Shown: positions 1 through 64,000 of the stretch, in pieces
Numbering within the stretch: the first letter of the stretch is position 1
Layout of the letters: the number at the start of each line of letters is the position of its first letter
DNA from: an uncultured Thermoanaerobaculia bacterium
GTDB lineage: Bacteria; Acidobacteriota; Thermoanaerobaculia; Gp7-AA8
Direction of reading: 5' to 3'
NCBI GenBank assembly: GCA_964558905.1
Contig: CAZLGP010000055.1
Location: 10,650 to 74,649, forward strand
Length of the DNA: 64,000 nucleotides
Notes under the pieces: generated by a model
What the model saw: the letters and a program-made list of their open reading frames with translations, nothing else
Told to the model about the DNA's origin: nothing
Databases searched by the model: none
Position numbers and translations under genes: made by a program

Positions 1-812
1 CGCGCCGATACAAGCGAAAGTGCGATCCCGAGCAGCCGGTTGACGCCGTCGCCAAGGCTGCGGAGCGCAACGGGATGCACGTTTCCCGTCAGCTTCGCCA
101 TCGGTATACGATTTCGCCCCGTTTCTCCGATGAAGGAGATCCGTTCGATATCGGGTGAAATGATGCGCAGCGCCTGGATGACAGCGGGCTCGAGATCTGT
201 GAGCGTGATCAGATCCCACAGCTTCGATGCTGCTTCAGCGCTGAGTCCATATGGTGATACCAAGGCGTGTCGTGCCACCTCCGCGCGAGGTGAGGAAGAG
301 AAAACGCTCCACGCTCTCCAGTCGGTAACATCCATCGGCAAGAGGCGCGCGACACCCCGGTAAGTGCTGATCACAGCTGGTCGCCGAGGCCCGTCACTCG
401 TCTCCAGCGCGAGCGCGGGTACAACGACTCCGATGCTTTCGCCGAGCAAGCGAGCGGGAACGGCCGCGATACGAATCGAAAGTGTCCTTTGCTCGTCGCT
501 CAGCGGCCCGACACGGATCGCGACTCGCTCGCTCCACCCATCGTTGCGTCCATGAAAGAGTTGCTTGACCGCGTAGAACCGATCCTCCAGCTCCCTTCCG
601 CTCTCGATCCGCAGGTCATCGTGTGACTCGAGGATCGACAGAATGTCCTCGCCGGAGCCTCCGCTCGCGTAGAGGCCTACCGCCTCGAGCACCGATGACT
701 TCCCGCTGTTGTTCTTCCCTACGAGCAGGTTTACCCGCCCAAGACGCGGGATCTCCAGCCGCTTGAACACGCGGTAGTTCTCGATCAGGAGGCTCTCGAG
801 AAGCAGCGTCAT
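1..812 (-). CDS. AAA/ABC-type ATPase (OLD/AAA_21-like); 3' end runs off the window
   Basis: Hand translation of the minus strand from ATG at 812..810: MTLLLESLLIENYRVFKRLEIPRLGRVNLLVGKNNSGKSSVLEA with a Walker A GKNNSGKS motif. No stop before position 1. Absent from the ORF track because it is truncated. Confidence 0.55.
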   Translation of the reverse strand, partial: MTLLLESLLIENYRVFKRLEIPRLGRVNLLVGKNNSGKSSVLEAVGLYASGGSGEDILSILESHDDLRIESGRELEDRFYAVKQLFHGRNDGWSERVAIRVGPLSDEQRTLSIRIAAVPARLLGESIGVVVPALALETSDGPRRPAVISTYRGVARLLPMDVTDWRAWSVFSSSPRAEVARHALVSPYGLSAEAASKLWDLITLTDLEPAVIQALRIISPDIERISFIGETGRNRIPMAKLTGNVHPVALRSLGDGVNRLLGIALSLVSA

Positions 813-832
813 GCGCGCTAGTTTACTCGCGG

Positions 833-2488
833 TCAGTGTGTCTTGACCGCCCCTTCCCTTCTCCACCTCTGCGCGATCGGCATGTCCCGGCCGCTGCCGA
901 AGGCTTTGCTCGACACGCGGATGGTGGGTGCCGCCTGGACGCGTTTGAACTCGTTGGTGTCCACCATCTTCAGAACCCTAGCGACGAGCTCCCGATCGTA
1001 GCCGCGCTCGGCGATCGCGTCCACTTCCAGCCATTCCTCGATGTAGAGCTTCAGGATTCCGTCGAGGACGTCGTACGGAGGCAGCGTGTCCTGGTCGGTC
1101 TGATTCGGACGCAGCTCCGCGGAGGGCGGTTTGGTCAACGTCGATTCCGGGATGATCTCGCGCTCGCGATTGATCCAGCGCGAGACGCGGTAGACCATGG
1201 TCTTGTAGACGTCGCCGAGGAGGGCCAGGCCGCCAGCCATGTCGCCGTAGAGCGTGCAATAGCCGACCGCGAGCTCGGACTTGTTGCCGGTCGTGATGAC
1301 CAGTGCCCCGGTGCGGTTCGACCAGGCCATGAGCAGGTTGCCGCGGATCCGCGCCTGGACGTTCTCGTTGGTCGTGTCGAACTTCTTCTCGCCGAACAGC
1401 TCGTCGAGGGCGGTCTCGTAAGGGGCGTAGATCGACGCGATCGGAACGATGTGAAACGCGATGCCGAGGTTCTCCGCGAGTGCACGGGCGTCATCGATGG
1501 AATGCTGCGAGGAGAACTGCGACGGCATGGCGATGCCGGTCACGTGCTCCGGCCCCAGCGCCTCCGCCGCGATGGCTGCGGTGAGCGCGGAGTCGATGCC
1601 GCCGGAGAGACCGATCACGACGTCCTGGAATCCGCATTTGTCAATGTAATCGCGAAGTCCGAGGATCAGGCCCCGGCCGATCTCCGCTTCCCCCGTCAGC
1701 GAGAGCACCGACTCGCACGGACTTCCCTGCAGGTGCACGAGCGAGCCGTGCTCCTCGAACGCCGGCGCGCAGAAGATCGTCTGGCCCGACTTGTCGAAGA
1801 CGATCGATGAGCCGTCGAAGAGGAGCTCGTCGTTTCCTCCGACCTGATTGACGTAGACCAGCGGCACGTCGTAGCGGCGCGCGATGCCGGAGAAGATCTC
1901 CCACCGCGCACGTCGCTTGCCCGCGTTGAACGGCGATGCGGAGATGTTGAGCAGCAGCTCCGCGCCTTGGCGCACCAGGTCGTCGACCGGATTGCCGCAG
2001 TACATCTTCTTGCCGAAGACGTCGTCGTCGAACCAGAAGTCCTCGCAGATCGAGACGCCCACGCGGGTGCCGGCGATCTCGACGAGGTGCACCTCGCATC
2101 CAGGCTCGAAATAGCGCAGCTCGTCGAAGACGTCGTAGGTTGGCAGCAGCATCTTTTTCTGCTCGAGCAGCACCCGCCCGTTACGCGCCACGATGGCCGC
2201 GTTGTGCAGCGGCTTGCCGCACCAGTACGTCGTCCGGATGGGGCAGCCGAAGATCAGCGTCACGTCGCCGGTCATGGCCGCGAGCGAGTCGCGGATCTCC
2301 AGCGCGCATTCGATGAAATAAGGCCGGTCGAGCAGATCGCGAGGCGGATAGCCGGTCACCGCGAGCTCGGGGACCAGCACGACATCCGCGCCCGCCTGTA
2401 CGCCCTCGTCGTAGGCGCGGCGGATCAGCTCGGCGTTCGCGCCCAGCGCACCAACCGTGGAATTGATCTGGCCGATGTAGACCTTCAT
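833..2488 (-). CDS. nadE: glutamine-dependent NAD+ synthetase (N-terminal nitrilase/CN-hydrolase domain plus NAD synthase domain)
   Basis: 551 aa. N-terminal CN-hydrolase region followed by an SGGIDS P-loop and the NAD synthase fold. Confidence 0.9.
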   Translation of the reverse strand: MKVYIGQINSTVGALGANAELIRRAYDEGVQAGADVVLVPELAVTGYPPRDLLDRPYFIECALEIRDSLAAMTGDVTLIFGCPIRTTYWCGKPLHNAAIVARNGRVLLEQKKMLLPTYDVFDELRYFEPGCEVHLVEIAGTRVGVSICEDFWFDDDVFGKKMYCGNPVDDLVRQGAELLLNISASPFNAGKRRARWEIFSGIARRYDVPLVYVNQVGGNDELLFDGSSIVFDKSGQTIFCAPAFEEHGSLVHLQGSPCESVLSLTGEAEIGRGLILGLRDYIDKCGFQDVVIGLSGGIDSALTAAIAAEALGPEHVTGIAMPSQFSSQHSIDDARALAENLGIAFHIVPIASIYAPYETALDELFGEKKFDTTNENVQARIRGNLLMAWSNRTGALVITTGNKSELAVGYCTLYGDMAGGLALLGDVYKTMVYRVSRWINREREIIPESTLTKPPSAELRPNQTDQDTLPPYDVLDGILKLYIEEWLEVDAIAERGYDRELVARVLKMVDTNEFKRVQAAPTIRVSSKAFGSGRDMPIAQRWRREGAVKTH

Positions 2489-2499
2489 GGGCTCCCGTT

Positions 2500-2602
2500 T
2501 CCAACGGAGCTCAATAGGGTCAGACCCGGAAACTCTACTTGAGTCCCGCCCCGCACCCCTTAAGTAGAGTTTCCGGGTCTGACCCTACCTGACTCCGTTC
2601 AC
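2500..2602. repeat. MITE-like palindromic element (37-bp inverted arms around GGGTCAGACCCGGAAACTCTACT)
   Basis: Left arm 2503-2539 is the reverse complement of right arm 2563-2599. A half-copy of the right arm recurs at 29603-29640. Confidence 0.7.
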
Positions 2603-2696
2603 AGAAAGTTTTGTTAACCCCGACAAACCTTCGACCACTCGCCACGTCTCTAGGGTTCGAATACACCGTATCTCAAATCGGCGCGCGGGGGGATCC

Positions 2697-5264
2697 ATGA
2701 AGCACATCGCGACCGTCCTCTTTCTGATTTGCATTTCAGTGCCCGCTGTCCGCGCCCAGGAGGCAACGCCGCGGCCGACGTATCGGGCCGTGCGCGCCGC
2801 GCAGGCGCCGGTGATCGACGGCGATCTCTCCGATGCCGTCTGGCAGAGCGCACCCGAGGCCACCGGCTTCACGCAGCGCGATCCGAACGAGGGCCAGCCC
2901 GCCACGCAGCAGACGCGGATCAAAGTTGCGTACACCGACGAGGCGATCTACTTCGGCGCGGTGATGGAGGACGACGGCAAGGTCACGCCGCTCCTTGCCC
3001 GCCGCGACAGTGACCTCAACAACGGGGACTACATCCGCATCAGCATCGACTCGCAGCACGACCGTCTGAATGGCGCGGCGTTCGTCGTGAATGCCTCGAA
3101 CGTTCAGATGGACATGATTCTCTACAACGACATCTACGACGACATCAGCTGGGATGCGGTGTGGGACTCGGCGACGAAGATCACGGAGAAGGGCTGGGTC
3201 GCGGAGGTGCGGATTCCGCTGTCGCAGTTGCGGTTCCCGGACAGGCAGGTCCACACGTGGGGCCTCAACGTCAGCCGCTGGCAGGCACGCCTGCGGGAGA
3301 GCACGCGACTCGTGCACACTCCGAAGACGGAGTCGGGGTTCGTGTCGCGCTTCGCCGATCTCGAGGGCATCGAAGGGATCAAACCGAGGCGCGCGTTCGA
3401 GCTCATGCCGTACGGAGTCGCCCGCTCGGACCTCTACAGCCGCGCGAACAACCCGTTCATCCCTGCCTCCGAGCATCGCGTCGACGCGGGCGTCGACCTC
3501 AAGTACGGCCTCACGTCGACGCTCACGCTCACCGGCACGATCAACCCTGATTTCGGTCAGGTCGAGGTCGATCCCGCGGTCCTCAATCTCTCGCAGTTCG
3601 AGACCTCGTTCCCGGAGAAGCGCCCGTTCTTCACCGAGGGTGCGAGCGTCTTCCGCTTCGGCAATGGCCCCGCGAATTCGCGGTGGGGCTTCAACATGTG
3701 GTTTCCGACCTTCTTCTACTCGCGCCGCATCGGCCGTGCGCCGCAGGGCTTCATCGACGCGGACCACGTCGACACTCCCGGCGAGACGACGATCCTCGGC
3801 GCCGCGAAGATCACCGGCAAGGTCGGCAAGGGCTGGACGGTCGGCTTTCTCGACGCGCTCACGGACAAGGAAGAAGGATGGTGGCGGGTTGGCGATGACG
3901 TCGGGAAACAGACCGTCGAGCCGATGACGAACTACCTCGTCGCCCGAGCCACGAAGGAGTACGGGAAGGACTCGCGCGCGGGATTCATGTTCACGTCCGT
4001 GAACCGGAAGCTGAGTGACAACCTTGAGGGGTCTCTGCGCGAAAGCGCGTACTTTGGCGGAGTCGATGGCTATTCGCTCTTCAAGGACAAGGCCTGGATC
4101 CTCGAGTGGCTCGCTGGCGGCTCCCTCGTCCAGGGCTCGGAGGATGCGATTGCCTCGACCCAGCTGAGCGGCGCGCGCTACTTCCACCGTCCCGACGCCG
4201 ATCACCTCGAGTACGACCCGACGCGCACATCGCTCTCCGGCTGGATGGGGCGGGTCATGCTCGCCAAGCAGCAGGGGAAGTGGCGGCCCAACATCCAGGT
4301 CCAGATGCTCTCCCCCGGCCTCGAGATCAACGACCTCGGATTTCTCCCGCGCACCGACGCGGTCTCGACCCATGCCGTGCTGCACTACCTGAACACCGAT
4401 CAGACGAAGTACACGCGCGAGATCAGCGCGTGGGTCGGCAAGTATCAGAACTGGAACTTCGACAAGGACCTGACCGCGAATGGCGTGTCGTCGAACATCT
4501 ACGTGCAGCTCAAGAACTACTGGTCGGTCTACATGTGGGGCGGTGGCCAGGTCGACCGCATCGATGACCGCATCACCCGAGGCGGTCCGGCGATGTTGTA
4601 TCGCGGGCACCGCTACGTGGGCGGCGGCTTCGGCAGCGACTCGCGGAAGAAGTTCAGTGCCTCCATCGAGACCGAAAGCGTCGTCGACGGCTTCGACGGC
4701 ACGTTCCGGATGTATTGGACCTCGTTGACCTACCGGCCGACGCCGGCCATCCGCATCTCCCTGACCCCGTCGTTCCGGCGACTGCACGAAGTCGCCCAGT
4801 ATGTGACGCAGGTCGCCGATCCTTCCTACGAGGCGACCTATGGGAAGCGGTACATTTTTGCCACGCTCGATCAGCGGACCCTGGACATCGGTCTCCGGAC
4901 GGAGTGGACGATGAACGCGCGCCTTTCCGCGCAGCTCTACCTGCAGCCGTTCGTCGCCAGCGGCGATTACAGCGGCTTCAAGTACCTCACGCGTGCTCGT
5001 GACGACGAGTTCACGCCGATCGAGGGCGTCCGTGAGACGGAGGAGGCGGGCAATCCCGACTTCAACTTCCGCAGCGTGCGCGGGAGCGCGGTCGTGCGCT
5101 GGGAGTTCCGTCCCGGATCGGCGATGTATGTGGTGTGGAGCGAGAACCGAGCCGACGTCGCGCCGTACGGCGACTTCCGGGTCCGCCGCGACTTCGGCGC
5201 GCTGCCCGACGCGCCGTCACAGGACGTGTTCCTGGTGAAGTTCTCCTACTGGCTGCCGATCTAG
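2697..5264 (+). CDS. secreted ~850-aa protein, DUF5916 / CBM9-like hydrolase family (tentative)
   Basis: Signal peptide MKHIATVLFLICISVPAVRA. Size and N-terminal carbohydrate-binding-like region recalled from DUF5916 proteins. Family assignment is from memory only. Confidence 0.4.
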   Translation: MKHIATVLFLICISVPAVRAQEATPRPTYRAVRAAQAPVIDGDLSDAVWQSAPEATGFTQRDPNEGQPATQQTRIKVAYTDEAIYFGAVMEDDGKVTPLLARRDSDLNNGDYIRISIDSQHDRLNGAAFVVNASNVQMDMILYNDIYDDISWDAVWDSATKITEKGWVAEVRIPLSQLRFPDRQVHTWGLNVSRWQARLRESTRLVHTPKTESGFVSRFADLEGIEGIKPRRAFELMPYGVARSDLYSRANNPFIPASEHRVDAGVDLKYGLTSTLTLTGTINPDFGQVEVDPAVLNLSQFETSFPEKRPFFTEGASVFRFGNGPANSRWGFNMWFPTFFYSRRIGRAPQGFIDADHVDTPGETTILGAAKITGKVGKGWTVGFLDALTDKEEGWWRVGDDVGKQTVEPMTNYLVARATKEYGKDSRAGFMFTSVNRKLSDNLEGSLRESAYFGGVDGYSLFKDKAWILEWLAGGSLVQGSEDAIASTQLSGARYFHRPDADHLEYDPTRTSLSGWMGRVMLAKQQGKWRPNIQVQMLSPGLEINDLGFLPRTDAVSTHAVLHYLNTDQTKYTREISAWVGKYQNWNFDKDLTANGVSSNIYVQLKNYWSVYMWGGGQVDRIDDRITRGGPAMLYRGHRYVGGGFGSDSRKKFSASIETESVVDGFDGTFRMYWTSLTYRPTPAIRISLTPSFRRLHEVAQYVTQVADPSYEATYGKRYIFATLDQRTLDIGLRTEWTMNARLSAQLYLQPFVASGDYSGFKYLTRARDDEFTPIEGVRETEEAGNPDFNFRSVRGSAVVRWEFRPGSAMYVVWSENRADVAPYGDFRVRRDFGALPDAPSQDVFLVKFSYWLPI

Positions 5265-5392
5265 TTGACAGTTGGCAGTTGGCAGTCGGCAGTTGGCAGG
5301 AGCCCCCCGCCCAACTACCTGCCAACTACGGGGGCGGGAGGGTCTCCTGCCAACTGTCAACTGTCAACTGCCAACCGCCAACCTATAATCTC
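5265..5392. repeat. inverted repeat built from tandem CAGTTGGCAG-type units
   Basis: Left arm GTTGACAGTTGGCAGTTGGCAGTCGGCAGTTGGCAGG. Right arm CCTGCCAACTGTCAACTGTCAACTGCCAACCGCCAACC. GC-rich palindromic spacer between them. Confidence 0.75.
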
Positions 5393-5395
5393 CCC

Positions 5396-6082
5396 ATGAG
5401 CGACGACTTCGGCACTATCAGCGCCCGGCGCGGCGATCGTGCGAAAGAGATCGAGGTTCTGCGCAAGCATCGCGAATCGCTCGTGAAGATGCTCGAGGAC
5501 GTCGACGCGCAGCTCCGCGAGCTCGAGATTTTCGACACCCCCGGCGCAAGGCCGCTCGTGACGACGCCGGACTATGAAGAGCCGGGGGTGGCGCAGGCAG
5601 GCAGCGGTCTGCGCGTCCTTCTGATCATCGGCGCAGCCCTGCTCGCGCTGGTGCTCATCGCGTGGCTCATCTGGCGCGCGAGCTCCGATCGGCCTGCCGC
5701 GACGGGCACGGTTGCCGAGGAAACCGTCACGGACGCAACAACGCCCGCGACGATCACGGAAGCGCCTGAGATCGAGGCGCTCACCGTCACGCCTTCGTCG
5801 CGCGACTACGGGCTCGTTCGGAAGGGTACGCGCGTGACGCGGCAGTACGAGGTTGCGAACAACACCGAGGAGCCGATCTCCATCACTGTGGCCCGCTCAG
5901 CCTGCCGCTGCCTCTACTACGAGCACGCGCCGGTCATCCCACCGATGGCGAAGGACTCCGTGACGGTGACGGTCGACGGCGCGAAGGCGAAAGCGGGGAC
6001 GCTGCGCGAGTCAATCCGCGTGACGGCGAAATCCGACCCATCCGTTGGAACATCGTTCGACGTAATCGCAACCGTCCGGTGA
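5396..6082 (+). CDS. membrane-anchored protein with DUF1573-like C-terminal domain (tentative)
   Basis: Internal ATG at 5396 chosen because the upstream part of ORF 5135..6082 lies in the repeat and overlaps the previous gene. Coiled-coil N-terminus, one transmembrane helix, C-terminal SACRCLYYEHAPVIPP resembling the DUF1573 SCGCT motif. Confidence 0.4.
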   Translation: MSDDFGTISARRGDRAKEIEVLRKHRESLVKMLEDVDAQLRELEIFDTPGARPLVTTPDYEEPGVAQAGSGLRVLLIIGAALLALVLIAWLIWRASSDRPAATGTVAEETVTDATTPATITEAPEIEALTVTPSSRDYGLVRKGTRVTRQYEVANNTEEPISITVARSACRCLYYEHAPVIPPMAKDSVTVTVDGAKAKAGTLRESIRVTAKSDPSVGTSFDVIATVR

Positions 6083-6120
6083 CATTCGGCGGAACACGGT
6101 TACCGAACGGCCGTGTTCTA

Positions 6121-7404
6121 ATGCGCGCCGTGAAGCGACCCCTCGGGTTTTTACTCGTATTCCTCGTGTGCTCAACAGTTTCCGGGCAGGACGCACCGCT
6201 GACACTCGAGCGGGCGGTGACCCTAGCCCTGGAGCGGAACGAGCGCGCCGCGATCGCCGATACGACGGTCGAGGCCGCCGAGGCGCGCGTGAGCCGCGCC
6301 CGCACCGCGTTCTTCCCCCGCGTCGATATCCTCGGCAACTGGCGCACCGACTATCCGGATCCCACCGACCGCACCCTCTCGACCTCCGCCCTCCTCACCC
6401 AGCCGATCTTCGATGCGCGCGTGTTCCCGTTTTTCCGCCAGGCGCGCTATCAGCGCGACGCCGCTCGTTTCGGCGCCGACGAGAGCAAACGGCTCCTTGG
6501 ATTCGACGCGGCGGTGGTATTCCTCAACACGCTCAGCTTCGAGCAGGTCGAGCTTGCCGCCGGGCGCCGCCGCGATTTCGCGCAGAGGAACCTCGAAGAT
6601 GTCCGCGCACGTTTCGAGGCCGGACTCGTCAGCTCGAACGACGTGACCCGCGCGGAGCTCGAGCTCGCGACCGCCGTGCGTGGCGTCGCCGAGGCGGCGG
6701 GCAACGTCCAGGCGGCGCGCGTCGATCTCGAGAATCTTCTGAAGACCGACATCGACGGACCTCTTGCGCGCCCCACGGCTCTCCTCGAAGCGGCCGCCAC
6801 GCCACCGGCGACGGACGTCCCGACCGCCCAGCAGCGTCGTGGAGACATCGCCGCGGAGCGGGCGAGCGTCGAGGCATTGCGTGCGTTCGCCGACGAGCCG
6901 CGCGCGCGCTTCTTCCCTTCCGTCGGGCTGAGCGCCCAGACGCGCAACATCAACGACGGTCCGATCACCTCGCGCGAGCAGGACGGCTTCGTCGGCCTCA
7001 CGTTCGCGTGGCCGGTTCTCGACGCCGGCGTGCGCGGCGCGGAGCGGCGCGAGCGCGAGGCGCTCGTGCGCGGCGCCGAGCTGGAGCTCGAGGCGTCGCT
7101 CCGCGGCGTCGAGCGGGAGCTCGCCAGCGCCGCGGTGCGGTTGAGCACCGAACATGCTGCGCTTCGCGAAGCGACGGCGGCCGTCCGCGCCGCGCGCAAA
7201 AACGCGGAAGAGACGACGATCCTCTATCGCGAGGGCCTCGCGAGCGCACTCGAGCTCGCCGACGCAACGCAGCAACTCTTCGAGGCCGAAGTGGCGGAGG
7301 CGACGGCCACGTATCGCATGGCCCTCGCGTACCTGTCGTTACGCGAGGCAAGCGGTGATGGCCCCGCCGGCGTTGCAGGCGCCGCGGGCGCTGGTGAAAG
7401 GTAG
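6121..7404 (+). CDS. TolC-family outer membrane efflux protein
   Basis: Signal peptide MRAVKRPLGFLLVFLVCSTVSG. Two TolC-like repeats rich in Leu/Ala/Arg. First gene of a TolC-MFP-RND operon. Confidence 0.8.
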   Translation: MRAVKRPLGFLLVFLVCSTVSGQDAPLTLERAVTLALERNERAAIADTTVEAAEARVSRARTAFFPRVDILGNWRTDYPDPTDRTLSTSALLTQPIFDARVFPFFRQARYQRDAARFGADESKRLLGFDAAVVFLNTLSFEQVELAAGRRRDFAQRNLEDVRARFEAGLVSSNDVTRAELELATAVRGVAEAAGNVQAARVDLENLLKTDIDGPLARPTALLEAAATPPATDVPTAQQRRGDIAAERASVEALRAFADEPRARFFPSVGLSAQTRNINDGPITSREQDGFVGLTFAWPVLDAGVRGAERREREALVRGAELELEASLRGVERELASAAVRLSTEHAALREATAAVRAARKNAEETTILYREGLASALELADATQQLFEAEVAEATATYRMALAYLSLREASGDGPAGVAGAAGAGER

Positions 7405-7432
7405 AAGAGAAAAGGTGAAAGAGAAAAACATC

Positions 7433-8566
7433 ATGCGCAGCGCGAAGCGGTCCCCCGTCTCCACTTTTCTCTTTTCCCTTTTCTCTTTGACCTTCGTGTC
7501 GTTCGTGTCTCTGACCTTCGTGTCCTGCTCCAAGGGCGAAGCCGAGGCAAGGGGCGGCCCCGGCAGCCGGAAGAGCATGGAGTTCCCGGTCGAGGTGAAG
7601 CCGGTCGAGTCGCGGCGTGTCGAGTACACCGTGACCGCCGTCGGCTCTCTCGACGCGTTCGAGCGTGTCGCTGTCACGGCGCGGGTCGCGGGCGCCGTCG
7701 AGCGCGTCAACTTCCGCGAGGGCCAGCTGATCAATCCGGGGCAGGCGCTCGTGGAGATCGAGCCGGAGCGGTACCGCCTCGCCGTCGCCGCCGCCGAGGC
7801 CACGCTGGAGAAGGCGGGCGCGGCGCAGGGCGAGGCGCAGGCAGGCTACTCGCGGCGTCAGGCCGCGAGCGAGAAGAACCCGGGACTGATTCGCGGCGAA
7901 GAGATCGAGACCTGGCGGACGAGAGTCCAGAGCACCGCGGCCGAGGTGTCGCAGGCGCAGGCGGCGCTCGCGCAGGCAAAGCTCAATCTGCGCGACGCCT
8001 TCGTGCGCGCGCCGGTGGCGGGGATCATCCAGACCCGCACGGTCGAGACGGGGCAGTACGTTCCGGTCGGGACCGTGCTCGCGACGCTCATGCGCCGGGA
8101 TCCGCTGCTGCTGCGTTTCCAGGTTCCGGAGCAGGACGCGCTGCCGCTGCGCACGGGCATGATCGTCCGGTTCAACGTCGCCGAAGGGGAGACGCAGCAC
8201 GAGGCGCGCGTCACGCACGTTGCGGCCGCCGCCAGCCAGGCCTCGCGCATGGTCGATGTCACCGCGAACGTGCTCAACGCGAACCGTCCCGATCTGCGGC
8301 CCGGCGCCTTCGCCCGCGTCACCGTCCCGATCGCATCCTCGCGCGAGGCCCCGGTCATCCCGCAGACCGCCATCAGACCGAGTGAGAAAGGTTTCCTCGC
8401 CTACACAGTGGAAGGTGGCGTGGCGCGCCAGCGCATCCTTACATTGGGGATGCGCACGGCCGACGGACAGGTGGAAGTGAAACAGGGGCTCACGCCCGGG
8501 GAAACGCTCGTGATTCGCGGCGCGGAAGCGCTGCGGGATGGCGCGAAGGTGAAGGTCACGCAGTAG
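7433..8566 (+). CDS. efflux RND periplasmic adaptor (membrane fusion protein, HlyD family)
   Basis: ATG at 7433 preceded by AAAGGTGAAAGAG. Lipoprotein-like signal peptide ending VSCSKG. Coiled-coil and beta-barrel MFP regions. Signal-peptide DNA carries a short tandem repeat CTTTGACCTTCGTGTC. Confidence 0.85.
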   Translation: MRSAKRSPVSTFLFSLFSLTFVSFVSLTFVSCSKGEAEARGGPGSRKSMEFPVEVKPVESRRVEYTVTAVGSLDAFERVAVTARVAGAVERVNFREGQLINPGQALVEIEPERYRLAVAAAEATLEKAGAAQGEAQAGYSRRQAASEKNPGLIRGEEIETWRTRVQSTAAEVSQAQAALAQAKLNLRDAFVRAPVAGIIQTRTVETGQYVPVGTVLATLMRRDPLLLRFQVPEQDALPLRTGMIVRFNVAEGETQHEARVTHVAAAASQASRMVDVTANVLNANRPDLRPGAFARVTVPIASSREAPVIPQTAIRPSEKGFLAYTVEGGVARQRILTLGMRTADGQVEVKQGLTPGETLVIRGAEALRDGAKVKVTQ

Positions 8567-8570
8567 AACG

Positions 8571-8666
8571 GAGTCGTCTCAAAGTCTCAAAGTCTCAAAG
8601 TCTCAACGACCCCGCAACGAACCTCTTTGAGACTTTGCGACTTTGAGACTTTGAGACTCCGAGTCG
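8571..8666. repeat. inverted array of tandem AAAGTCTC octamers
   Basis: (GTCTCAAA)x3-4 followed by the inverted (TTTGAGAC)x3-4, between the MFP stop and the RND start. Confidence 0.8.
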
Positions 8667-8676
8667 AGGCAAGCCC

Positions 8677-11600
8677 ATGAAAATAACGGAAGCCTGCATC
8701 AAAAACCCGGTCTTCGCGTGGATGCTCATGCTCGCGACGGTGGTGTTCGGCGGTGTCGCGGCGACGCGCATCGGCATCTCGCAGTTTCCGGACGTCGACT
8801 TCCCTACGATCAGCGTGAGTGCCGGCTGGGAGGGCGCGGCGCCGGAAGTCATCGAGCACGACGTCGTCGAGCCGATCGAAGAAGCGCTGATGCAGGTCGA
8901 GGGCGTGCGCAACATCACCTCCACGTCGCGCCAGGGCTCGGGCAACGTCACCGTCGAGCTCGACCTCGCGCGCGACGTCGACCTCGCCCTGCAGGATGTC
9001 CAGGCCCGCGTCGCGCAGGTCCAGCGCCGCCTGCCGCGGGACATCGAGCCGCCGGTCGTCTCCAAATCGAATCCGGAAGACCAGCCGATCATGTGGATCG
9101 GTCTGTCCGGTCCCTACGCACCGCAGGTTCTCGCCGACTACGCCCGCTATCGCATCAAGGAGAAGCTGCAGACGGTTCCCGGCGTCGGGGAGATCATGTC
9201 CGGGACGGTCGATCGCAACGTGCGCATCTGGATCGACTCGGACAAGCTCGATGAGCGCCGCGTCACCGCGGGCGAAGTGCTCCGGGCGATCCAGCAGCAG
9301 CACGTCGAGCTGCCTGCCGGCCGCCTCGAGACTGCCGGGCGCGAGGTGAACGTCCGCGTCCTCGGCGAGGCCTTCGACCTCGTGGAGTTTCGCCGCCTCG
9401 TCGTGAAAGATGTGGAAGGCTCGCCGGTCTACCTCAGCGACGTAGCCATCGTCGAAGACGGCTTCGAGGACATCCGTCGCCTCTCGCGCGTCAACGGCGA
9501 GCCGGCGCAGGGGATGGGCATCCGCAAGCAGCGCGGCTCGAACGCCGTGGCTGTCGCCAAAGGGGTGAAGGCGACGATCGCGGAGATTCAGACGACCCTG
9601 CCGGAAGGCATGGAGCTCGGCGTCAATTTCGACTCCACGAAGTTCATCGAGGAGTCGGTGCACGAGATCCAGTTCGAGTTGCTGCTCTCGGTCATCCTGA
9701 CGGCATTCATCTGCTGGCTGTTCCTCGGCTCGTTCGGCGCGACGGTGAACGTCATCATGGCCATCCCGATGTCGCTGCTGGGGACGGTTGCGTGCATCTA
9801 CTTCTTCGGTTTCACGCTGAACACGTTCACGCTCCTCGGACTGGCCCTCGCGGTCGGCATCGTCGTCGACGACGCGATCATGGTCCTCGAGAACATCTTC
9901 CGGCACGGCGAGATGGGCAAGGACCGCGTGACCGCGGCGCGGGAGGGGACGGCCGAGATCAGCTTCGCGGCGCTGGCGGCTACGCTGGCGGTCTGCGCGA
10001 TCTTCCTCCCGGTCGTCTTCATGCAGGGGATCATCGGAAAGTTCTTCCTGCAGTTCGGCGTGACGCTCTGCATCGCGGTGCTGCTCTCGTACGTCGAGGC
10101 CGTGACGCTCGCTCCGGCGCGCTCCGCGCAGATGCTGAATGCGGGACAGGTGCGGCAGTCGAAGCTCGGCCACCTCGTCGACGTCGCCTTCGACAAGCTG
10201 GCGGCGCGTTACGCGAAGGTGCTGGCCTTGGGCCTCAAGGCGCCGGTGACGGTCCTTCTGCTCGCGCTCGGGGTCTTCGGCCTGTCGATCTTCGTGTTCA
10301 AGAACCTGCCCAGCGAGTTCGTCCCCTCGCAGGATCAGAGCCGGCTGATGGTGCGCCTGCAGACCTCCGTCGGCGCGAACATGGAAGAGACCGACCGCGT
10401 GTTCCGCCGCGCCGAGCAGTACCTGATGAATCAACCCGAGGTCCTGCGCGTGTTCGGGTTCGTCGGAGGGTTCGGCGGCGGCAGCGTGAATACCGGCATC
10501 CTCTTCGTGACCATGATCCCGCCCAACGAGCGTGTGCCGCAGCAGGAGTTTGCGGCCCGCATCCGCAAGGAGCTCAATTCGTATCCGGGCGCGCGCGCGG
10601 TCGTGCAGGATCTCTCGCAGCAGGGCTTCACCGCTCAGCGCGGGTTCCCGATCGAGTTCTCGGTGCGCGGCCCGGAGTGGGAGAAGCTGATCGAGATCTC
10701 GACGGACCTGCGCGAGAAGCTGGCCTCGAGCGGATTCGCCACTGACGTCGACACGGACTATCAGGTCGGCATGCCGGAGCTGCGCATCGTTCCCGACCGC
10801 GACCGCGCCGCCGATCTCGGCGTGCCGGTCGAGGAGGTGGCGACGACGATCAACGCGCTCGTCGGCGGCGTGCGCTCGGGCAAGTACTCGACGGGCGGGC
10901 GGCGCATCGACATCCGTACGCGCCTGCTCGCGAATCAGCGCACGCGGCCCGAGGATCTCGCACGACTGCGGGTGAGGACGGCGTCGGGCGAGCTCGTCCC
11001 GATGTCGTCGCTGGTGAAAGAAGACGAGCGTCCGGCGCTGCAGTCGGTGACGCGCCGCGACCGCGAGCGCGCGATCTCGATCTATGGCAACGTCGCCCAG
11101 GGCAAATCGCAGGGCGATGCGCTCGCCTACATCGAGTCCATCAGTCAAGACCTGCCTCCAGGCTACCGCGCGGTCCTCGGCGGTTCGTCGGTGGCGTTCC
11201 GCGAGTCCATGAGCCAGCTCATGTTCGCCCTCGTCCTCGGACTGGTCGTGGCGTACATGGTCCTGGCATCGCAGTTCAACTCATTCCTGCATCCGCTGAC
11301 GGTGCTCTCGATCGTCCCGTTGTCCATCGCCGGTGCGGCCTTCGCGCTGCTCATCACCGGAAAGAGTCTGAACATCTTCTCGATGATCGGACTGCTGCTG
11401 CTCATGGGCATCGCCAAGAAGAACTCGATCATCCTCGTCGACTACGCCGTGCAGGGACAGCGCGAGCGCGGGCTGTCCGCGCTGGACGCGATGATGAAGG
11501 CCGGGCCGGTGCGACTCCGCCCGATCCTCATGACCACGACGGCCACGATGATGGCGGCTGTCCCCCCGGCGCTCGCTCTCGGACCGGGCGCGGAGACGCG

Positions 11601-11766
11601 CGGCCCGATGGCGGTCGCGATCATCGGAGGCCTGATCATCTCGACGACGCTCTCGCTCCTCGTGGTCCCCGCGTTCTTCGTAGTCGCGGACAACCTGAAG
11701 ATGAGGCTCGCGGCGTTGTTCCATCGCGAGGTCGAGAAAGAGGTCGAGGAGGCCCCGGCGCACTAG
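8677..11766 (+). CDS. RND efflux transporter permease (AcrB/HAE1 family)
   Basis: 1029 aa, twelve transmembrane helices, two large periplasmic loops, typical N-terminus MKITEACIKNPVFAWMLM. Confidence 0.9.
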   Translation: MKITEACIKNPVFAWMLMLATVVFGGVAATRIGISQFPDVDFPTISVSAGWEGAAPEVIEHDVVEPIEEALMQVEGVRNITSTSRQGSGNVTVELDLARDVDLALQDVQARVAQVQRRLPRDIEPPVVSKSNPEDQPIMWIGLSGPYAPQVLADYARYRIKEKLQTVPGVGEIMSGTVDRNVRIWIDSDKLDERRVTAGEVLRAIQQQHVELPAGRLETAGREVNVRVLGEAFDLVEFRRLVVKDVEGSPVYLSDVAIVEDGFEDIRRLSRVNGEPAQGMGIRKQRGSNAVAVAKGVKATIAEIQTTLPEGMELGVNFDSTKFIEESVHEIQFELLLSVILTAFICWLFLGSFGATVNVIMAIPMSLLGTVACIYFFGFTLNTFTLLGLALAVGIVVDDAIMVLENIFRHGEMGKDRVTAAREGTAEISFAALAATLAVCAIFLPVVFMQGIIGKFFLQFGVTLCIAVLLSYVEAVTLAPARSAQMLNAGQVRQSKLGHLVDVAFDKLAARYAKVLALGLKAPVTVLLLALGVFGLSIFVFKNLPSEFVPSQDQSRLMVRLQTSVGANMEETDRVFRRAEQYLMNQPEVLRVFGFVGGFGGGSVNTGILFVTMIPPNERVPQQEFAARIRKELNSYPGARAVVQDLSQQGFTAQRGFPIEFSVRGPEWEKLIEISTDLREKLASSGFATDVDTDYQVGMPELRIVPDRDRAADLGVPVEEVATTINALVGGVRSGKYSTGGRRIDIRTRLLANQRTRPEDLARLRVRTASGELVPMSSLVKEDERPALQSVTRRDRERAISIYGNVAQGKSQGDALAYIESISQDLPPGYRAVLGGSSVAFRESMSQLMFALVLGLVVAYMVLASQFNSFLHPLTVLSIVPLSIAGAAFALLITGKSLNIFSMIGLLLLMGIAKKNSIILVDYAVQGQRERGLSALDAMMKAGPVRLRPILMTTTATMMAAVPPALALGPGAETRGPMAVAIIGGLIISTTLSLLVVPAFFVVADNLKMRLAALFHREVEKEVEEAPAH

Positions 11767-11805
11767 GGCTTCGCAGGCTCTGAGGGCGCGCGTAGAATCC
11801 GTCCG

Positions 11806-12423
11806 ATGCTCACGCCCCGACTCGAGATTCGCTCGCCGACGCCGGCATCGCGGTTCCAGTTCCTGACCTTGCCGGGATACTCCGGCTCGGGGCCGGAGCA
11901 TTGGCAGACGCTGTGGGAGCGTAACGATCCTTCGTTCGTGCGCGTCGAGCAGCGGGATTGGGATCATCCCGACGCACAGGAATGGGCGGTGGCGATCGAG
12001 GCCGCGATCCGCGGTGCGGCCAAGCAAGTGGTTCTCGTCGCGCACAGTTGCGGCGTCGCGGCGGTCGCGCACTGGGCGAGGCTCTTCGCGCCGGACAGCG
12101 GCGTCGCCGGGGCGTTTCTCGTCGCACCGCCCGACCTCGACCGCAAGGACCTCGAAGGGGCGATCTGCGCGTTCGGGCCCGCGCCGCTCGATCCGCTGCC
12201 GTTCCCGTCGATGCTCGTCGCGAGCGAAGACGACCCTTACTGCGAGGTCGGCAGGGCGCGCGCCCTCGCGAGCGCGTGGGGCGCATCATTCGTCTCCGCC
12301 GGGAACCGCGGTCACATCAACACCGCCTCGGGGCACGGGCCATGGCCCGAGGGGAGACGGCTGCTGAGCGCGTTCGCGACGCAGTTGAAGTTCGGGCCGG
12401 CCGCTACTGAGACACCTTACTAG
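11806..12423 (+). CDS. RBBP9/YdeN-family alpha/beta hydrolase
   Basis: 205 aa. AHSCG nucleophile-elbow motif and small alpha/beta fold typical of YdeN-like serine hydrolases. Confidence 0.6.
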   Translation: MLTPRLEIRSPTPASRFQFLTLPGYSGSGPEHWQTLWERNDPSFVRVEQRDWDHPDAQEWAVAIEAAIRGAAKQVVLVAHSCGVAAVAHWARLFAPDSGVAGAFLVAPPDLDRKDLEGAICAFGPAPLDPLPFPSMLVASEDDPYCEVGRARALASAWGASFVSAGNRGHINTASGHGPWPEGRRLLSAFATQLKFGPAATETPY

Positions 12424-12424
12424 C

Positions 12425-12525
12425 GGCAGAATGTCAGGCGCGTTGCGCCGCTCGAAGCCCGTAACCCGCGAGTGCATCCGTGACGTGCCGTAAGGCGGAG
12501 CAACCAGCGCCGCCGGCCGTGCCGG
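12425..12525. repeat. ~95-bp dispersed GC-rich element (family sharing GAGCAACCAGCGCCGCCGGCCGTGCCGGCC)
   Basis: Aligns with the tandem copies at 53441-53531 and 53531-53622. Sits exactly between two gene 3' ends. Confidence 0.65.
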
Positions 12526-12526
12526 C

Positions 12527-12976
12527 CTACTGAGTGATCTGCCGGAAGCCCGCGGCGATCAGGATCTCCGCGGCTTTTGACGCATCGCTGTCCTTCACGA
12601 ACACCCAGTCGCGCGTGAACGCCGACACCACCAGGATGTCGAGCCCCGCGTCGCGGAACGGCGCGGAGATCGAAGCGATGAACCCGACGCAGTAGAAAGG
12701 GTTCGCGCAGTCGATCGAGACCAGCTGCCAGCGGTCGGGATTCACCTCGATCGCGTCGATGTCCTCGAGGTATTGCGTGACCACGGTCGTCTCCTTCTCG
12801 TCGCGCGCGATGAGGAGGTGCCGGTCGATGTTTCGGACGGCCCGGGCCGAGGCCCAGAAATATGTACCGGCGAAGCGGAACTTACTATCGGCGATGATGT
12901 CTTCCAGAACGCGACTGCTCACGGCCGTCATTGTAGTGGCGCTCGCGCTGCCCTTGTTCGCCGATCCGCGTGTCAT
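12527..12976 (-). CDS. ACT-domain-like small protein (tentative); start uncertain
   Basis: C-terminal VGFIASISAPFRDAGLDILVVSAFTRDWVFVK resembles an ACT fold. The 5' end overlaps the divergent DUF1287 gene, so the true start is probably downstream of 12976. Confidence 0.3.
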   Translation of the reverse strand: MTRGSANKGSASATTMTAVSSRVLEDIIADSKFRFAGTYFWASARAVRNIDRHLLIARDEKETTVVTQYLEDIDAIEVNPDRWQLVSIDCANPFYCVGFIASISAPFRDAGLDILVVSAFTRDWVFVKDSDASKAAEILIAAGFRQITQ

Positions 12977-13487
12977 CCCTCTCGTTGTCAGCGGCGCGAA
13001 GAAGCAGGTCGGCGTGACTCGAGGCTACGACCCGGCGTACCGGCGCATCGGCTATCCCAACGGAGACGTGCCGCGCGAGACCGGCGTCTGCACGGACGTG
13101 ATCATCCGCGCGTACCGCCATGCCGGCGTCGACCTGCAGGTCCTCGTGCATCAGGACATGAAGGGGAACTTCTCGAAGTATCCGAAGAACTGGGGCCTGC
13201 GCCGCCCCGACACGAACATCGATCACCGCCGCGTGCCAAATCTCGCGACGTTCTTCACGCGTCGCGGCGCAAAGATGCCCGTGACGCGCCGCGGCGCGGA
13301 CTACGAGCCCGGAGACATCGTGACCTGGAGGCTCTCCTCGGGCGTCCCGCACATTGGCCTGGTCTCGGACGTGCGCGTGCCGAACACGGATCGCTACCTC
13401 GTCGTGCACAACATCGGCGCGGGCACGCGGATCGAGGACGTGCTCTTCGCGTATGCGCTCACGGGGCACTACCGATGGCGGCGTTGA
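12894..13487 (+). CDS. DUF1287 domain-containing secreted protein
   Basis: Signal peptide MMSSRTRLLTAVIVVALALPLFA. Conserved GVCTDVIIRAYRHAGVDLQ and NIDHRRVPNL blocks recalled for DUF1287. Confidence 0.55.
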   Translation: MMSSRTRLLTAVIVVALALPLFADPRVIPLVVSGAKKQVGVTRGYDPAYRRIGYPNGDVPRETGVCTDVIIRAYRHAGVDLQVLVHQDMKGNFSKYPKNWGLRRPDTNIDHRRVPNLATFFTRRGAKMPVTRRGADYEPGDIVTWRLSSGVPHIGLVSDVRVPNTDRYLVVHNIGAGTRIEDVLFAYALTGHYRWRR

Positions 13488-14145
13488 GCTCCTCCGCCTT
13501 CTCCACGTTCGATAGGTGAGCCGCACCGGCGAGCTTCACCAGCCGCGCGTTCGGAATCGCGGCGGCCATGCGCTCGGCATCCGCCGGCGGTGTGATCGTG
13601 TCGTCCTCGCCGACGACGATGAGCGTCGGGACGTCGATGGATGGCAGCAGCGGCGATGAGTCGGGACGCTCGGCCATCGCCCGCAGTGAGGCAGTCACGA
13701 AGTCCGGCGACGCCGACATCATCACCTCGCGCACGAATTCACGCATGTCCTCCGGTGCGGAGGCGGTGAGCATCTTCGGCAGCATCGACTCGACGATCGG
13801 CGCGACGCCCTCGCGCTGCGCCTTTTCGATCATCTCGTGGCGTCCCTTGCGCGTTTCGTCCGTGTCCGCGGTCTCGCGCGTGTCGATGAGAATCAGCCCG
13901 GACACGCGCTCAGGGAAGAGGCGCATCGCCGCGAAGCAGATGTAGCCGCCCATCGACAACCCGGCGAAGGTCGCCTTCTCGATGCCGCGCGCATCGAGCT
14001 GATCGACCGCGAATCGCGCGTAATCCTCCATCGACTCCCGCGGAGGGAGGTCGGGCATCACGTGCTTGACACCTCGTATCGAAAGTTGCTTCGCGAAGAT
14101 GGCGGAGGTGAGAGGGAAGCCATGGAGCCAGAGGATGGTGTTCAT
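13459..14145 (-). CDS. alpha/beta-fold hydrolase
   Basis: 228 aa. HGFP oxyanion motif, GLSMGG nucleophile elbow, C-terminal Asp/His. Confidence 0.8.
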   Translation of the reverse strand: MNTILWLHGFPLTSAIFAKQLSIRGVKHVMPDLPPRESMEDYARFAVDQLDARGIEKATFAGLSMGGYICFAAMRLFPERVSGLILIDTRETADTDETRKGRHEMIEKAQREGVAPIVESMLPKMLTASAPEDMREFVREVMMSASPDFVTASLRAMAERPDSSPLLPSIDVPTLIVVGEDDTITPPADAERMAAAIPNARLVKLAGAAHLSNVEKAEELNAAIGSAP

Positions 14146-14335
14146 CGCGCCTCACAGGATAACGTGCCTCGGCCGGCACGGCCGGCAGCGCTGGCGTTCG
14201 CGAACGGCGCCAACGATGTCTCGAAAGGGACTGCCACGCTCGTCGGCTCCGGAGTCTCGACCGCAGAGATCAGTTCATCGTAAAAGCAGTTTGTGCAGCT
14301 GGATCAGGGGATCGCGTAAGATCCGTACCCAATCG

Positions 14336-15106
14336 GTGAGTGAATACCAGTACTACGAGTTTCAGGCCATCGATCGGCGGCTCACCGCCGTCGAGATGGC
14401 CGAGCTGCGAGCATTCTCGACTCGCGCGCGGATCACGTCGACTTGTTTCGTGAACGACTATCAGTGGGGTGGGTTCAAGGGAAACGAAGACACGTGGATG
14501 GACAAATACTTCGACGCGTTCCTCTACTTCGCGAACTGGGGAGCTCACACGCTCATGCTGCGGGTCCCCGCTCCCCTGCTCGATGCGAAGACAGCGGGGC
14601 CCTATTGCGTCGGTGAATCCGCCTCCGTCCGCGAGCGAAACGGAAAGACGATCCTCACGTTCATCTCCGAAGACGATGAACCCGATGACGACTGGGATGA
14701 TCAGACCGCCGCGCTTTCAGCATTGATTCCGATTCGAGCGCAATTGGCTCAGGGCGATCTCCGAAGTCTGTACATCGGCTGGCTTCATTGTGCGCAGGCT
14801 GGAGAGCTGGAACACGAGGACATCGAGCCACCGGTTCCGCCTGGGCTCGGAGATCTGGATGGATCCCTTGAGCGCCTGGTCGACTTTCTGCGAGTGGACA
14901 TCGATCTGCTCGAGGTCGCCGCGGCGGCCAGCCCCGCCAAACCCGCGCAGACTCTTACCCGCAAGGCGATTCAGCAGTGGATCGCCGAACACCCTCTCGC
15001 TGAGAAGGATGGCTATCTCGAGCGGTTCATTGCTGCGGAAGAGCCGGCACTCGCGACCGAGCTTCAGCGCCTCATCGCACATCGGAATGCCGCGACTACC
15101 CCATAG
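14336..15106 (+). CDS. hypothetical acidic protein (starts VSEYQYYEFQAIDRRL)
   Basis: GTG at 14336 chosen because upstream ORF residues are Arg-rich noise. GC3 pattern supports coding on this strand through 14700-15100. Confidence 0.5.
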   Translation: MSEYQYYEFQAIDRRLTAVEMAELRAFSTRARITSTCFVNDYQWGGFKGNEDTWMDKYFDAFLYFANWGAHTLMLRVPAPLLDAKTAGPYCVGESASVRERNGKTILTFISEDDEPDDDWDDQTAALSALIPIRAQLAQGDLRSLYIGWLHCAQAGELEHEDIEPPVPPGLGDLDGSLERLVDFLRVDIDLLEVAAAASPAKPAQTLTRKAIQQWIAEHPLAEKDGYLERFIAAEEPALATELQRLIAHRNAATTP

Positions 15107-15412
15107 CCGGTATGCCTCGATCCACTCCCAACCATGGGGAGGCGAATCCGGGAGCGGAAGATCGACAATGGGAATCGACTGCCGATGTCGTCCGCGCAAA
15201 CAGATGGCGATGATCTGGTCGGCGGGTGTGAGATCGACCCGCTCGACGATGACGGGCACGCCGAGAACAATCACCTCGAACGGGACAGCCACGTTGTCCT
15301 CGATCTTCGTGAACCAGCCGGTGACCTTCTCCGAGTCGTTGTAGCAGTCGACAGTTGCTTCCTCGATCATCTCCTCGAATCTGATCTTCGAAATGCGAGG
15401 AACGCGTGTCAT
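15100..15412 (-). CDS. small conserved protein translationally coupled to the helicase (MTRVPRISKIRFEEMIEEATVDCYNDSEKVTGW...HGWEWIEAYRLW); 3' end undefined
   Basis: ATG at 15412..15410 overlaps the helicase TGA (ATGA). Strong GC3>GC1>GC2 periodicity across 15101-15410. No in-frame stop until 14717, so the end given here is approximate. Confidence 0.4.
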
Positions 15413-18228
15413 GACGGTCCTCTCCGGCGTTGTGACAAACCCCGCAGAATGGCATCGAGAACCGAATCGAGCTCTTTCCCCACGTCCTCGGCGAGAAAGC
15501 GCAGTACCCAATAGCCGTTCTCCTGCAGCAGCCGATCCTTGTGACGGTCGCGGCGCCATGCGGCTGCATCCGACAGGTGCTGCGCGCCATCGATCTCGAT
15601 CGCGACACGCGCGTCGCCGCACAACAAGTCGACTTCCATCTCGCCTCGTGCGTCGAATGCGATCGGCAATCTGGCGTTCAGCTCGAAACATCCCCGAGTG
15701 TCATTCAACGTTTCCAATCGCCGATACAGGAACGCCTCGGTTGCGCTACGCGCCCGATCGGCGCCCACGGCCTCCGAGGAAGGTGATCGAGCCGCATGAA
15801 CGAACAGGTTCGCCAGCGGCGCATCGACTCCGTCGCGAATGAGTCGGCGCACGCTCGCGGAGTAGTCGTGTTTCCAGCCCGGATCGGATGGGAGAGGGAC
15901 GTCGGCCGGCCAGCCGGGAACCGCGCTTGCGGGAAGAACGATCGTATAGCCCACGGCTTCGTAGCCACGGCAACGACGGTCGAACATACGCGCCAGCATC
16001 GGCGCATTCAGATCCGCGTAGTCGTACACCCGGACCTCGCGCTTGCTGTCGTAGAGACGATGGAGCCTGCCGGCGTATTGAGCGATGGTGCCGCGCCACG
16101 AAACTGGAAGCGTGAGCATGAGCGTGTCCAGCCGCGCGTCGTCGAACCCTTCGCCGATGTATTTTCCTGTCGCCAGCAGCACGCGGTCCTCGTCGCGCGG
16201 AATCGCCGCCAATTCTTCGGCGACGGCCGCGCGCTGCTTCCGGCCCATTCCACCGCGAAGGACCAGCAGATGCCGAACCTTTCCTGAGAGATGACTCGCC
16301 AGGCGATCGAGGTGATCGTTGCGCTCGGTGAGGACGAGCGGCGAGCGGCCGGCACGGACCGCCTCGATGACGTCGTCGCAAATTTGCGTGTTCCGCAACT
16401 CATCGTCGATCAGCTCGCGGTAAAGGCTTTGGAACTCCAACCGCTGATCCGCGCTCGCCGAAACACGCGATTGGAAAGGCGTGGGGCGGACGAAGACGGT
16501 GTGCTCGAACGGCCGAACGGCAGCCTGGTCCCGCGCATTGACACGATGGCGGATCGGGCCGCACTGCATGAAGATGATCGGATGATGGCCGTCTTTCCGG
16601 GCAACGGTCGCCGACAACCCGGCGACGAACCGAGCTTTCGCACGTCGAGCCACCTGCTCGAAGCTGTACGCCGGCAGGTGATGACATTCGTCCACGATCA
16701 GATGGCCGTACTCGCCGACGCGATCGTCGACCACTCCCTTGCGCCCGAGGCTCTGAATGAGAGCAACGTCGAGCGTGCCGGTCGCTCGATCTCGCCCCCC
16801 GCCGATCTGACCGATCGCACCTGCTGGCAACTCGAGAAATGACGAGAGTCGCTCCATCCATTGGTCGAGCAGTTGCCGCCGGTGCACGAGGACCAGCGCA
16901 TTGACACCGCGCTGCGCGATGAGCCACGCGGCGATGACCGTCTTCCCGAACGCCGTCGTGGCGGACAGCACGCCGGTGTCGTGGGCCAGCATCGCCTCGG
17001 CCGCGATCCTCTGTTCCGGACGAAGCTCTCCTCGGAATGCGGCGCGGAGAGGCAATCCCGGGAAACGCTCATCGCGGACGACGGGAGTGACCTTCAGCTC
17101 CGAAAGCAGTTCCAGCAGCTCGCCGCGGCATCCGCGCGGCAGGCCGATGTGTTGCGGATGATCCTCGGCGCAGCCGATGATCCGCGGCTTGTCGTAGGTC
17201 GGCAGCCGCATCGCCTGCGCCTTGTAGAACTCGGGATTCTGAAACGCCGCGAGCCGGAGCAGGCGGTTTCGGAGCGGTGGAGGGAGTGACTCCTTGGCGA
17301 CATAGATCTCGTTCCCCAGCACCACCTCCAGCGTACGGGGCAAGCCCGGAATCGCCGGCTGTTTCCGATGGCGCGAGGGAGGGGCCGCCCATGGCTCATC
17401 CGCGTCATCCTCGGCCGCCGGGAAGCGCACGCCCACGATGCGCCCCCTTCGCTCGGCTTCGCGCACGATCGCTTCCACTCGGAACCGGCCGATCTTCTTG
17501 ACGTTAGACAGAAAGGCCCACTGATCGGGATGCGGCATCAACTCGTCGTCGACGAAAACGCTGTTCCCTCGATCGCGAGCCTGCTTCTGCAACGGCAACG
17601 CGATCAGATTGCCGAACCCGCCGTTGGGCAGCGTGTCCTGATTCGGAAAGAAGCGGTCGTACGAATCGAATCCCGCTTCGGGACGACGCTCCATCGTCTC
17701 TGTGAGAATGGACGACCCGAGCCTGCGCGCCAGTGCGGCCGGGATGGCCTCGTCGAAGAAGAGCCACACATGGCCGCCCTCGCCGGAACGCGAGCGCTCG
17801 AAGGCAGCGGGCAGCTCCAGCCGGCGGCACGTCTCGACGAACGCGCTCGCGTCCTCGCGCCAGCCCGCCTTGTCGAAGTCGACGGCCAGAAAGAAGCACG
17901 ACTCGTCGCGGAGCATCGCATACACGCCCGCGACGAACGGCTGGCCACCGTCGTCGCGTCCCGACAAGTGCCAGCGAATCACGTCATCGCTCACCGCCAG
18001 AAAGCGTTGGTGTGAACAGTCCGCGCATCGAATCCGCGGCTTCTCGCAGATCCCTCGCAACCACTCGTTGGCACAGGCCGGCGCGTACCCCGACTTCCCC
18101 GTCTTCCGGCTCTCGAATCGACGCGCGTAGACGTCTTCGCGGCCTCGGAAGAGAGAGCGGAACAGAGCGATCTTCGCCTCGGATGGGGACTGGAGATGGA
18201 CTGTGGGTTCTGCTCGCTCCTGCGACAT
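15409..18228 (-). CDS. fusion of an AEP primase-polymerase, an SF2 DEAD/DEAH helicase and a DUF559/Vsr-like endonuclease
   Basis: N-terminus has a Cys4 cluster (CANEW...CEKPRIRCADCSHQ) and AEP motifs LAVDFD and SRSGEGGHVWLFF. Helicase motifs TTAFGKTVIA, LIVDECHH, LSATVAR. C-terminal RVAIEIDGAQH...WVLRF matches DUF559. Resembles proteins named TOTE conflict system primase domain protein, recalled from memory. Confidence 0.85.
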   Translation of the reverse strand: MSQERAEPTVHLQSPSEAKIALFRSLFRGREDVYARRFESRKTGKSGYAPACANEWLRGICEKPRIRCADCSHQRFLAVSDDVIRWHLSGRDDGGQPFVAGVYAMLRDESCFFLAVDFDKAGWREDASAFVETCRRLELPAAFERSRSGEGGHVWLFFDEAIPAALARRLGSSILTETMERRPEAGFDSYDRFFPNQDTLPNGGFGNLIALPLQKQARDRGNSVFVDDELMPHPDQWAFLSNVKKIGRFRVEAIVREAERRGRIVGVRFPAAEDDADEPWAAPPSRHRKQPAIPGLPRTLEVVLGNEIYVAKESLPPPLRNRLLRLAAFQNPEFYKAQAMRLPTYDKPRIIGCAEDHPQHIGLPRGCRGELLELLSELKVTPVVRDERFPGLPLRAAFRGELRPEQRIAAEAMLAHDTGVLSATTAFGKTVIAAWLIAQRGVNALVLVHRRQLLDQWMERLSSFLELPAGAIGQIGGGRDRATGTLDVALIQSLGRKGVVDDRVGEYGHLIVDECHHLPAYSFEQVARRAKARFVAGLSATVARKDGHHPIIFMQCGPIRHRVNARDQAAVRPFEHTVFVRPTPFQSRVSASADQRLEFQSLYRELIDDELRNTQICDDVIEAVRAGRSPLVLTERNDHLDRLASHLSGKVRHLLVLRGGMGRKQRAAVAEELAAIPRDEDRVLLATGKYIGEGFDDARLDTLMLTLPVSWRGTIAQYAGRLHRLYDSKREVRVYDYADLNAPMLARMFDRRCRGYEAVGYTIVLPASAVPGWPADVPLPSDPGWKHDYSASVRRLIRDGVDAPLANLFVHAARSPSSEAVGADRARSATEAFLYRRLETLNDTRGCFELNARLPIAFDARGEMEVDLLCGDARVAIEIDGAQHLSDAAAWRRDRHKDRLLQENGYWVLRFLAEDVGKELDSVLDAILRGLSQRRRGPS

Positions 18229-18391
18229 GGCTGATCGATCTCACCATAAGCGATTTTCCGTCAGGCCGGCGCCGCGGGCCGGCGCCGCGGCCCACTAGTG
18301 TCCTGTCACGGCTAAGAACGTCGTCGGTGTGATCCACCCACTCCGCGTCTGGTGCAATCAGACGCGCTCGCCGTTCAGTCGGTGAACGCGA

Positions 18392-18971
18392 TCACTTCGG
18401 CAGTCTGTCGAGGAGATCTCTCTCCGCGAGGCTGAGCTCGCGCTCGACGGCGGGGTTCTCTTCGATCAGCGTTTGAGCGTCCGCGAGATCGCGCAGTCTC
18501 TTCGAGCGACGCCGCTCGGGATCGCTTCCGGCGCGGAGCTTCTCGTGCAGGAGGTCAATGACTCGAATCACGCGAAGGGGCACGTCGTCGATGACGATCT
18601 CGTCGGCGACGGAGACCGCGGGTGCGAGCAGCGGATCGTCTGTGAATTGGACCGGTGTGCCGTCAGCGGCCAACCAGTTCTCCGAATGCATGAAAACGCC
18701 GTCGATCCGGAACCCTGCCGCGATGAGGGCATCCCGCGGAATGTCGCCGCGTGAAACGACGGCGACATCGATATCGAGCGTGGTGCGCTTCCTGCTGGTG
18801 CACCTGGACAGCCAGTCCTCCGATGATCGCGTAGGGCACCTGCGCGTCACGAAGAACGCGGCACAGCGCCAGAAGAGCGGGTCGTTTGCTCTCTTCCATT
18901 TCGCCCCTCAACCAGTGCCACTGCCGATCCAGCAGAAATCCTGCTGCGAGACCAGAGCTCATGACGATCAT
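18392..18971 (-). pseudogene. nucleotidyltransferase-fold (minimal NTase) gene with a frameshift
   Basis: Frame A (from 18971) gives ...PYAIIGGLAVQVH. Frame B (to 18392) gives TSRKRTTLDIDVAVVSRGD. Together they make the GG...H-G-x-R-x-T-x-DID NTase motif, only if one base is added or removed near 18795-18805. Confidence 0.5.
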
Positions 18972-19247
18972 TCTACGCGGTGCCGCCGTTTCTCACGGCG
19001 GCACCCATTCGTCGTGGATTCTGAGGCGGTCCATGGCTTCCACCCCGCGTAGAAGAACGGCTTCCCTCGATCAAGCTCGACCTGCTGGTCGCTGATTCTG
19101 TCGTCGTCGAGATCAAGGCGGTATCAACGATCGAGGCCGTCCACGAAGTACAGCTTCTCACCTACATGAAACTCGGTGGCTGGAAACTCGCCTACTCCTC
19201 AACTTCAACGTCCCTTTTCTGAAGGACGGCATCCGCCGCCGTGTCCT
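18961..19247 (+). pseudogene. GxxExxY (PD-(D/E)xK_3) family gene remnant with several frameshifts
   Basis: RLPSIKLDLLVADSVVVEIKAVSTIEAVHEVQLLTYMKLGGWKLAYS, then +1 frame LLNFNVPFLKDGIRRRVL* matches the family C-terminus. The N-terminal part (ILRGAAVSHGG) is in a third frame and is cut by a stop at 19022. Confidence 0.45.
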
Positions 19248-20370
19248 CTGACTCCGTCCCACTCTGTGCTCTCTGTGGCTCTGTGGTGGTCCCCCGTCTG
19301 ACTGGTATTGCAACGAGCAATGCTCCGGCCGCCGCGTAAACGCCGACGGCTCCTGCGACGTCGAACACCGCCAGCGCAACGAGCGGACCGGCGGCAGCGC
19401 CGGCGTCGCGCGCGATTCCAAGGCGGGCCAGCGCCTGGACGCGCTCGAGACCGGCGTGTCTCGCCGCGGAAACGGGGATGGTCGTGCTCGTGACGGCGGC
19501 GCCGCAGCAGAGCAGAACGGCTCCGGCGATGGTGCTGTCGCAGGCGATGAAGAACGCGCCTGTCGCGGCGACCGTGAAGCCGGCGATGGTGGCGACGCCT
19601 CCGCCGAATCGATCGGCCGCGTGTCCGCTGATCGGCGCGAGCACGACCATGGCGATGCGCTTGAAGGCGAGCAGCATTCCCGCGCCGAGCACGGCGCCGC
19701 TCACGTCCGCCGATCTCGCGAGGAGCAGCCCGATGGTCGCCGGGAAGACCCCGTCCAGGACGAAGCCCGCGACGGCGCTGAGCCACTCGTGGCCCGTTGG
19801 CCTTGGCGACCTGCGCCGCGACGCAAGATGGATGCGCGCGTCAGGGAGCAGCGTCGCGATGGCGACGCCGAGGAGGGAGACGACGCCGAGCAGCCCGAGA
19901 GCCGGTCGCACGCCGAGCGCGGAGACGGCGATCGTGCCGGCCGTCAGCGACGACAACGGTCCGAGCTCGCGCAGCGACAGCGAAAGCCCGACGCGCTTTC
20001 CCGCGTCGTGACGTGACGCCGTGGCGTAGGCCAGCGCGGAAAGGGACAGACTCCCGAAGGCCGTGCCCCACGCGATGCGCGATGCGAGCAACGCCCACGC
20101 ACCGCTTCCAAATGCGAATCCCAGCGTCGAGAGTGCGCCGAGGGTCGCGGCGGCCATGGTGAAGCGCCGCAGCCCGGTGGCGGCGATGCGGGCGAGGACT
20201 GGATACAGGAAGAGGCGAACGACGCGATTCGCCGAGAGCAGCACGCCGACCCAGGCGAGGGAGACGCCGAAGGTCGACGCGTGCAACGGCAGGACCGCGT
20301 AAAGGAGCGAGTCGCCCAACAGCGCCAGCGCCAGGACGAGCGACGCCAGCACTGTCGGGCGACTGGTCAT
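19192..20370 (-). CDS. MFS transporter
   Basis: 392 aa, about twelve hydrophobic helices rich in Gly/Ala/Leu. Confidence 0.7.
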   Translation of the reverse strand: MTSRPTVLASLVLALALLGDSLLYAVLPLHASTFGVSLAWVGVLLSANRVVRLFLYPVLARIAATGLRRFTMAAATLGALSTLGFAFGSGAWALLASRIAWGTAFGSLSLSALAYATASRHDAGKRVGLSLSLRELGPLSSLTAGTIAVSALGVRPALGLLGVVSLLGVAIATLLPDARIHLASRRRSPRPTGHEWLSAVAGFVLDGVFPATIGLLLARSADVSGAVLGAGMLLAFKRIAMVVLAPISGHAADRFGGGVATIAGFTVAATGAFFIACDSTIAGAVLLCCGAAVTSTTIPVSAARHAGLERVQALARLGIARDAGAAAGPLVALAVFDVAGAVGVYAAAGALLVAIPVRRGTTTEPQRAQSGTESEDTAADAVLQKRDVEVEE

Positions 20371-20380
20371 CGCGGTCCCG

Positions 20381-21883
20381 TCAGCCGCAGCACGATCCCG
20401 CGGCGGCGGGCGCGCTCGGCCGCACGACCTTCGGCGCGCCGCATCCGCATCCCGCTTCGCCGGCGGCTTTCGCGTCGGCGTCCTTCACACAGCAGGCGTC
20501 GGCTTCCTTCGGTGCCGGACCTCCGCAACATGCGGCTGCGCGCGGCTCTTCAACTGCATTCATTTCGGTCATCTCCATCTCCTTTCTCGAGTCCTCCGCG
20601 CCGCAGCAACCCGTGGACGCGTCGTTTCCTCCGAATGTCACGTTGCACACCCCCGTCTCCGGGAGGTCGAGCAGGACTTCGCGGGCTGCCACGAAATCGC
20701 CGGCGAGATACGCCGCCACGGAGCGGACCTGCTCGTAACCGGTGGCGAGCAGGAACGTCGGCGCTCGCCCGTAGCTCTTCATTCCGACGATGAACAGGCC
20801 GCGCTCCGGCTGCTCGAGCTCGAATGCGCCGTGCGGCCGTACGGACCCGCAACTGTGCTCGTTGGGATCGATCAGCGGGCCGAGGACGCGCGGACTCTCC
20901 AGCGCCGGATCGAGGTCGAGACGCATCTCGCGAAGAAGCTCGAGATCGGGGCGTGCGCCGGTCGCGACGATGACCTCGTCGACGGATGCCACCTCGGATC
21001 CTGTGATGTCGCGCACGACGAGCGCCCCGGCTCGTTGCTCGACCGCACCGATCTGCAGTCCGGCGAGGATCCGCACGTTTCCGGCATCGACATGTCTGCG
21101 CAGTCGCGCTCCGAGCGCGCCGCGCGCGGGGAGCGCGTCGGCATCGCCGCCGCCGAAAGCATTTCCCGGCGCACTCCGGCGCATGCCCCAGAAGACGCGC
21201 GTCGTCACGCTCTCCTCCATCAACTCCACGAGTGCGAGCAGACTGTTGACGGCGGAGTGGCCCGTGCCGACGACGAGGGTCCGCTTCCCGGCGTAGCGCG
21301 ATCGATCCCGGCTGAGGATGTCCGGGATGCCGTAGCGGACGCGGTGTGCGTGCGCCCTCTCGCCGCGTGCCGGCAGGCCGTTTGCCCCCATCGGGTTCGG
21401 CTGGAACCACGTTCCCGAGGCGTCGATGACCGCGCGGGCGAGCCTGTCGTGCTCGACGCCAGCGGCGTCGACGCTTCGCACGAGGAACGGCATTGCGTCG
21501 CGCTCTTGCGTCTTCACCTTGTCGACCGACTGTCGGGTCACGGCGGTCACACGCGTGTTGAAGCGGATCGCGGATCGAATCGACGGAAGGGCCGCGAGCG
21601 GCTCCAGATACTGCAGGGCGACGTCGAGCCCCGTCGGCAGCGCATCGTCGTCCGGCGGGAGCCAACGCCCGTGGAGCATTCGCTTCGCCGCGTGATCGAT
21701 CACGTAGCGCCACGGCGAGAACATCCGCACGTGTCCCCATTCGCGAAGCGAGTGGCCGACGCGCGGCGCGGCTTCGAAAATGATCGGCCGCAGTCCGCGC
21801 TCGAGGAGATGGGCCGCCGCGGCGAGCCCGACAGGGCCGGCGCCGATCACCGCGACGGGAAGGTCGTTCGTTTGCGTCGTCAT
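20381..21883 (-). CDS. FAD/NAD(P)-binding oxidoreductase (flavin monooxygenase-like) with a C-terminal Cys-rich metal-binding tail
   Basis: N-terminal VAVIGAGPVGLAAA Rossmann motif. Second dinucleotide motif LVVGTGHSA. Tail CCGAED...ACCGGP...ACCVKD...GCGCG...SCCG. Confidence 0.7.
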   Translation of the reverse strand: MTTQTNDLPVAVIGAGPVGLAAAAHLLERGLRPIIFEAAPRVGHSLREWGHVRMFSPWRYVIDHAAKRMLHGRWLPPDDDALPTGLDVALQYLEPLAALPSIRSAIRFNTRVTAVTRQSVDKVKTQERDAMPFLVRSVDAAGVEHDRLARAVIDASGTWFQPNPMGANGLPARGERAHAHRVRYGIPDILSRDRSRYAGKRTLVVGTGHSAVNSLLALVELMEESVTTRVFWGMRRSAPGNAFGGGDADALPARGALGARLRRHVDAGNVRILAGLQIGAVEQRAGALVVRDITGSEVASVDEVIVATGARPDLELLREMRLDLDPALESPRVLGPLIDPNEHSCGSVRPHGAFELEQPERGLFIVGMKSYGRAPTFLLATGYEQVRSVAAYLAGDFVAAREVLLDLPETGVCNVTFGGNDASTGCCGAEDSRKEMEMTEMNAVEEPRAAACCGGPAPKEADACCVKDADAKAAGEAGCGCGAPKVVRPSAPAAAGSCCG

Positions 21884-21973
21884 GCCCCAGAGACGGGGAG
21901 GGCCCCGAAAAGACGCACGCGATTTCGGGATGCGTCTTTTGCCGGCCGTTTCCGTCTATCTTTGGAGGAACGA

Positions 21974-22588
21974 ATGGAAAGCAATCCTGCGATCGACGTC
22001 GCCGCCGCGTGGCATGAGCTCGGAGACCGGCTGCGCATCTATGTTTCGCGACGCGTGAATCCCGGTGATGCGGATGACGTCGTGCAGTCGGTGATGGTGA
22101 AGCTGCTCGAGCGTCGCGCCGACATCGGACCCGATTCCGTGCGGGCGTGGCTCTTCGCGGTCACGCGCAACGCCGTCGTCGAGTACTACCGCCAACACCG
22201 GCCGTCGGTCGATCTCGACACGTTCGGCGATCTTCCCGAGAACGACGCCGCAGACCCGGCCGACCGGACCATCGGCCAGCTCAGCGACTGCCTCGAGCCG
22301 ATGCTCCGCATGCTCTCCGCATCGGATGCCGATGTGCTGCGCAGGATCGACCTGGAAGGGGAGGCCCAGACCACCCTAGCATCCTCCCTCGGCGTGCCGC
22401 TGTCGACGCTCAAGTCGCGCGTGCAGCGCGCCCGGACGAAGTTGCGCGCGGCGTTCGACGCCTGTTGCGCGATCGATCTCTCTCGCGACGGTTCCCCGAT
22501 CGGGTTCGAGCGTGGCTCGGCATGCTCCCCTACGTGCGCCGGCGAATACGAAGTCGGCACGCGGCGCTCGTCGTCGCGTTGTGATTGA
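21974..22588 (+). CDS. sigma-70 family ECF sigma factor with Cys-rich C-terminus (SigZ-like)
   Basis: GGAGG RBS at 21964 and ATG at 21974. Sigma region 2 DVVQSVMVKLLE and region 4 HTH. C-terminal CCAIDL...CSPTCAGE. Divergent from the oxidoreductase gene. Confidence 0.8.
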   Translation: MESNPAIDVAAAWHELGDRLRIYVSRRVNPGDADDVVQSVMVKLLERRADIGPDSVRAWLFAVTRNAVVEYYRQHRPSVDLDTFGDLPENDAADPADRTIGQLSDCLEPMLRMLSASDADVLRRIDLEGEAQTTLASSLGVPLSTLKSRVQRARTKLRAAFDACCAIDLSRDGSPIGFERGSACSPTCAGEYEVGTRRSSSRCD

Positions 22589-22591
22589 CGC

Positions 22592-22735
22592 TCATCTGCA
22601 CTCGGGATGTCCGCACCCGCAGCGGCCGTCTGCACCCGTGCGTCCCTCGCGACAGGACGGCGAGCAGTATCCATCCCCCTTCACGTCAGTCCCGTTGCAG
22701 TGGCAGGGCTCGTGATTGCATTTCGGCTGATTCAT
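22592..22735 (-). CDS. small Cys/His-rich metal-binding protein (metallothionein-like, 47 aa)
   Basis: MNQPKCNHEPCHCNGTDVKGDGYCSPSCREGRTGADGRCGCGHPECR. Start chosen at internal ATG 22735; the upstream part of the ORF is Arg-rich noise. Confidence 0.4.
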   Translation of the reverse strand: MNQPKCNHEPCHCNGTDVKGDGYCSPSCREGRTGADGRCGCGHPECR

Positions 22736-22839
22736 CGAAGTCCTCCTGCTGGTACTCAGCATATGGCGTACCATCCAAAGTGATCGGGCCCGATCTGTTC
22801 GGAGCGCGCGAAGGCGCGGGGCCAGATCGTACGGCGCGC

Positions 22840-23271
22840 CTACAGTCCGGCGACCAGCGCGTCCGGGATGCCGTGCCACCGCTGAGGCGGGCGGCGTCCG
22901 GCGAGGCAGTCGTCGATCACTGCCATCAGCTCGGGTGCCGAGAATGGTTTCGCGAAGACCGCGCAGACATCGAGTCGTTGCGCTGCCGCCAGCAGGCGTG
23001 CGCTGTCGATCCAACTCGTGATCACGACCATACACGGCCGCCACTCCGGGCAGTGCTGCTCGATGTATTCGAGGAAGATCAGCTCGCGGCCGTTCGCTTC
23101 CACCACGACCGGCGACCCGACGATGACGCAGCCAAAGAACTCCTCCTCCAGGGCCGCAATCGCACTGCGCCCGTCAGGCACGGCGGTGACGTCGTGGCCG
23201 CCCATCTCCAGCGTCACCTCGACGAGCTTGCGGATGTCCTCGTGCGGCTCGATGAGAAGGACCCGCGGCAT
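22840..23271 (-). CDS. response regulator receiver domain protein (CheY-like, stand-alone)
   Basis: MPRVLLIEPHEDIR...phospho-acceptor Asp region...KPF motif. Start at internal ATG 23271. Confidence 0.7.
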   Translation of the reverse strand: MPRVLLIEPHEDIRKLVEVTLEMGGHDVTAVPDGRSAIAALEEEFFGCVIVGSPVVVEANGRELIFLEYIEQHCPEWRPCMVVITSWIDSARLLAAAQRLDVCAVFAKPFSAPELMAVIDDCLAGRRPPQRWHGIPDALVAGL

Positions 23272-23376
23272 CAGTACCCCACCGCCTTTCGCTCCGTTCC
23301 GATCTCCCGAAGCCCTCGCATCCCTACATCCAGTGCAAGAAGCATGCAATTCATTGGTATGCCATGCAATAACGGC

Positions 23377-23904
23377 TCAGGGCTCTGCTCGCTCGGCGTC
23401 GGCGACGTTCTCCGTCGATGGACGCGTGGGCCGCTCTTCGGGCCGGCCCAGCACGCTGAACGAGCCGTCCGTTTCCAAGACGACCATGAAGACCCGATCG
23501 AGATCGTGGATGCCCGACGCGCGAATGGCCATCATCACTTCGTCGCGCGCGAGACGCTCCTTGCGCATGGCCTCCTCGTCGAACTTCCCGTCTACGAACA
23601 CCGCCGCCGGCCGGCTCTTCACGACGCGCTCGAACCACGGCGCTCGAACGGTCAGCCAGGCCACGACGTATTGCAGGGCGATGAGCAGCGCCAGGGCCAG
23701 GATCCCATCGGCGACGGGAAGGTCGGTCGAGGTGAGCACGGCCGACAGCGTCGATCCGAGGGCCACGGTGACGACCAGGTCGAAGGCGTTCATCTTCGCG
23801 AGCGTCCGCTTCCCGGTGATGCGGAGAAACGCGACGAGCGCGACGTAAGCGATGCCGCCGGCCAGTACCGTGCGGCCGAGGGAGCTCCAGCTTTCGAAGA
23901 ACAT
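23377..23904 (-). CDS. DUF421 (YetF-like) membrane protein
   Basis: MFFESWSSLGRTVLAGGIAYVALVAFLRITGKR N-terminus typical of DUF421, with a C-terminal soluble domain. Confidence 0.6.
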   Translation of the reverse strand: MFFESWSSLGRTVLAGGIAYVALVAFLRITGKRTLAKMNAFDLVVTVALGSTLSAVLTSTDLPVADGILALALLIALQYVVAWLTVRAPWFERVVKSRPAAVFVDGKFDEEAMRKERLARDEVMMAIRASGIHDLDRVFMVVLETDGSFSVLGRPEERPTRPSTENVADAERAEP

Positions 23905-23935
23905 CGACCCCGGTCCACGCAAGGGCCGTTCCGTG

Positions 23936-24520
23936 ATGGATGGTCTGCCATGGAACGTGCTACGATGCGCCGCCAGTTCGCGGAGTGGGAGAGTGGCCGG
24001 CAACGACAAGCTCAGGGATGCTCAGTCGGTATTGAACTCGTTCCGGCGGATCGTCAAATCCCTTCGCGTGGCCGATCGGGCCGGTCTCAAGGAGCACGGC
24101 CTCGGTGCGTCGCAGCTCTACGTGCTGCACGAGTTGAAACGCGAGTCGCCGCTGTCCATCAACGAGCTGGCCCGCCGAACGGCGACCGACCAGAGCACCG
24201 TGTCCGTGGTCGTGGCGAAGCTCATCGAGAAGGGATTCGTCGCCCGCCAGCGCTCGGAGCAGGACGCACGGCGCCTCGACCTCACAGTGACCGCGAAGGG
24301 CCATCGCCTCCTCGATCGCCTTCCACCTCCGATCCAGTGGTCGATCATCGAGGGGGTGCAGTGTCTGCCCCGGGCTCGCGCCAGGGCGCTCGCGGAATCG
24401 CTCGAGGAGATCTGCCAGGTGCTCGGCATTGCCGATATGCAACCTCCGATGCTGATGGACGACGGCGGCCCGCCGCCCGCGCGGAAGCGCTCTTCGAGGC
24501 GTCCTGCGTCGCGGCGATGA
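23936..24520 (+). CDS. MarR-family transcriptional regulator
   Basis: Winged-HTH block LGASQLYVLHELKRESPLSINELARRTATDQSTVSVVVAKLIEKGFVAR. Confidence 0.8.
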   Translation: MDGLPWNVLRCAASSRSGRVAGNDKLRDAQSVLNSFRRIVKSLRVADRAGLKEHGLGASQLYVLHELKRESPLSINELARRTATDQSTVSVVVAKLIEKGFVARQRSEQDARRLDLTVTAKGHRLLDRLPPPIQWSIIEGVQCLPRARARALAESLEEICQVLGIADMQPPMLMDDGGPPPARKRSSRRPASRR

Positions 24521-24521
24521 C

Positions 24522-24699
24522 CTAGTGTCGTGTCCAGGTTGAAGACGTGGGTTGTTTGCGAGCGCCGGTGGGTTGGATGCAAGCCGCCGCGACGCAGGCG
24601 ATGCGGGACATCGTCGAGGAGCGGCGGCGCAGCAGACGACCCGCCGCCGCCGCAAAGAACCCACGGTTTCAACCTGGACACGACACTAGTGTCGTGTCA
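24522..24699. repeat. MITE-like element with 32-bp terminal inverted repeats and a GACACGACACTAGTGTCGTGTC palindrome
   Basis: CTAGTGTCGTGTCCAGGTTGAAGACGTGGGTT at 24522-24553 versus its reverse complement at 24657-24688. The same TAGTGTCGTGTC module recurs at 35941 and 36185. Confidence 0.75.
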
Positions 24700-24978
24700 C
24701 GACTGCCGGCGAAAGGTGTCGCTGCCGGGAAGCAGCGTGACGCTGAAGACCGCGTCGGACGTGCGCGCCGTGGCGATGGCTTGATCACCTGGATACTTTT
24801 GCACCGTACCGACGAGTGTCGCGGAATGTGAGCGCAGGAACTCGGCGAGCGCCGCGTCGACCGTCTCCGCTTCGACCCGGTGATAGTGAGGATGGCTGGC
24901 GGCGCGTTGGCCACGACCGTCGGTGAGGAAGATCTGTTCCACTGTGTAACGCACTGCCCTCGACTCTGCAAGTTCCAT
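24697..24978 (-). CDS. hypothetical small protein (93 aa)
   Basis: Non-repetitive composition. MELAESRAVRYTVEQIFLTDGRG... from internal ATG 24978. No family recognised. Confidence 0.3.
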   Translation of the reverse strand: MELAESRAVRYTVEQIFLTDGRGQRAASHPHYHRVEAETVDAALAEFLRSHSATLVGTVQKYPGDQAIATARTSDAVFSVTLLPGSDTFRRQS

Positions 24979-25226
24979 GCGGTGACCTTGCACATCGCGT
25001 TGAGCAAACAGGTGATCTGGGCCTGTCGGCGCGACGCGGTGTGTCCATCGCCACACCTTTCCGCAGTTTTTCCACCCGAGCTGCGGAACGAACCAGCACA
25101 GGTCGGCACGGCCGGAGCGCTGGTTGCCCCGCCAACCGCCAACCGCCAGCCTCCAACCGAATGAGGCGGAGCAACCAGCGCGGCCCGTCGTGCCGGCTGG
25201 CCCGCTTCCTGCGCCAGCACCGCGTG

Positions 25227-25916
25227 ATGCATACGACCGAAACGGAGCGCGTACGCCTCCTCGTGCAGCTCGAGCGAGTGCTCGAGCGACCGATGATCGT
25301 CCTGTCGCTCATCTGGCTGGTGCTGTTCGTGGTGGAACTGGCACATGGCATCACTCGGGCCGGTGAGATTGCCGGACTCGGCATCTGGATCGTGTTCGTG
25401 GTGGACTTCGCGATCAAGTTCGTCGTTGCGCCGCGGAAGACTCTCTTCCTGCGCCGGAACTGGGCGACGGCCCTCTCCCTGGCGCTGCCCGCGTTTCGCA
25501 TCCTTCGCGTCACGCGCGCGTTTCGCGCGGCGCGCGTTCTTCGCGGGGTCCGCTTCGCGAGGCTCCTCGGGACACTCAACCGCGGCATGCGTGCGGTGCG
25601 GAGAAGCATGCGCCGTCACGGCTTCGGCTATGTCGTGACACTGACGCTCGTCGTCCTGTTCGCCGGGGCGGCGGGGATGATGTCGTTCGAGCGGGAGGGA
25701 TCGAATCAAGCAGCGTTCGAGAGCTACACGGCCTCCTTGTGGTGGACGGCGATGCTCATGACCTCTCTCGGTTCCGAGGTGTGGCCGCGGACGGGAGGCG
25801 GCCGCGCGCTCACGCTGCTGCTTGCGCTCTATTCGTTCGCGGTCTTCGGCTACATCACGGCGACGCTGGCTTCATTCTTCATCGACCGCGATGACGAACA
25901 GCGACGCGCGCGTTGA
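25227..25916 (+). CDS. compact voltage-gated-type ion channel (ion transport protein family)
   Basis: S4-like RILRVTRAFRAARVLRGVRFARL with Arg every third residue. Pore-helix and filter-like TSLGSEVWP. Six predicted transmembrane segments in 230 aa. Confidence 0.65.
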   Translation: MHTTETERVRLLVQLERVLERPMIVLSLIWLVLFVVELAHGITRAGEIAGLGIWIVFVVDFAIKFVVAPRKTLFLRRNWATALSLALPAFRILRVTRAFRAARVLRGVRFARLLGTLNRGMRAVRRSMRRHGFGYVVTLTLVVLFAGAAGMMSFEREGSNQAAFESYTASLWWTAMLMTSLGSEVWPRTGGGRALTLLLALYSFAVFGYITATLASFFIDRDDEQRRAR

Positions 25917-25966
25917 CGCGAGGCCGAGTCTCACCCTCTTCCCATCCGGTAAAGGGGGGAGCGACT

Positions 25967-26968
25967 TCATTTCACCGGAACGCGCATTGCGAACAGGAGC
26001 GTGCCGCCGAGCAGATACAGAACGAGGATGACGATCGACTCCCACGTCACGATGAATCGTCTCTGAGCCCGAATCGCGATCGCGATGATGACCACGGCCG
26101 TCATGGCGATGGCGATGATCGCGGAGACGCCGTGCGTGGGCGAGACATGCTGCAGAATCGGTCCCGCGGTGAAGAACACATCGTCGATCATCAGGATCGA
26201 CATGTTGAAGAGGTTGCTCCCGAGGATGTTGCCGAGGGCCAGGTCGACCGCCCCGATACGTACGGCCGCGAGCGACACGACCAGCTCCGGAACCGAGGTC
26301 GAGAAGGCGATGAACAGACTGCCGACGAATGTCTCGCCGAGACCAGAGAGGACAGCGAGCCTTGCCCCGACGGCCGGCAGAAACGAAGCTGCGCCGATGA
26401 TGACTACGGCGAGCGCGGCGTAGCGGAATCCTGCCTGCGCCAGCTTCATCGCCGGATATCGCAGAGGCACCGCGGCCGCCGTAGCGCTCTTCTCCTTCTC
26501 ACGCTCGAAGATCGTGTTGATGGCCAGGAGGTAGCCGATCATGAGCACGACGCTGGAGAGGCCGACCCACCCGGCAGCCGGGATGTCCCCGCCAGTGAGG
26601 AGCGGCAGCGCCACCGCGGACAGCAGAAGGATGGAGAACCCCGCGGCGACCGTGTGTCCCGGATCGGCGCGTGCTGCGACGGAGGGACCATTCGTGACGA
26701 AGTCCATGAGGGCGATGATCAGGAGGTTGAACATGCAGCTCCCGAGCACGTCGCCGACCGCGAGATCGGGCGCGTTGACGACGACGACGGAGCTGATGCC
26801 GGCCGCCAGCTCGGGGACGGAAGTCACCGAGGCCAAGAGGATGACGCCGATCCACGTCCGTCCCAGACCGCTCTTCTCGGCGATGACGTCCGCGTAGTAC
26901 GACAGTTTCGTGCCGGCGACGAGAATGATCGCGGCGAGAACGGCGAACTGCAGAATCGCGACCGTCAT
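25967..26968 (-). CDS. calcium/sodium antiporter (CaCA / YrbG family)
   Basis: Two internal alpha repeats (GTSVPELAAG and STSVPELVVS) and ten transmembrane segments. Confidence 0.8.
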   Translation of the reverse strand: MTVAILQFAVLAAIILVAGTKLSYYADVIAEKSGLGRTWIGVILLASVTSVPELAAGISSVVVVNAPDLAVGDVLGSCMFNLLIIALMDFVTNGPSVAARADPGHTVAAGFSILLLSAVALPLLTGGDIPAAGWVGLSSVVLMIGYLLAINTIFEREKEKSATAAAVPLRYPAMKLAQAGFRYAALAVVIIGAASFLPAVGARLAVLSGLGETFVGSLFIAFSTSVPELVVSLAAVRIGAVDLALGNILGSNLFNMSILMIDDVFFTAGPILQHVSPTHGVSAIIAIAMTAVVIIAIAIRAQRRFIVTWESIVILVLYLLGGTLLFAMRVPVK

Positions 26969-27104
26969 GGCCGCGTCTCCTCGGCAGCCGCGGCGCTCGG
27001 ACACCGGTCGTCACTCGCTTTGTGAAACGTGCTCATCGCCATCCAGGCTACTCCTGAAAGCCATGCTGCGAATGGTAGCGTGCGCGGGCGGTGCGTCGAG
27101 TCAC

Positions 27105-27160
27105 GCGGGTTCGTGATGCGAGGGGAGTGATTGTGATGAGTGATGAGCGATGAGTGATGA
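27105..27160. repeat. tandem (GTGATGAG)n array
   Basis: gtgatgcgaggggagtgattgtgatgagtgatgagcgatgagtgatgagtgatgagggg, direct copies only. Confidence 0.8.
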
Positions 27161-27218
27161 GTGATGAGGGGGCTGCCGGGTCCGGCATGGCCAGCGGCTT
27201 GCAGGCGGTCGCATTGCT

Positions 27219-27602
27219 TTGAGTTCAATCCAACTGACCCACGAGCTGCGGGCCTTCGTGAAGGATCGCTTCAGCTCCGCCGACCAGATCGGCATCGTCC
27301 TCCTGCTGCTTCAGGATTCGGGGCGGTCCTGGACGACGTCGGAGGTGGCGGACCGGTTGAAGATGGCCCCGGAGTCGACGGCCATGCGTCTGTTTCTGCT
27401 GGCGTCCGCGGGCCTGATCGCGTTCGAGCCCGCCGGCGTCCCCCGCTACCGGTATGCTGCCACGGATGAAGCGACCGACCGGCTGCTGCACGAGTTGGTG
27501 CCGGTGTTCGCCGGGAACACCGAAGAGGTTCTGCGGATCATCGCCGCGGCCGAGATCGATCCGATCCGTACGTTTGCGGATGCATTCAAGCTGAAGGGAT
27601 GA
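27219..27602 (+). CDS. hypothetical cytoplasmic protein, first gene of a three-gene coupled operon
   Basis: TTG start at 27219. Its stop overlaps the next start (ATGA at 27599). Confidence 0.4.
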   Translation: MSSIQLTHELRAFVKDRFSSADQIGIVLLLLQDSGRSWTTSEVADRLKMAPESTAMRLFLLASAGLIAFEPAGVPRYRYAATDEATDRLLHELVPVFAGNTEEVLRIIAAAEIDPIRTFADAFKLKG

Positions 27603-27871
27603 GAGGAGACATGCTCGCGATCATCGTCTACATCCTCTGTGCCGCGACGAGCGCGCTGTGCGCGGTGCTGCTGCTGCGAGGCTACTCGCAGTCGCGTGCG
27701 CGCCTGCTGTTCTGGAGCGGCCTCTGTTTCGCCGGGCTGGCATTGAACAACTTCTTTCTGATCGTCGACGTGCGCATCATCCCCACCATCGATCTGTCGT
27801 TCTGGCGCACCGTGCCGGCGCTGATCGGAGTGTCGCTTCTCGTCTACGGTCTGGTCTGGGAGACGCGATGA
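27599..27871 (+). CDS. small integral membrane protein (90 aa, three transmembrane segments)
   Basis: MRGDMLAIIVYILCAATSALCAVLLL... ATGA overlaps at both ends. Confidence 0.45.
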   Translation: MRGDMLAIIVYILCAATSALCAVLLLRGYSQSRARLLFWSGLCFAGLALNNFFLIVDVRIIPTIDLSFWRTVPALIGVSLLVYGLVWETR

Positions 27872-28119
27872 CCGAAGTCTCCTCCGGAATGCTGGTCGCG
27901 GGCTATGTCTTCGCAGCCCTATTCTTCGGCCGCTTCTGGGCGCAGAGCCGGGATCGGCTCTTCGCGATGTTCGCCGTGGCGTTCGGACTCCTGGCGATCC
28001 AGCGCCTGGCTCTATCGCTGAGCGCCGCACCGCTGGAGGATCGGACGATCTTCTATCTCCTCCGCCTGTTCGCCTTCGCCGTCATCGCCTTCGCCATCAT
28101 CGACAAGAACCGCCGCTGA
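27868..28119 (+). CDS. small integral membrane protein (83 aa)
   Basis: MTEVSSGMLVAGYVFAALFFGRFW... ATGA overlap with the previous gene. Confidence 0.45.
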   Translation: MTEVSSGMLVAGYVFAALFFGRFWAQSRDRLFAMFAVAFGLLAIQRLALSLSAAPLEDRTIFYLLRLFAFAVIAFAIIDKNRR

Positions 28120-28170
28120 GCGGGCCGGCCGTCGACGCTGGTTGCTTCGGCTTGCGGCGCGCCACTGGGG

Positions 28171-28268
28171 GTCTCGAGTCGTCGAGTCGTCGAGTCGTCG
28201 AGTCTCAGAACAGTCTCACAGATGGAGGTTGTGAATGTCTCCGAGACTCTGAGACTCTGAGACTCGCG
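28171..28268. repeat. inverted array of tandem GAGTCGTC / GAGTCTCA octamers
   Basis: (CGAGTCGT)x4 then GAGTCTCAGAACAGTCTCACAG, spacer, then (GAGACTCT)x3. Followed by a partial GCAACCAGCG element at 28275-28320. Confidence 0.8.
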
Positions 28269-28327
28269 CGTGACGGTGCCGCAAGGCAGAGCAACCAGCG
28301 CTGCGCAGTCTGCGCCAGAATGCGGGG

Positions 28328-29347
28328 ATGATCAATCGACGCAACTTCGCCCGCCTGGTCTCGCTGGCCGCGGCCGCCGCCACGGTCAGCGCTGCGCCGC
28401 CGCGCCGAACGATTCTCAAGCCGAAACGGCTCGCCGAGGGGGACACCGTGGGCCTGGTGCTGCCGGCGTCGTTGACGCTGGAGGGGGACGACATCCAGCT
28501 CGCGAAGGAGCAGCTCGAGGCGATCGGCTTGAAGGTCACAATCGGCGCACACGCGCATGATCGTCACGGCTACTTCGCGGGGCGCGATCGCGATCGCGCC
28601 GACGACGTCAAACGCAAGTTCGCCGACGATCGCATCGCCGGCATCGTCTGCTACACCGGCGGCTGGGGCTCGGCCCGGGTGCTGCCGTATCTCGACTACG
28701 ACCTCATCGCGCGCAAGCCGAAGGTGCTCATCGGCTACAGCGACATCACCGCGTTGCTGAACGCGATTCATCAGCGCACGGGGTTGGTCACGTTTCATGG
28801 TCCCGTCGGCGGCTCGACGATCGAGCCGTATTCGCTCGACAACTTCCGCCGGGTGGTGATGAGTCCCGAGCCGGCCGGCCTGCTCGCGTCGCCACCCAGG
28901 AAGGCGACCGAGCTGGTCGACCGCACGAATCGCGTGCTGCGCCTGCATCCCGGCAAGGCGACGGGACGCCTGGCCGGCGGGAACCTGACGCTGCTCGCAT
29001 CGCTGATGGGAACTCCGTACGAGATCGAGACGGACGGCGCGATCCTGTTCGCGGAGGACATCCGCGAGGAGATCTACCGCGTCGATCGCATGCTCACCCA
29101 GCTCGCCCTCGGCGGAAAACTCGAGCGGATGGCGGGCTTCGTCTTCGGACGCTGCACCGACTGCAGGGCAACGAGCGTCAGCCTGGAGGACGTCCTACGC
29201 GACCGCTTCGGCGCGGGACCGGCCCCGGCGATCTCGGGTCTTTCGTTCGGACACATCGAGCAGAAGCTGACACTGCCGATCGGGGTGATGGCGAAGCTGG
29301 ATGCGGACGCAGGGACGGTGGAGATCCTCGAGGGAGCGGTCACGTAG
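28328..29347 (+). CDS. LD-carboxypeptidase (peptidase S66) with Tat signal
   Basis: RRNFARLVSLAAAAATVSA twin-arginine signal. GYSDITAL nucleophile motif and the S66 fold. Confidence 0.85.
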   Translation: MINRRNFARLVSLAAAAATVSAAPPRRTILKPKRLAEGDTVGLVLPASLTLEGDDIQLAKEQLEAIGLKVTIGAHAHDRHGYFAGRDRDRADDVKRKFADDRIAGIVCYTGGWGSARVLPYLDYDLIARKPKVLIGYSDITALLNAIHQRTGLVTFHGPVGGSTIEPYSLDNFRRVVMSPEPAGLLASPPRKATELVDRTNRVLRLHPGKATGRLAGGNLTLLASLMGTPYEIETDGAILFAEDIREEIYRVDRMLTQLALGGKLERMAGFVFGRCTDCRATSVSLEDVLRDRFGAGPAPAISGLSFGHIEQKLTLPIGVMAKLDADAGTVEILEGAVT

Positions 29348-29394
29348 CCGGCACGGCCGGCTGCGCTGATTGGCCAAGCCTCGGGCACGCTGTA

Positions 29395-29640
29395 CTACCT
29401 GACCGGCCTTGATGAGGGGGATGACATCTTCGATGTCATTAGCCGCGGAGACGGCGAAGGACCCCCTGCGATAGACGACGCCCGCGCCTGAGGCAGGGGG
29501 TCCTTCGCCGCGCTCCGCCGGCTCAGCATGACACCGTTTTCTGCCGCGTAGGCTCATGGCCGGCATGGTCGACTGCGCTGGTGGCTCGGCCTTGGAGAGT
29601 TCAGTAGAGTTTCCGGGCCTGACCCGACTTGACTCCGTTA
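29395..29640. repeat. composite repeat region that shares modules with 35941-36213 and 2500-2602
   Basis: Palindrome GATGACATCTTCGATGTCAT. Modules GACGGCGAAGGACC and GGCTCAGCATGACACCGTTTTCTGCCGCGTAGGCTC. Half-copy of the 2500-2602 element at 29603-29640. Confidence 0.65.
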
Positions 29641-31104
29641 CCGCGCCTCCAGCCCGGCGAACAATGCCTCGAAGATCTCGATGCCGTCCCACAGGTTCTG
29701 CAGGCGGAGGTTCTCGTTCGCCGCGTGCTGGTTGTTGTCGTGGTTCACGGTCGGCAGGACGATCGTGGGTGTATCGCCGGGATGCTGGAAGAGATAGATG
29801 GGGACGCTCCCGCCCATCGTCGGCAGGCGAACCGGCTCGTGTCCGGCCTGCGTCATCAGCGCGGCGATCTCCTTTGACAGAGGGAGATCGAGCGGCGTGC
29901 GGGCCGGCGGGTAGCCTGGGCCCCAGCGTACGCGCACGATCCTTTCCTTCGAACGGCGCGTCTCCGGATCGGGGTCATCGCGCACGATCGTCCATCCGCG
30001 CGCAACGAGGTGCCGCTCGACGCGCGCCTTCACCGAGTCGGGCGTCTGCGCGGGCACGAGGCGGAAATCGATCGCCGCGCGAGCGCTCGTCTGGATCGTG
30101 TTCGATGCCTTCTCGCCGACGCCGCCGGACTGGATGCCGCTGACATTCAGCGCCGGCAGCAGGATCCGTTCGTTCAGCGACGGCCCTTCCGTCCGCGCGA
30201 TTTGAAACTGGCGACGCAACTCGGCCTCGACCGGCGGCATCGCGGCGATGGCCTCTTTCTCCGCGGGTGTCGCAGGCACGACGTCGTCGTAGAAACCATC
30301 GATGAGGATACGGCCGTTCTCGTCGCGCATCGAGTCGATGAGGTGCGTGAGCGCGACGATCGGATTGGGGACCCAGTTCCCGTAGTGACCGTCGTGCAGT
30401 CCGCGCACGGGGCCATAGACGACCAGGTCGAGCGCCTGCACGCCGCGCACGCCAAACGCGAGCTGTGCGCGACGGCTCTGGTGTACGGGACCGTCGCAGA
30501 TGATCCAGGCATCGGGACGGAGAGCATCCGGGTACTTCGCGATGAATGCGCCGAGGTTTGGGGAGCCGGCCTCCTCCTCCCCTTCGAAGACGAAGCGCAG
30601 ATTCACGCGCGGCTTCACGTTCTTCGCACGCAGACGATCGAGCGCGGCGAGCATGGCCACGATCGGCGCCTTGTCATCACTCGCCGAGCGCGCGTACAGA
30701 CGCCACTCAGGATCGAGCGCCGGCGCGTTCTGCCAGTCGACGTCCTTCCCGCTCGCATCTCGCATGACCGGCGTCCACGGCGCGCTCTGCCACTGCGCGG
30801 GATCGACCGGCTGTCCGTCGTAGTGCGCGTAGAACGCGATCGTCCGCTTCGAGCCCGCGCCTTCGAGATCGCCGACGACGATCGGCGGTGCGCCGTCGAG
30901 GGTGAGGAGCCGCGTGGCGATGCCGCGCTTCTCCAGCATCGCCACGAGCGCCTCCGCGTTGCGCGTGATGTTTGCCGTGTCGTCCGCGAGGTTCGGGATC
31001 GCGAGGAGTTCGGTGAGCTCGCGAAGCACGGCTTTGTCGTCCGCGAAGAGCGGCAGGGCGCAGAGAAGAGCGATACAGAACGCACGCATGGCCCGATGGT
31101 ACAT
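29638..31104 (-). CDS. M20-family metallopeptidase (dipeptidase-like), secreted
   Basis: Signal peptide. Metal ligands in AFYAHYDGQPV, ASDDKAPIVAML, VFEGEEEAGS. The ATG at 31089 is an alternative start. Confidence 0.85.
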   Translation of the reverse strand: MYHRAMRAFCIALLCALPLFADDKAVLRELTELLAIPNLADDTANITRNAEALVAMLEKRGIATRLLTLDGAPPIVVGDLEGAGSKRTIAFYAHYDGQPVDPAQWQSAPWTPVMRDASGKDVDWQNAPALDPEWRLYARSASDDKAPIVAMLAALDRLRAKNVKPRVNLRFVFEGEEEAGSPNLGAFIAKYPDALRPDAWIICDGPVHQSRRAQLAFGVRGVQALDLVVYGPVRGLHDGHYGNWVPNPIVALTHLIDSMRDENGRILIDGFYDDVVPATPAEKEAIAAMPPVEAELRRQFQIARTEGPSLNERILLPALNVSGIQSGGVGEKASNTIQTSARAAIDFRLVPAQTPDSVKARVERHLVARGWTIVRDDPDPETRRSKERIVRVRWGPGYPPARTPLDLPLSKEIAALMTQAGHEPVRLPTMGGSVPIYLFQHPGDTPTIVLPTVNHDNNQHAANENLRLQNLWDGIEIFEALFAGLEAR

Positions 31105-31439
31105 GGAGAGCGCCGCGGCAGCGCTGTCGCCTTACGACCAGACCGTTCAAGCCCATCGCGTTGCGACGCGATCCGTTCCGCGAAGTGGGAGAGACTGCAG
31201 CCCATGCGCTGACGCATGCGTGCGCCGCGTCGCGGCGGCCGGAATGCGAGTCCAAACCTTCACGATGCCACCCGATCCAGACATCCGGTGCCGCTGACGC
31301 GGCACACTCCCCTGGCAACCCTTTCCGGGGGTTGCTCGCTGCGCGCTCGCACCCCCGGCTACCGTCTGGCTGCCGCTCCGCGGCAAGGATCCACGCCGCT
31401 TCACGTCGGCGTAGACTAGACCGTACGGCGCAGACCTTG

Positions 31440-31713
31440 GAAGGGTCAAACGTGTTGTCGAGCGCCTCGTCGTCCGCCGTCCAACACTCGAGGCCATCGC
31501 CGCCCGTGCTCTGGTTCGGGTAGTAGCCCGAGGCGTGCATCTCGGCGTCGCGGAATCGGGTGACCCAGAAGTGATGATCGAGGAACGCCGCGCGCTTGCG
31601 CACGGGGACTTCGTGGTCACGAACGGCAGGGAGTTGTCGCCGGGGATGAGGAGGTAGCCGGTCGTGCCGCCGAGGGCGTTCTTCACGGCCGCGCAGACTC
31701 CTAGTCGCCGCAC
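31440..31713 (-). pseudogene. degraded gene remnant in two frames
   Basis: Frame 1 gives MRRLGVCAAVKNALGGTTGYLLIPGDNSLPFVTTKSP. Frame 2 gives VRKRAAFLDHHFWVTRFRDAEMHASGYYPNQSTGGDGLECWTADDEALDNTFDPSKV. Both are flanked by Arg-rich noise. Family not recognised. Confidence 0.3.
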
Positions 31714-31725
31714 TCCAAATCGTCG

Positions 31726-32700
31726 CTACGGTACCCGTGCTCTGGCAATCGTGTTCGCGTCCGTGCCGAACCAGAGGTCGCGACGCTGCGCGTCGAAGAT
31801 CATGTGGCGCACGGTGCTGCCGCCGCTCGGCACGTTGCCGCTCGCGAAGAACTGCTTCGTCGCGGGATCGAAGCCGACGAGCCGGTTCGGTTGCGGGCCG
31901 GTCTCGACGAGCCACATCCGTCCGCGGTCGTCGACCGCCATCGCGTACGGCAGCGAGCCCTTGCCGGAGGGCGTGAGCCACTCAGAGACCTCTTTCGATT
32001 TCGGATCGAAGCGCGCGATCCGCCCCCGGGCGTAGTCGACGTACCACACGCCGCCGTCGCGCCCCAGGGCGATGCGCCGCCCGCGCGTCCCCTCGGGGAG
32101 CGGGTGCTCTTCGAGCTTCATCGTCTTCGGATCGATCGTGCCGAGGGCGTTGCGGCCGAATTCGTTGAACCAGGGGCGGCCGGCGTCGTCGACGACGATG
32201 CCGTACGGGCGCGAGCCGGGTGTCGGGACTTTCACCAGCCGCACCGCTCCGCTCTTCGGATTCAGATGACCAACGAAGCTGCCGGATTGCACCGTGAACC
32301 AGATGCTGCCGTCGGGCGCGAGAACGAGCGTGTGCGGGTCGCCCGCGCTGCTGTCGGGCATCGGGAACTTGCGGATCTCGCCGCGTTTCGAATCCAGATG
32401 GCCGATGTACCCCTTGCGATTGGCGGCGAACCAGATCGCGCCGTCCGCGCCGACGATCAGATTGTGCGGGCCCGCGCCTTTCTCCAGCGCGAAGCGGTCG
32501 AACTTCCCGTTCGCGGGATCGAGCCGCGCGATGTAGTCGGCGGTCTGACCGACGAACCACACCTTGCCGTCGCGATCGACGGCCGGATCGCGGGGCCGCG
32601 TGTCCTCCCACGGGACGGGCCACTCGCGGATGCCGATCGTGGACTGCGCGTTCGTGACGAATGCGGCGAAGAGGATGACGAGAAGGGCGATGGATTTCAT
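31726..32700 (-). CDS. Vgb (streptogramin B lyase)-like beta-propeller protein, secreted
   Basis: Signal peptide. Five or more repeats of D-G-x-(I/V)-W-F-x...G-x-(I/L)-x-(R/H)-(L/F)-(D/N)-P. Confidence 0.55.
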   Translation of the reverse strand: MKSIALLVILFAAFVTNAQSTIGIREWPVPWEDTRPRDPAVDRDGKVWFVGQTADYIARLDPANGKFDRFALEKGAGPHNLIVGADGAIWFAANRKGYIGHLDSKRGEIRKFPMPDSSAGDPHTLVLAPDGSIWFTVQSGSFVGHLNPKSGAVRLVKVPTPGSRPYGIVVDDAGRPWFNEFGRNALGTIDPKTMKLEEHPLPEGTRGRRIALGRDGGVWYVDYARGRIARFDPKSKEVSEWLTPSGKGSLPYAMAVDDRGRMWLVETGPQPNRLVGFDPATKQFFASGNVPSGGSTVRHMIFDAQRRDLWFGTDANTIARARVP

Positions 32701-32740
32701 GTCGGGCTCCGTGTGTGGTGATTATCGCCTTTGCGCGGCC

Positions 32741-33241
32741 CTATCCGCCTGCCTCGTAGCGGAACTTCACCGGTGTCGACGCGGCCGCGTTGCCGTCGCG
32801 GAGCTTTGTCAACGTGCCCGTCAGCGCGGCCGTCTCGTACGGCGGCGGGTTCTCCGCGAAGTTGCCGACGACCTCGAATGCGCCCTCGAAACGGTAGCTC
32901 ACGCCGTCGACCGCCGCGGTCGTGAACGTCAGGTTCCGGCCGTCGAGCTTCGGGCTGACGAGCACGTAGTCCTTCGCCTCCTGCTCCTTGGGCCGGAGGA
33001 ATCCATTGAGCGGCGCGGGCGCCGCATTCTCGTCGATCGTCGCGAGCAGCAGATGGTCGAGCTCCGCGAGCTCCGGGGGGAGCTCCGTCATCACGAAGTA
33101 GGCACCGGTCGGGTCGAGGGAGACGATCTCGGGCGCGGTCTCGCTCGATGTCGCGGTCGCGGTCACAGACGGCGCTTCCGCATCACGACATGCGGCAACG
33201 AAGACGAGAAGGAGAAGGAGAGGGATCCATCGGCGGGACAT
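32741..33241 (-). CDS. lipoprotein of unknown function
   Basis: MSRRWIPLLLLLVFVAACRD lipobox. Start at internal ATG 33241. Confidence 0.45.
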   Translation of the reverse strand: MSRRWIPLLLLLVFVAACRDAEAPSVTATATSSETAPEIVSLDPTGAYFVMTELPPELAELDHLLLATIDENAAPAPLNGFLRPKEQEAKDYVLVSPKLDGRNLTFTTAAVDGVSYRFEGAFEVVGNFAENPPPYETAALTGTLTKLRDGNAAASTPVKFRYEAGG

Positions 33242-33263
33242 GGGACGCGACGTTACCACGCCC

Positions 33264-33388
33264 ATGTGGAGTGCGGCAGCAGCGCTGCCGCTTTCCATGC
33301 GGCGGCGTCGAGCCGCCGATGGGCGGGCGGGTGGCCGCAGCTCGACGCTGCGGCCACCCAGTGCGGCGACTCGCCGTCGCCGCACTCC
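33264..33388. repeat. 14-bp perfect inverted repeat (ATGTGGAGTGCGGC / GCCGCACTCCACAT) enclosing inner palindromes
   Basis: Intergenic, between the hflC 3' end and the lipoprotein start. Inner palindrome GCCGCAGCTCGACGCTGCGGC. Confidence 0.6.
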
Positions 33389-33395
33389 ACATCCC

Positions 33396-34334
33396 CTACC
33401 TCGCGGAATTGAGGTATCGCAGCAGCTCGCTGTCCGTCGACAGCAGCAGCAGCGTGTCCTTGTCCAGGCTCTGCTCGAGCGTCCCCATCGACTTGAGGAA
33501 CCGGTAGAACTCCGGGTCGCGGTTGTACGCGGCGGCGTAGATGTCCGCGGCCGCGGCGTCGGCCTTGCCTCGAATCTCCTGCGCCTGCCGGTAGGCCTCG
33601 GACTCGATGACCCGCAGCTCGCGCTCCTTCTCACCCGCGATGCGGGCCGCCTCACCGGCGCCTTCCGAGCGATACAGCTCGGCGATCCGCTGGCGCTCGG
33701 AGATCATGCGCGCGTAGACCTCCTGCCGTACCGCATCGACGTAGTTGATCTGCTTGATGCGGAAGTCGAGGACCTCGATGCCGAGGTCGCCCGTGCGCCG
33801 GCGGGCGTTCGCGAGAACCTCCTGGGTCAGTCTGTCGCGCCCGAACTGCACGCGCTCCGCGGGCTCCTGCTCCCCGAGCTCGGCGATGTCCTCGGCCACG
33901 ACGAACGGCCGATTGGTCGACCGCACGAGGTCGATCAGCTCGTTCTTGGCGATGGTGTTACGCGTCTCGCCGTCCAGGATGTCGTCGAGACGCGACTGCG
34001 CGCCGCGCTCGTTGTTGAGGCGCTGAAAGAAAAGCAGCGGGTCGGTGATGCGCCAGCGCGCGTACGAGTCGACCCAGATGAACCGCTTGTCCTTCGTCGG
34101 AATCTGGTTCGGGTCTCCGTCCCACTCGAGAAAGCGCTTCTCGAACGCATGCACGGTCTGCACGAACGGCATCTTGACCTTCAGACCGGGGGTGTTGATC
34201 GGCTTTCCGACCGGTTTGCCGAACTGGGTGATGACGACCTGCTGGGTCTCGCCTACGGTGTAGAGCGCGCTCGAGAGCACGGCTCCCCCGAGCAGCAGGA
34301 TGACGACGATGATGACGATGCGGATCTGACTCAC
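33396..34334 (-). CDS. hflC: protease modulator HflC (SPFH / band 7)
   Basis: N-terminal transmembrane segment plus SPFH domain. Overlaps hflK by 4 nt. Confidence 0.9.
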   Translation of the reverse strand: MSQIRIVIIVVILLLGGAVLSSALYTVGETQQVVITQFGKPVGKPINTPGLKVKMPFVQTVHAFEKRFLEWDGDPNQIPTKDKRFIWVDSYARWRITDPLLFFQRLNNERGAQSRLDDILDGETRNTIAKNELIDLVRSTNRPFVVAEDIAELGEQEPAERVQFGRDRLTQEVLANARRRTGDLGIEVLDFRIKQINYVDAVRQEVYARMISERQRIAELYRSEGAGEAARIAGEKERELRVIESEAYRQAQEIRGKADAAAADIYAAAYNRDPEFYRFLKSMGTLEQSLDKDTLLLLSTDSELLRYLNSAR

Positions 34335-35320
34335 GGCTTCACCTCGGTCATGTTCTGGAGCGGGAGCAGCGGCATGAGGTTGCGCAGTTTCTCGTCGAGC
34401 ACGATCTTTTTGGTCACCTTCGGATAGATCGTGGCCATGGTCTCGAGGTACATACGCCGCCTCGTCACCTCCGGTGCGCGCTGGTAGGCCGCGTGGACCT
34501 GCGTGAACAGCTCGGCGTCGCCGCGGGCGCGGTTGACGCGGTCGGTGGCGAAGCCCTGGGCTTGCTGGATGGTCTGCTGGGCCTGCCCTTTGGCGCGGGG
34601 GATGATCTGGTTGTAGTCGGCGCGGGCCTGGTTGATCAGCTTCTCGCGCTCCTGCTGGGCCTGATTGACCTCATTGAACGAGGGCTTGACCTGGTCCGGC
34701 GGATTGACGTCCTGCAGCACGATCTGTTCGACCTTGATCCCGTTCTCGTACTGGTCGCAGAGCGCCTGCAGCTTCAGTTCGACCTCGTTGGCGATCTCCT
34801 GGCGCCCGACCGTCAGCACCTCGTTGACGCTGCGGTCGCCGATCACCTCGCGCATGACCGTCTCGTTCATGTCGCGGAACGTCTTGCGGACATTCCGGAC
34901 GCGGAAGAGGAACTTGTACGGATCGCGGACGCGGAACTGCGCCGTCCATTCGACGACCGCGACGTTGAGATCGCCCGTGAGCATCAACGACTCCGCGGAC
35001 AGCTCCTCGGCCGAGTACGTCGTGCGGATGCCTGCCTCCTGCGTGCGGAAGCCGAACTCCTCCTTCAACTGCCGCTCGATCGGGACCTTGACCACCGTCT
35101 CGAACGGAAACGGGAGCTTCAGGTGCAGACCCGAGGGGACCTGCCGCGCGAAGCGGCCGAAGCGGAGGACGATGCCCGCTTCCTCCGGATCGATGGTGAA
35201 CCATGTCGTGAAGAGAATTGCGATGGCGATGATGCCGCCGATCACGCGCAGAACGATCCCTCCGGGAACCCGGGGCGAGCGGAACTGCCGTACGTTTGGC
35301 ATCTCGAAATCCATAGGCAT
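34331..35320 (-). CDS. hflK: protease modulator HflK (SPFH / band 7)
   Basis: AAGGAGG RBS upstream of ATG 35320 (MPMDFEMPNV). Transmembrane segment plus SPFH domain. Confidence 0.9.
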   Translation of the reverse strand: MPMDFEMPNVRQFRSPRVPGGIVLRVIGGIIAIAILFTTWFTIDPEEAGIVLRFGRFARQVPSGLHLKLPFPFETVVKVPIERQLKEEFGFRTQEAGIRTTYSAEELSAESLMLTGDLNVAVVEWTAQFRVRDPYKFLFRVRNVRKTFRDMNETVMREVIGDRSVNEVLTVGRQEIANEVELKLQALCDQYENGIKVEQIVLQDVNPPDQVKPSFNEVNQAQQEREKLINQARADYNQIIPRAKGQAQQTIQQAQGFATDRVNRARGDAELFTQVHAAYQRAPEVTRRRMYLETMATIYPKVTKKIVLDEKLRNLMPLLPLQNMTEVKP

Positions 35321-35352
35321 GAGTACCTCCTTTTGGACAAAGACCTGATGCC

Positions 35353-35943
35353 ATGCTATCAGGCCAGCAGATGACGACACTGGGTGAGTCTTATCGCATG
35401 CTGGAGGTGACGCCCGACGCGTCGGACGAGGAGGTCCAGCGCGCGCATCGGGACCTGACCAAAGTATGGCATCCCGACCGCTTCGGCAACGACCCGGAGC
35501 TGCGCCGGAGGGCCGAGGAGAAGCTGAAGGCGATCAACGAGGCGTGGGAGACCATCCGCATGTCGCGGGAGGGCAGTTCCCGGCGGCCATACGCCGAGGA
35601 AGATGCGCGCGACGCATGGCGCGTGCGATGGAGCGGACGCGAGGTCCGCGTCGCCGGCGGCCTGCAGGCCATCGTGATCCTCGTCCACCGCGGAGCGATC
35701 GGCGAGGAGGCGGAGATCTTCGATCCCGCCGCCGGACGGTGGGCAACCCTGGGCGAGTTCGCCGAACTGCGCACCGCACTCACCCAGCGCCGCATGCGGC
35801 GCAATCGAACGTGGGCAGTCACCTGCGCAGTCATTGCGATCTTCTTCCTCCTCCGGCGCCCCACGCCGGGCGGGCTCGTGATCGCGCTGATCCTGTTCGC
35901 GGTGGCGATCGTCTTCCTCGCGAGGATGCGGGCGGTGCGCTAG
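35353..35943 (+). CDS. J-domain (DnaJ-like) membrane protein
   Basis: ESYRMLEVTPDASDEEVQRAHRDLTKVWHPDRF with the HPD motif. Two C-terminal transmembrane helices. Confidence 0.75.
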   Translation: MLSGQQMTTLGESYRMLEVTPDASDEEVQRAHRDLTKVWHPDRFGNDPELRRRAEEKLKAINEAWETIRMSREGSSRRPYAEEDARDAWRVRWSGREVRVAGGLQAIVILVHRGAIGEEAEIFDPAAGRWATLGEFAELRTALTQRRMRRNRTWAVTCAVIAIFFLLRRPTPGGLVIALILFAVAIVFLARMRAVR

Positions 35944-36213
35944 TGTCGTGTCACTAGCCGTTGCTCCATGAGGGTGTCATCCTGAGCCGCGTAGACGGCG
36001 AAGGACCTTCTCCGTTGCGTGCTGGAAGGTCCTTCGCTGTCTACGCAGCTGCTAATGACATCGAAGATGTCATTCCCCTCAACGAGGCCGGCAAAACAAG
36101 ACGCAAAGCGTGCCCAAGGCTTGGCCAACAAGCGCCGCCGGCCGTGCCGGCTCAGGATGACACCGGTTTCTGCCGCGCAGGCTCCTAGTGTCGTGTCCAG
36201 GCTGACACTAGTG
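35941..36213. repeat. composite repeat region (modules TAGTGTCGTGTC, ATGACATCGAAGATGTCAT, GCGCCGCCGGCCGTGCCGGC, GGCTCAGGATGACACCGGTTTCTGCCGCGCAGGCTCC)
   Basis: Shares ordered modules, some inverted, with 29395-29640 and with the 24522-24699 element. Confidence 0.65.
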
Positions 36214-36291
36214 CGCCGCCGAGCGTCCCCGGAACGAAAAAAGCCTCGGAGCCGCGGCTCCGAGGCTGGCAATCGGCGCTTCGGTGAATGG

Positions 36292-37506
36292 TCAGTGGCC
36301 GGGTCTTTCCACCTCGGGTCGGCGCCGCTCCCGCGGTTCGCCCTGCAGCTCCATCAGCTCGAGACTGAGCGGCCAGGCGCCATCCGGGCGGACCAGGTAC
36401 AGGTGGCCGTCGCGCTCTTCCAGACTGGAACCACCGGGCAGGGGCAGCTGATGCTCCGTCTCGCCCAACGCCATCCAGACACGGCCCTGGTGGAACCGCA
36501 GCGTTGGCTTGGTCGGCAGTGCGCTCCGTTCGGCCGGCTCGCTGTTGACCGACGGGCCGCTTGCGTAGTGACCGTGGCAGTAGAACGGGTCGTAGGTCGG
36601 CGGCCAGTACGTCGCATACGTGGAGCCGTAGCTGCTCGTCGTCCGCACGACAACGGTCCCGTCACAGTACCGGTCTTCGTAAGTTTGCGTGTCCTGGTAG
36701 AACACCCAATAGACGTCATGTCGGTAGGAGAACTGACAGTAGGAGTAGGCGTAGCTTGCCGAGAGGACCGTCCTCGTCGATCCGAGATAGGTCGTGGTGA
36801 AGTTGGCGGTGTCACAGGCATCGCCGATCCCGTCACCGTCACAATCCGCCTGATCGGGATTGTAGGTGTAAACGCAGTTGTCGGAGGCGTCCGAGATCCC
36901 GTCGCCGTCCGAATCGCTGCTGCCCTGGCAGTCGTTCAGACATTGGTAGTACTCGTTCTCGCAGGAATCGCAGATCAGGACTGTCTCGCAACCGGGGGTG
37001 TTCTGATAACACCATTGGCGATTGAGCTCGCAACCTCCGGCACAAGTGGTCGTGGCGGCCGGGCGGGCGCGTGTTGGGCCGGTCGGTGCGGGAGCACCCG
37101 CCTCGAGGCCGAACGTGGCCGCGTCGGAGCGCGGTCGCGCGATGGCGGGATTCGGAGCCGCGAGCCGGTCGCTGTACGCGAAGAACTCCGCCAGGGAGAA
37201 AGTGCCCAGCGTGTGCCTATCGCGCGACACGCGCACCGTGGCGGTGCGATCGCTGCTCGCCAGCCGCGCCAGCCGCGCCTTTCTGACCGGATCGTGCTGG
37301 AGGAACTCGAAGGTTCCGCCGCCGGCGTTCCGGCGGAGCTCGAGGACGTCTTCGACGAAGAGGCGATCGTCGACTCGAATCTCCAGGCGGAGCTCGGACG
37401 GATCGGACCCGTCGGGAAGTGAATAGAGCAGCCGAGGCGCTTGGGGCGCCGCAGCGACCGTTCCAGCGAGAAGCAGACCGACTACAAGCGCAGAAAATCG
37501 TCGCAT
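36292..37506 (-). CDS. secreted protein with thrombospondin type-3-like calcium-binding repeats
   Basis: Signal peptide. SDSDGDGISDASDNCVYTYNPDQADCDGDGIGDACD repeats. Cys-rich. Confidence 0.6.
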   Translation of the reverse strand: MRRFSALVVGLLLAGTVAAAPQAPRLLYSLPDGSDPSELRLEIRVDDRLFVEDVLELRRNAGGGTFEFLQHDPVRKARLARLASSDRTATVRVSRDRHTLGTFSLAEFFAYSDRLAAPNPAIARPRSDAATFGLEAGAPAPTGPTRARPAATTTCAGGCELNRQWCYQNTPGCETVLICDSCENEYYQCLNDCQGSSDSDGDGISDASDNCVYTYNPDQADCDGDGIGDACDTANFTTTYLGSTRTVLSASYAYSYCQFSYRHDVYWVFYQDTQTYEDRYCDGTVVVRTTSSYGSTYATYWPPTYDPFYCHGHYASGPSVNSEPAERSALPTKPTLRFHQGRVWMALGETEHQLPLPGGSSLEERDGHLYLVRPDGAWPLSLELMELQGEPRERRRPEVERPGH

Positions 37507-37869
37507 GAAACCTCCCTAGGTGTGTTCTGTTCGCCGATTGTCGAACCTCAGCGTAGCAGGTCATGACGGCTATAGGTATGGTTGCATGGAGATCCGGCGA
37601 GACGTAGCGTCGCAGCGGGTCGACGTGTCGAGGACGCCCTGCCGTCTCCGCCACTGATCCGAAAGAGCCGCGGAGCGCCGGCTTCCAGCCGGCCGCTACG
37701 CCGCCTTCCAGGCGGCCCGGGTCGGGAGCTTGCGCCCAGCTTGTGCGATCCCGGCGAGTCGCATGCCGCGTCCAGAATATCCAAACTCCAGACCCCCGGC
37801 AGAGCCCCGGACAGAGCCCTCAATGGCGTTAACTTTAGGCTCGGGCACCTGCGCCGGAGGCGCGTAAAG

Positions 37870-38037
37870 AGGGTAGCCGGTGGCGAGCGCCAATGCGCCG
37901 CCACCGGAAACGTGGGCAACCGCGAAGGATCCGCCCCGGAGGGGCGGCAGAGAACCTCTCCCGCCCCTCCGGGGCGGATTTCCTGCACGCCGTCTTCTTC
38001 CGGTGGCGGCGCTCCGCGCTCGCCACCGGCTACCCTC
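37870..38037. repeat. element with 20-bp perfect terminal inverted repeats (GGGTAGCCGGTGGCGAGCGC)
   Basis: 37872-37891 versus 38016-38035. Inner palindromes CCGCCCCGGAGGGGCGG and CCGCCCCTCCGGGGCGG. Confidence 0.7.
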
Positions 38038-38152
38038 TGAGCGGCCGGCTGCAGGTGACCGGGTGAGCGAAAGGCGACTCTGCCGCCGGCTACGCGAGGC
38101 TGATCCCCGGGACCGATCGACGGCGCTATACCTGACGTATACTGCCGTTCGG

Positions 38153-38386
38153 GTGCGAACGACCGAATACTTCGAGAAGAGAATCCGGGATCGCGGCATC
38201 GAACGAGCGTGGTGTGAGTGGACCGTCGACCACCCCATCGCAACGGAATTGCAGGATGACGGCCGCGTCAGGTACTGGGCCTACGTCGAAGAGGCGCAGC
38301 ACTTCCTGAGGGTCGTCACAGAGGCCGACGGCACCTTGTTGAACGCATTCTTCGACCGGACGTTCGAGCGCAGGAGATCGAAATGA
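38153..38386 (+). CDS. DUF4258-family toxin (RelE/ParE-superfamily RNase-like) of a type II toxin-antitoxin pair
   Basis: GTG start at 38153 (VRTTEYFEKRIRDRGIERAW...). 78 aa. Stop overlaps the antitoxin start (ATGA). Confidence 0.5.
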   Translation: MRTTEYFEKRIRDRGIERAWCEWTVDHPIATELQDDGRVRYWAYVEEAQHFLRVVTEADGTLLNAFFDRTFERRRSK

Positions 38387-38976
38387 AATACTTCTACGAC
38401 CGCAGCAGCGACTCGCTCTACCTGTCCCTCGACGAGCGGCGGGCATACCGAGATTCCGTCGAAGCCGCACCCGGTGTGGTCCTCGATTTCGACAAAGCGG
38501 GCCGGCTCCTCGGTATCGATCTGGAGCGCGCAAGCCGCATCATCGACGTGTCCGACCTCGAGCTTCACGAAGAGCCGTCGCGCGCCGCCGCCGAGGCCGC
38601 CCAGTTGGACGGCAGTAAGCTCCGACGGAAGCGTGAAGAGCTCGGCCTCAGCCAGGTCGAACTGGGTCGCCGGCTGTCCGTCAGCCCCAATACTGTCGCA
38701 CGATGGGAGCGCGGCGAACTGAGAATCGAGCACCCGGGTATGTTGGATCTCGCGTTGTCCTCACTCCGCCCGCGCGCCGTTGCGGCGCAGGTTTCGTCCT
38801 CGATGGCCGTTGAGCGCAAGAAAGGTCACTCTCCTCGTGATCGCAAGTCATCCGTTCACACAACGCGGGTTGAAGCCATCGAACACGGTCGTGCGAGCGC
38901 TCGGAGCACCGCGCATCTCAATGCGAGCCCGAAAGGAAAACAAGCCTCCGAGACGGGACGAGCGAGGAAGAAGTAG
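38383..38976 (+). CDS. DUF2283 antitoxin fused to an XRE-family HTH domain
   Basis: MKYFYDRSSDSLYLSL...VVLDFDKAGRLLGIDLE is the DUF2283 signature. Followed by LSQVELGRRLSVSPNTVARWERGE. Confidence 0.6.
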   Translation: MKYFYDRSSDSLYLSLDERRAYRDSVEAAPGVVLDFDKAGRLLGIDLERASRIIDVSDLELHEEPSRAAAEAAQLDGSKLRRKREELGLSQVELGRRLSVSPNTVARWERGELRIEHPGMLDLALSSLRPRAVAAQVSSSMAVERKKGHSPRDRKSSVHTTRVEAIEHGRASARSTAHLNASPKGKQASETGRARKK

Positions 38977-39083
38977 GCTCTCGCCGCGAGCGACGACCAA
39001 CGGTCTGACCCGTCAACCGGTCCCGGAGGGCGACCACTCGAATGGCAGGACGAGGACTTGCCGAAGAGCTTCCGTGGGAACCG

Positions 39084-39380
39084 TCATTCGAACGCGACGC
39101 TCCAGTCGTCAGTCATCGCAATCTCGGCGAGGCACTGCATGCAGCCGAATCGACGATTGGTGCCACCCTCCCACTCGATTCGATCGCGAGACGCATCGGC
39201 GACGGCAATCAACGCGACATCACTCCCGCGGCGGACCGTAAATGGCCAAGACCGAGTGAAGTCCTCGAGCAGACGGAAAGGACTCGTATCGTTCAGCTGC
39301 CATGCTCCGTCCGACTCGCCCCGATTACCGCAGCGCGGGCAAGTCAAGCCGCTTTGGTCTACAGAAACATCGACATCCAT
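39084..39380 (-). CDS. small zinc-ribbon protein (98 aa; CPRCG...GCMQC)
   Basis: GAGGTGAGG RBS upstream of ATG 39380. Four Cys in two CxxC pairs. Divergent from the two-gene operon. Confidence 0.4.
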   Translation of the reverse strand: MDVDVSVDQSGLTCPRCGNRGESDGAWQLNDTSPFRLLEDFTRSWPFTVRRGSDVALIAVADASRDRIEWEGGTNRRFGCMQCLAEIAMTDDWSVAFE

Positions 39381-39496
39381 CCCTCACCTCGCTCCGAGGC
39401 TACCTCGGTGAACGCGGATGATTGGAATCTCGCTACGCTTCGTAGATGGCGGCATCAGCTTGACGCCTTCGTGCCTTCCAGTGAACATGCACACGC

Positions 39497-40336
39497 ATGC
39501 ATGGGCCTGGCATCCTCGCGCGGACACTCTCAACGCCGACGCCCAAGGGGAAAGGCGCCGCGTGGCAGTATCACCCTCGGAGTGATCACCACTCGAAAGT
39601 CGCGTGCTGGGGGATTCTTTTCGATCTCCTGCAAAGTTCGGCACTGATTCGGGAGCACGTCACATCGGGAAGCCTCGCCTTCGGCATCAATCACGAAATG
39701 CGGGACTTCCGAACGGGGAGAAAGAAGGATCTCGATCTCGTTTTGGCAAAGCCGGCTGCCGGTTCAAACATCAAACCATTGACGTTTCGCATGCTCGCGA
39801 CCAAGTGGGCCATCGACCTGAACGAGTCCGAACGAGAAATTCTCGAACGGCTTCCGAACCTAGTCGAGCGTCGGGTTGGCGTGGTCCATCTCGCACTCGA
39901 GGCCAAGGCTTGCATGACGGAACACATGAAGGCCCGTCCGCGACTCTACGACGAGTTGAACTCGAGCCATGATGCCGTTCACGGTTCTGCCGAGATGGCG
40001 ATCGCGGCCGGTTTCGTCATGATCAACATCGCCGCCGACTTCATCTCGCCGGAGATGAACAAGTTCGGCGGCGCACTTCACGTCACGAAGCACGACCAGC
40101 CTCGCGTCACGGAGAAGGTGATCGAGAAGGTGCTCGAGATCCCGCGCCGCGCGACGACTTCGACCTCCGGATTCGACGCACTTTCGATCGTTCTGGTCGA
40201 TTGTCGCAACGACGGTCAAACTGCCGTACGCATCGTCGCGGACCCGCCGGCACCGAGACCTGGAGAGTCCGTCCACTACGCGGCCATGATCCAACGCATC
40301 GTGCAGCTCTACGAGTCGAGGTTCCCGCACACTTGA
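39497..40336 (+). CDS. uncharacterised protein with a canonical PD-(D/E)xK nuclease motif (candidate restriction endonuclease subunit A)
   Basis: KKDLDLVLAKP...VVHLALEAKACM gives D-x(37)-E-A-K. 279 aa. Start could be the internal ATG at 39698. Confidence 0.5.
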   Translation: MHGPGILARTLSTPTPKGKGAAWQYHPRSDHHSKVACWGILFDLLQSSALIREHVTSGSLAFGINHEMRDFRTGRKKDLDLVLAKPAAGSNIKPLTFRMLATKWAIDLNESEREILERLPNLVERRVGVVHLALEAKACMTEHMKARPRLYDELNSSHDAVHGSAEMAIAAGFVMINIAADFISPEMNKFGGALHVTKHDQPRVTEKVIEKVLEIPRRATTSTSGFDALSIVLVDCRNDGQTAVRIVADPPAPRPGESVHYAAMIQRIVQLYESRFPHT

Positions 40337-41154
40337 AAAGGCACGTCAGGACGAACGCCTTCGAGCTGGCCGATGCGCTAAAGCGGGCGAAGCGTCCTCA
40401 CCCACCGGCATCGGGACCGGAAAAGAAGTGGTCCAAAGACGCGCGGAAGGACTGGACGGATGAGAAGCGCGCCTACTCCGAACGCCTCTCCAAAGAGTTC
40501 TCGAAGGCGATCGAGCAGAGCTTCCGCTCACACTTTCCGCAGACCCGCTCCGGTGAAGGGCTCGGAACGAATGCGGCGAGCGCACAGGGCATCAAGAGCG
40601 TCGATGTGGCCTTCAACATCGAAGGGCTGTTCCTCGGCCTGGGCGTCAGTGTGAAGGCGATCGGAATCCCCGAGGGGAAGAGTGGGTACGCGCACAATTT
40701 CAAGCGGATCACCGAGGAGTGGACCACCGAGACGGTGCTGTACCACCGCTACATGCCCGTCTCGATCATCGTCGGAATCTTCTTCATGCCGTGGGACTCG
40801 GTCGAAGACCGCTCGACGGTGACATCGCTGAGTTACGCGGTAGCGAAGTTTCAGGGGTTCCAAGGACGCCAATCGATCCGTGAGGATTTCGAGCTCATGG
40901 AGCGCATTTATGTTGGGCTATTCAAACCCGACGGCGCAGTGCAATTCCTCGACGTCGGTAAAGGCCAACTCGGCCCACGCGAAACTCCGCAGGCCGATCG
41001 TCTCCAGACTTTCGAGCAGGTGAAGGACGGTCTCGTACGCTTGTTCCGCCTTCGAAATCCGAAGCTGCGTGTCCGCGGAATGCCGGATCTCGATCGCGCC
41101 GGCCACGTCATCGCACCGATTCCAGAGCTCGACGAAGCCTTCGAAGACGACTGA
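40333..41154 (+). CDS. uncharacterised protein, translationally coupled partner (candidate subunit B with a degenerate D...SxK motif)
   Basis: TTG at 40333 overlaps the upstream TGA (TTGA). SVDVAF...GLGVSVKAIG sits at the equivalent position, followed by a hydrophobic strand SIIVGIFFMPWD that parallels FVMINIAADF of gene A. Confidence 0.45.
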   Translation: MKRHVRTNAFELADALKRAKRPHPPASGPEKKWSKDARKDWTDEKRAYSERLSKEFSKAIEQSFRSHFPQTRSGEGLGTNAASAQGIKSVDVAFNIEGLFLGLGVSVKAIGIPEGKSGYAHNFKRITEEWTTETVLYHRYMPVSIIVGIFFMPWDSVEDRSTVTSLSYAVAKFQGFQGRQSIREDFELMERIYVGLFKPDGAVQFLDVGKGQLGPRETPQADRLQTFEQVKDGLVRLFRLRNPKLRVRGMPDLDRAGHVIAPIPELDEAFEDD

Positions 41155-41557
41155 CGTCCTCGCACTCGCACTCCCAGATCACCAGCACTTTCCATCCGAG
41201 CTCGCGTAACTGCCCCTGCACGCGTTCGTCACGCCGGACGTTCGCGGCGAACTTGTCCAGCCAGAACTGCCGATTGCGCGATGGCGTGGTCGTGCGCGGA
41301 CAGCCCTCATGCCGGTGCCAGAAGCAACCATGAACGAAGACTGCCCATCTTCGTGTGCGGTTTGCGACGTCCGGTGATCCTGGGAGATCGCGGTTGTGAA
41401 CTCGGAAGCGATGGCCAAGCGCGTGTAGAAATCGGCGCACGGTCACCTCGGCCGAGGTTCCATGCTGGCGGATGCGCCCAAGCCTCTGGGAGGTCGCAGG
41501 ATCTACGACGAGCTCGGGCTTCGACTGGCCTGCGTGACTTCGCGGCGGGCGAGGCAC
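41108..41557 (-). CDS. vsr: very short patch repair endonuclease
   Basis: TSAEVTVRRFLHALGHRFRV...FVHGCFWHRHEGC...GWKVLVIWECE. Confidence 0.9.
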   Translation of the reverse strand: MPRPPRSHAGQSKPELVVDPATSQRLGRIRQHGTSAEVTVRRFLHALGHRFRVHNRDLPGSPDVANRTRRWAVFVHGCFWHRHEGCPRTTTPSRNRQFWLDKFAANVRRDERVQGQLRELGWKVLVIWECECEDVSRLRRLRRALESVR

Positions 41558-41560
41558 GCC

Positions 41561-42841
41561 TCAGATGATCGCACGCAAGGAATCGCCGCGCATCCGCGCG
41601 AGATGCTCTTCGAGCGCCTCGAGAAATCCGGCAGGGAACCGCAGCTTCGCGCGGTAGGCACGGGACAGAAAACCTGCGGTCGCCTTTGCGGAAAGTGGCT
41701 CGGTGTCGAACTGAAGAAAGGCTTGCAGCGGAGTCGCTGCCACGCGAACAGGCCACTTCGAAACGGCTGCCGCGAACCTGATACCGTCGACGTTGTACGC
41801 CGCCGTCGGCCAGGCCACGGCCGTGCCCAGCGGCGCGTCGCCGACGGCGTCGTATTCGGCGGGAGCGCGCAGTCTTCGCCCGATCCACTCGGCCGCGTTC
41901 ACCGTTACGGCGTTGCCCACGAGCTTCCAGCGTGCGCCCCGCTTGACGACGGATTCCGCCGGCAGCGTCCAATCGGCCTCGAAGCCCTGCATCCTCTCGG
42001 CATCACGCAGGTCCGGCTTCACGACGTTTCCGTTCGGAAGAATGATCGCAGGCGGAGAGGGGATGCCGATGGTAGAGCCCCCCTTGAGTGTCGGAACCGA
42101 GTCGACGGCCCATCCCAGGCCCCGAAGCCCCTCCGTCCAGAAGAACCCGCACGCCACCTCACGAAAGGATCGTCGGTCCTCGGGCTCCGCAGCATCGTCG
42201 ACCAGCAGAACGGAACGCGGGTCGTGCAACCGCGAGGCGAGAATGTAGACCCTCTCGCGGCGCTGTGGCACACCGAACGCGCGGCTGTTGACGACGCGGT
42301 ACGCCCACTTGTAGCCGAGTCTCTCGAACTCGCTGAAGATCAGGTCGAGCGCCCGCCCCCCTCCCAACTGGAGCATGAACGAAACGTTTTCCAGCAGAAC
42401 CCACTCGACGCGCTTGCGGTCCAGGAGACGGAACACCTCACCGACGAGACCGGAGCGCGCTCCACTGATTCCGGCCGTCTTCCCGGCCTGGCTGAGATCC
42501 TGACAGGGAAAGCCCGCCGCCAGCAGGTCCGTCTCCTTCGGGAGCGACCGCAATTGGCGAACGTCGTTGGCCCGCCTCACGGCCGGAAAGCGCGCATCGA
42601 GGACCGCGTTCGCGGCGCGGTCGAACTCGCAAAGGAGTGAGGCCTCATGACCGGCCTGCGACAAGCCGAGCTCGATGCCACCAATGCCAGCGAAGAGACC
42701 GACCGCCGAAAGGCCTGGGAGGGTTACGTCGGTCTTGGGCGCCGCGGAGCGCTTCGCTCCAACGAGCCGCAACTGAGAACGTCCTCCACTCATGATGACG
42801 GCCCCCAGTCTACCTCGGCGCCGCCCAACCTGCGGCGCCAT
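41561..42841 (-). CDS. dcm: DNA (cytosine-5)-methyltransferase
   Basis: Motif I LFAGIGG. Motif IV GFPCQDLSQAG. ENV and QRRERVYIL motifs. Lies immediately upstream of vsr. Confidence 0.9.
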   Translation of the reverse strand: MAPQVGRRRGRLGAVIMSGGRSQLRLVGAKRSAAPKTDVTLPGLSAVGLFAGIGGIELGLSQAGHEASLLCEFDRAANAVLDARFPAVRRANDVRQLRSLPKETDLLAAGFPCQDLSQAGKTAGISGARSGLVGEVFRLLDRKRVEWVLLENVSFMLQLGGGRALDLIFSEFERLGYKWAYRVVNSRAFGVPQRRERVYILASRLHDPRSVLLVDDAAEPEDRRSFREVACGFFWTEGLRGLGWAVDSVPTLKGGSTIGIPSPPAIILPNGNVVKPDLRDAERMQGFEADWTLPAESVVKRGARWKLVGNAVTVNAAEWIGRRLRAPAEYDAVGDAPLGTAVAWPTAAYNVDGIRFAAAVSKWPVRVAATPLQAFLQFDTEPLSAKATAGFLSRAYRAKLRFPAGFLEALEEHLARMRGDSLRAII

Positions 42842-42959
42842 CTCACGACCCGATGGAAACGTGTAACAGCCGCAGGCGAAAAGCTACACACAGTAGATCA
42901 CTCGCACCGCAGGGACGCAGAACGCAGTCGAAGATCTCGCGCCACGCCGGCCAGTCGGA

Positions 42960-43352
42960 GTGGAGAATGCGAAGACCTGCCCCCAAGTGGTCGCGGGCGT
43001 GGCGCCGGCGGTGCGACCGACGGGGCGGATGCACGACCGCGCACGACGCGTCCTCCTCCGCCAAAACACCGCGGCTGACTTCCCGTCGACAAACGAAAAG
43101 CGAAGGTGTGACCCCGGGGAAACGTGGCAACCCGGACAACGCTACATCCACCACGCGAGCCGCGGCTCCAACGTGATGCTCTTCGTCCGCTCGTCGAACA
43201 AGGACGCCTACGGTCGAACCCCGGCCTTCACCTTCCTCGGCCCAGCGTCGTATCAAAGCCACGCCGGCGAGCGTCCGACGGCCATCGTGTGGAAACTCCA
43301 CCGCCCGATGCCGCTGGACGTGCTCGGCGTGGCGCGGGTCGCGGCGGGGTAA
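42960..43352 (+). pseudogene. possible remnant of the C-terminal domain of a larger protein
   Basis: NVMLFVRSSNKDAYGRTPAFTFLGPASYQSHAGERPTAIVWKLHRPMP looks like a conserved domain; a DUF3427-like helicase C-terminus is a guess only. Upstream residues are low-complexity. Confidence 0.2.
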
Positions 43353-43389
43353 CCCGAAGCCCCCGGACTCTTAGGGATAGAATCTCCAA

Positions 43390-43962
43390 ATGTCCTCGTC
43401 AGATGAGCGCTGGATTCGGCGTGCCGTCCTGCAACAGATTGACACGGAGCACGGGCGTGCCGGCGACACGGTAGTGAAAGAGGAATTTGTGGTTCGCCAC
43501 GGAGCGGCGCGAGTTGACATCGCGGTCTTCAACGGTCGAATGGAGGCCGTCGAGATCAAGAGCGATAACGACACTCTGCGCCGGCTGCCCGGCCAGATCG
43601 AGATGTTCGCTAGCGTTTTCGATACCTTGACGTTGGCTTGTGGCCTTCGTTACTCAGAAACCCTACTCCGCGACGCACCTACGTGGTGTGGAGTAATCGA
43701 ACTCTCGGAACGAGGTCAACGAGCACTCCGTTCTGCCGACCAGAGTCCGCTCCAGGAGCCGCGCCACATGGTCAAGCTTCTTCACAGATCAGAAACTCTC
43801 AACGCACTTCAGGCTCTTGGCGTTCGACCAAGACCCTCAGCCAAGCGTCGTGATCTCTACGAGGAACTGTTGCGCACCGTGGATCTCACGCGCCTCAGAC
43901 GAATCGTACTAACCACGATCAAGCTGCGAGTTGGAGGGGCACAAACACCATATGGTGGTTAA
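43390..43962 (+). CDS. sce7726-family protein
   Basis: RVDIAVFNGRMEAVEIKSDNDTLRRLPGQIEMFASVFD matches the remembered sce7726 signature (EIKSD.D.L.RL..Q). 190 aa. Confidence 0.55.
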   Translation: MSSSDERWIRRAVLQQIDTEHGRAGDTVVKEEFVVRHGAARVDIAVFNGRMEAVEIKSDNDTLRRLPGQIEMFASVFDTLTLACGLRYSETLLRDAPTWCGVIELSERGQRALRSADQSPLQEPRHMVKLLHRSETLNALQALGVRPRPSAKRRDLYEELLRTVDLTRLRRIVLTTIKLRVGGAQTPYGG

Positions 43963-44926
43963 TCCCCGCCCGCAGCCAAGTCTGCGCCGAGCCGGTCTTT
44001 CTCGCCTCTCTAGACATGGTGTCGATGTATCTGTCACCAGCAGAGAAGCCAGCGCCACAATACTCTTTGCGAAGACTGAGCATGCGTGCTTGGGCCGGGT
44101 ACTGCTTGAAGCCCTCCCCCTCGTCGTTGAAAACACCCTCTCCGCGCATGACGACGAAGTCACGCTTGTGGGTGTACCTAATTGAAGCGCTGAAGTTGGC
44201 GTTTGGTGGCGCCTCTCTGAAGTCAGCCGTCACCACAGTGTAGTCACCGTACGAAGTTGGGGCTTCGATGCCGCGGCGCTCGATTGATTCCCACGCCAAC
44301 CATTCGTTACGCGGAAGGAGGTACTGGTTGTTTTTCGGGAGACCAGACAGATCGATTGGGAATGAGCCACCCATGATGGTCGCCGATGCCCATCGCGCGT
44401 TCTTCGCAAGAAGCTCTGCAGTTCCCTGCATGCGAGTTCCATCAATCATCGAGCCGAAGTCGAGGAGGACATCAAGGTTGGCGGGGGTTCGTCCGAGTCG
44501 TTCGAGAGTTCGACCGACCTCCTGCAGGAGACGAGTCGATACGAGATCCGCGCTACTGATTCGGATCGATGCGGCGTTAGCACCATCACTCCGCATCCAC
44601 GCGCATAGTTCGTCAAAGAATGCAGACGTGTACAGCGGAAAGACCACATACGGAAGCGCGCCAGCTTCCTTGAGCCGTACGATCACATCGATCGCCGTGT
44701 GGACACGCCAGGAACTATCGACTCGCAAAAAATCCAGAAAGAATGGACGCTTGACACCCCAAGACCCGACCATCGATTTAACTACTTCTCCAGCTGACAT
44801 CAATCGCGATGGAACGAGTTCGAGCAACGGCTTCATGCGAGCTCGCTGCTCGCGAGTCAGCTGCGCGAGAGCGCACTGTTCGGCGACCTTCCAACGCAAC
44901 ACAGGTGTATACATAGTATTAATCAT
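43919..44926 (-). CDS. sce7725-family (beta-family) protein
   Basis: N-terminus MYTPVLRWKVAEQCALAQL matches MYxPxLRxKxxExxAL of sce7725 proteins. 335 aa. Its 3' end overlaps the sce7726 gene by 44 bp, convergent. Confidence 0.55.
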   Translation of the reverse strand: MINTMYTPVLRWKVAEQCALAQLTREQRARMKPLLELVPSRLMSAGEVVKSMVGSWGVKRPFFLDFLRVDSSWRVHTAIDVIVRLKEAGALPYVVFPLYTSAFFDELCAWMRSDGANAASIRISSADLVSTRLLQEVGRTLERLGRTPANLDVLLDFGSMIDGTRMQGTAELLAKNARWASATIMGGSFPIDLSGLPKNNQYLLPRNEWLAWESIERRGIEAPTSYGDYTVVTADFREAPPNANFSASIRYTHKRDFVVMRGEGVFNDEGEGFKQYPAQARMLSLRKEYCGAGFSAGDRYIDTMSREARKTGSAQTWLRAGINHHMVFVPLQLAA

Positions 44927-46094
44927 CCCAACTGACCTCCGGAAATAAGCGCCTGACCTCGCCTTGACCTAGCATGTTTCCTAGTACGCGATACGATCCG
45001 CTCTCATAACGAACTCGCCCTGCAACAATCGCCGGATGAATTCGGAGTTCTCTCGCTAGCAACTCCGCCGCCTGGGGAGAACGAAGGCTGCTGGCGGGAC
45101 TGCGACGCCAAGCGGAGGCAGGGATGAGACGTTCTCTCGCCAATTCATCGGCTTGCCTTTCGCTTTCGTCTGTGGCCGATGTCTCGAGATCATCAACAAA
45201 CACTTGTCGTGCCTTACCGGCCGCGACTATCAAGTGCGCCATTTCATGCGCCAGAGTGAACCAGAACGAATCGATGCGATCGAAACGCAAGGTGAGGCCA
45301 ATTACTGACAGATTCCCGTCTGCTATCGCCACTCCGTCTAGATGGGTCTTCGGCAGTGGCGGCTCAATTACGACCGGTACTCCGTGACGACGCAGGAACT
45401 CTACGGCCAACCTCGGTCCTGCGTCCGCCCAGCTCAACTTAATGGTCTCGCGAAGCAAGTCATCCAAATTACCATCGATACCCGGCGAAGATCGGGCCAT
45501 CGTCTTACCTACGTGGTAGACGCGCGCCGTCCACGCGACAATCGCCTCCTTATCCACCCCGGTCGAACGAGACGTCCGTCTGAACGCGGCTGCGCCACTA
45601 AGTCGGACCACTGGCTCAACATATACGCGGACCGCCTCGGCAGCGTGCGTGTCGAGCCAACCCCGCCGCGCGATTAGAGTAGCCATTCCACCTTTCGTAT
45701 ACTTGACCTTTGCGCGAGACTGAACCTCGTTGTTTGTAATGAGAGCATCCGCGGGAATACCAAGGCCCTCGTTCAACGCTCGGATCATGGAGAGGCTGAG
45801 GCCACGCTTTCCTGAAAGGACCTCCGATACGCGGCTCGGAGAACCTAAGAACTTAACCAAGTCGCGTGGCGAAAGACCCTGTTGCTCCATTCGAAAGCGA
45901 ATCGCCTCAACGGCTGATGCAGGTTCGTGAGGTGGCAAGTGCCGGCGCTCGTAATCCTCGATTAACAGCGTGAGAAGTCGTATGCGGTTACGTGTTGCGT
46001 CGTCACGCGGCACCTCCTTCCCGAGGAGACCTTCCAGCTCATCAAGTGCGGCAGTGTAAGCCTCTGGTGTGTCAAGAATGCCGAACGTGTCCAT
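44919..46094 (-). CDS. HigA-like HTH antitoxin fused to an ImmA/IrrE (M78) metallopeptidase domain
   Basis: XRE HTH (LSPRDLVKFLGSPSRVSEVLSGKRGLS) and HEMAHL zinc motif. Directly downstream of higB. Confidence 0.75.
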   Translation of the reverse strand: MDTFGILDTPEAYTAALDELEGLLGKEVPRDDATRNRIRLLTLLIEDYERRHLPPHEPASAVEAIRFRMEQQGLSPRDLVKFLGSPSRVSEVLSGKRGLSLSMIRALNEGLGIPADALITNNEVQSRAKVKYTKGGMATLIARRGWLDTHAAEAVRVYVEPVVRLSGAAAFRRTSRSTGVDKEAIVAWTARVYHVGKTMARSSPGIDGNLDDLLRETIKLSWADAGPRLAVEFLRRHGVPVVIEPPLPKTHLDGVAIADGNLSVIGLTLRFDRIDSFWFTLAHEMAHLIVAAGKARQVFVDDLETSATDESERQADELARERLIPASAWRRSPASSLRSPQAAELLARELRIHPAIVAGRVRYESGSYRVLGNMLGQGEVRRLFPEVSWDD

Positions 46095-46096
46095 GT

Positions 46097-46381
46097 TTAC
46101 AGCTCCCAGCCGTCATACTCCTCATGTGTACCAGCCCGAAGGCATATAACGAGCTGTTCCTCAAAATCGACTCTGACCAATAGCCGGTAGCGCCCGCCCT
46201 TGATATTGAAAATGATCCGGTTCTTCGAGATGAAGCTAGCATGCTGATAACGCAACTTGATGTCCTGGGGCGTCCTCCAAATCCCGGTCAGAACCTCGGA
46301 TTCCCAAGCAGCCAATTGAGGCCTCGCGTCGGCGTGAATGCGACTGAAATCTCGCAGCACCTGCTTTCCAATAAGCTTCAT
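46097..46381 (-). CDS. higB: type II toxin-antitoxin HigB-family toxin
   Basis: MKLIGKQVLRDF...NRIIFNIKGGRYRLLVRVDFEEQLVICLRAGTHEEYD. Confidence 0.8.
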   Translation of the reverse strand: MKLIGKQVLRDFSRIHADARPQLAAWESEVLTGIWRTPQDIKLRYQHASFISKNRIIFNIKGGRYRLLVRVDFEEQLVICLRAGTHEEYDGWEL

Positions 46382-46444
46382 ACGTTCCCAACATCGGCGC
46401 CAATCTTAATTCACATTTCCCAAAATGGGAAGCGCGCCGGCAGA

Positions 46445-46472
46445 AATAAGGACGCATTTCTGCGTCCTTTAA
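46445..46472 (-). terminator. rho-independent terminator hairpin downstream of nrdJ
   Basis: AAGGACGCA-GAAA-TGCGTCCTT followed by ATTTCT on the minus strand. T-rich on the plus side as well. Confidence 0.5.
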
Positions 46473-46505
46473 TCGCCGCGAGTGAACGCGGCAATACTTC
46501 TTGCT

Positions 46506-49385
<2,880 letters not shown>

Positions 49386-49872
49386 TGGAACTCTCCTTCT
49401 CTCAACACACGCTCACACAGCTGTAGAACAAAAAAAGTAGAGGAAGGCAGTTCGACTACCGTACGAAGGAAATCGGCCGGCTAGAGCTCCGCGGACCTTT
49501 TACGGAACGCTGCCGGGACTCCGATGTCCCTCAAATCGAACTTCCGTCCCCTACCTCCCCCGACACTGCCTTGAACACAGATGTTCGCGGCGAAAACTGC
49601 GATGAAAAAAATCCCCGGGCCCCCTTCAGGGACGGGGATGACAACCTACCGAAATGCAGGACGAACGAACCGGGTAGAAGGGGTTTTCGGCACCGACGAC
49701 TTCACTTTCACCGTCACCTGATAATCGCGAATCTGCAGCGAGACCGACCGGACGGGAGAGCGGTTTTCAGGACGCGTCGATAGCTTGAAATCCTTCATAG
49801 TCCTCCCTCACTTCACCAGGTTGTTTTCGATGGTGACAAGCTACGCCCGCATACCGGTGAAGTCAAGGGGGC

Positions 49873-49920
49873 ACCACTACATCTAGTGGTGTCGTGCACA
49901 CGAAACACAACATCTCGCGT
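49873..49920. promoter_or_regulatory. candidate tandem NrdR boxes in the nrdJ leader
   Basis: CACCACTACATCTAGTGGTG is a near-perfect palindrome matching the NrdR consensus acaCwAtATaTwGtgt. A weaker second box ACACAACATCTCGCGT lies about 30 bp away. Both are about 490 bp upstream of the nrdJ ATG. Confidence 0.3.
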
Positions 49921-50287
49921 AAGTGATTGATTTCCAAGAAGTTCCATGGTTGGGTCGGCTTCCCGCCTAGGGGTGATTTTCCACCCGGCATCCACCGCTT
50001 ATCCGCGACTTTCCCGGAGGAATTCCACAGGCTTTTGCACAGGGGCGTTTTCGCGGAATCCTCAGTAAATCCGCGCGATTTTCACCTGTTTTGCACATGA
50101 TTTTCGTGGGCAATATCAGCGGATTCGTAGTGCGCCTTTTCATCAACTTTTTCGTTCGTTTTCCTCCCGAAAAAAGGGCGAAAAGCAAGCGGAATCCATA
50201 ATCTGCGGAAAAGTGGTTTCCAGCGGCCTCGACCACCACCGGTAGGGGTTCCGGGGAGCAGTGCACACAGAATGTGGCACGTGGAAC

Positions 50288-50333
50288 AATTTACCGGGTG
50301 CTGAGTGCTGAGTGCTGAGTGCTGGATGCTGAG
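50288..50333. repeat. tandem (GTGCTGAG)n array
   Basis: GGTGCTGAGTGCTGAGTGCTGAGTGCTGGATGCTGAGTCAG, abutting the stop of the membrane gene. Confidence 0.8.
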
Positions 50334-51320
50334 TCAGTACTTCCCCGTCGCGCCCGCTCCGCCGAATTGCCCGCCGTCCTCCGGCTTCGGCTCGAATTCT
50401 GCGCGGGGTAGAGCGACAGTGGCGACGGTCTCGAGCTCGTCGTCGAAGCTGGTGAGCCTTGCCGGCGTGCCGACGATGCCGGTGATCCTGTCGCGCAGGG
50501 CGCGCGATGCGAGCCAGGAGCCTCCAAGGAGGAGCGCTCCGCCGATGGCGAGCTTCGCTTCGACGGGGAGGGCGATCGTCCGCGCGAGCTCGATGGACGC
50601 GATGCCGACTCCGATCCCACCGGCGAGGAAGAGCGCGTGGTAGCGGTGGCGAATGGCGAGGAAGAGCGTCACGGCGCCGTACGCGAAGTAGAGCGAGATG
50701 GTGAGGTAGCGCCATTCGGCGTCGGCCTGCGCGTAGCCGACGACGGGAAGCAGGATGGCGATGGCGATGCCGAGGAGCTCGTTCGACGGACGGCGCCACG
50801 TGCGCAGCAGCGCGAACGCGGCGACGACGGCGATGACCAGCGCGGCGACGACGCCGAGGTCGAAACGCTTCTCGAAGTACACGGTGATGAAGCCGGCGGC
50901 GAGCGCGCCGAAGAGGGGATTGCGCACGCGCGCGCCCGGGATGGCCGCACCGGCCGCGAGCACCAGGAGCGACTCCGGCGTGCCTCGGCTCGGCAGCTCG
51001 CTGATCAGCGAGTACAGGCCGCCGATCCAGAGCGCCTCTTCGACGCCCGTCCACCACCAGCGCCACTTGCGGATCAAGGACTCGCCCAGCGCGATGGCGA
51101 TGACGCCGGTGGCGATGCCGGGGTAGGAGATGTCGATCTGATCGAGGAAGAAATAAAAACCGAGAACGCCGACGACGGTGAGGACAAAGAGCGTGGCTCG
51201 CAGAAGAATGCCGTGGGTCCGGTGGGGCACCTTCGCGGCTTCATCGAGGACGGACGCGGCGGCCGGGCCGGAAGCGCGGACCCCCGACAGCATCAGCGCG
51301 CGCTCGTGCTCGAGCTTCAT
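50334..51320 (-). CDS. polytopic membrane protein of unknown function (328 aa)
   Basis: Start at internal ATG 51320 (MKLEHERALM...); the upstream ORF part is Arg-rich noise. Eight to ten transmembrane segments. ATGA overlap with the upstream gene. Confidence 0.5.
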   Translation of the reverse strand: MKLEHERALMLSGVRASGPAAASVLDEAAKVPHRTHGILLRATLFVLTVVGVLGFYFFLDQIDISYPGIATGVIAIALGESLIRKWRWWWTGVEEALWIGGLYSLISELPSRGTPESLLVLAAGAAIPGARVRNPLFGALAAGFITVYFEKRFDLGVVAALVIAVVAAFALLRTWRRPSNELLGIAIAILLPVVGYAQADAEWRYLTISLYFAYGAVTLFLAIRHRYHALFLAGGIGVGIASIELARTIALPVEAKLAIGGALLLGGSWLASRALRDRITGIVGTPARLTSFDDELETVATVALPRAEFEPKPEDGGQFGGAGATGKY

Positions 51321-52240
51321 TTCGGCTCCTTGAAGCGCGCGTGCAGGAAGAGCAGGCCCGCGACGGCGGCGATCATCGAGACGAGGATGACCAGGAAGGC
51401 CAGGGCCTCGAATCGATCCACGAGCTCGAGGAGCATCCAGTCGGCGGCGATGATGCCGTAGACGACGCCGTACAGGACGAACGGCTCGTGCCGCGTGCGG
51501 AAGCCCCAAACGATCACCGCGATGGCGATGGCAATCGTGAGGAGCCCCCCCAGCGCAACCTGATCGTCCATGAGCGAGAGGCCGCCGATGAGCGCGGCGT
51601 TGGCGGCGAAGTGCTCGAAGGTGCGGGCGAAGGAGACGGCCGGCGGTTGACGGTTGGCGGATGGCGGGAGCTTTGAGTCGATCGCGCGCCAGGCGATGAG
51701 AAGCGCGGCGAGCTCGAACGCGGGGAGGGCGACATCCACGAAGCCGCGGTCTTTGTCGAAGCCGAGGTATCCGCCGAGGGCGGTGATGGCGAGGGAGAGC
51801 AACATGCGCGAGCGGTATGCGTACGCGGCCGCGGTGTGGACGACAGCGAGGAGGAGCAGGTGGCGCTTCCACGCGTCGTCGAAGAGGTGGAACTGCGCCT
51901 CGATGAAGGCAACGTCGGCGCTGACGAGCAGCGCGCCGAGGAGGAGGATGTAGTCGTCGACGACGCTCGCCCGCGCGCGGCGCCACCAGGTCCACCCGTA
52001 GCACGCGGCCGCGGCGACGCCGATGAGGATCGCCAGCGCCAGCGGTCCGATGCGATCGAGGTTGTCCTTGAGAAGCACGCCCGCCGCCCCGGCAAGGAGG
52101 GTCGCGCCCAGCCATCCGGCGATGCGCAGCTCGGGATAGACGGAGAAGACCTCACGTCGCTCGCGCGCGATCAGCGCGTTCGTCGCCGCATCGCCGAGAC
52201 GCGGGCGGAGAGCTTCGAGCTCGGGCTCGAGGGAGAACAC
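51317..52240 (-). CDS. polytopic membrane protein of unknown function (~307 aa)
   Basis: GTG start at 52240 chosen because the upstream ORF residues (PHPAPRTPHPAPRT) are a translation of the tandem repeats. Confidence 0.45.
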   Translation of the reverse strand: MFSLEPELEALRPRLGDAATNALIARERREVFSVYPELRIAGWLGATLLAGAAGVLLKDNLDRIGPLALAILIGVAAAACYGWTWWRRARASVVDDYILLLGALLVSADVAFIEAQFHLFDDAWKRHLLLLAVVHTAAAYAYRSRMLLSLAITALGGYLGFDKDRGFVDVALPAFELAALLIAWRAIDSKLPPSANRQPPAVSFARTFEHFAANAALIGGLSLMDDQVALGGLLTIAIAIAVIVWGFRTRHEPFVLYGVVYGIIAADWMLLELVDRFEALAFLVILVSMIAAVAGLLFLHARFKEPK

Positions 52241-52244
52241 AGGG

Positions 52245-52480
52245 CCATCATAGTGCTGAGTCCTGAGTGCTGAGTCCTGAGTTCTGAGTCCTGGGTGCTG
52301 GGTGCTGGGTGCGGGGTGCGGGGTGCGGGGTGCGGGGTGCGGGGTGCGGGGTGCGGGGTGCGGGGTAAAAGGTGAAAGGCGTTTTCCAGGGGCGAAGCTA
52401 CTGCAGGACAGGCGGTGCTGGCGCTGACTTCTAGCACTCAGCACTCAGCACTCAGCACTCAGCACTCAGCACTCCCCGCG
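52245..52480. repeat. composite tandem-repeat region: (GTGCTGAGTCCTGAGT)n, (GGGTGCTG)3, (GGGGTGCG)8, then inverted (CTCAGCAC)5
   Basis: Read directly. The CTCAGCAC array is the inverse of the (GTGCTGAG)n array at 50288. Confidence 0.85.
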
Positions 52481-52482
52481 AA

Positions 52483-53067
52483 TCAGACCCAGTTATCCAG
52501 TTTCTCGACGCTGACGACGCTCCAGCCGAAGCCGGTGGTCTTGACGGTCTGGCGGACGAACGTCCAGCCGAGTTTCCCCCGCCAGCCGAGGATGGCAAAG
52601 CGGTGGCCTTCCTCGCGCTTGTGGGATTCGACAACGGTGATGTTCGGCGTGGACATCCAGCGCAGCCAACTCGTGGCGTCTTTCATCTCTGTCGCGATCG
52701 TCGACTGCATGCCTTTGGCGTTCATCGACGAGTCCTCGAGTTGCTCGTTCACGTGTACGACGCGCGGGGTGTACCAGTTCTTGTCGACCGCGAACATGCA
52801 GCCGGTCAGCGGACCGGTGTAGAAGTAGTCGGCCTGGCTGCCGAGCTTCCCGGTCGAGACGTCGTTCTCAGCCCACCCCAGGACATAAAACGAAGCTCGC
52901 TCCTCCTCGGAACCGGCGGTTTTCATCTGGGCGACGTTGAGGTCGTCGTCGTACTCGAGCTTCAGGTACTTCACGCGGAGCCCGACCCCTTCGGCCGGAC
53001 AGGTCGTCGGGACGCTCTGCAGAAACTTCAACGGGTCCGCCGTGAACTGCTTCGTCACATTGGCCAT
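52483..53067 (-). CDS. hypothetical protein (194 aa) lying between repeat arrays
   Basis: Start at internal ATG 53067 (MANVTKQFTADPLKFLQ...). Diverse composition and lower GC. No family recognised. Confidence 0.4.
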   Translation of the reverse strand: MANVTKQFTADPLKFLQSVPTTCPAEGVGLRVKYLKLEYDDDLNVAQMKTAGSEEERASFYVLGWAENDVSTGKLGSQADYFYTGPLTGCMFAVDKNWYTPRVVHVNEQLEDSSMNAKGMQSTIATEMKDATSWLRWMSTPNITVVESHKREEGHRFAILGWRGKLGWTFVRQTVKTTGFGWSVVSVEKLDNWV

Positions 53068-53249
53068 GGATGCAGCTTCGCACAGCTTCGCATTGGCTTC
53101 GCAGAGAATAGGGGGAAGGTGCAAAGTGGCTTCGCTTGTCGGCGCGAGCACCTTCCTTTCTCTTCGAGAACACCGGTGGGGTGTAGGTCGCGTTGTAGCT
53201 GTATGGCACGCGTTGCGACGTATGCGGAAGTCCCGGTTGGATGGGACCT

Positions 53250-53622
53250 GGGGCGCTCTGTCGCCCGCTACGCGGGCTGGATTGGACGCAATCGCAAGTC
53301 CCCCGGCTGAAAGCCGGGGGCTATTTCCTCTTGCCCGCTACGCGGGCGCATTGACCGCTTCGTGGGGGCACATTGACCGCTTCGTGGGCCTATTGACCGC
53401 CGTGAGTCTGCGCGATTGAAGCGTCAGGCACGTTGCGCCGCCCGAACCGCGACCGTCGAATTATCGGAGACGTGCCGTAAGGCGGTGCAACCAGCGATGC
53501 CCGCCGAGCCGGCTAGTGTGCGCGAAGGGGCGTCAGGCGGTTGCGCCGCCCGAAGCCGCGACCGTCGAATTTATCGGAGACGTGCCGTGAGGCGGAGTAA
53601 CCAGCGATGCCCGCCGAGCCGG
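53250..53622. repeat. repeat cluster: 2x CCCGCTACGCGGGC, 2x CATTGACCGCTTCGTGGG, and two tandem copies of the ~90-bp GC-rich element
   Basis: 53441-53531 and 53531-53622 are about 90% identical direct repeats. They are related to 12425-12525. Confidence 0.8.
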
Positions 53623-54576
53623 CTAGACGAGATACGCTACTGCGAAGCCGATCTGCGCGGCCATCATCATCAGATACATGTGGCGCCAGCTGGGGTGGTT
53701 CTCGGTGGCCGTGAGCTCGTCGGGATTGCGGACGATCAGCCAGACCGTGTACGCGCCCCACAGCGCGAGGGTGAATCCGAGGATGGTGATGAAGGTGGCG
53801 TTGCCGGTGAGGATCCCGGTGCTCGCACCGATGGGCATGAGCAGCCAGGGGATCACGAAGAAGGGGGAGATCATCCAGGCCGCCTTGCGCACGCCGAAGG
53901 CGATGGGCAGGGTGCGGCAGCCGCCGGCGGCGTCGCCTTTCATGTCGCTGAAGTCTTTCGTCGACGCGGCGCCGAGGAGGAAGAGCATGAAGATCAGACC
54001 GATGAACCACGGCTCGGCTTCGAGCGCGCGCGCGACCATCGTCCAGCCGGCGACCTTCAGCAGCAATCCCCGGGGGATGGCGATGGTCAGGTTCGCGCCG
54101 ATGGGATGCGCCTTCGTGCGGCCGAGGGCGGGAACGGAGTAGACGAAGGTCGACACCAGGGCGATGACGTAGATGAAGAAACACTCGTGCCACGCCAGCG
54201 GCGCGAAGAGCTTCTGCGTCCAGGTGGTGTACGGATAAACGACGACGAGCCACGTAGGGATCGTCCCCAGTGCATAGAGGATCCAGGTGAAGATCCACGC
54301 CCCGCGAGTGGAGACCTGGCCCGCCACGAGCGGGCGATTGGGCTTGTTGATGCGGTCGATCTCGAGGTCGTAGATCTGATTGAGGGTGTTGTTCGCGGCA
54401 TTGAGGAACGCCGCGCAGAGGGAGCCAAGAGCGACGGTGAGGAGGACGGAGGTGGTGACCGCGCGGCTGGGATCGGGATTGTGAGCGGAGCCCCACGCGC
54501 AGACGGCGCCGGAGATGATGCCGAGGAGCGGCGGCAGGAGAGTGAAGGGTCGGGCGAGGGTGAGGTAGGCACGCAA
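53623..54576 (-). CDS. UbiA-family prenyltransferase
   Basis: NTLNQIYDLEIDRINKPNRPL (NxxxDxxxD motif). Nine transmembrane segments. Confidence 0.85.
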   Translation of the reverse strand: MRAYLTLARPFTLLPPLLGIISGAVCAWGSAHNPDPSRAVTTSVLLTVALGSLCAAFLNAANNTLNQIYDLEIDRINKPNRPLVAGQVSTRGAWIFTWILYALGTIPTWLVVVYPYTTWTQKLFAPLAWHECFFIYVIALVSTFVYSVPALGRTKAHPIGANLTIAIPRGLLLKVAGWTMVARALEAEPWFIGLIFMLFLLGAASTKDFSDMKGDAAGGCRTLPIAFGVRKAAWMISPFFVIPWLLMPIGASTGILTGNATFITILGFTLALWGAYTVWLIVRNPDELTATENHPSWRHMYLMMMAAQIGFAVAYLV

Positions 54577-54595
54577 GCGGCCGGTAGTGTACTGC

Positions 54596-54722
54596 TCTGA
54601 ACCCTGAGCGGGAGCGAAGGGTCATGGGTGCCCCCTCGTTGCGTGGCCGCGCGGTCGCATCGCGTGGCACCGACCTCGTGAGGGCTCCCTTGACCCTTCG
54701 CTCCGCTCAGGGTTCGGGGGGG
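54596..54722. repeat. MITE-like element with GACCCTTCGCTCCGCTCAGGG arms
   Basis: CCCTGAGCGGGAGCGAAGGGTCA ... TGACCCTTCGCTCCGCTCAGGG. Same family as 61440-61680. Confidence 0.8.
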
Positions 54723-54754
54723 CGCCAACCGCCAACCGGTAGTAGACTCCTTCC

Positions 54755-55585
54755 GTGCCAGCACCACGCAAAGCCGCCCCTGAGACCGTCACCGAGGACG
54801 CCGATTACGGCAAGCCACCTTCCCAACGCATGAGCGAGAGCAAGATCGCGCTCTTCATCGACTTCGAGAACATCGCCATCGGCGTGATGGACGCGAAGTA
54901 CAAGAAATTCGAGATCAACCTGGTCCTGGAGCGCCTCCTGGAGAAGGGGAAGCTCGTCGTCAAGCGCGCCTACAGCGACTGGGACAAGTTCCCGGACTAC
55001 AAGCGCGAGTTGCACGAAGCGGCCATCGAGATGATCGAGATTCCCGGCCGCGGCTACTCGGGCAAGAACTCCGCGGACATCCGCATGGCCGTCGACGCGA
55101 TGGACATGTGCTGGTCCAAGGACCACATCGACCTCTTCGTCATCGCCTCCGGCGACTCCGACTTCTCGCCGCTGGTCTCGAAACTGAAGGAGAACGACAA
55201 GTACGTGATCGGCTGCGGCGTGAAGAACTCGTCGAGCAACCTGCTGATCGACAACTGCGACGAGTTCATCTTCTACGAGGACCTCGTCCGCGGCGTGGCC
55301 AAGGCTCCGAAGGTCGCGTTCCAGGACAAGAAGAAGGCCGAGGTGTTCAAGCTCCTCATCGACTCGATCAAGGCCCTCATGCGCGAGAACAAAGAGATCC
55401 TCTGGGGATCGATGGTCAAGCAGACCATGCAGCGCAAGAAGCCGACGTTCAACGAGGAGTACTACGGCTACAACACCTTCAGCGACCTGCTGGAAGACGC
55501 GCAGAGCAACGACATCATCAAGATCAAGAAGGACCAGAAGTCGGGGTCTTACGTGATCACGGGGTTCGCGCAGTCGGCCGTTTGA
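54755..55585 (+). CDS. NYN-domain (LabA-like) protein with C-terminal OST-HTH/LOTUS-like domain
   Basis: IALFIDFENIAIG...RAYSDW...VIASGDSDFSPLV acidic residues. Lower GC than its surroundings. The start may be the ATG at 54830. Confidence 0.75.
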   Translation: MPAPRKAAPETVTEDADYGKPPSQRMSESKIALFIDFENIAIGVMDAKYKKFEINLVLERLLEKGKLVVKRAYSDWDKFPDYKRELHEAAIEMIEIPGRGYSGKNSADIRMAVDAMDMCWSKDHIDLFVIASGDSDFSPLVSKLKENDKYVIGCGVKNSSSNLLIDNCDEFIFYEDLVRGVAKAPKVAFQDKKKAEVFKLLIDSIKALMRENKEILWGSMVKQTMQRKKPTFNEEYYGYNTFSDLLEDAQSNDIIKIKKDQKSGSYVITGFAQSAV

Positions 55586-55760
55586 GTCGTCGAGTCGCCG
55601 AGTCGTCGAGTCTTTGCGACGTCGCGGCTTCAGGGGTGGAGGCTCATAGGCTCACAGGCTCACAGACGACGACCCTGTGCGACTGTGAGACTGTGAGACT
55701 GAGACTGTGAGACTCCGCGGCGACTCGACGACTCGGCGACTCAAAGACCCGGCGACATAG
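55575..55760. repeat. nested inverted arrays of tandem octamers (GAGTCGTC / GCTCACAG / GTGAGACT / GACTCGAC)
   Basis: Outer arms GAGTCGTCGAGTCGCCGAGTCGTCGAGTC versus GACTCGACGACTCGGCGACTC. Inner arms (GGCTCACA)n versus (TGTGAGAC)n. Confidence 0.85.
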
Positions 55761-55770
55761 AATACGCGCC

Positions 55771-57426
55771 GTGCCCGGCCTCGAGAATCGCGCCCACTAT
55801 CCCGTGCTCATCATCGGTACCGGCATTTCCGGGCTAACGACCGCTTTCACGCTCGCGAGCGCGGGGATGAAGGTACTGCTGGTGACGAAGGCCTCCGATC
55901 CCGCGGACTGCAATACGTCATGGGCGCAGGGCGGGATCATCTACCAGGGGGAGGGCGACACGCCGGCGCAGCTGGTGACGGACATCGCCCGGGCCGGCGC
56001 GGGGATCTCGAACGAGGAAGCAGTGAACTGGCTCGCCGTGGAGGGGCCGCGCGTCGTCAAACAGCTGCTGCTCGACAGCGTACACGTGCCGTTCTCGACG
56101 AGGGACGAGGGGGAGCTCGACCTGACGCAGGAGGGGGCGCACTCGATGCCGCGCATCATCCACGCCGGCGACGCCACCGGACGCGCGATCGAGACCTCGC
56201 TCCTCAACCGCGTGAAGTCGGAGCCGAACATCACGCTTGCCACGGACATCACGGCCATCGATCTTCTGACGACCCACCACCATCCGCTCGACATCCAGGT
56301 GCGCTATCGCCTGTCCAACGAGTGCGTGGGGGCGTATCTGCTCGACAACCGCACGAACGAGGTCTACACGATCTTCGCCGACTACACGGTCCTCGCGACA
56401 GGCGGCATCGGCCAGATCTATCTGCATACGACGAACACGCGAAACTCCCTCGGCGACGGCGTAGTCATGGCCCATCGCGCGGGCGCGCGGATCATGAACG
56501 CGGAGTACGTCCAGTTCCACCCCACCGCGCTCGCGGACAAGAATGCGAATCACTTCCTGATCTCCGAGGCGCTGCGGGGTGAGGGGGCTCGGCTCCGGAA
56601 TCAGCGGGGCGAGTACTTCATGGAGCGCTACGCGCCCGAGCAGAAGGACCTGGCCCCGCGCGACATCGTGGCTCGGGCGATCGTCGAGGAGATGACGCGC
56701 AACAAGGAAGAATTCGTCTACCTCGACCTGGCCAACTACTACCACGGGCCGCAGCCGATCGCGGAGCGCTTCCCGAACATCCGCAAAGCGTGTCTCGACA
56801 TGGGCATCGACATCGAGCGCGATCCCATCCCGGTGGTTCCCGCGGCGCACTACTTCTGCGGTGGGATTCTGGTGAACACGTTCGGGGAGTCGACGCTGGC
56901 CCGGTTGTACGCGATCGGCGAGACGTCGTGCTCGGGCCTGCACGGCGGGAACCGCCTGGCGTCGACGTCACTGCTCGAGGGACTGACCTGGGGCTACTAC
57001 TCGGCGCAGTCGATTCGCCAGAAGATCACCACCCCGGCGTCGAGCGCGTCGCCGTCCGCGCGGCGCGCGTACTCTTCCCTCCCCGCCGGCAACGGCTCGA
57101 TCCCCGGTTCCATCCTCGGAACGATCCCGGACTGGCGGCCGCCCGGAAGCGAGAACCTCGAGGATCCCGCGCTCATCCTCCAGGACTGGACGACGATCCA
57201 ACACACGATGTGGAACTACGTGGGGATCGTCCGCACCTACGAGCGTCTCAAGCGCGCTCTCGCCGACATGCACCACCTCGGCACGCGCCTCACGAAGTAC
57301 TACCACGAGTCGACGATCAGCAAGTCGATCGTGGAGCTCTTCCACGGGCAGCAGATGGCGACGATCGTCGCGAACGCCGCGATCCGGAATCCGCAGTCGA
57401 CCGGGGCTCACTTCCGGAAGGATTGA
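55771..57426 (+). CDS. nadB: L-aspartate oxidase
   Basis: FAD-binding IIGTGISGL. Flavoprotein and succinate-dehydrogenase-like catalytic region including HYFCGG. Confidence 0.9.
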   Translation: MPGLENRAHYPVLIIGTGISGLTTAFTLASAGMKVLLVTKASDPADCNTSWAQGGIIYQGEGDTPAQLVTDIARAGAGISNEEAVNWLAVEGPRVVKQLLLDSVHVPFSTRDEGELDLTQEGAHSMPRIIHAGDATGRAIETSLLNRVKSEPNITLATDITAIDLLTTHHHPLDIQVRYRLSNECVGAYLLDNRTNEVYTIFADYTVLATGGIGQIYLHTTNTRNSLGDGVVMAHRAGARIMNAEYVQFHPTALADKNANHFLISEALRGEGARLRNQRGEYFMERYAPEQKDLAPRDIVARAIVEEMTRNKEEFVYLDLANYYHGPQPIAERFPNIRKACLDMGIDIERDPIPVVPAAHYFCGGILVNTFGESTLARLYAIGETSCSGLHGGNRLASTSLLEGLTWGYYSAQSIRQKITTPASSASPSARRAYSSLPAGNGSIPGSILGTIPDWRPPGSENLEDPALILQDWTTIQHTMWNYVGIVRTYERLKRALADMHHLGTRLTKYYHESTISKSIVELFHGQQMATIVANAAIRNPQSTGAHFRKD

Positions 57427-57442
57427 CGGCCCGCTGCCATCC

Positions 57443-58879
57443 TCAAGCGTTCTGCTTGAGCTCTCCTACGATTCCCTGCAGCGCCTTCTTCGCGTCGAGG
57501 AACAGCATCATGGTGTTCGGGTTCTCGAAGAGCTCGTTCTTGATGCCCGCGAAGCCTGCCGACAGGGAGCGCTTGATGACGATGACCGATCCCGCGTTCC
57601 AGGCCTGAAGCACGGGCATGCCGGCGATCGCGCTCTGGGGGTCCTTCTCCGCAGCCGGATTCACGACGTCGTTCGCACCGATGACCAGCGCGACGTCGGC
57701 GGTCTTGAGCTCACGGTTCGATTCGTCCAGCTCGAGCAGCTTCTCGTATTCGACGTCCGCCTCCGCGAGGAGGACGTTCATATGACCCGGCATGCGCCCG
57801 GCGACCGGATGAATCGCATAGAAGACCTGCGCGCCACGCGCCTCGATGATGTCGGCGATCTCGCGTACGGTGTGCTGCGCCTGGGCGACGGCGAGGCCGT
57901 ATCCGGGAATCACGATGATCTTCTCGGCTGCGTCGAGGAGCATGGCCGCCTCTTCCACGCCGCCCGATCTCACGGGACCGTACTCGCCGCCGCCGCCGCC
58001 GGCGCCTTCCGTCACCGCGCCGAATCCGCCGAAGATGACGTTGGCGAGTGAGCGGTTCATCGCCTTGGTCATCACATTCGTGAGGATGAGACCGGAGGCA
58101 CCCACGAGCGCGCCGGCAACGATCAGCATGGCGTTGTTGATGACGAATCCCGTCGCCGCCGCGGCCAGTCCCGAATAGGAGTTGAGCAGGGAGATGACGA
58201 CCGGCATGTCGGCGCCGCCGATGGGGATGACGAGCATCACCCCGAGGGCGAGAGACAGGGCGATGACGATCCACGCCAGCATCACGTACTGCGCGGGCTC
58301 TAGCGTCCCAAACGCGAACCAGAGGCCGACACCGACCGGGATCAGAAAGAGGATCGCGTTGATGACGTGGCGTCCAGGGAGAAGCACCGGGTTGCCTTTG
58401 GCGATCTTTCCCTGCAGTTTGAGGTAGGCGATGAGGCTGCCGGCGAGCGTGACGCCGCCGATCAGAATCGACAGCGCGATGGTGAGCGCGGAGGATGCAC
58501 CGATGGCGTCGGCGAGACGGCCGGTCTTCCCGGCCTCGATGTAGCCGACGTAGAGAGCCGACGTCGCCACGAGGAGCGATGCGCCGCCACCGAAGCCGTT
58601 GAAGATGGCCACCATCTCCGGCATCATCGTCATCGGGACGCGGACCGCGCCGAGCCAGCCGATGACCGAGCCGATGAGCACCCCGGCGATGATCCAGCGG
58701 TAGTCGATCCGGCCGGCCTCGATCAACGTGCCGATGATGGCCAGCAGCATCCCCAGGCCGGCCATCGCGTTGCCCCGACGCGCCGAGCTCACCTTGGTCA
58801 TGCCTTTCAGGCCGAGGATGAAGAGCGCCGCGGAGACGAGGTAGAGGATCTGCACGAGAGTCGCGACCACGTTGCTCAT
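57443..58879 (-). CDS. pntB: NAD(P) transhydrogenase beta subunit
   Basis: Start at internal ATG 58879 (MSNVVATLVQ...). Membrane domain plus NADP(H)-binding domain III. Confidence 0.9.
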   Translation of the reverse strand: MSNVVATLVQILYLVSAALFILGLKGMTKVSSARRGNAMAGLGMLLAIIGTLIEAGRIDYRWIIAGVLIGSVIGWLGAVRVPMTMMPEMVAIFNGFGGGASLLVATSALYVGYIEAGKTGRLADAIGASSALTIALSILIGGVTLAGSLIAYLKLQGKIAKGNPVLLPGRHVINAILFLIPVGVGLWFAFGTLEPAQYVMLAWIVIALSLALGVMLVIPIGGADMPVVISLLNSYSGLAAAATGFVINNAMLIVAGALVGASGLILTNVMTKAMNRSLANVIFGGFGAVTEGAGGGGGEYGPVRSGGVEEAAMLLDAAEKIIVIPGYGLAVAQAQHTVREIADIIEARGAQVFYAIHPVAGRMPGHMNVLLAEADVEYEKLLELDESNRELKTADVALVIGANDVVNPAAEKDPQSAIAGMPVLQAWNAGSVIVIKRSLSAGFAGIKNELFENPNTMMLFLDAKKALQGIVGELKQNA

Positions 58880-59166
58880 GCTTTTTTCTTCCCGAACATC
58901 CGGAGCATCCGGTCGGTGACGGCGAAGCCGCCCACGACGTTGATCATGGCGAAGACGATGGCCGTGACGCCGAGGATGTTGCTCATGGTCACGTTGCCGG
59001 TGTTGGCCGCGAGAAGCGCTCCGACGATGGTGATGCCGGAGATGGCGTTCGCGCCGGACATGAGCGGCGTGTGGAGCGTCGGCGGGATCTTCGTGATGAT
59101 CTCGAGACCGACGAACATTGCGAGAACGAACAGATAGATGCCGATCAGCAGTGGACCCATGTTCAT
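58876..59166 (-). CDS. pntAB: NAD(P) transhydrogenase alpha subunit part 2 (membrane)
   Basis: 96 aa, three transmembrane segments. ATGA overlap with pntB. Confidence 0.85.
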   Translation of the reverse strand: MNMGPLLIGIYLFVLAMFVGLEIITKIPPTLHTPLMSGANAISGITIVGALLAANTGNVTMSNILGVTAIVFAMINVVGGFAVTDRMLRMFGKKKA

Positions 59167-60302
59167 GCACCCCCTTGCAGCAGCTCGGCGGTCGGCCGGT
59201 GGACGACCGTGCCATCGTGCGTCAGGAGGGAGCCGCGGATGATCTCGTTCTCCAGATCGAGAGCGATCTCCCCCCCTTTCTTCACGAATTCGCCCGAGAG
59301 CGACTGGATGTTGCGGGCGTAGAGGACGCTCGCGTCGTACGGGACGGTCCCGGCGAGGTTCGAGTACCCGAGGATCCGCACCCCCTTGTAAACCACCTCG
59401 GCATCGAGTTGGGAGCCTTCGACATTGCCGCCGGCTTCAACGGCCAGGTCGAGAACGACCGAGCCGGGACGCATGCCGTCGAGCATCTCCCGGGTGACGA
59501 GAATCGGCGCCTTCCTGCCAGGAACCTGTGCGGTCGTGATCACGACGTCCGCCGCCGCGATATGACGGGTGACGATCTCGCGCTGCTGGCGGAGAAACTC
59601 GGCGGAGACTTCGCGGGCGTAGCCGCCGGCGCCCTCGCCGCTCTCCTCCATGGGGAGATCGATGAAGCGGCCGCCGAGCGAGGCAACCTGCTCCTTGACC
59701 GCGGGACGGATGTCGGACACCTCGACCACTGCCCCGAGGCGCTTCGCCGTGGCGAGGGCCTGCAGGCCGGCCACCCCCGCACCCATCACGACGACTCTCG
59801 CAGGTTTGATCGTGCCCGCGGCGGTCATCAGGAGAGGGAAATAGCGCGGCAACTCGGTCGCGGCGACCAGGGCCGCCTTGTAGCCGGCGATGCTGGCCTG
59901 CGAGGACAGCGCGTCCATCGTCTGGGCCCGCGTGGTGCGCGGGATGAGCTCCATGGCGAAGCTCGTCACTTTCCGCTCGACGAGACCGCGGACGAGGTCG
60001 AGATGGCGGTGCGGCGCAAGGAGTGCGATGAGGATCGCACCGGGCTTCATCGACGCGACGTCGGACAGGAGTGGCGGGGCGACCGACGCCACGACGTCCG
60101 CGCCCGCGAAGCCTTCGCCGCGGCTCACGATCGTGGCACCGGCCGCGACGAATTGGTCGTCCGTGATGAACGCCTTTTCCCCCGCGCCCGACTCGACGGA
60201 GGCGGCAAGTCCGGCCTTGATGAAAAGCCTCACGGTCTCGGGCGTCGCCGCCACTCGCGTCTCGCCGGGAGGAGATTCCTTCGGAATGAATAGGTTCGGC
60301 AT
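59163..60302 (-). CDS. pntAA: NAD(P) transhydrogenase alpha subunit part 1 (dI, NAD(H)-binding)
   Basis: Alanine-dehydrogenase-like fold with Rossmann motif VVMGAGVAGL. Confidence 0.9.
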   Translation of the reverse strand: MPNLFIPKESPPGETRVAATPETVRLFIKAGLAASVESGAGEKAFITDDQFVAAGATIVSRGEGFAGADVVASVAPPLLSDVASMKPGAILIALLAPHRHLDLVRGLVERKVTSFAMELIPRTTRAQTMDALSSQASIAGYKAALVAATELPRYFPLLMTAAGTIKPARVVVMGAGVAGLQALATAKRLGAVVEVSDIRPAVKEQVASLGGRFIDLPMEESGEGAGGYAREVSAEFLRQQREIVTRHIAAADVVITTAQVPGRKAPILVTREMLDGMRPGSVVLDLAVEAGGNVEGSQLDAEVVYKGVRILGYSNLAGTVPYDASVLYARNIQSLSGEFVKKGGEIALDLENEIIRGSLLTHDGTVVHRPTAELLQGGA

Positions 60303-60394
60303 GGCCGGCGAATTCTACCTACTTGCGGAATGGGCGCATGTGACGATGAGGGGCGCCGGAAATCCACGAATCTGCTAGTGCTAGAGCTAGCCCG

Positions 60395-61420
60395 CTAGAA
60401 AAGGTCTCCCTGTTTCCGCGCTGCGCTGAGTGGGTAGCCGAGGTGCTCATAGGCGGTGCGGCTGGCAACGCGCCCGCGGGGGGTGCGTTGGAGAAAGCCG
60501 ATCTGGATGAGGTAGGGCTCGTAGAGGTCCTCGATGGTACCGCGGTCCTCGCCGATCGAAGATGCGAGCGCGTTGAGGCCGACCGGGCCGCCGCCGAAGC
60601 GCTCGATCACGGTGTTCAGGAGCTTGCGGTCGATCTCGTCGAGCCCGTACTCGTCGACTTCGAGCATGTGCAGCGCCTCGCGTGCAATGGCGACGTCGAC
60701 CCGGCCCTCGTGACGCACTTCGGCGAAATCGCGTACGCGGCGCAGCAGTCGGTTGGCGATGCGGGGCGTACCGCGCGAGCGCCGCGCGAGCTCGACCGCG
60801 GCGTCGCGCTCGGTGGGTATGCCGAGGATGTCGGCGGAGCGGCGGACGATGATCGTCAGCGACTCGACGTCGTAGAAGTCGAGGCGGTGGACGATGCCGA
60901 AGCGCGCGCGCAGCGGGGCGGTGAGGAGGCCGGCACGCGTCGTTGCGCCGACGAGGGTGAAGCGCGGCAGCTCGACCTTCAACGTGCGCGCCGCCGGTCC
61001 CTGTCCGATGACGACGTCGACGTGAAAGTCCTCCATCGCCGAGTAGAGGACTTCCTCGACGATGGCCGGCAGGCGGTGGATCTCGTCGATGAACAGCACG
61101 TCGCCGGCTTCGAGGTTCGTGACGATGGCCACGAGGTCGCCCGGCTTCTCGAGCGCGGGACCGGAAGTCGAGCGGAGGCTGGCGTTCATCTCGTTGGCGA
61201 CGATGTTCGCGAGCGTGGTCTTGCCGAGGCCGGGGGGGCCGAACAGGAGGACGTGATCGAGCGCCTCGGCGCGGTTGCGGGCGGCGGTGAGGGAGATCTC
61301 GAGGTTCGCCTTCACCTTGTGCTGACCGATGTACTCGCGCAGCAGTCTGGGGCGGAGGGAGAGCTCGGTCTGGAGGTCGTCCTGGTCGGGAGTTGCGGCG
61401 AGGATGCGCTCGTCGGTCAC
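60395..61420 (-). CDS. ruvB: Holliday junction branch migration helicase RuvB
   Basis: GPPGLGKTT Walker A. DEIHRL. C-terminal winged helix. Confidence 0.95.
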
Positions 61421-61439
61421 GGTCGGCAGTCTAACTCCA

Positions 61440-61680
61440 ACCCCAACTCTTCTAACCCTGAGGAGCGAAGCGACGAAGGGTCAAGGGAGCCCCCGCGCTG
61501 CGTCGGCCGAAGCACTGTGAGGGCTCCGCGGACCCTTCGCTCCGCTCAGGGGTTGCGACGAAGGGTCAAGGGCGCCCCCGCGCTGCATCGGCAACGGCAT
61601 CGAGAGGGCTCCGTTGACCCTTCGCTCCGCTCAGGGGTTATGACGCTGACCCTTCGCTCCGCTCAGGGTTGACCCGACGG
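61440..61680. repeat. two to three tandem MITE-like copies of the GACCCTTCGCTCCGCTCAGGG family
   Basis: CCCTGAGGAGCGAAGCGACGAAGGGTCAAGGGAGCCCCCGCGCTGC...GACCCTTCGCTCCGCTCAGGGG is repeated. The last copy overlaps the 3' end of the kinase CDS. Confidence 0.8.
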
Positions 61681-63286
61681 GGAGTGTCACGACGATGCTC
61701 GTGCCCTCCCCCTCCTGGGAGGTCACGTCGATCTTTCCGCCATGCTCCTGGACGATGCGGTACGAGATGGCCATGCCCAGGCCTGTACCGGAGGGGAAGT
61801 TCGTGCGGAAGGGCTGGAAGATCCGCTGCAGGTCGGCCGGGGACATGCCGCGGCCGTTGTCGGTGAAGATGATTTGGTACGACGAGTCGGCGACGGTCGT
61901 GCGCACCGTGAGGACGCCGCCCTTCGGCATGGCCGCGACGGCGTTGCGGGCGAGATTCCAAAACACCTGGCGGATCTGATCCCCGTCGCCGACGAACGGG
62001 AAGGAGGGCGGATCGATCTCGCGCCGGAGCTCGTGGCTCTCACGGAGCTCGGGCGAGTTCTCGAGGAGATCGAGGGTCTCGGAGAGACTGGCGGCCACAT
62101 CGAACTCCACGGCTCGCTTCTCCTGCGGACGGACGAAGCGGAGGAAGTCGGAGATCGATTTGTTCAGCCGTTCCGATTCCTTCAACACGATGGACATCAG
62201 CCGCTGCTCCTGGGGCGTGAGCGACTGCGACTTCTTCAGCACCTGCACCGACCCGGCGATCGCCGCGAGGGGATTCCGGATCTCGTGCGCGATTCCCGCG
62301 GACAACTCCCCCACCGCCGCCATCCTGTCCTTGAGCCGCACCTCGGCCTCGAGCTTCTTCACGTCGGTCAGATCCTGAAAGATGACCGTGTAGCCGGAGA
62401 AGTGCCCCTCGAGCGTGCTGAGCGGACTGATGGCGAAGCCGAGGCTCCGGCGCTCGCCGTCGGGGTGAACATGATCGCTCTCCCTCCGGAGGATACTGCC
62501 CGTGGACAGATCCACGCGCGCCACCTCCCACTCCTGGGGAGTGAAGAACCCGAGCGCCGTCACATGCCGGCCGAGCGTCGACAGAGCATCCGTGCGGAGG
62601 ATGCTCGCGCCGGCGGGGTTGATGAACGTCGCGGTGCCGGAGGACGAGAGCGTGATCAAGCCGGACGGAATCGAGTCGACGACGTTCTGATTCAGAGCGC
62701 GAAGCTCCGCCAGGTTCTGACGGTTCGCGTCGAGCTCGCGCGCCGTCCGCTGGAGCTGCTCGGAGAGGTATGAGGTGAGCAGGGCCGTGGCATAGAAGCC
62801 GGAGAAGTTCGCGGCCATGTTCAGGTAGAGCCGCGAGGAGGTCCAGGCCACGGGCAGCAGCAGCGTCTGCTCGGGCATCGGAAGCACGCCGTAGTACATG
62901 AGATCGACCAGCGCACCGTAGAAGATCGACGCCGCGGATGCCGCGAGCAGGCCGCCCCGCCGGTAGAGCAGCATCGACGCCGTGATGACGGAGACGAGAT
63001 AGAGGAACGAGAACGGCGAGTCGAGACCTCCGGTGAAGTAGACCAGCAGCGTCTCCACGCCGAGGTCGCCGCCGGTCTGGATGGCGAGATTGAGGTTGCG
63101 CGAGGGGAAGGCGAACGCGAGACCGATGTACACGAGTGTGAGCGCGTAGCTGACGCCCGCGGCCGCGTAGAGGTAGTCGAGAGGAAGAACCTCGCGGATC
63201 GTGTACTGGATGATCAGGGCCGCGAGCAGGAGCGTGGTGACGACCACGACCCGGACGGCGATGAGCATCCGGACGTCATTACTCAT
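61631..63286 (-). CDS. PAS-domain sensor histidine kinase (PilS-like; next to pilC)
   Basis: Multi-transmembrane N-terminus, PAS domain, HisKA (ELSAGIAHEIRNPL), HATPase_c (DNGRGM, GTGLGM). Confidence 0.85.
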   Translation of the reverse strand: MSNDVRMLIAVRVVVVTTLLLAALIIQYTIREVLPLDYLYAAAGVSYALTLVYIGLAFAFPSRNLNLAIQTGGDLGVETLLVYFTGGLDSPFSFLYLVSVITASMLLYRRGGLLAASAASIFYGALVDLMYYGVLPMPEQTLLLPVAWTSSRLYLNMAANFSGFYATALLTSYLSEQLQRTARELDANRQNLAELRALNQNVVDSIPSGLITLSSSGTATFINPAGASILRTDALSTLGRHVTALGFFTPQEWEVARVDLSTGSILRRESDHVHPDGERRSLGFAISPLSTLEGHFSGYTVIFQDLTDVKKLEAEVRLKDRMAAVGELSAGIAHEIRNPLAAIAGSVQVLKKSQSLTPQEQRLMSIVLKESERLNKSISDFLRFVRPQEKRAVEFDVAASLSETLDLLENSPELRESHELRREIDPPSFPFVGDGDQIRQVFWNLARNAVAAMPKGGVLTVRTTVADSSYQIIFTDNGRGMSPADLQRIFQPFRTNFPSGTGLGMAISYRIVQEHGGKIDVTSQEGEGTSIVVTLPVGSTLSGAKGQRHNP

Positions 63287-63289
63287 GGC

Positions 63290-63412
63290 AGTGCTGAGTG
63301 CTGCGTGCTGAGTGCTGAGTGACGCTCCACGCCAGGGCGACCTTCGCGCCTGGGCGGGCGGGACTCAGCACTCGGCACTCAGCACTCAGCACTGCAGGCG
63401 GGCCGGAGCCCG
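63290..63412. repeat. inverted (GTGCTGAG)n arrays flanking a GC-rich palindrome
   Basis: GCAGTGCTGAGTGCTGCGTGCTGAGTGCTGAG...inner palindrome CGCCAGGGCGACCTTCGCGCCTGGGCG...CTCAGCACTCGGCACTCAGCACTCAGCACTGC. Confidence 0.85.
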
Positions 63413-63427
63413 CCCGCGCACGTGCGA

Positions 63428-64000
63428 TTATCCCAGCTGTCCGATCAGCGTGAACATCGGCATGTACATCGCGATGACGATGCCGCCGATGGCGACGCCG
63501 AGGAACGCGATGAGGACGGGCTCGAGGAGCTTCATCAGGCCGGCCACGGCCACGTCGACTTCTTCCTCATAGAATTCCGCGATTTTCGAGAGCATGGTGT
63601 CGAGAGCGCCGGTCTGTTCGCCGACGGCGATCATCTGCACGACCATCGGCGGAAAGATCTCGGTGTCGCCCAGCGGCTCGCTGATCGTCTTTCCTTCCTC
63701 GACGGATTTGCGCGTGGACATGATCGCGTCTTCGATCACGGAGTTCCCGGCGGTGCGCGCCGTGATGGTCAGGCCGTCGAGGATGGGAACGCCCGACGAC
63801 GTCAACGTCGCGAGCGTGCGGCAGAAGCGGGCCACGGCGATCTTGCGCAACAGAATGCCGATGATCGGCGCCTTCAGCAGCAGGCCGTCGAGGACGCGCT
63901 TGCCCTTGTACGTCTGGTGGTACTTCTTGGTAGCGAACCAGCCCGCGACGAACAGCAGCATGATCAGCCACCAGAAGTCGGCGATGAAGTTCGACAGGGC
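63428..64000 (-). CDS. pilC: type IV pilus assembly protein PilC (GspF family); 5' end beyond the window
   Basis: GspF-domain C-terminal region ...IAVGEQTGALDTML...; the reading frame is still open at 64000. Confidence 0.8.
   Translation of the reverse strand, partial: ALSNFIADFWWLIMLLFVAGWFATKKYHQTYKGKRVLDGLLLKAPIIGILLRKIAVARFCRTLATLTSSGVPILDGLTITARTAGNSVIEDAIMSTRKSVEEGKTISEPLGDTEIFPPMVVQMIAVGEQTGALDTMLSKIAEFYEEEVDVAVAGLMKLLEPVLIAFLGVAIGGIVIAMYMPMFTLIGQLG

Follow-up and report, generated by a model that had tools for sequence, protein, structure and literature searches.

Among Type II restriction-modification systems, HpaII, NaeI and XorII are examples in which a C5 methylase is accompanied by a Vsr gene. 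The heterodimeric restriction enzymes BbvCI and Bpu10I consist of subunits that are homologous to each other, always occur as a pair and are combined with two methylases. For the Vsr components of restriction-modification systems the prefix 'V.' has been defined (PMC4081073). We analysed a locus within a stretch of 64,000 nucleotides (the window), where a Dcm-type methylase gene and a Vsr gene lie beside two genes of nuclease type, A and B. Our analysis identifies the locus as a predicted Type II restriction-modification system of the ordinary kind plus a second, unrelated nuclease gene. Such a make-up with two nucleases is unusual.

Layout of the locus

The features of the locus are compiled in Table 1. 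The TTGA overlap of the two central genes, their nuclease-type motifs, the neighbouring genes and the divergent 98-aa gene at a distance of 116 bp were all present as described in the first-pass annotation of this DNA. Because A and B each have many conserved homologues, these features are not a product of chance. At the junction of A and B, CACTTGAAAAGG, the TTG start of B (40333-40335) overlaps the TGA stop of A (40334-40336), so that the genes share 4 nt; a GAGG is located 11 nt upstream of the TTG. The TTG start of B is supported by its homologues, which begin at the same aligned position. At its other end, B overlaps the 3' end of the Vsr gene on the opposite strand by 47 nt.

Table 1. 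Features of the restriction-modification locus in window coordinates
Feature	Position	Strand	Description
Zinc-ribbon protein	39084-39380	-	98-aa ORF; Cys4 (CxxC...CxxC)
Divergent intergenic spacer, zinc-ribbon gene / gene A	39381-39496		116 bp
Gene A	39497-40336	+	279 aa; predicted Type II restriction endonuclease, PD-(D/E)XK
Gene B	40333-41154	+	273 aa, TTG start; second predicted PD-(D/E)XK-fold restriction endonuclease
Vsr	41108-41557	-	very-short-patch repair endonuclease; Pfam, NCBIfam, PADLOC
Dcm-type C5-cytosine DNA methyltransferase	41561-42841	-	Pfam, NCBIfam, PADLOC

The assignments of Vsr and Dcm were straightforward. Vsr matched Pfam PF03852 (1.2e-21), TIGR00632 (1.1e-34) and the PADLOC model Vsr, where only the 149-aa reading of the gene extends over the N-terminal section of this model. 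Dcm matched PF00145 (5.4e-49), TIGR00675 and the PADLOC model MTase_II PDLC03324 with 481 bits. The length of Dcm is 403-426 aa; the gene caller yielded 403 aa in L001, and the true start may be downstream of 42841.

A gene with DUF2283 and HTH_3 matches (Pfam) lies upstream of the cluster, and toxin-antitoxin and defence-like genes form a small island around the locus. The GC content of 0.59-0.63 over 39000-41500 was indeed lower than the 0.65-0.69 of most of the upstream flank, as had been noted before.

The divergent gene had been suggested as the regulator of the system. The encoded protein reached zinc-ribbon models of Pfam only below threshold, and no HTH or other DNA-binding domain was matched in Pfam. 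A search of 5.8 billion proteins returned only the query itself. Translated homologues with 30-41% identity flank the same cluster only in three further loci (L083, L087 and L088), and they share the pattern CPxCGN..G.W..N..PF.L.E and a second CMxC. We regard the gene as a real, occasional accessory gene. A regulatory role is unsupported because the gene occurs in just 4 of about 100 loci. The 116-bp spacer showed no operator-like repeats; the sole repeat found is an imperfect palindrome at 39486-39509, which overlaps the start codon of A. On these grounds, i.e. no HTH, rare occurrence and no operator repeat, we also rejected the gene as a controller (C-protein). A sigma-70-like promoter was not found in 38900-43400; the organism may not use a sigma-70-type consensus.

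Gene A and the Dcm methylase

A contains the motif strings KKDLDLVL and ALEAKAC, and its D80, E135 and K137 were invariant in an alignment of 32 homologues. Thus the D...EAK nuclease motif of the first-pass annotation is present, although its spacing is D-x54-E-x-K and not D-x37. The AF2 model of A was confident and matched restriction endonucleases in fold comparison. Neither A nor B had a match in the Pfam, NCBIfam or PADLOC models or among PDB sequences, in single-sequence as well as in profile searches. The A family is large, with about 2,947 protein clusters and 350 matches among 185,579 species genomes, and extends over Acidobacteriota, Planctomycetota, Myxococcota, Alphaproteobacteria and Actinomycetota. 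Every named homologue is labelled 'hypothetical protein'.

The gene neighbourhood of A was evaluated in the best 80 of the 350 genome loci. An orthologous Dcm gene was found within 3 kb of A in 74 of these 80, joined by Vsr in 62, and the A-Dcm-Vsr clusters occur in at least six gene orders. In two loci (L020 and L042) A adjoins an N6_N4 methylase, and Vsr is missing. This amounts to synteny with a methylase in 76 of the 80 loci, the other four being not assessable as three end at or just past A and one contig begins with A. The Dcm orthologues found with A or B elsewhere are 49-73% identical to Dcm of the window. Because of the synteny with the methylase, A is the predicted cognate nuclease of the adjacent Dcm. 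The earlier proposal that the pair of genes contains the restriction enzyme of the Dcm methylase thus fits A.

An approach to the recognition site by palindrome avoidance (Markov observed/expected; 93 host loci, 1.23 Mb) did not yield a GC-rich palindrome that stood out. The specificities of the A and B families are probably GC-rich. ScmA of Caulobacter methylates YGCCGGCR (PMC12907096). A link to ScmA was rejected, as ScmA has 335 aa and its neighbour CCNA_01084 411 aa, compared with 403-426 aa for Dcm and 279 aa for A.

Gene B and its genomic contexts

B contains the strings SVDVAF and GVSVK, and its D91, S106 and K108 were invariant in 30 close homologues. Among 61 distant relatives D91 was again invariant, and S106 and K108 were kept at 90% or more; N122, E129 and E133 are also conserved over 61 diverse members. 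According to the AF2 model of B, which matched restriction endonucleases in fold comparison, E129 and E133 sit on the helix after the SxK strand. A Pfam scan of the 61 diverse relatives gave no match. The SxK had been interpreted as a degenerate active site. This was not borne out, as both the SxK and the two helix glutamates hardly vary within the B superfamily. Judged by this conservation, D91...S106-x-K108 is the regular site of the B family and not a decayed one; presumably its SxK with helix glutamates resembles the active-site variant of Cfr10I and NgoMIV.

The B family, with 237 clusters at 50% identity, is rarer than the A family. Close relatives of B were accompanied by Vsr in 13 of 13 metagenome loci and by an orthologous Dcm in 12 of the 13, the exception (L089) being short. 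The position of B is variable, with the orders A>B><Vsr, B><A and Vsr>B. B and Vsr are convergent and overlap in the window and in L083-88; two of these, the short contigs L087 and L088, have the order ZnR<>B><Vsr, with A absent from them. Vsr precedes B in L089 and L102, and in L090-95 B converges on A and adjoins A, not Vsr. In 12 of the 12 other loci that hold the two genes, neither A nor B has lost a catalytic residue, so both are maintained.

More distant B-like genes were adjacent to Dcm, an N6 methylase or Vsr in six of seven contexts with readable flanks; in the seventh, L098, none of these was annotated beside the gene. B-like follows directly on an N6-adenine methylase without Vsr in three loci, and on Mycobacterium and Pseudonocardia plasmids the gene of the N6 methylase overlaps that of B-like. 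Other arrangements are Dcm>B-like with no Vsr between them, Dcm>x>Vsr>B-like, and Dcm followed by a Vsr::B-like fusion; two assemblies encode this fusion protein. Over 374 aligned residues, the variable region included, the Dcm adjacent to the fusion and that of the window share 62% identity. Next to an orthologous Dcm/Vsr pair or immediately downstream of an N6 methylase in other genomes, a B-like gene was the one nuclease candidate that could be seen. In Anaeromyxobacter oryzae, Dcm-Vsr-B-like is followed by a C-terminal fragment of Dcm (aa 270-405), then by Vsr and, in convergent orientation, by A; by its gene content this locus looks like a visible merger of two systems.

Both A and B have a recognised PD-(D/E)XK motif and fold, and linkage to a methylase is conserved for A (76 of the best 80 loci) as well as for the B family. 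From this we infer that both are active nucleases. The claim of a restriction module therefore held, on the strength of the methylase synteny of A and the restriction-endonuclease folds of A and B. The alternative offered with it, an independent new defence system, was not supported.

Relation of the two nucleases and comparison with known systems

Taken together, we consider it likely that the locus is a Dcm/Vsr/A system with B added as a second nuclease. The Dcm-type methylase would methylate cytosine at C5 within its recognition sequence, Vsr would repair T:G mismatches arising from deamination of 5-methylcytosine at this site, and A would cut its unmethylated copies. B would be a second restriction endonuclease stacked onto A, Vsr and Dcm and translationally coupled to A; in other genomes a B-family gene may be the sole nuclease of such systems. 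The single methylase presumably protects against both enzymes. Because B is exclusively associated with this Dcm orthologue group, we infer that it recognises the site of A and Dcm; A and B would each act as homo-oligomers. In a literature search, no relevant precedent came up for two independent nucleases that depend on a single methylase.

The first-pass annotation had suggested a paralogous heterodimer of A and B. If A and B together formed one heteromeric restriction enzyme, in which the site of B was degenerate or auxiliary, the 4-nt overlap and the co-orientation in the window and the gap of only 3 nt between A and B in L018 would fit, because they also suit proteins acting together. Yet such an enzyme is improbable. 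Alignment of the A and B families by hhalign found no similarity (probability 0.3%, E = 0.2), and in the B family the SxK is the rule, not a product of decay. The genes are also not always syntenic. Of the best 80 of 350 genome loci, 78 contain A but no B, and the other 2 have a B-like gene as well. Conversely, B-family genes stand beside methylases without A in the available sequence of plasmid loci (L099 and L100) and of L087, L088 and L096, where, as in L083, the contigs are short and an A gene just beyond the contig end is possible. Where B converges on A (L090-95) the two are not co-transcribed. Finally, known Type IIT heterodimers recognise asymmetric sites (PMC4081073), whereas this cluster has one methylase only. 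A lack of A/B synteny elsewhere had been set in advance as an outcome that speaks against the pair, and it is what the loci displayed. By their sequences and their separate occurrence, A and B are independent of each other and would not make up a new enzyme of two parts.

The frequent contact of B-family genes with Vsr, seen in the window, L083-88, L089, L102 and the Vsr::B-like fusion, might indicate that B works with Vsr or in another repair process related to 5-methylcytosine, or that it is a modification-dependent nuclease. We think this unlikely, since B-like genes directly follow an N6-adenine methylase without Vsr in three loci, follow Dcm with no Vsr between them, or, in L090-95, abut A. 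Moreover, a methylase followed by a gene of nuclease fold is the standard layout of a restriction-modification operon, and a modification-dependent B beside its own methylase would be self-toxic. B could also be a restriction enzyme of other specificity, protected by a methylase elsewhere in the genome and carried as a passenger of the defence island. The small island in which the locus lies agrees with such a passenger, and so do residues of the putative recognition helix, which differ between the clade of the window B and distant B-like proteins, e.g. T127 instead of the consensus D. Against it, the close relatives of B keep Vsr in 13 of 13 and the same Dcm group in 12 of 13 loci despite varied gene orders and divergent A, and the genes examined between 37.9 and 46.4 kb of the window included no second methylase; a passenger is very unlikely.

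For the stacking of B onto the Dcm/Vsr/A system, a tentative explanation is that B-family genes are mobile restriction genes without a methylase of their own, which have settled again and again in resident systems of matching specificity. It would account for the four or more insertion geometries around the same Dcm group and for the merged locus of Anaeromyxobacter. If so, a stable system would exist whose single methylase serves two unrelated nucleases; it might resist anti-restriction proteins of phages, or stabilise the locus by doubled post-segregational killing. The locus and its relatives clearly illustrate how non-homologous nucleases are exchanged and stacked within a single methylase lineage, with a merger intermediate kept in one relative. 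Since Pfam, NCBIfam and PADLOC lack a model for family A, pipelines based on such models would probably score the many Dcm-Vsr pairs beside A as orphan methylases, although complete restriction-modification systems are likely there; this annotation gap also concerns the smaller B family. A and B represent two new candidate families of restriction endonucleases. The general understanding of restriction-modification is unchanged by this locus.

Among described enzymes, the cA3-activated nuclease NucC of CBASS and type III CRISPR systems is only 7-9% identical. We rejected a NucC-like effector, as none of the examined loci showed a cyclase or CRISPR gene adjoining A or B, and the gene that constantly goes with them encodes a DNA methylase. 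In the CCGG-family with its alpha-class PD-(D/E)XK fold (NgoMIV, Cfr10I, Bse634I, SgrAI, AgeI, PspGI) structural identity was only 7-14%; sequence or profile similarity to A and B was not found, though all six named structures are in the PDB. The spacing from lysine to glutamate is 21 or 25 residues in B and about 14 in NgoMIV, the R-x-D-R recognition motif of this family is not evident here, and A has a canonical E-x-K. Unlike BbvCI and Bpu10I, A and B are non-homologous, are found separately and have one methylase in the cluster; a Type IIT heterodimer was rejected for lack of constant co-occurrence (B-like in 2 of the best 80 A loci) and of homology between the subunits (0.3%). The locus is most like the Type II systems with a C5 methylase and Vsr, with which it shares the tight methylase/Vsr operon, the PD-(D/E)XK nuclease gene beside it and synteny across phyla. 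It differs from them in that neither A nor B matches any model of Pfam, NCBIfam or PADLOC or any sequence of the PDB, and in that two unrelated nuclease genes share one methylase.

Layout of the cluster and its island

The ORF coordinates confirmed the two nuclease-candidate genes A and B and the divergent 98-aa zinc-ribbon gene as described in the first-pass annotation, and Pfam, NCBIfam and PADLOC agreed on the adjacent very-short-patch repair endonuclease (Vsr) and Dcm-type methylase (Dcm). The TTG start of B (40333-40335) overlaps the TGA stop of A (40334-40336) in the sequence ...CACTTGAAAAGG, with a GAGG 11 nt upstream of the TTG. The 3' ends of B and Vsr, on opposite strands, share 47 nt (41108-41154). 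B ends in an acidic tail of about 20 aa with low pLDDT, which is shared only by homologues about 256-274 aa long. Four of these were placed in loci with a convergent B/Vsr overlap; shorter homologues (about 230-240 aa) terminate at GMP. The lower GC of the region was borne out, with 0.59-0.63 over 39.0-41.5 kb versus 0.65-0.69 for most of the flank upstream.

Features of the window and of the compared loci (L-numbers, L001 containing the cluster of the window)
Feature	Position	Strand	Description
404-aa ORF	36292-37506		island boundary
DUF2283+HTH_3 fusion gene	38383-38976	+	overlaps upstream ORF (region 37880-38976)
Zinc-ribbon ORF	39084-39380	-	98 aa, CxxC...CxxC
Gene A	39497-40336	+	279 aa
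Gene B	40333-41154	+	273 aa, TTG start
Vsr	41108-41557	-	Pfam, NCBIfam, PADLOC
C5 methylase	41561-42841	-	Pfam, NCBIfam, PADLOC
130-aa ORF	42960-43352	+	divergent from Dcm
190-aa protein	43390-43962	+	
Beta_protein + ImmA-like pair	43919-46094	-	PF14350, 335 aa; HTH_3 + Peptidase_M78 (ImmA/IrrE-like), 391 aa
HigB toxin gene	L001 8084-8368		
N6/N4 methylase	L020 8808-9713	-	Methyloceanibacter MAG
N6/N4 methylase	L042 8853-9779	-	alphaproteobacterial MAG
Fusion P0244	L096 2674-4020; L097 1165-2511		448 aa, N-terminal Vsr + C-terminal B-like nuclease; same ORF in both assemblies
Composite locus L007	AP025591.1 8001-12473		Anaeromyxobacter oryzae; A, Vsr, Dcm fragment, B-like, second Vsr, full Dcm
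B-like gene, L098	CP136011.1 4974-5795		Pseudomonas sp. FeN3W megaplasmid, 31% identity

The cluster belongs to an island spanning about 8.5 kb, bounded on one side by a 404-aa ORF that matches nothing in Pfam and on the other by a gene for class II ribonucleotide reductase; no tRNA gene was found in the 64-kb window. Upstream of the cluster, the DUF2283+HTH_3 gene overlaps by 4 nt the stop of an ORF that had no Pfam match in its longest reading, and the label of a toxin-antitoxin pair is plausible for the two. Downstream, the Beta_protein gene overlaps the ImmA-like gene and HigB follows; because the GC of this region (0.53-0.58) is below that of the restriction-modification cluster, it looks like a separate acquired module. 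The 190-aa protein carries PF26915 (Phage_P4_cII) in the precomputed annotation, and a Pfam scan at E <= 0.001 matched no family. The 130-aa ORF weakly resembles the C-terminal end of DUF3427 (E = 1.4e-4, sub-threshold) and is possibly what remains of a gene.

Sequence comparison shows the zinc-ribbon gene to be real and conserved, with CPxCGN...W..N..PF.L.E and a second CMxC common to its homologues (30-41% identity). The proposed role as a regulator was not upheld. The gene occurred in four loci only (the window, L083, L087 and L088), on either side of the cluster, a Pfam scan of the protein found no HTH, and the spacer to A held no operator-like repeat and no consensus promoter.

Gene A and its methylase

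Neither A nor B matched Pfam, NCBIfam, PADLOC or PDB sequences in single-sequence and family-profile searches, in line with the earlier failure to name a family for either. A search at E <= 0.001 gave 2,947 homologues of A; all those with a source name were labelled 'hypothetical protein'. The nuclease motif reported for A is present, its spacing being D80-x54-E135-x-K137 instead of D-x37, the sole factual slip of the first-pass annotation. D80, E135 and K137 were invariant in 32 homologues, as were WQYH.R.D.HS and LYDELNSSH among other blocks.

Scanning one genome for each species yielded 350 A loci in Acidobacteriota (Thermoanaerobaculia), Planctomycetota, Myxococcota, Alphaproteobacteria and Actinomycetota. 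In 74 of the best 80 of these 350, A had within 3 kb a Dcm orthologous to that of the window (49-71% identity), and Vsr was also present in 62. Gene orders in the best 80 (M, methylase; V, Vsr; arrows, direction) were A>< V< M (38), A>< M (10), M>A>V (9) and V>M>A (5), plus others. Two loci, L020 and L042, lack Dcm and Vsr and carry a PF01555 N6/N4 methylase convergent on A, which is a methylase swap on the A nuclease lineage. Among the other four loci without Dcm, three contigs stop at or just past A and one (L070) begins with A. A nuclease motif with a DNA methylase of either chemistry as the one constant neighbour is the hallmark of Type II restriction endonucleases. On this evidence A is the putative cognate enzyme of the Dcm/Vsr pair, a role that had been suggested as one option for A and B together.

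Similarity of the window's Dcm to M.HhaI and M.HaeIII is confined to the catalytic N-terminal half. Palindrome avoidance in 93 host loci (1.23 Mb) gave no signal for the recognition sequence, and Caulobacter ScmA (YGCCGGCR) as a specificity lead was ruled out on gene sizes.

Gene B and its relation to A

A word-indexed search found 79 B homologues, and an exhaustive profile search extended the family to 237 clusters at 50% identity; none of 61 diverse relatives had a Pfam match. Across these 61, D91 was invariant and S106, K108, N122, E129, E133 and H138 were each at least 90% conserved. Thus SxK is the normal state of the B family and not a degenerate site. In the structural model the SxK strand (101-109) precedes a helix (120-140) bearing E129 and E133; we take this topology to correspond to the Cfr10I/NgoMIV variant, where the glutamate of the motif gives way to one on a helix. 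B is a candidate second, independent restriction endonuclease family.

The first-pass annotation had suggested that A and B would fit a paralogous heterodimer with one degenerate active site. Apart from the failed premise of degeneracy, this reading fails on homology, with an hhalign probability of 0.3% between the family alignments, and on co-occurrence. A B-like gene was found in only 2 of the best 80 of 350 A loci (L007 and L018), superfamily HMM search included, and the contigs of L087 and L088 carry ZnR<>B><Vsr<Dcm (ZnR, zinc-ribbon gene) and no A. Close B relatives occurred in 13 metagenome loci, of which all contain Vsr and 12 contain the window's Dcm orthologue group (53-73% identity); the one without, L089, is a short contig. 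The window's own arrangement, A>B><Vsr<Dcm, recurs in L084-86, whereas L090-95 have B><A<Vsr<Dcm and L089 has A>Vsr>B. Identities to the window's proteins were 77% for A and 61-63% for B in one group, and 51% and 58-60% in another; they do not track each other, which indicates separate histories of the two genes. The catalytic residues of both nucleases were intact in 12/12 other loci carrying A and B. A and B may interact in the window's particular lineage, where the genes overlap by 4 nt; in L018 they are 3 nt apart.

B-like genes beside methylases and the reading of the locus

In several further loci a distant B-like gene directly follows a methylase and is the sole nuclease candidate there. 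One case is a Mycobacterium marseillense plasmid, where the B-like gene and an Eco57I-type N6 methylase overlap, and on two Pseudonocardia plasmids the overlapping gene is annotated as N-6 DNA methylase. The orders Dcm>B-like and, in a mobile-element-like context, Dcm>x>Vsr>B-like were also found. In two assemblies a Vsr::B-like fusion directly follows a Dcm with 62% identity to that of the window over 374 aligned residues, variable region included. In Anaeromyxobacter oryzae, Dcm-Vsr-B-like is followed by a C-terminal Dcm fragment (aa 270-405), Vsr and a convergent A, which looks like a merger of two systems of the same methylase lineage with one methylase truncated. Next to this locus lie further defence-like genes, among them an MmeI-like methylase/nuclease and an SNF2 helicase. 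The B-like gene of L098, in a region flanked by IS elements, has no annotated methylase beside it in the incomplete PLSDB gene table, and its neighbours of 242, 379 and 181 aa had no Pfam match; it could be a lone copy or one in decay.

That B often adjoins Vsr, and that the fusion exists, suggested a Vsr-accessory role, against which stand the B-like genes paired with N6 methylases without Vsr. We favor a restriction function for B. Because the close B clade was found only with the window's Dcm orthologue group, B most probably shares the recognition site of A and Dcm and relies on the same methylase. The probable reading of the locus is a Dcm/Vsr/A Type II system with a B-type nuclease stacked on top.

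Taken together, the locus is a Type II restriction-modification system with two candidate nuclease families unmodelled by Pfam, NCBIfam and PADLOC. Of the first-pass annotation, the observation and the reading as a restriction module stand, with A as the probable cognate enzyme of Dcm, and the heterodimer does not. The findings matter mainly for annotation, as a source of two candidate new restriction enzymes and as a clear case of nuclease swapping and stacking. The unusual feature of the locus would be one methylase common to two nucleases.

Follow-up and report, generated by a model that had tools for sequence, protein, structure and literature searches.

A PD-lambda-2-type cassette from an uncultured Thermoanaerobaculia bacterium that probably retains an interlocked beta/cII gene pair

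A four-gene cassette (43390-46381) in the 64,000-nucleotide stretch of DNA analysed here (the window), which comes from an uncultured Thermoanaerobaculia bacterium, is probably a PD-lambda-2-type system that has retained an ancestral core of two convergent genes, beta and cII, common to it and the gop-beta-cII system of phage P4. This is a real system of a known kind, and its four-gene variant is so far undescribed. The features on which the analysis turns are these:

43390..43962, plus strand: cII (sce7726-family) gene, 190 aa, a convergent transcription unit of its own; predicted PD-(D/E)xK nuclease fold
43919..43962, both strands: antisense dual-coding junction of 44 bp, with about 15 terminal codons of each gene on opposite strands
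43923..43976, both strands: imperfect hairpin on the palindrome CACCATATGGTG, stable in the window only
43919..44926, minus strand: beta protein gene (PD-Lambda-2 component C), 335 aa, TIM-barrel-like, the final gene of a minus-strand operon
44919..46094, minus strand: PD-Lambda-2 component B, 391 aa, an Xre-type HTH fused to an ImmA/IrrE (M78) metallopeptidase
46097..46381, minus strand: PD-Lambda-2 component A, 94 aa, HigB/RelE-like, the first gene of the operon
46382..46505, minus strand: 124-bp intergenic region between a ribonucleotide reductase gene and gene A, the putative site of the operon promoter

An earlier, sequence-only reading of this DNA had described two convergent genes at 43390-43962 (+) and 43919-44926 (-) with a 44-bp 3' overlap, and the ORF map and stop codons show exactly this arrangement. 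Both of the signatures it had named were also located: EIKSDNDTLRRL makes up cII residues 55-66 and carries the invariant ExK...D...RL core, and MYTPVLRWK makes up residues 5-13 of the minus-strand protein. In the window sequence, the TAA stop of cII (43960-43962) faces the codons for Ile322-Asn323 within the AGINHH motif of C. Both overlapping ORFs are real genes and not chance ORFs, since each matches a family HMM (1e-37 to 5e-49), an identical pair of cII and C proteins is annotated on a public contig from an independent assembly, and homologues of the pair number in the hundreds to thousands.

We followed the junction through two surveys: a scan of reference genomes seeded with C, which gave 80 loci, 69 of them with cII, and a metagenome sample seeded with B, which gave 54 informative loci, 38 with A-B-C and 16 with A-B alone. 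The orientation of the pair in other genomes, a survey of which the earlier reading had proposed, was tail to tail with overlapping ends in every cII-bearing locus (69/69 genome loci and 20/20 metagenome loci), and always in the single phase of 2 mod 3. Overlap was found in 71 of 72 beta/cII pairs, all 2 mod 3 and with a mode of 50 bp; the shortest among the homologues, at 26 bp, still covers conserved residues of both proteins. Further overlapping pairs came from Rhodococcus, Agrobacterium and Sinorhizobium plasmids, E. coli prophages and a Gordonia phage, and the phase stays the same in bacteria of the candidate phyla radiation (CPR), in Acidobacteriota, on Actinomycetota plasmids and in phages. 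The exact stop position differs among loci; as a rule cII terminates across from the Ile-Asn codons of AGINHH. Synonymous sites within the overlap are frozen (Ala as GCC in 44/44 loci, Gly as GGT in 38/38), and where cII is absent C loses its 'ANL-stop' tail, a reciprocal imprinting of the tails. The overlap goes well beyond chance: it is a long-kept dual-coding junction, present across many bacterial phyla and phages, and not a local accident.

As to how such a junction could last, the conserved end of C (...AGINHH...Q-I/L) abuts the conserved end of cII (...W/L-R) on the opposite strand, and the non-essential tail of each protein is read through the conserved end of its partner. With their conserved ends interlocked in this way, the two genes are inseparable by point mutation and pass on together as a single block. 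The junction, about 50 bp long and held in one fixed phase, offers a clean natural case of antisense dual coding that has lasted. One might still suspect that the overlap, or one of the two ORFs, is an artefact, produced by a frame that is open by chance or runs on, or by faulty sequencing, given that the last five residues of cII are disordered in its AF2 model, that its last ten or so fall outside the family HMM, and that the stop position varies. Against this, the stops are set by the sequence itself, the identical pair recurs in an independent assembly, overlaps of at least 26 bp take in conserved residues, and both strands keep their synonymous sites frozen, so that an artefact is effectively refuted.

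Turning to the families, the earlier assignment of the plus-strand gene to sce7726 is confirmed, with a score of 129.7 bits on NCBIfam NF033832 against a curated cutoff of 70 bits (E = 1.2e-37, residues 6-180, profile positions 3-182 of 184). We treat sce7726 as equivalent to the phage P4 cII family (Pfam PF26915): P4 cII itself scores 151 bits on NF033832, PF26915 (Phage_P4_cII) is recorded for the public protein identical to window cII, and the latter matches the PADLOC 'cll' model at 1.3e-32. The companion proposal, that the minus-strand partner belongs to sce7725, fails. The sce7725 model (NF033831, curated cutoff 60 bits) does not match C, which has no NCBIfam match even at E<=10, nor do six other beta-type partners reach its cutoff (best 12.3 bits); the closest resemblance among these is confined to the N-terminal 35 residues of one E. 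coli protein (E = 0.099). We therefore rejected sce7725 membership for C, and of the catalogued sce7725/sce7726 pair only the sce7726 half fits the window. C is instead a full-length match to Pfam Beta_protein PF14350, the P4 beta family, at 168.1 bits (4.7e-49, residues 6-329, profile positions 1-340 of 342) against a gathering threshold of 27 bits, and it also matches phrog_9159 (5.9e-49) and PD-Lambda-2_C (PDLC03983, 1.5e-40), with a weak score on the PADLOC 'beta' model (1.4e-4). Its AF2 model (pLDDT 89.7) gave generic TIM-barrel matches only in Foldseek (TM 0.35-0.45), which indicate no particular chemistry; C is a predicted TIM barrel. A literature search for PF14350/Beta_protein returned nothing relevant.

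For cII a more specific prediction can be made. Thirteen residues are invariant across 16 homologues (E32, G38, R41, D43, E55, K57, D61, R65, L66, Q69, P97, W99 and R180), and all are kept in the window protein, including an intact E55-x-K57 core; at the W-R motif window cII has Leu in place of the Trp carried by most homologues. The AF2 model (pLDDT 92.1) has an alpha-beta-beta-beta-alpha-beta core, with a helix at 6-21, strands at 28-35, 40-47 (D43) and 51-57 (E55, K57), a helix at 66-74 and a strand at 79-84, which places the D in the second strand and ExK in the third, the core topology of PD-(D/E)xK enzymes. Foldseek returned 3dnx (SPO1766) as the top match at 7e-7, with modest TM values of 0.49/0.62, and weaker matches to SfsA, NucS, the Can2/Card1 nuclease domains and YaeQ. 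The invariant E, D and ExK residues, the confident model and the restriction-endonuclease-like fold matches together make cII a predicted PD-(D/E)xK nuclease. It would have in common with SPO1766, SfsA, NucS and Can2/Card1 the core topology and the D...ExK residues, and it differs from them in an additional C-terminal helical domain and in a sequence relationship that is undetectable. Searches with cII or C at the sequence level against solved structures and Pfam families gave no link, no characterised nuclease related to cII by sequence was found, and the literature yielded no biochemical evidence for nuclease activity of cII. The family comprises about 5,900 clusters at 50% identity.

The earlier reading had treated the pair as a two-gene cassette. 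The minus-strand gene in fact comes third in an operon, after a HigB-like and an Xre-M78 gene, and because C closes this operon the unit is one of four genes. A matches PF09907 HigB_toxin (1.5e-21) and PD-Lambda-2_A (PDLC03981, 1.2e-33); B matches PD-Lambda-2_B (PDLC03982) over its full length at 3.1e-116, carries PF06114 and PF01381 domains, and has an intact HEMAH motif in which H283-E284-x-x-H287 is invariant. A and B are separated by 2 nt, the start of C overlaps B by 8 bp (ATGATTAA), and a sigma-70 consensus scan detected no promoter for the operon, with 0 promoter-like sites. Both the public contig and the closest relative have the same four genes annotated.

These matches place the cassette beside PD-lambda-2, a validated and probably Abi-type, toxin-antitoxin-like defence system from E. 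coli ECOR42 (Vassallo et al. 2022, PMC9519451), in which toxic B is neutralised by the HigB-like A and defence depends on C (PMC9519451). The window A, B and C match all of its components, contiguous and co-directional, in the same order and orientation and in an equally tight operon. The composition, however, is not that of a three-gene system: E. coli PD-lambda-2 has no cII, whereas in the window clade a convergent, overlapping cII is interlocked with C as a fourth gene. HigB-HigA pairs and Xre-ImmA/IrrE (COG2856-type) pairs contain the same domains as A and B, but they are two-gene systems, to which the window adds C and cII, and relative to HigB-HigA-type pairs the roles are reversed in PD-lambda-2, with B toxic and the HigB-like A neutralising (PMC9519451). 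The earlier statement that the function of the pair is unassigned is therefore outdated at the level of the system, since experiments have validated two homologues of it, P4 gop-beta-cII and PD-lambda-2 of E. coli, as Abi defences (PMC9122126, PMC9519451).

The four genes travel together often. A-B-C with cII was found in 62 of the 80 genome loci, and cII accompanied A-B-C in 20 of 38 loci of the B-seeded metagenome sample. B and C are closely spaced in nearly all surveyed loci, and the pairwise distance matrices are correlated at 0.81 for B-C, 0.75 for B-cII and 0.68 for C-cII (Mantel p = 0.001), which indicates that cII co-evolves with A, B and C. The genome survey, with plasmids, prophages and a phage, also bears out the earlier claim that the cII gene and its partner recur as neighbours in mobile and defence contexts.

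One could suppose instead that two independent systems happen to be neighbours here, namely A-B as a toxin-antitoxin pair of HigB and Xre-M78 type, and beta-cII as a two-gene module of its own. Each half does occur by itself: plasmids of Acinetobacter and Paraburkholderia and 16 of the 54 informative metagenome loci have A-B without C, and Rac-like prophages of E. coli and a Rhodococcus plasmid have beta-cII without A-B. Yet B and C share 8 bp in the window and are tightly spaced nearly everywhere, there is a strong correlation among the distances for B, C and cII, PD-lambda-2 in E. coli needs C for defence (PMC9519451), and PADLOC takes A, B and C as a single system, all three of which the window matches. 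We consider chance neighbours improbable and regard the cassette as one system.

Membership of cII in that system is frequent without being universal. The idea that cII is a universal fourth PD-lambda-2 gene was rejected on the 20 of 38 loci in the B-seeded sample and on the E. coli A-B-C loci, which the B tree groups in a clade of their own that lacks cII (a neighbour-joining tree, as were all trees here, without support values). No recurrent replacement gene was found at the cII position of cII-less loci. The E. coli PD-lambda-2 clone extends just 396 bp beyond C, and no cII remnant was found at two native E. coli A-B-C loci that served as proxies for ECOR42; the short clone margin and the cII-less native loci imply that defence is independent of cII in the E. 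coli clade. As whole clades defend or persist without it, we infer that cII is accessory and not indispensable.

The second point of reference is phage P4, whose beta and cII homologues are convergent, as in the window. Upstream of beta P4 has gop, where the window has A and B instead (HigB-like and Xre-M78), and phmmer and HMM searches from P4 gop found no homologue of it in the window, nor at any of the loci surveyed. P4 cII is longer (264 aa against 190 aa in the window) by an extra C-terminal region, P4 beta is highly divergent from C (as the score of 1.4e-4 on PADLOC 'beta' shows), and the two P4 genes are separated by a 27-bp gap with an annotated terminator, whereas the window genes overlap. 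The P4 locus is an abortive-infection system (Ghisotti 1990; Rousset 2022). Cloned in its entirety, gop-beta-cII confers protection against lambda and P1 (PMC9122126), and it has been described as triggered by a phage protein (preprint). Stand-alone beta/sce7726 pairs, in E. coli Rac-like lambdoid prophages and on Rhodococcus plasmids, resemble the window pair in overlapping by 35-41 bp in the same 2 mod 3 phase; unlike it they have no A or B upstream, and they sit as cargo between prophage replication genes and hokD.

Such settings raise the question of whether cII stands outside defence altogether, as a housekeeping or lysogeny gene of mobile elements or a phage recombination exonuclease that is simply a passenger of beta. 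The family name does come from a P4 gene beside int, Myxococcus phage Mx4 and a Bacillus phage have cII homologues without beta, and the cII homologue of one Gordonia phage bears the annotation 'exonuclease'. But the window cassette has no integrase or phage context and lies among restriction-modification genes, the distances show cII co-evolving with the other three genes, and it was the whole of gop-beta-cII that conferred defence when cloned (PMC9122126), so that a passenger role is very improbable.

The cassette itself has a GC content of 0.555-0.575 against 0.63-0.66 in its flanks, and it adjoins Dcm-Vsr and a type IV restriction gene fragment. The low GC and the restriction gene neighbours argue for a foreign origin, and the cassette would then have been acquired horizontally as an anti-phage unit, with the overlapping pair as its 3' half. 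By homology to the E. coli system, A and B would act as a toxin/antitoxin-like pair in which B is toxic alone and A neutralises it, and C would be needed to convert phage infection into growth arrest or death. Alongside C, cII most likely supplies a nuclease activity, as an effector or as a nucleic-acid-sensing partner.

A more far-reaching possibility, which we advance tentatively and think less likely than not, is that the convergent beta/cII pair is the ancient interlocked two-enzyme core (a TIM-barrel enzyme and a PD-(D/E)xK nuclease) of a modular Abi superfamily. In this view cII would be a nuclease that has so far been overlooked and that serves beta as effector or sensor partner, the three-gene PD-lambda-2 of E. 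coli would descend from a form with cII, and the overlap would be functionally exploited. The members named under this proposal are gop-beta-cII, PD-lambda-2, XRE-beta-cII, GNAT-M78-beta-cII and the bare prophage pair. Were it true, the overlap would serve either to force the co-inheritance of a dangerous nuclease and its controller or to make their expression reciprocal. For the cassette as we read it, a PD-lambda-2-type system with a retained beta/cII pair, PD-lambda-2 and P4 gop-beta-cII, which are catalogued separately, would have one conserved core in common, and cII, as a predicted nuclease co-evolving with its three companions, gives a testable handle on these defence systems. Annotation pipelines overlook or mislabel genes of the cassette (one phage record has no cII gene at all), and defence-finder tools would call the locus a three-gene PD-Lambda-2 and leave cII out.

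Finally, the convergent arrangement itself may possibly be put to regulatory use, as in the antisense transcriptional interference that the earlier reading had suggested. The overlap could even be primarily regulatory, acting through RNA polymerase collision, through complementary 3' mRNA ends (for example as RNase III substrates) or both, so that cII and A-B-C would control each other's expression, a scheme compatible with the four-gene cassette. There is no space for an intergenic terminator between C and cII, and each transcript must therefore run into the partner gene; the overlap is kept in 89/89 cII-bearing survey loci; and the hairpin at the window junction is unusually stable on both strands (z = -2.83 on plus and -3.20 on minus against shuffles, with flanking windows at about -0.6 and 0). 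This stability did not extend to other loci: over 67 of them the junction had a mean z of -0.41 against -0.07 and -0.15 in controls (p = 0.17 and 0.10). A conserved RNA structure or bidirectional terminator in the overlap was rejected, the RNAalifold consensus amounting to -1.13 kcal/mol, as was the palindromic TGGCGA-N6-TCGCCA hairpin, which showed 68% pairing and no covariation and did not outperform shuffles. The promoter/terminator consensus scan found no promoters, and terminator-like sites at background level. Since abutting conserved coding cores are sufficient to explain why the overlap has lasted, we think it rather unlikely that regulation is its primary role. P4, the sole gapped case, has its annotated terminator exactly at the junction, which suggests that transcription across the junction may matter.

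The sequence-only reading described a cassette of two convergent genes, sce7726 and sce7725, with overlapping 3' ends. Such a pair is present: a plus-strand gene, cII, and a minus-strand gene, C, share 44 bp (43919-43962) set by their stop codons, the signature EIKSDNDTLRRL lies at residues 55-66 of cII and MYTPVLRWK at residues 5-13 of C, and the same pair of proteins, identical, is called in an independent public assembly. The sce7726 half of the description stands, the sce7725 half does not, and the unit here comprises four genes, listed with their neighbours.

Genes of the cassette and of the adjoining stretch (window coordinates, strand, description).
41108-41557, minus strand, Vsr mismatch endonuclease, beside Dcm
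41561-42841, minus strand, Dcm cytosine-5 methyltransferase, beside Vsr
42960-43352, plus strand, type IV restriction remnant, 130-aa ORF, PADLOC mREase_IV 2.6e-13
43390-43962, plus strand, cII, ORF of 190 aa
43919-44926, minus strand, C, ORF of 335 aa
44919-46094, minus strand, B, 391 aa, Xre HTH and ImmA/IrrE M78 peptidase with HEMAH, PD-Lambda-2_B 3.1e-116
46097-46381, minus strand, A, 94 aa, HigB_toxin, PD-Lambda-2_A 1.2e-33

In the NCBIfam HMM search which that reading had proposed, cII scored 129.7 bits with the sce7726 model NF033832 (cutoff 70); it also matches PADLOC 'cll' (1.3e-32) and phrog_984, and precomputed annotation assigns it to Pfam PF26915 'Phage_P4_cII'. The cII gene of satellite phage P4, retrieved by tblastn of phages and labelled 'sce7726 family protein' in RefSeq, scores 151 bits with the same model. 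C fails the sce7725 test, since no NCBIfam match was obtained even at E<=10, and the sce7725 model likewise fails on all of six other Beta-type partners of cII (best 12 bits, cutoff 60, over the N-terminal 35 residues). The label sce7725 is therefore wrong for C, and the correct one is 'beta family / PD-lambda-2 C': C is a full-length match to Pfam Beta_protein (PF14350, 4.7e-49) and matches PADLOC PD-Lambda-2_C at 1.5e-40. The Beta_protein family takes its name from the P4 beta gene. B runs 8 bp into the start of C, and 2 nt separate it from the end of A; judged by the matches to A, B and C together, the minus strand carries a complete operon of PD-lambda-2, the three-gene defence system.

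The orientation of the pair in other genomes was surveyed by seeding with C and taking one genome per species, a sample biased towards the window's clade that covered Acidobacteriota, Patescibacteria/CPR, Chloroflexota, Bacteroidota, Nitrospirota, Omnitrophota and others. The complete A-B-C operon with cII was found in 62 of 80 loci, most of the remainder ending at contig borders, and cII itself in 69; in all 69 it lies tail-to-tail with C and overlaps it, counts that come from related loci and are not independent events. The overlaps, measured from ORF-derived gene ends, span 26-191 bp and peak sharply at 50 bp, the mode (32 loci); all have lengths of 2 mod 3. Since stop codons can shift only by threes within their own frames, this constant phase means that the junction has been inherited free of frame-breaking indels. 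The only exceptions found anywhere are P4 (a 27-bp gap), E. coli 2014C-3075 (18 bp) and Pasteurella phage Pmp11 (exactly abutting), all of them divergent gammaproteobacterial lineages.

The convergent beta-cII arrangement is ancestral and recurs with various partners. In P4, gop and beta on the plus strand converge on cII on the minus strand, and the 27 bp between beta and cII contain an annotated terminator. The E. coli Rac-type prophage Rac-SA53 and chromosomal Rac-like prophages carry convergent beta and cII without further partners, overlapping by 35-41 bp; with a blastn probe, sce7726 genes of this Rac-like type were found in 93 of 5,426 complete E. coli genomes. By RefSeq annotation, a Rhodococcus plasmid has beta-cII only (overlap 35 bp), and Sinorhizobium and Agrobacterium plasmids have hypothetical-XRE-beta-cII (overlap 47 bp). 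Gene 33 of Gordonia phage DumpsterDude, of the Beta family, is overlapped by a convergent cII over 89 bp, also 2 mod 3. That cII/sce7726 ORF (MT024859, 2417-3118, plus strand; HMM E 5e-65) is unannotated in GenBank, where a short 'gene 32' is annotated antisense within it. The E. coli 2014C-3075 locus (NZ_CP027447, 2918-6015), the sole overlapping case off 2 mod 3, consists of a GNAT acetyltransferase, a short ImmA/IrrE peptidase (282 aa, without HTH), beta and a convergent sce7726 gene, with a relaxase gene adjoining. In phage Pmp11 (OR544128, 2501-4793) a P4-like trio stands beside a CI repressor, with a 131-aa gene lacking gop homology in the gop position, a Beta-family gene and a convergent 260-aa cII, the stops of the last two separated by 0 bp. 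Some phages, for example Mx4 and a Bacillus phage, have cII without beta, which argues for an activity of cII's own.

The anatomy of the junction would account for its persistence. C ends in a near-invariant W-L-x-A-G-I-N-H-H and then a helix, ...Q-[IV]-[AS]-N-L-x-stop, and cII in ...[RK]-x-x-W-R-S-D-(6 residues)-G-G-stop. At most loci, reverse-complementing the Ile-Asn codons of AGINHH, (A)TT-A(AY) or (A)TC-A(AY), gives the cII stop; the Gly-Gly (or Gly-Asp) with which cII ends is antisense to His-His of C, and W-R of cII to I-A-N of C. In the window, cII ...CCA TAT GGT GGT TAA stands opposite C ...ATT AAC CAC CAT ATG. Where an A-B-C locus lacks cII, C keeps AGINHH, loses the 'ANL-stop' ending and gains a long variable tail; this change and the reciprocal antisense pairing together show that the tail of each gene is dictated by the conserved end of its partner. 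Synonymous sites are frozen as well: a fourfold-degenerate Ala of C is GCC in 44/44 loci, a Gly codon of cII is GGT in 38/38, and mean codon entropy at conserved C residues falls from 1.66 to 1.08 bits within the overlap (p = 0.01). Because the conserved cores of C and cII, on opposite strands, come within about 2 nt of each other, point mutations cannot separate the genes without damage to one of them, and we infer that this interlock suffices to explain the lasting overlap without regulation. In a cII-less A-B-C locus of Nitrospira moscoviensis (NZ_CP011801, 6986-7987, minus strand), a convergent 333-aa ORF with a Hypoth_Ymh domain (PF09509, 1.5e-35) shares 47 bp with the end of C, a different gene in cII's usual place and phase.

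No support was found for a regulatory RNA element at the junction. RNAalifold gave an essentially nil consensus structure for 28 in-register junctions (-1.13 kcal/mol); a palindromic TGGCGA-N6-TCGCCA hairpin, with 68% pairing, showed neither compensatory changes nor any excess over shuffles; and promoter- and terminator-like sites occurred at background level only. The window's own 101-nt junction gives an unusually stable fold on each strand (z -2.8 and -3.2), with an imperfect hairpin (43923-43976) centred on CACCATATGGTG within the overlap and bracketed by an inverted repeat TAACCAC...GTGGTTA (43910-43919 / 43952-43961). This hairpin is not conserved at other loci, and junction z-scores over 67 loci average -0.41, with no significant difference from internal controls. 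Given the convergent layout, transcription necessarily enters the partner gene, and might conceivably tune the C/cII ratio.

Is cII part of the system? Across 63 four-gene loci the pairwise-distance matrices are correlated (B-C 0.81, B-cII 0.75, C-cII 0.68, A-B 0.67; Mantel p = 0.001), so cII and the operon are passed on together as one block. In a neighbour-joining tree of C, without support values, cII occurs in all outgroup architectures (P4, Rhodococcus, Rac, Rhizobiales), which suggests that it is ancestral to the beta-cII pair. It is absent from 11 of the 80 C-seeded loci and from two native E. coli HigB-ImmA/IrrE-beta loci; a six-frame rescan of nine of these eleven and of both E. coli loci detected no remnant, and the validated ECOR42 PD-lambda-2 clone extends just 396 bp beyond C. 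In one locus on an Ignavibacteria contig (L030, 1854-3029), C is split into two ORFs (106 and 270 aa) and cII was undetected; this C is probably a decaying copy.

A second survey, seeded with B in metagenomes against the seeding bias of the first, gave 54 informative loci, related among themselves: 20 with A-B-C and cII, 18 with A-B-C only and 16 with A-B only. Each of the 20 cII genes lies tail-to-tail with C and overlaps it by 32-74 bp (mode 50), always 2 mod 3, and no recurrent replacement for cII emerged in the cII-less loci. In a neighbour-joining tree of B, again without support values, the E. coli loci form a coherent cII-less A-B-C clade and the A-B-only loci another, with the window in a mostly cII-bearing remainder with scattered losses. 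With such losses and cII-less clades, cII is best read as a fourth gene, frequent and ancestral yet dispensable. The A-B pair is also common as a free-standing two-gene module, on an Acinetobacter plasmid, a Paraburkholderia plasmid and in the 16 metagenome loci.

cII belongs to a large family (5,930 clusters at 50% identity, E<=1e-3), with invariant residues E32, D43, E55-x-K57, D61, R65 and Q69. The AlphaFold model of cII (pLDDT 92.1) has an alpha-beta-beta-beta-alpha-beta core, whose strand 2 carries D43 and strand 3 E55/K57, and a C-terminal helical domain. Its best fold match is 3dnx (E 7e-7, TM 0.49/0.62), followed by SfsA, a type IIL enzyme, NucS, Can2/Card1 nuclease domains and YaeQ, and the predicted fold is restriction-endonuclease-like. 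Since no sequence-level link was found, cII is a putative nuclease on structural grounds. The model of C (pLDDT 89.7) shows an (alpha/beta)8 pattern, with Foldseek matches to generic TIM barrels only; its many invariant polar residues (E16, E36, R122, D156, D228, the SASIRY motif, RGE, D298 and NHH) suggest an enzyme. B retains its HExxH site. The P4 gop-beta-cII locus has been validated as a defence against both lambda and P1 (PMC9122126); its trigger is a phage accessory protein (preprint 10.1101/2023.04.06.535777). Set beside the observed gene identities, operon layout, interlocked junction and co-inheritance, homology would make A and B a toxin-antitoxin-like pair and would have C couple phage infection to abortive infection; structure and context would have cII add a predicted nuclease activity cooperating with C, as effector or sensor. 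Because cII-less clades exist, its role would be accessory.

All four families and both parent systems, PD-lambda-2 and P4 gop-beta-cII, are already known. Searches of the available literature found no description of the PD-lambda-2/cII link, of the phylum-spanning, fixed-phase antisense overlap or of a nuclease assignment for cII, though curated Pfam and NCBIfam entries or older work may record some of these.

The cassette has a GC content of 0.555-0.575 against 0.63-0.66 in both flanks, the trough (43400-46400) coinciding exactly with the four genes; no tRNA or integrase was seen near it. With the Dcm-Vsr pair and the C-terminal remains of a type IV restriction/DUF3427 gene beside it, it lies in a defence island. 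The closest relative, an Acidobacteriota MAG (L004; C identity 59%), has the same four genes in the same place beside ribonucleotide reductase, with a full-length DUF3427 helicase-nuclease gene. The match of the window's 130-aa ORF is confined to the C-terminal ~65 residues of the type IV methyl-directed restriction enzyme/DUF3427, and its Pfam DUF3427 score is below threshold; since the closest relative (L004/L006) has a full-length 1050-aa PLD-helicase-DUF3427 gene at this position, the ORF is a truncated remnant. The Dcm-Vsr block occupies the place of the missing part, which suggests that it displaced the rest of the gene.

The class II ribonucleotide reductase gene (46506-49385) abuts the island in both the window and the relative; it is one 959-aa ORF in the window and two overlapping ORFs (562 and 402 aa) in L004 (1555-4448), where a frameshift or assembly error may have split it. 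Two plus-strand ORFs adjoining Dcm-Vsr (39497-40336 and 40201-41154), neither with a family match, could be the cognate restriction endonuclease. GC around Dcm-Vsr is about 0.60, likewise lower than in the flanks.
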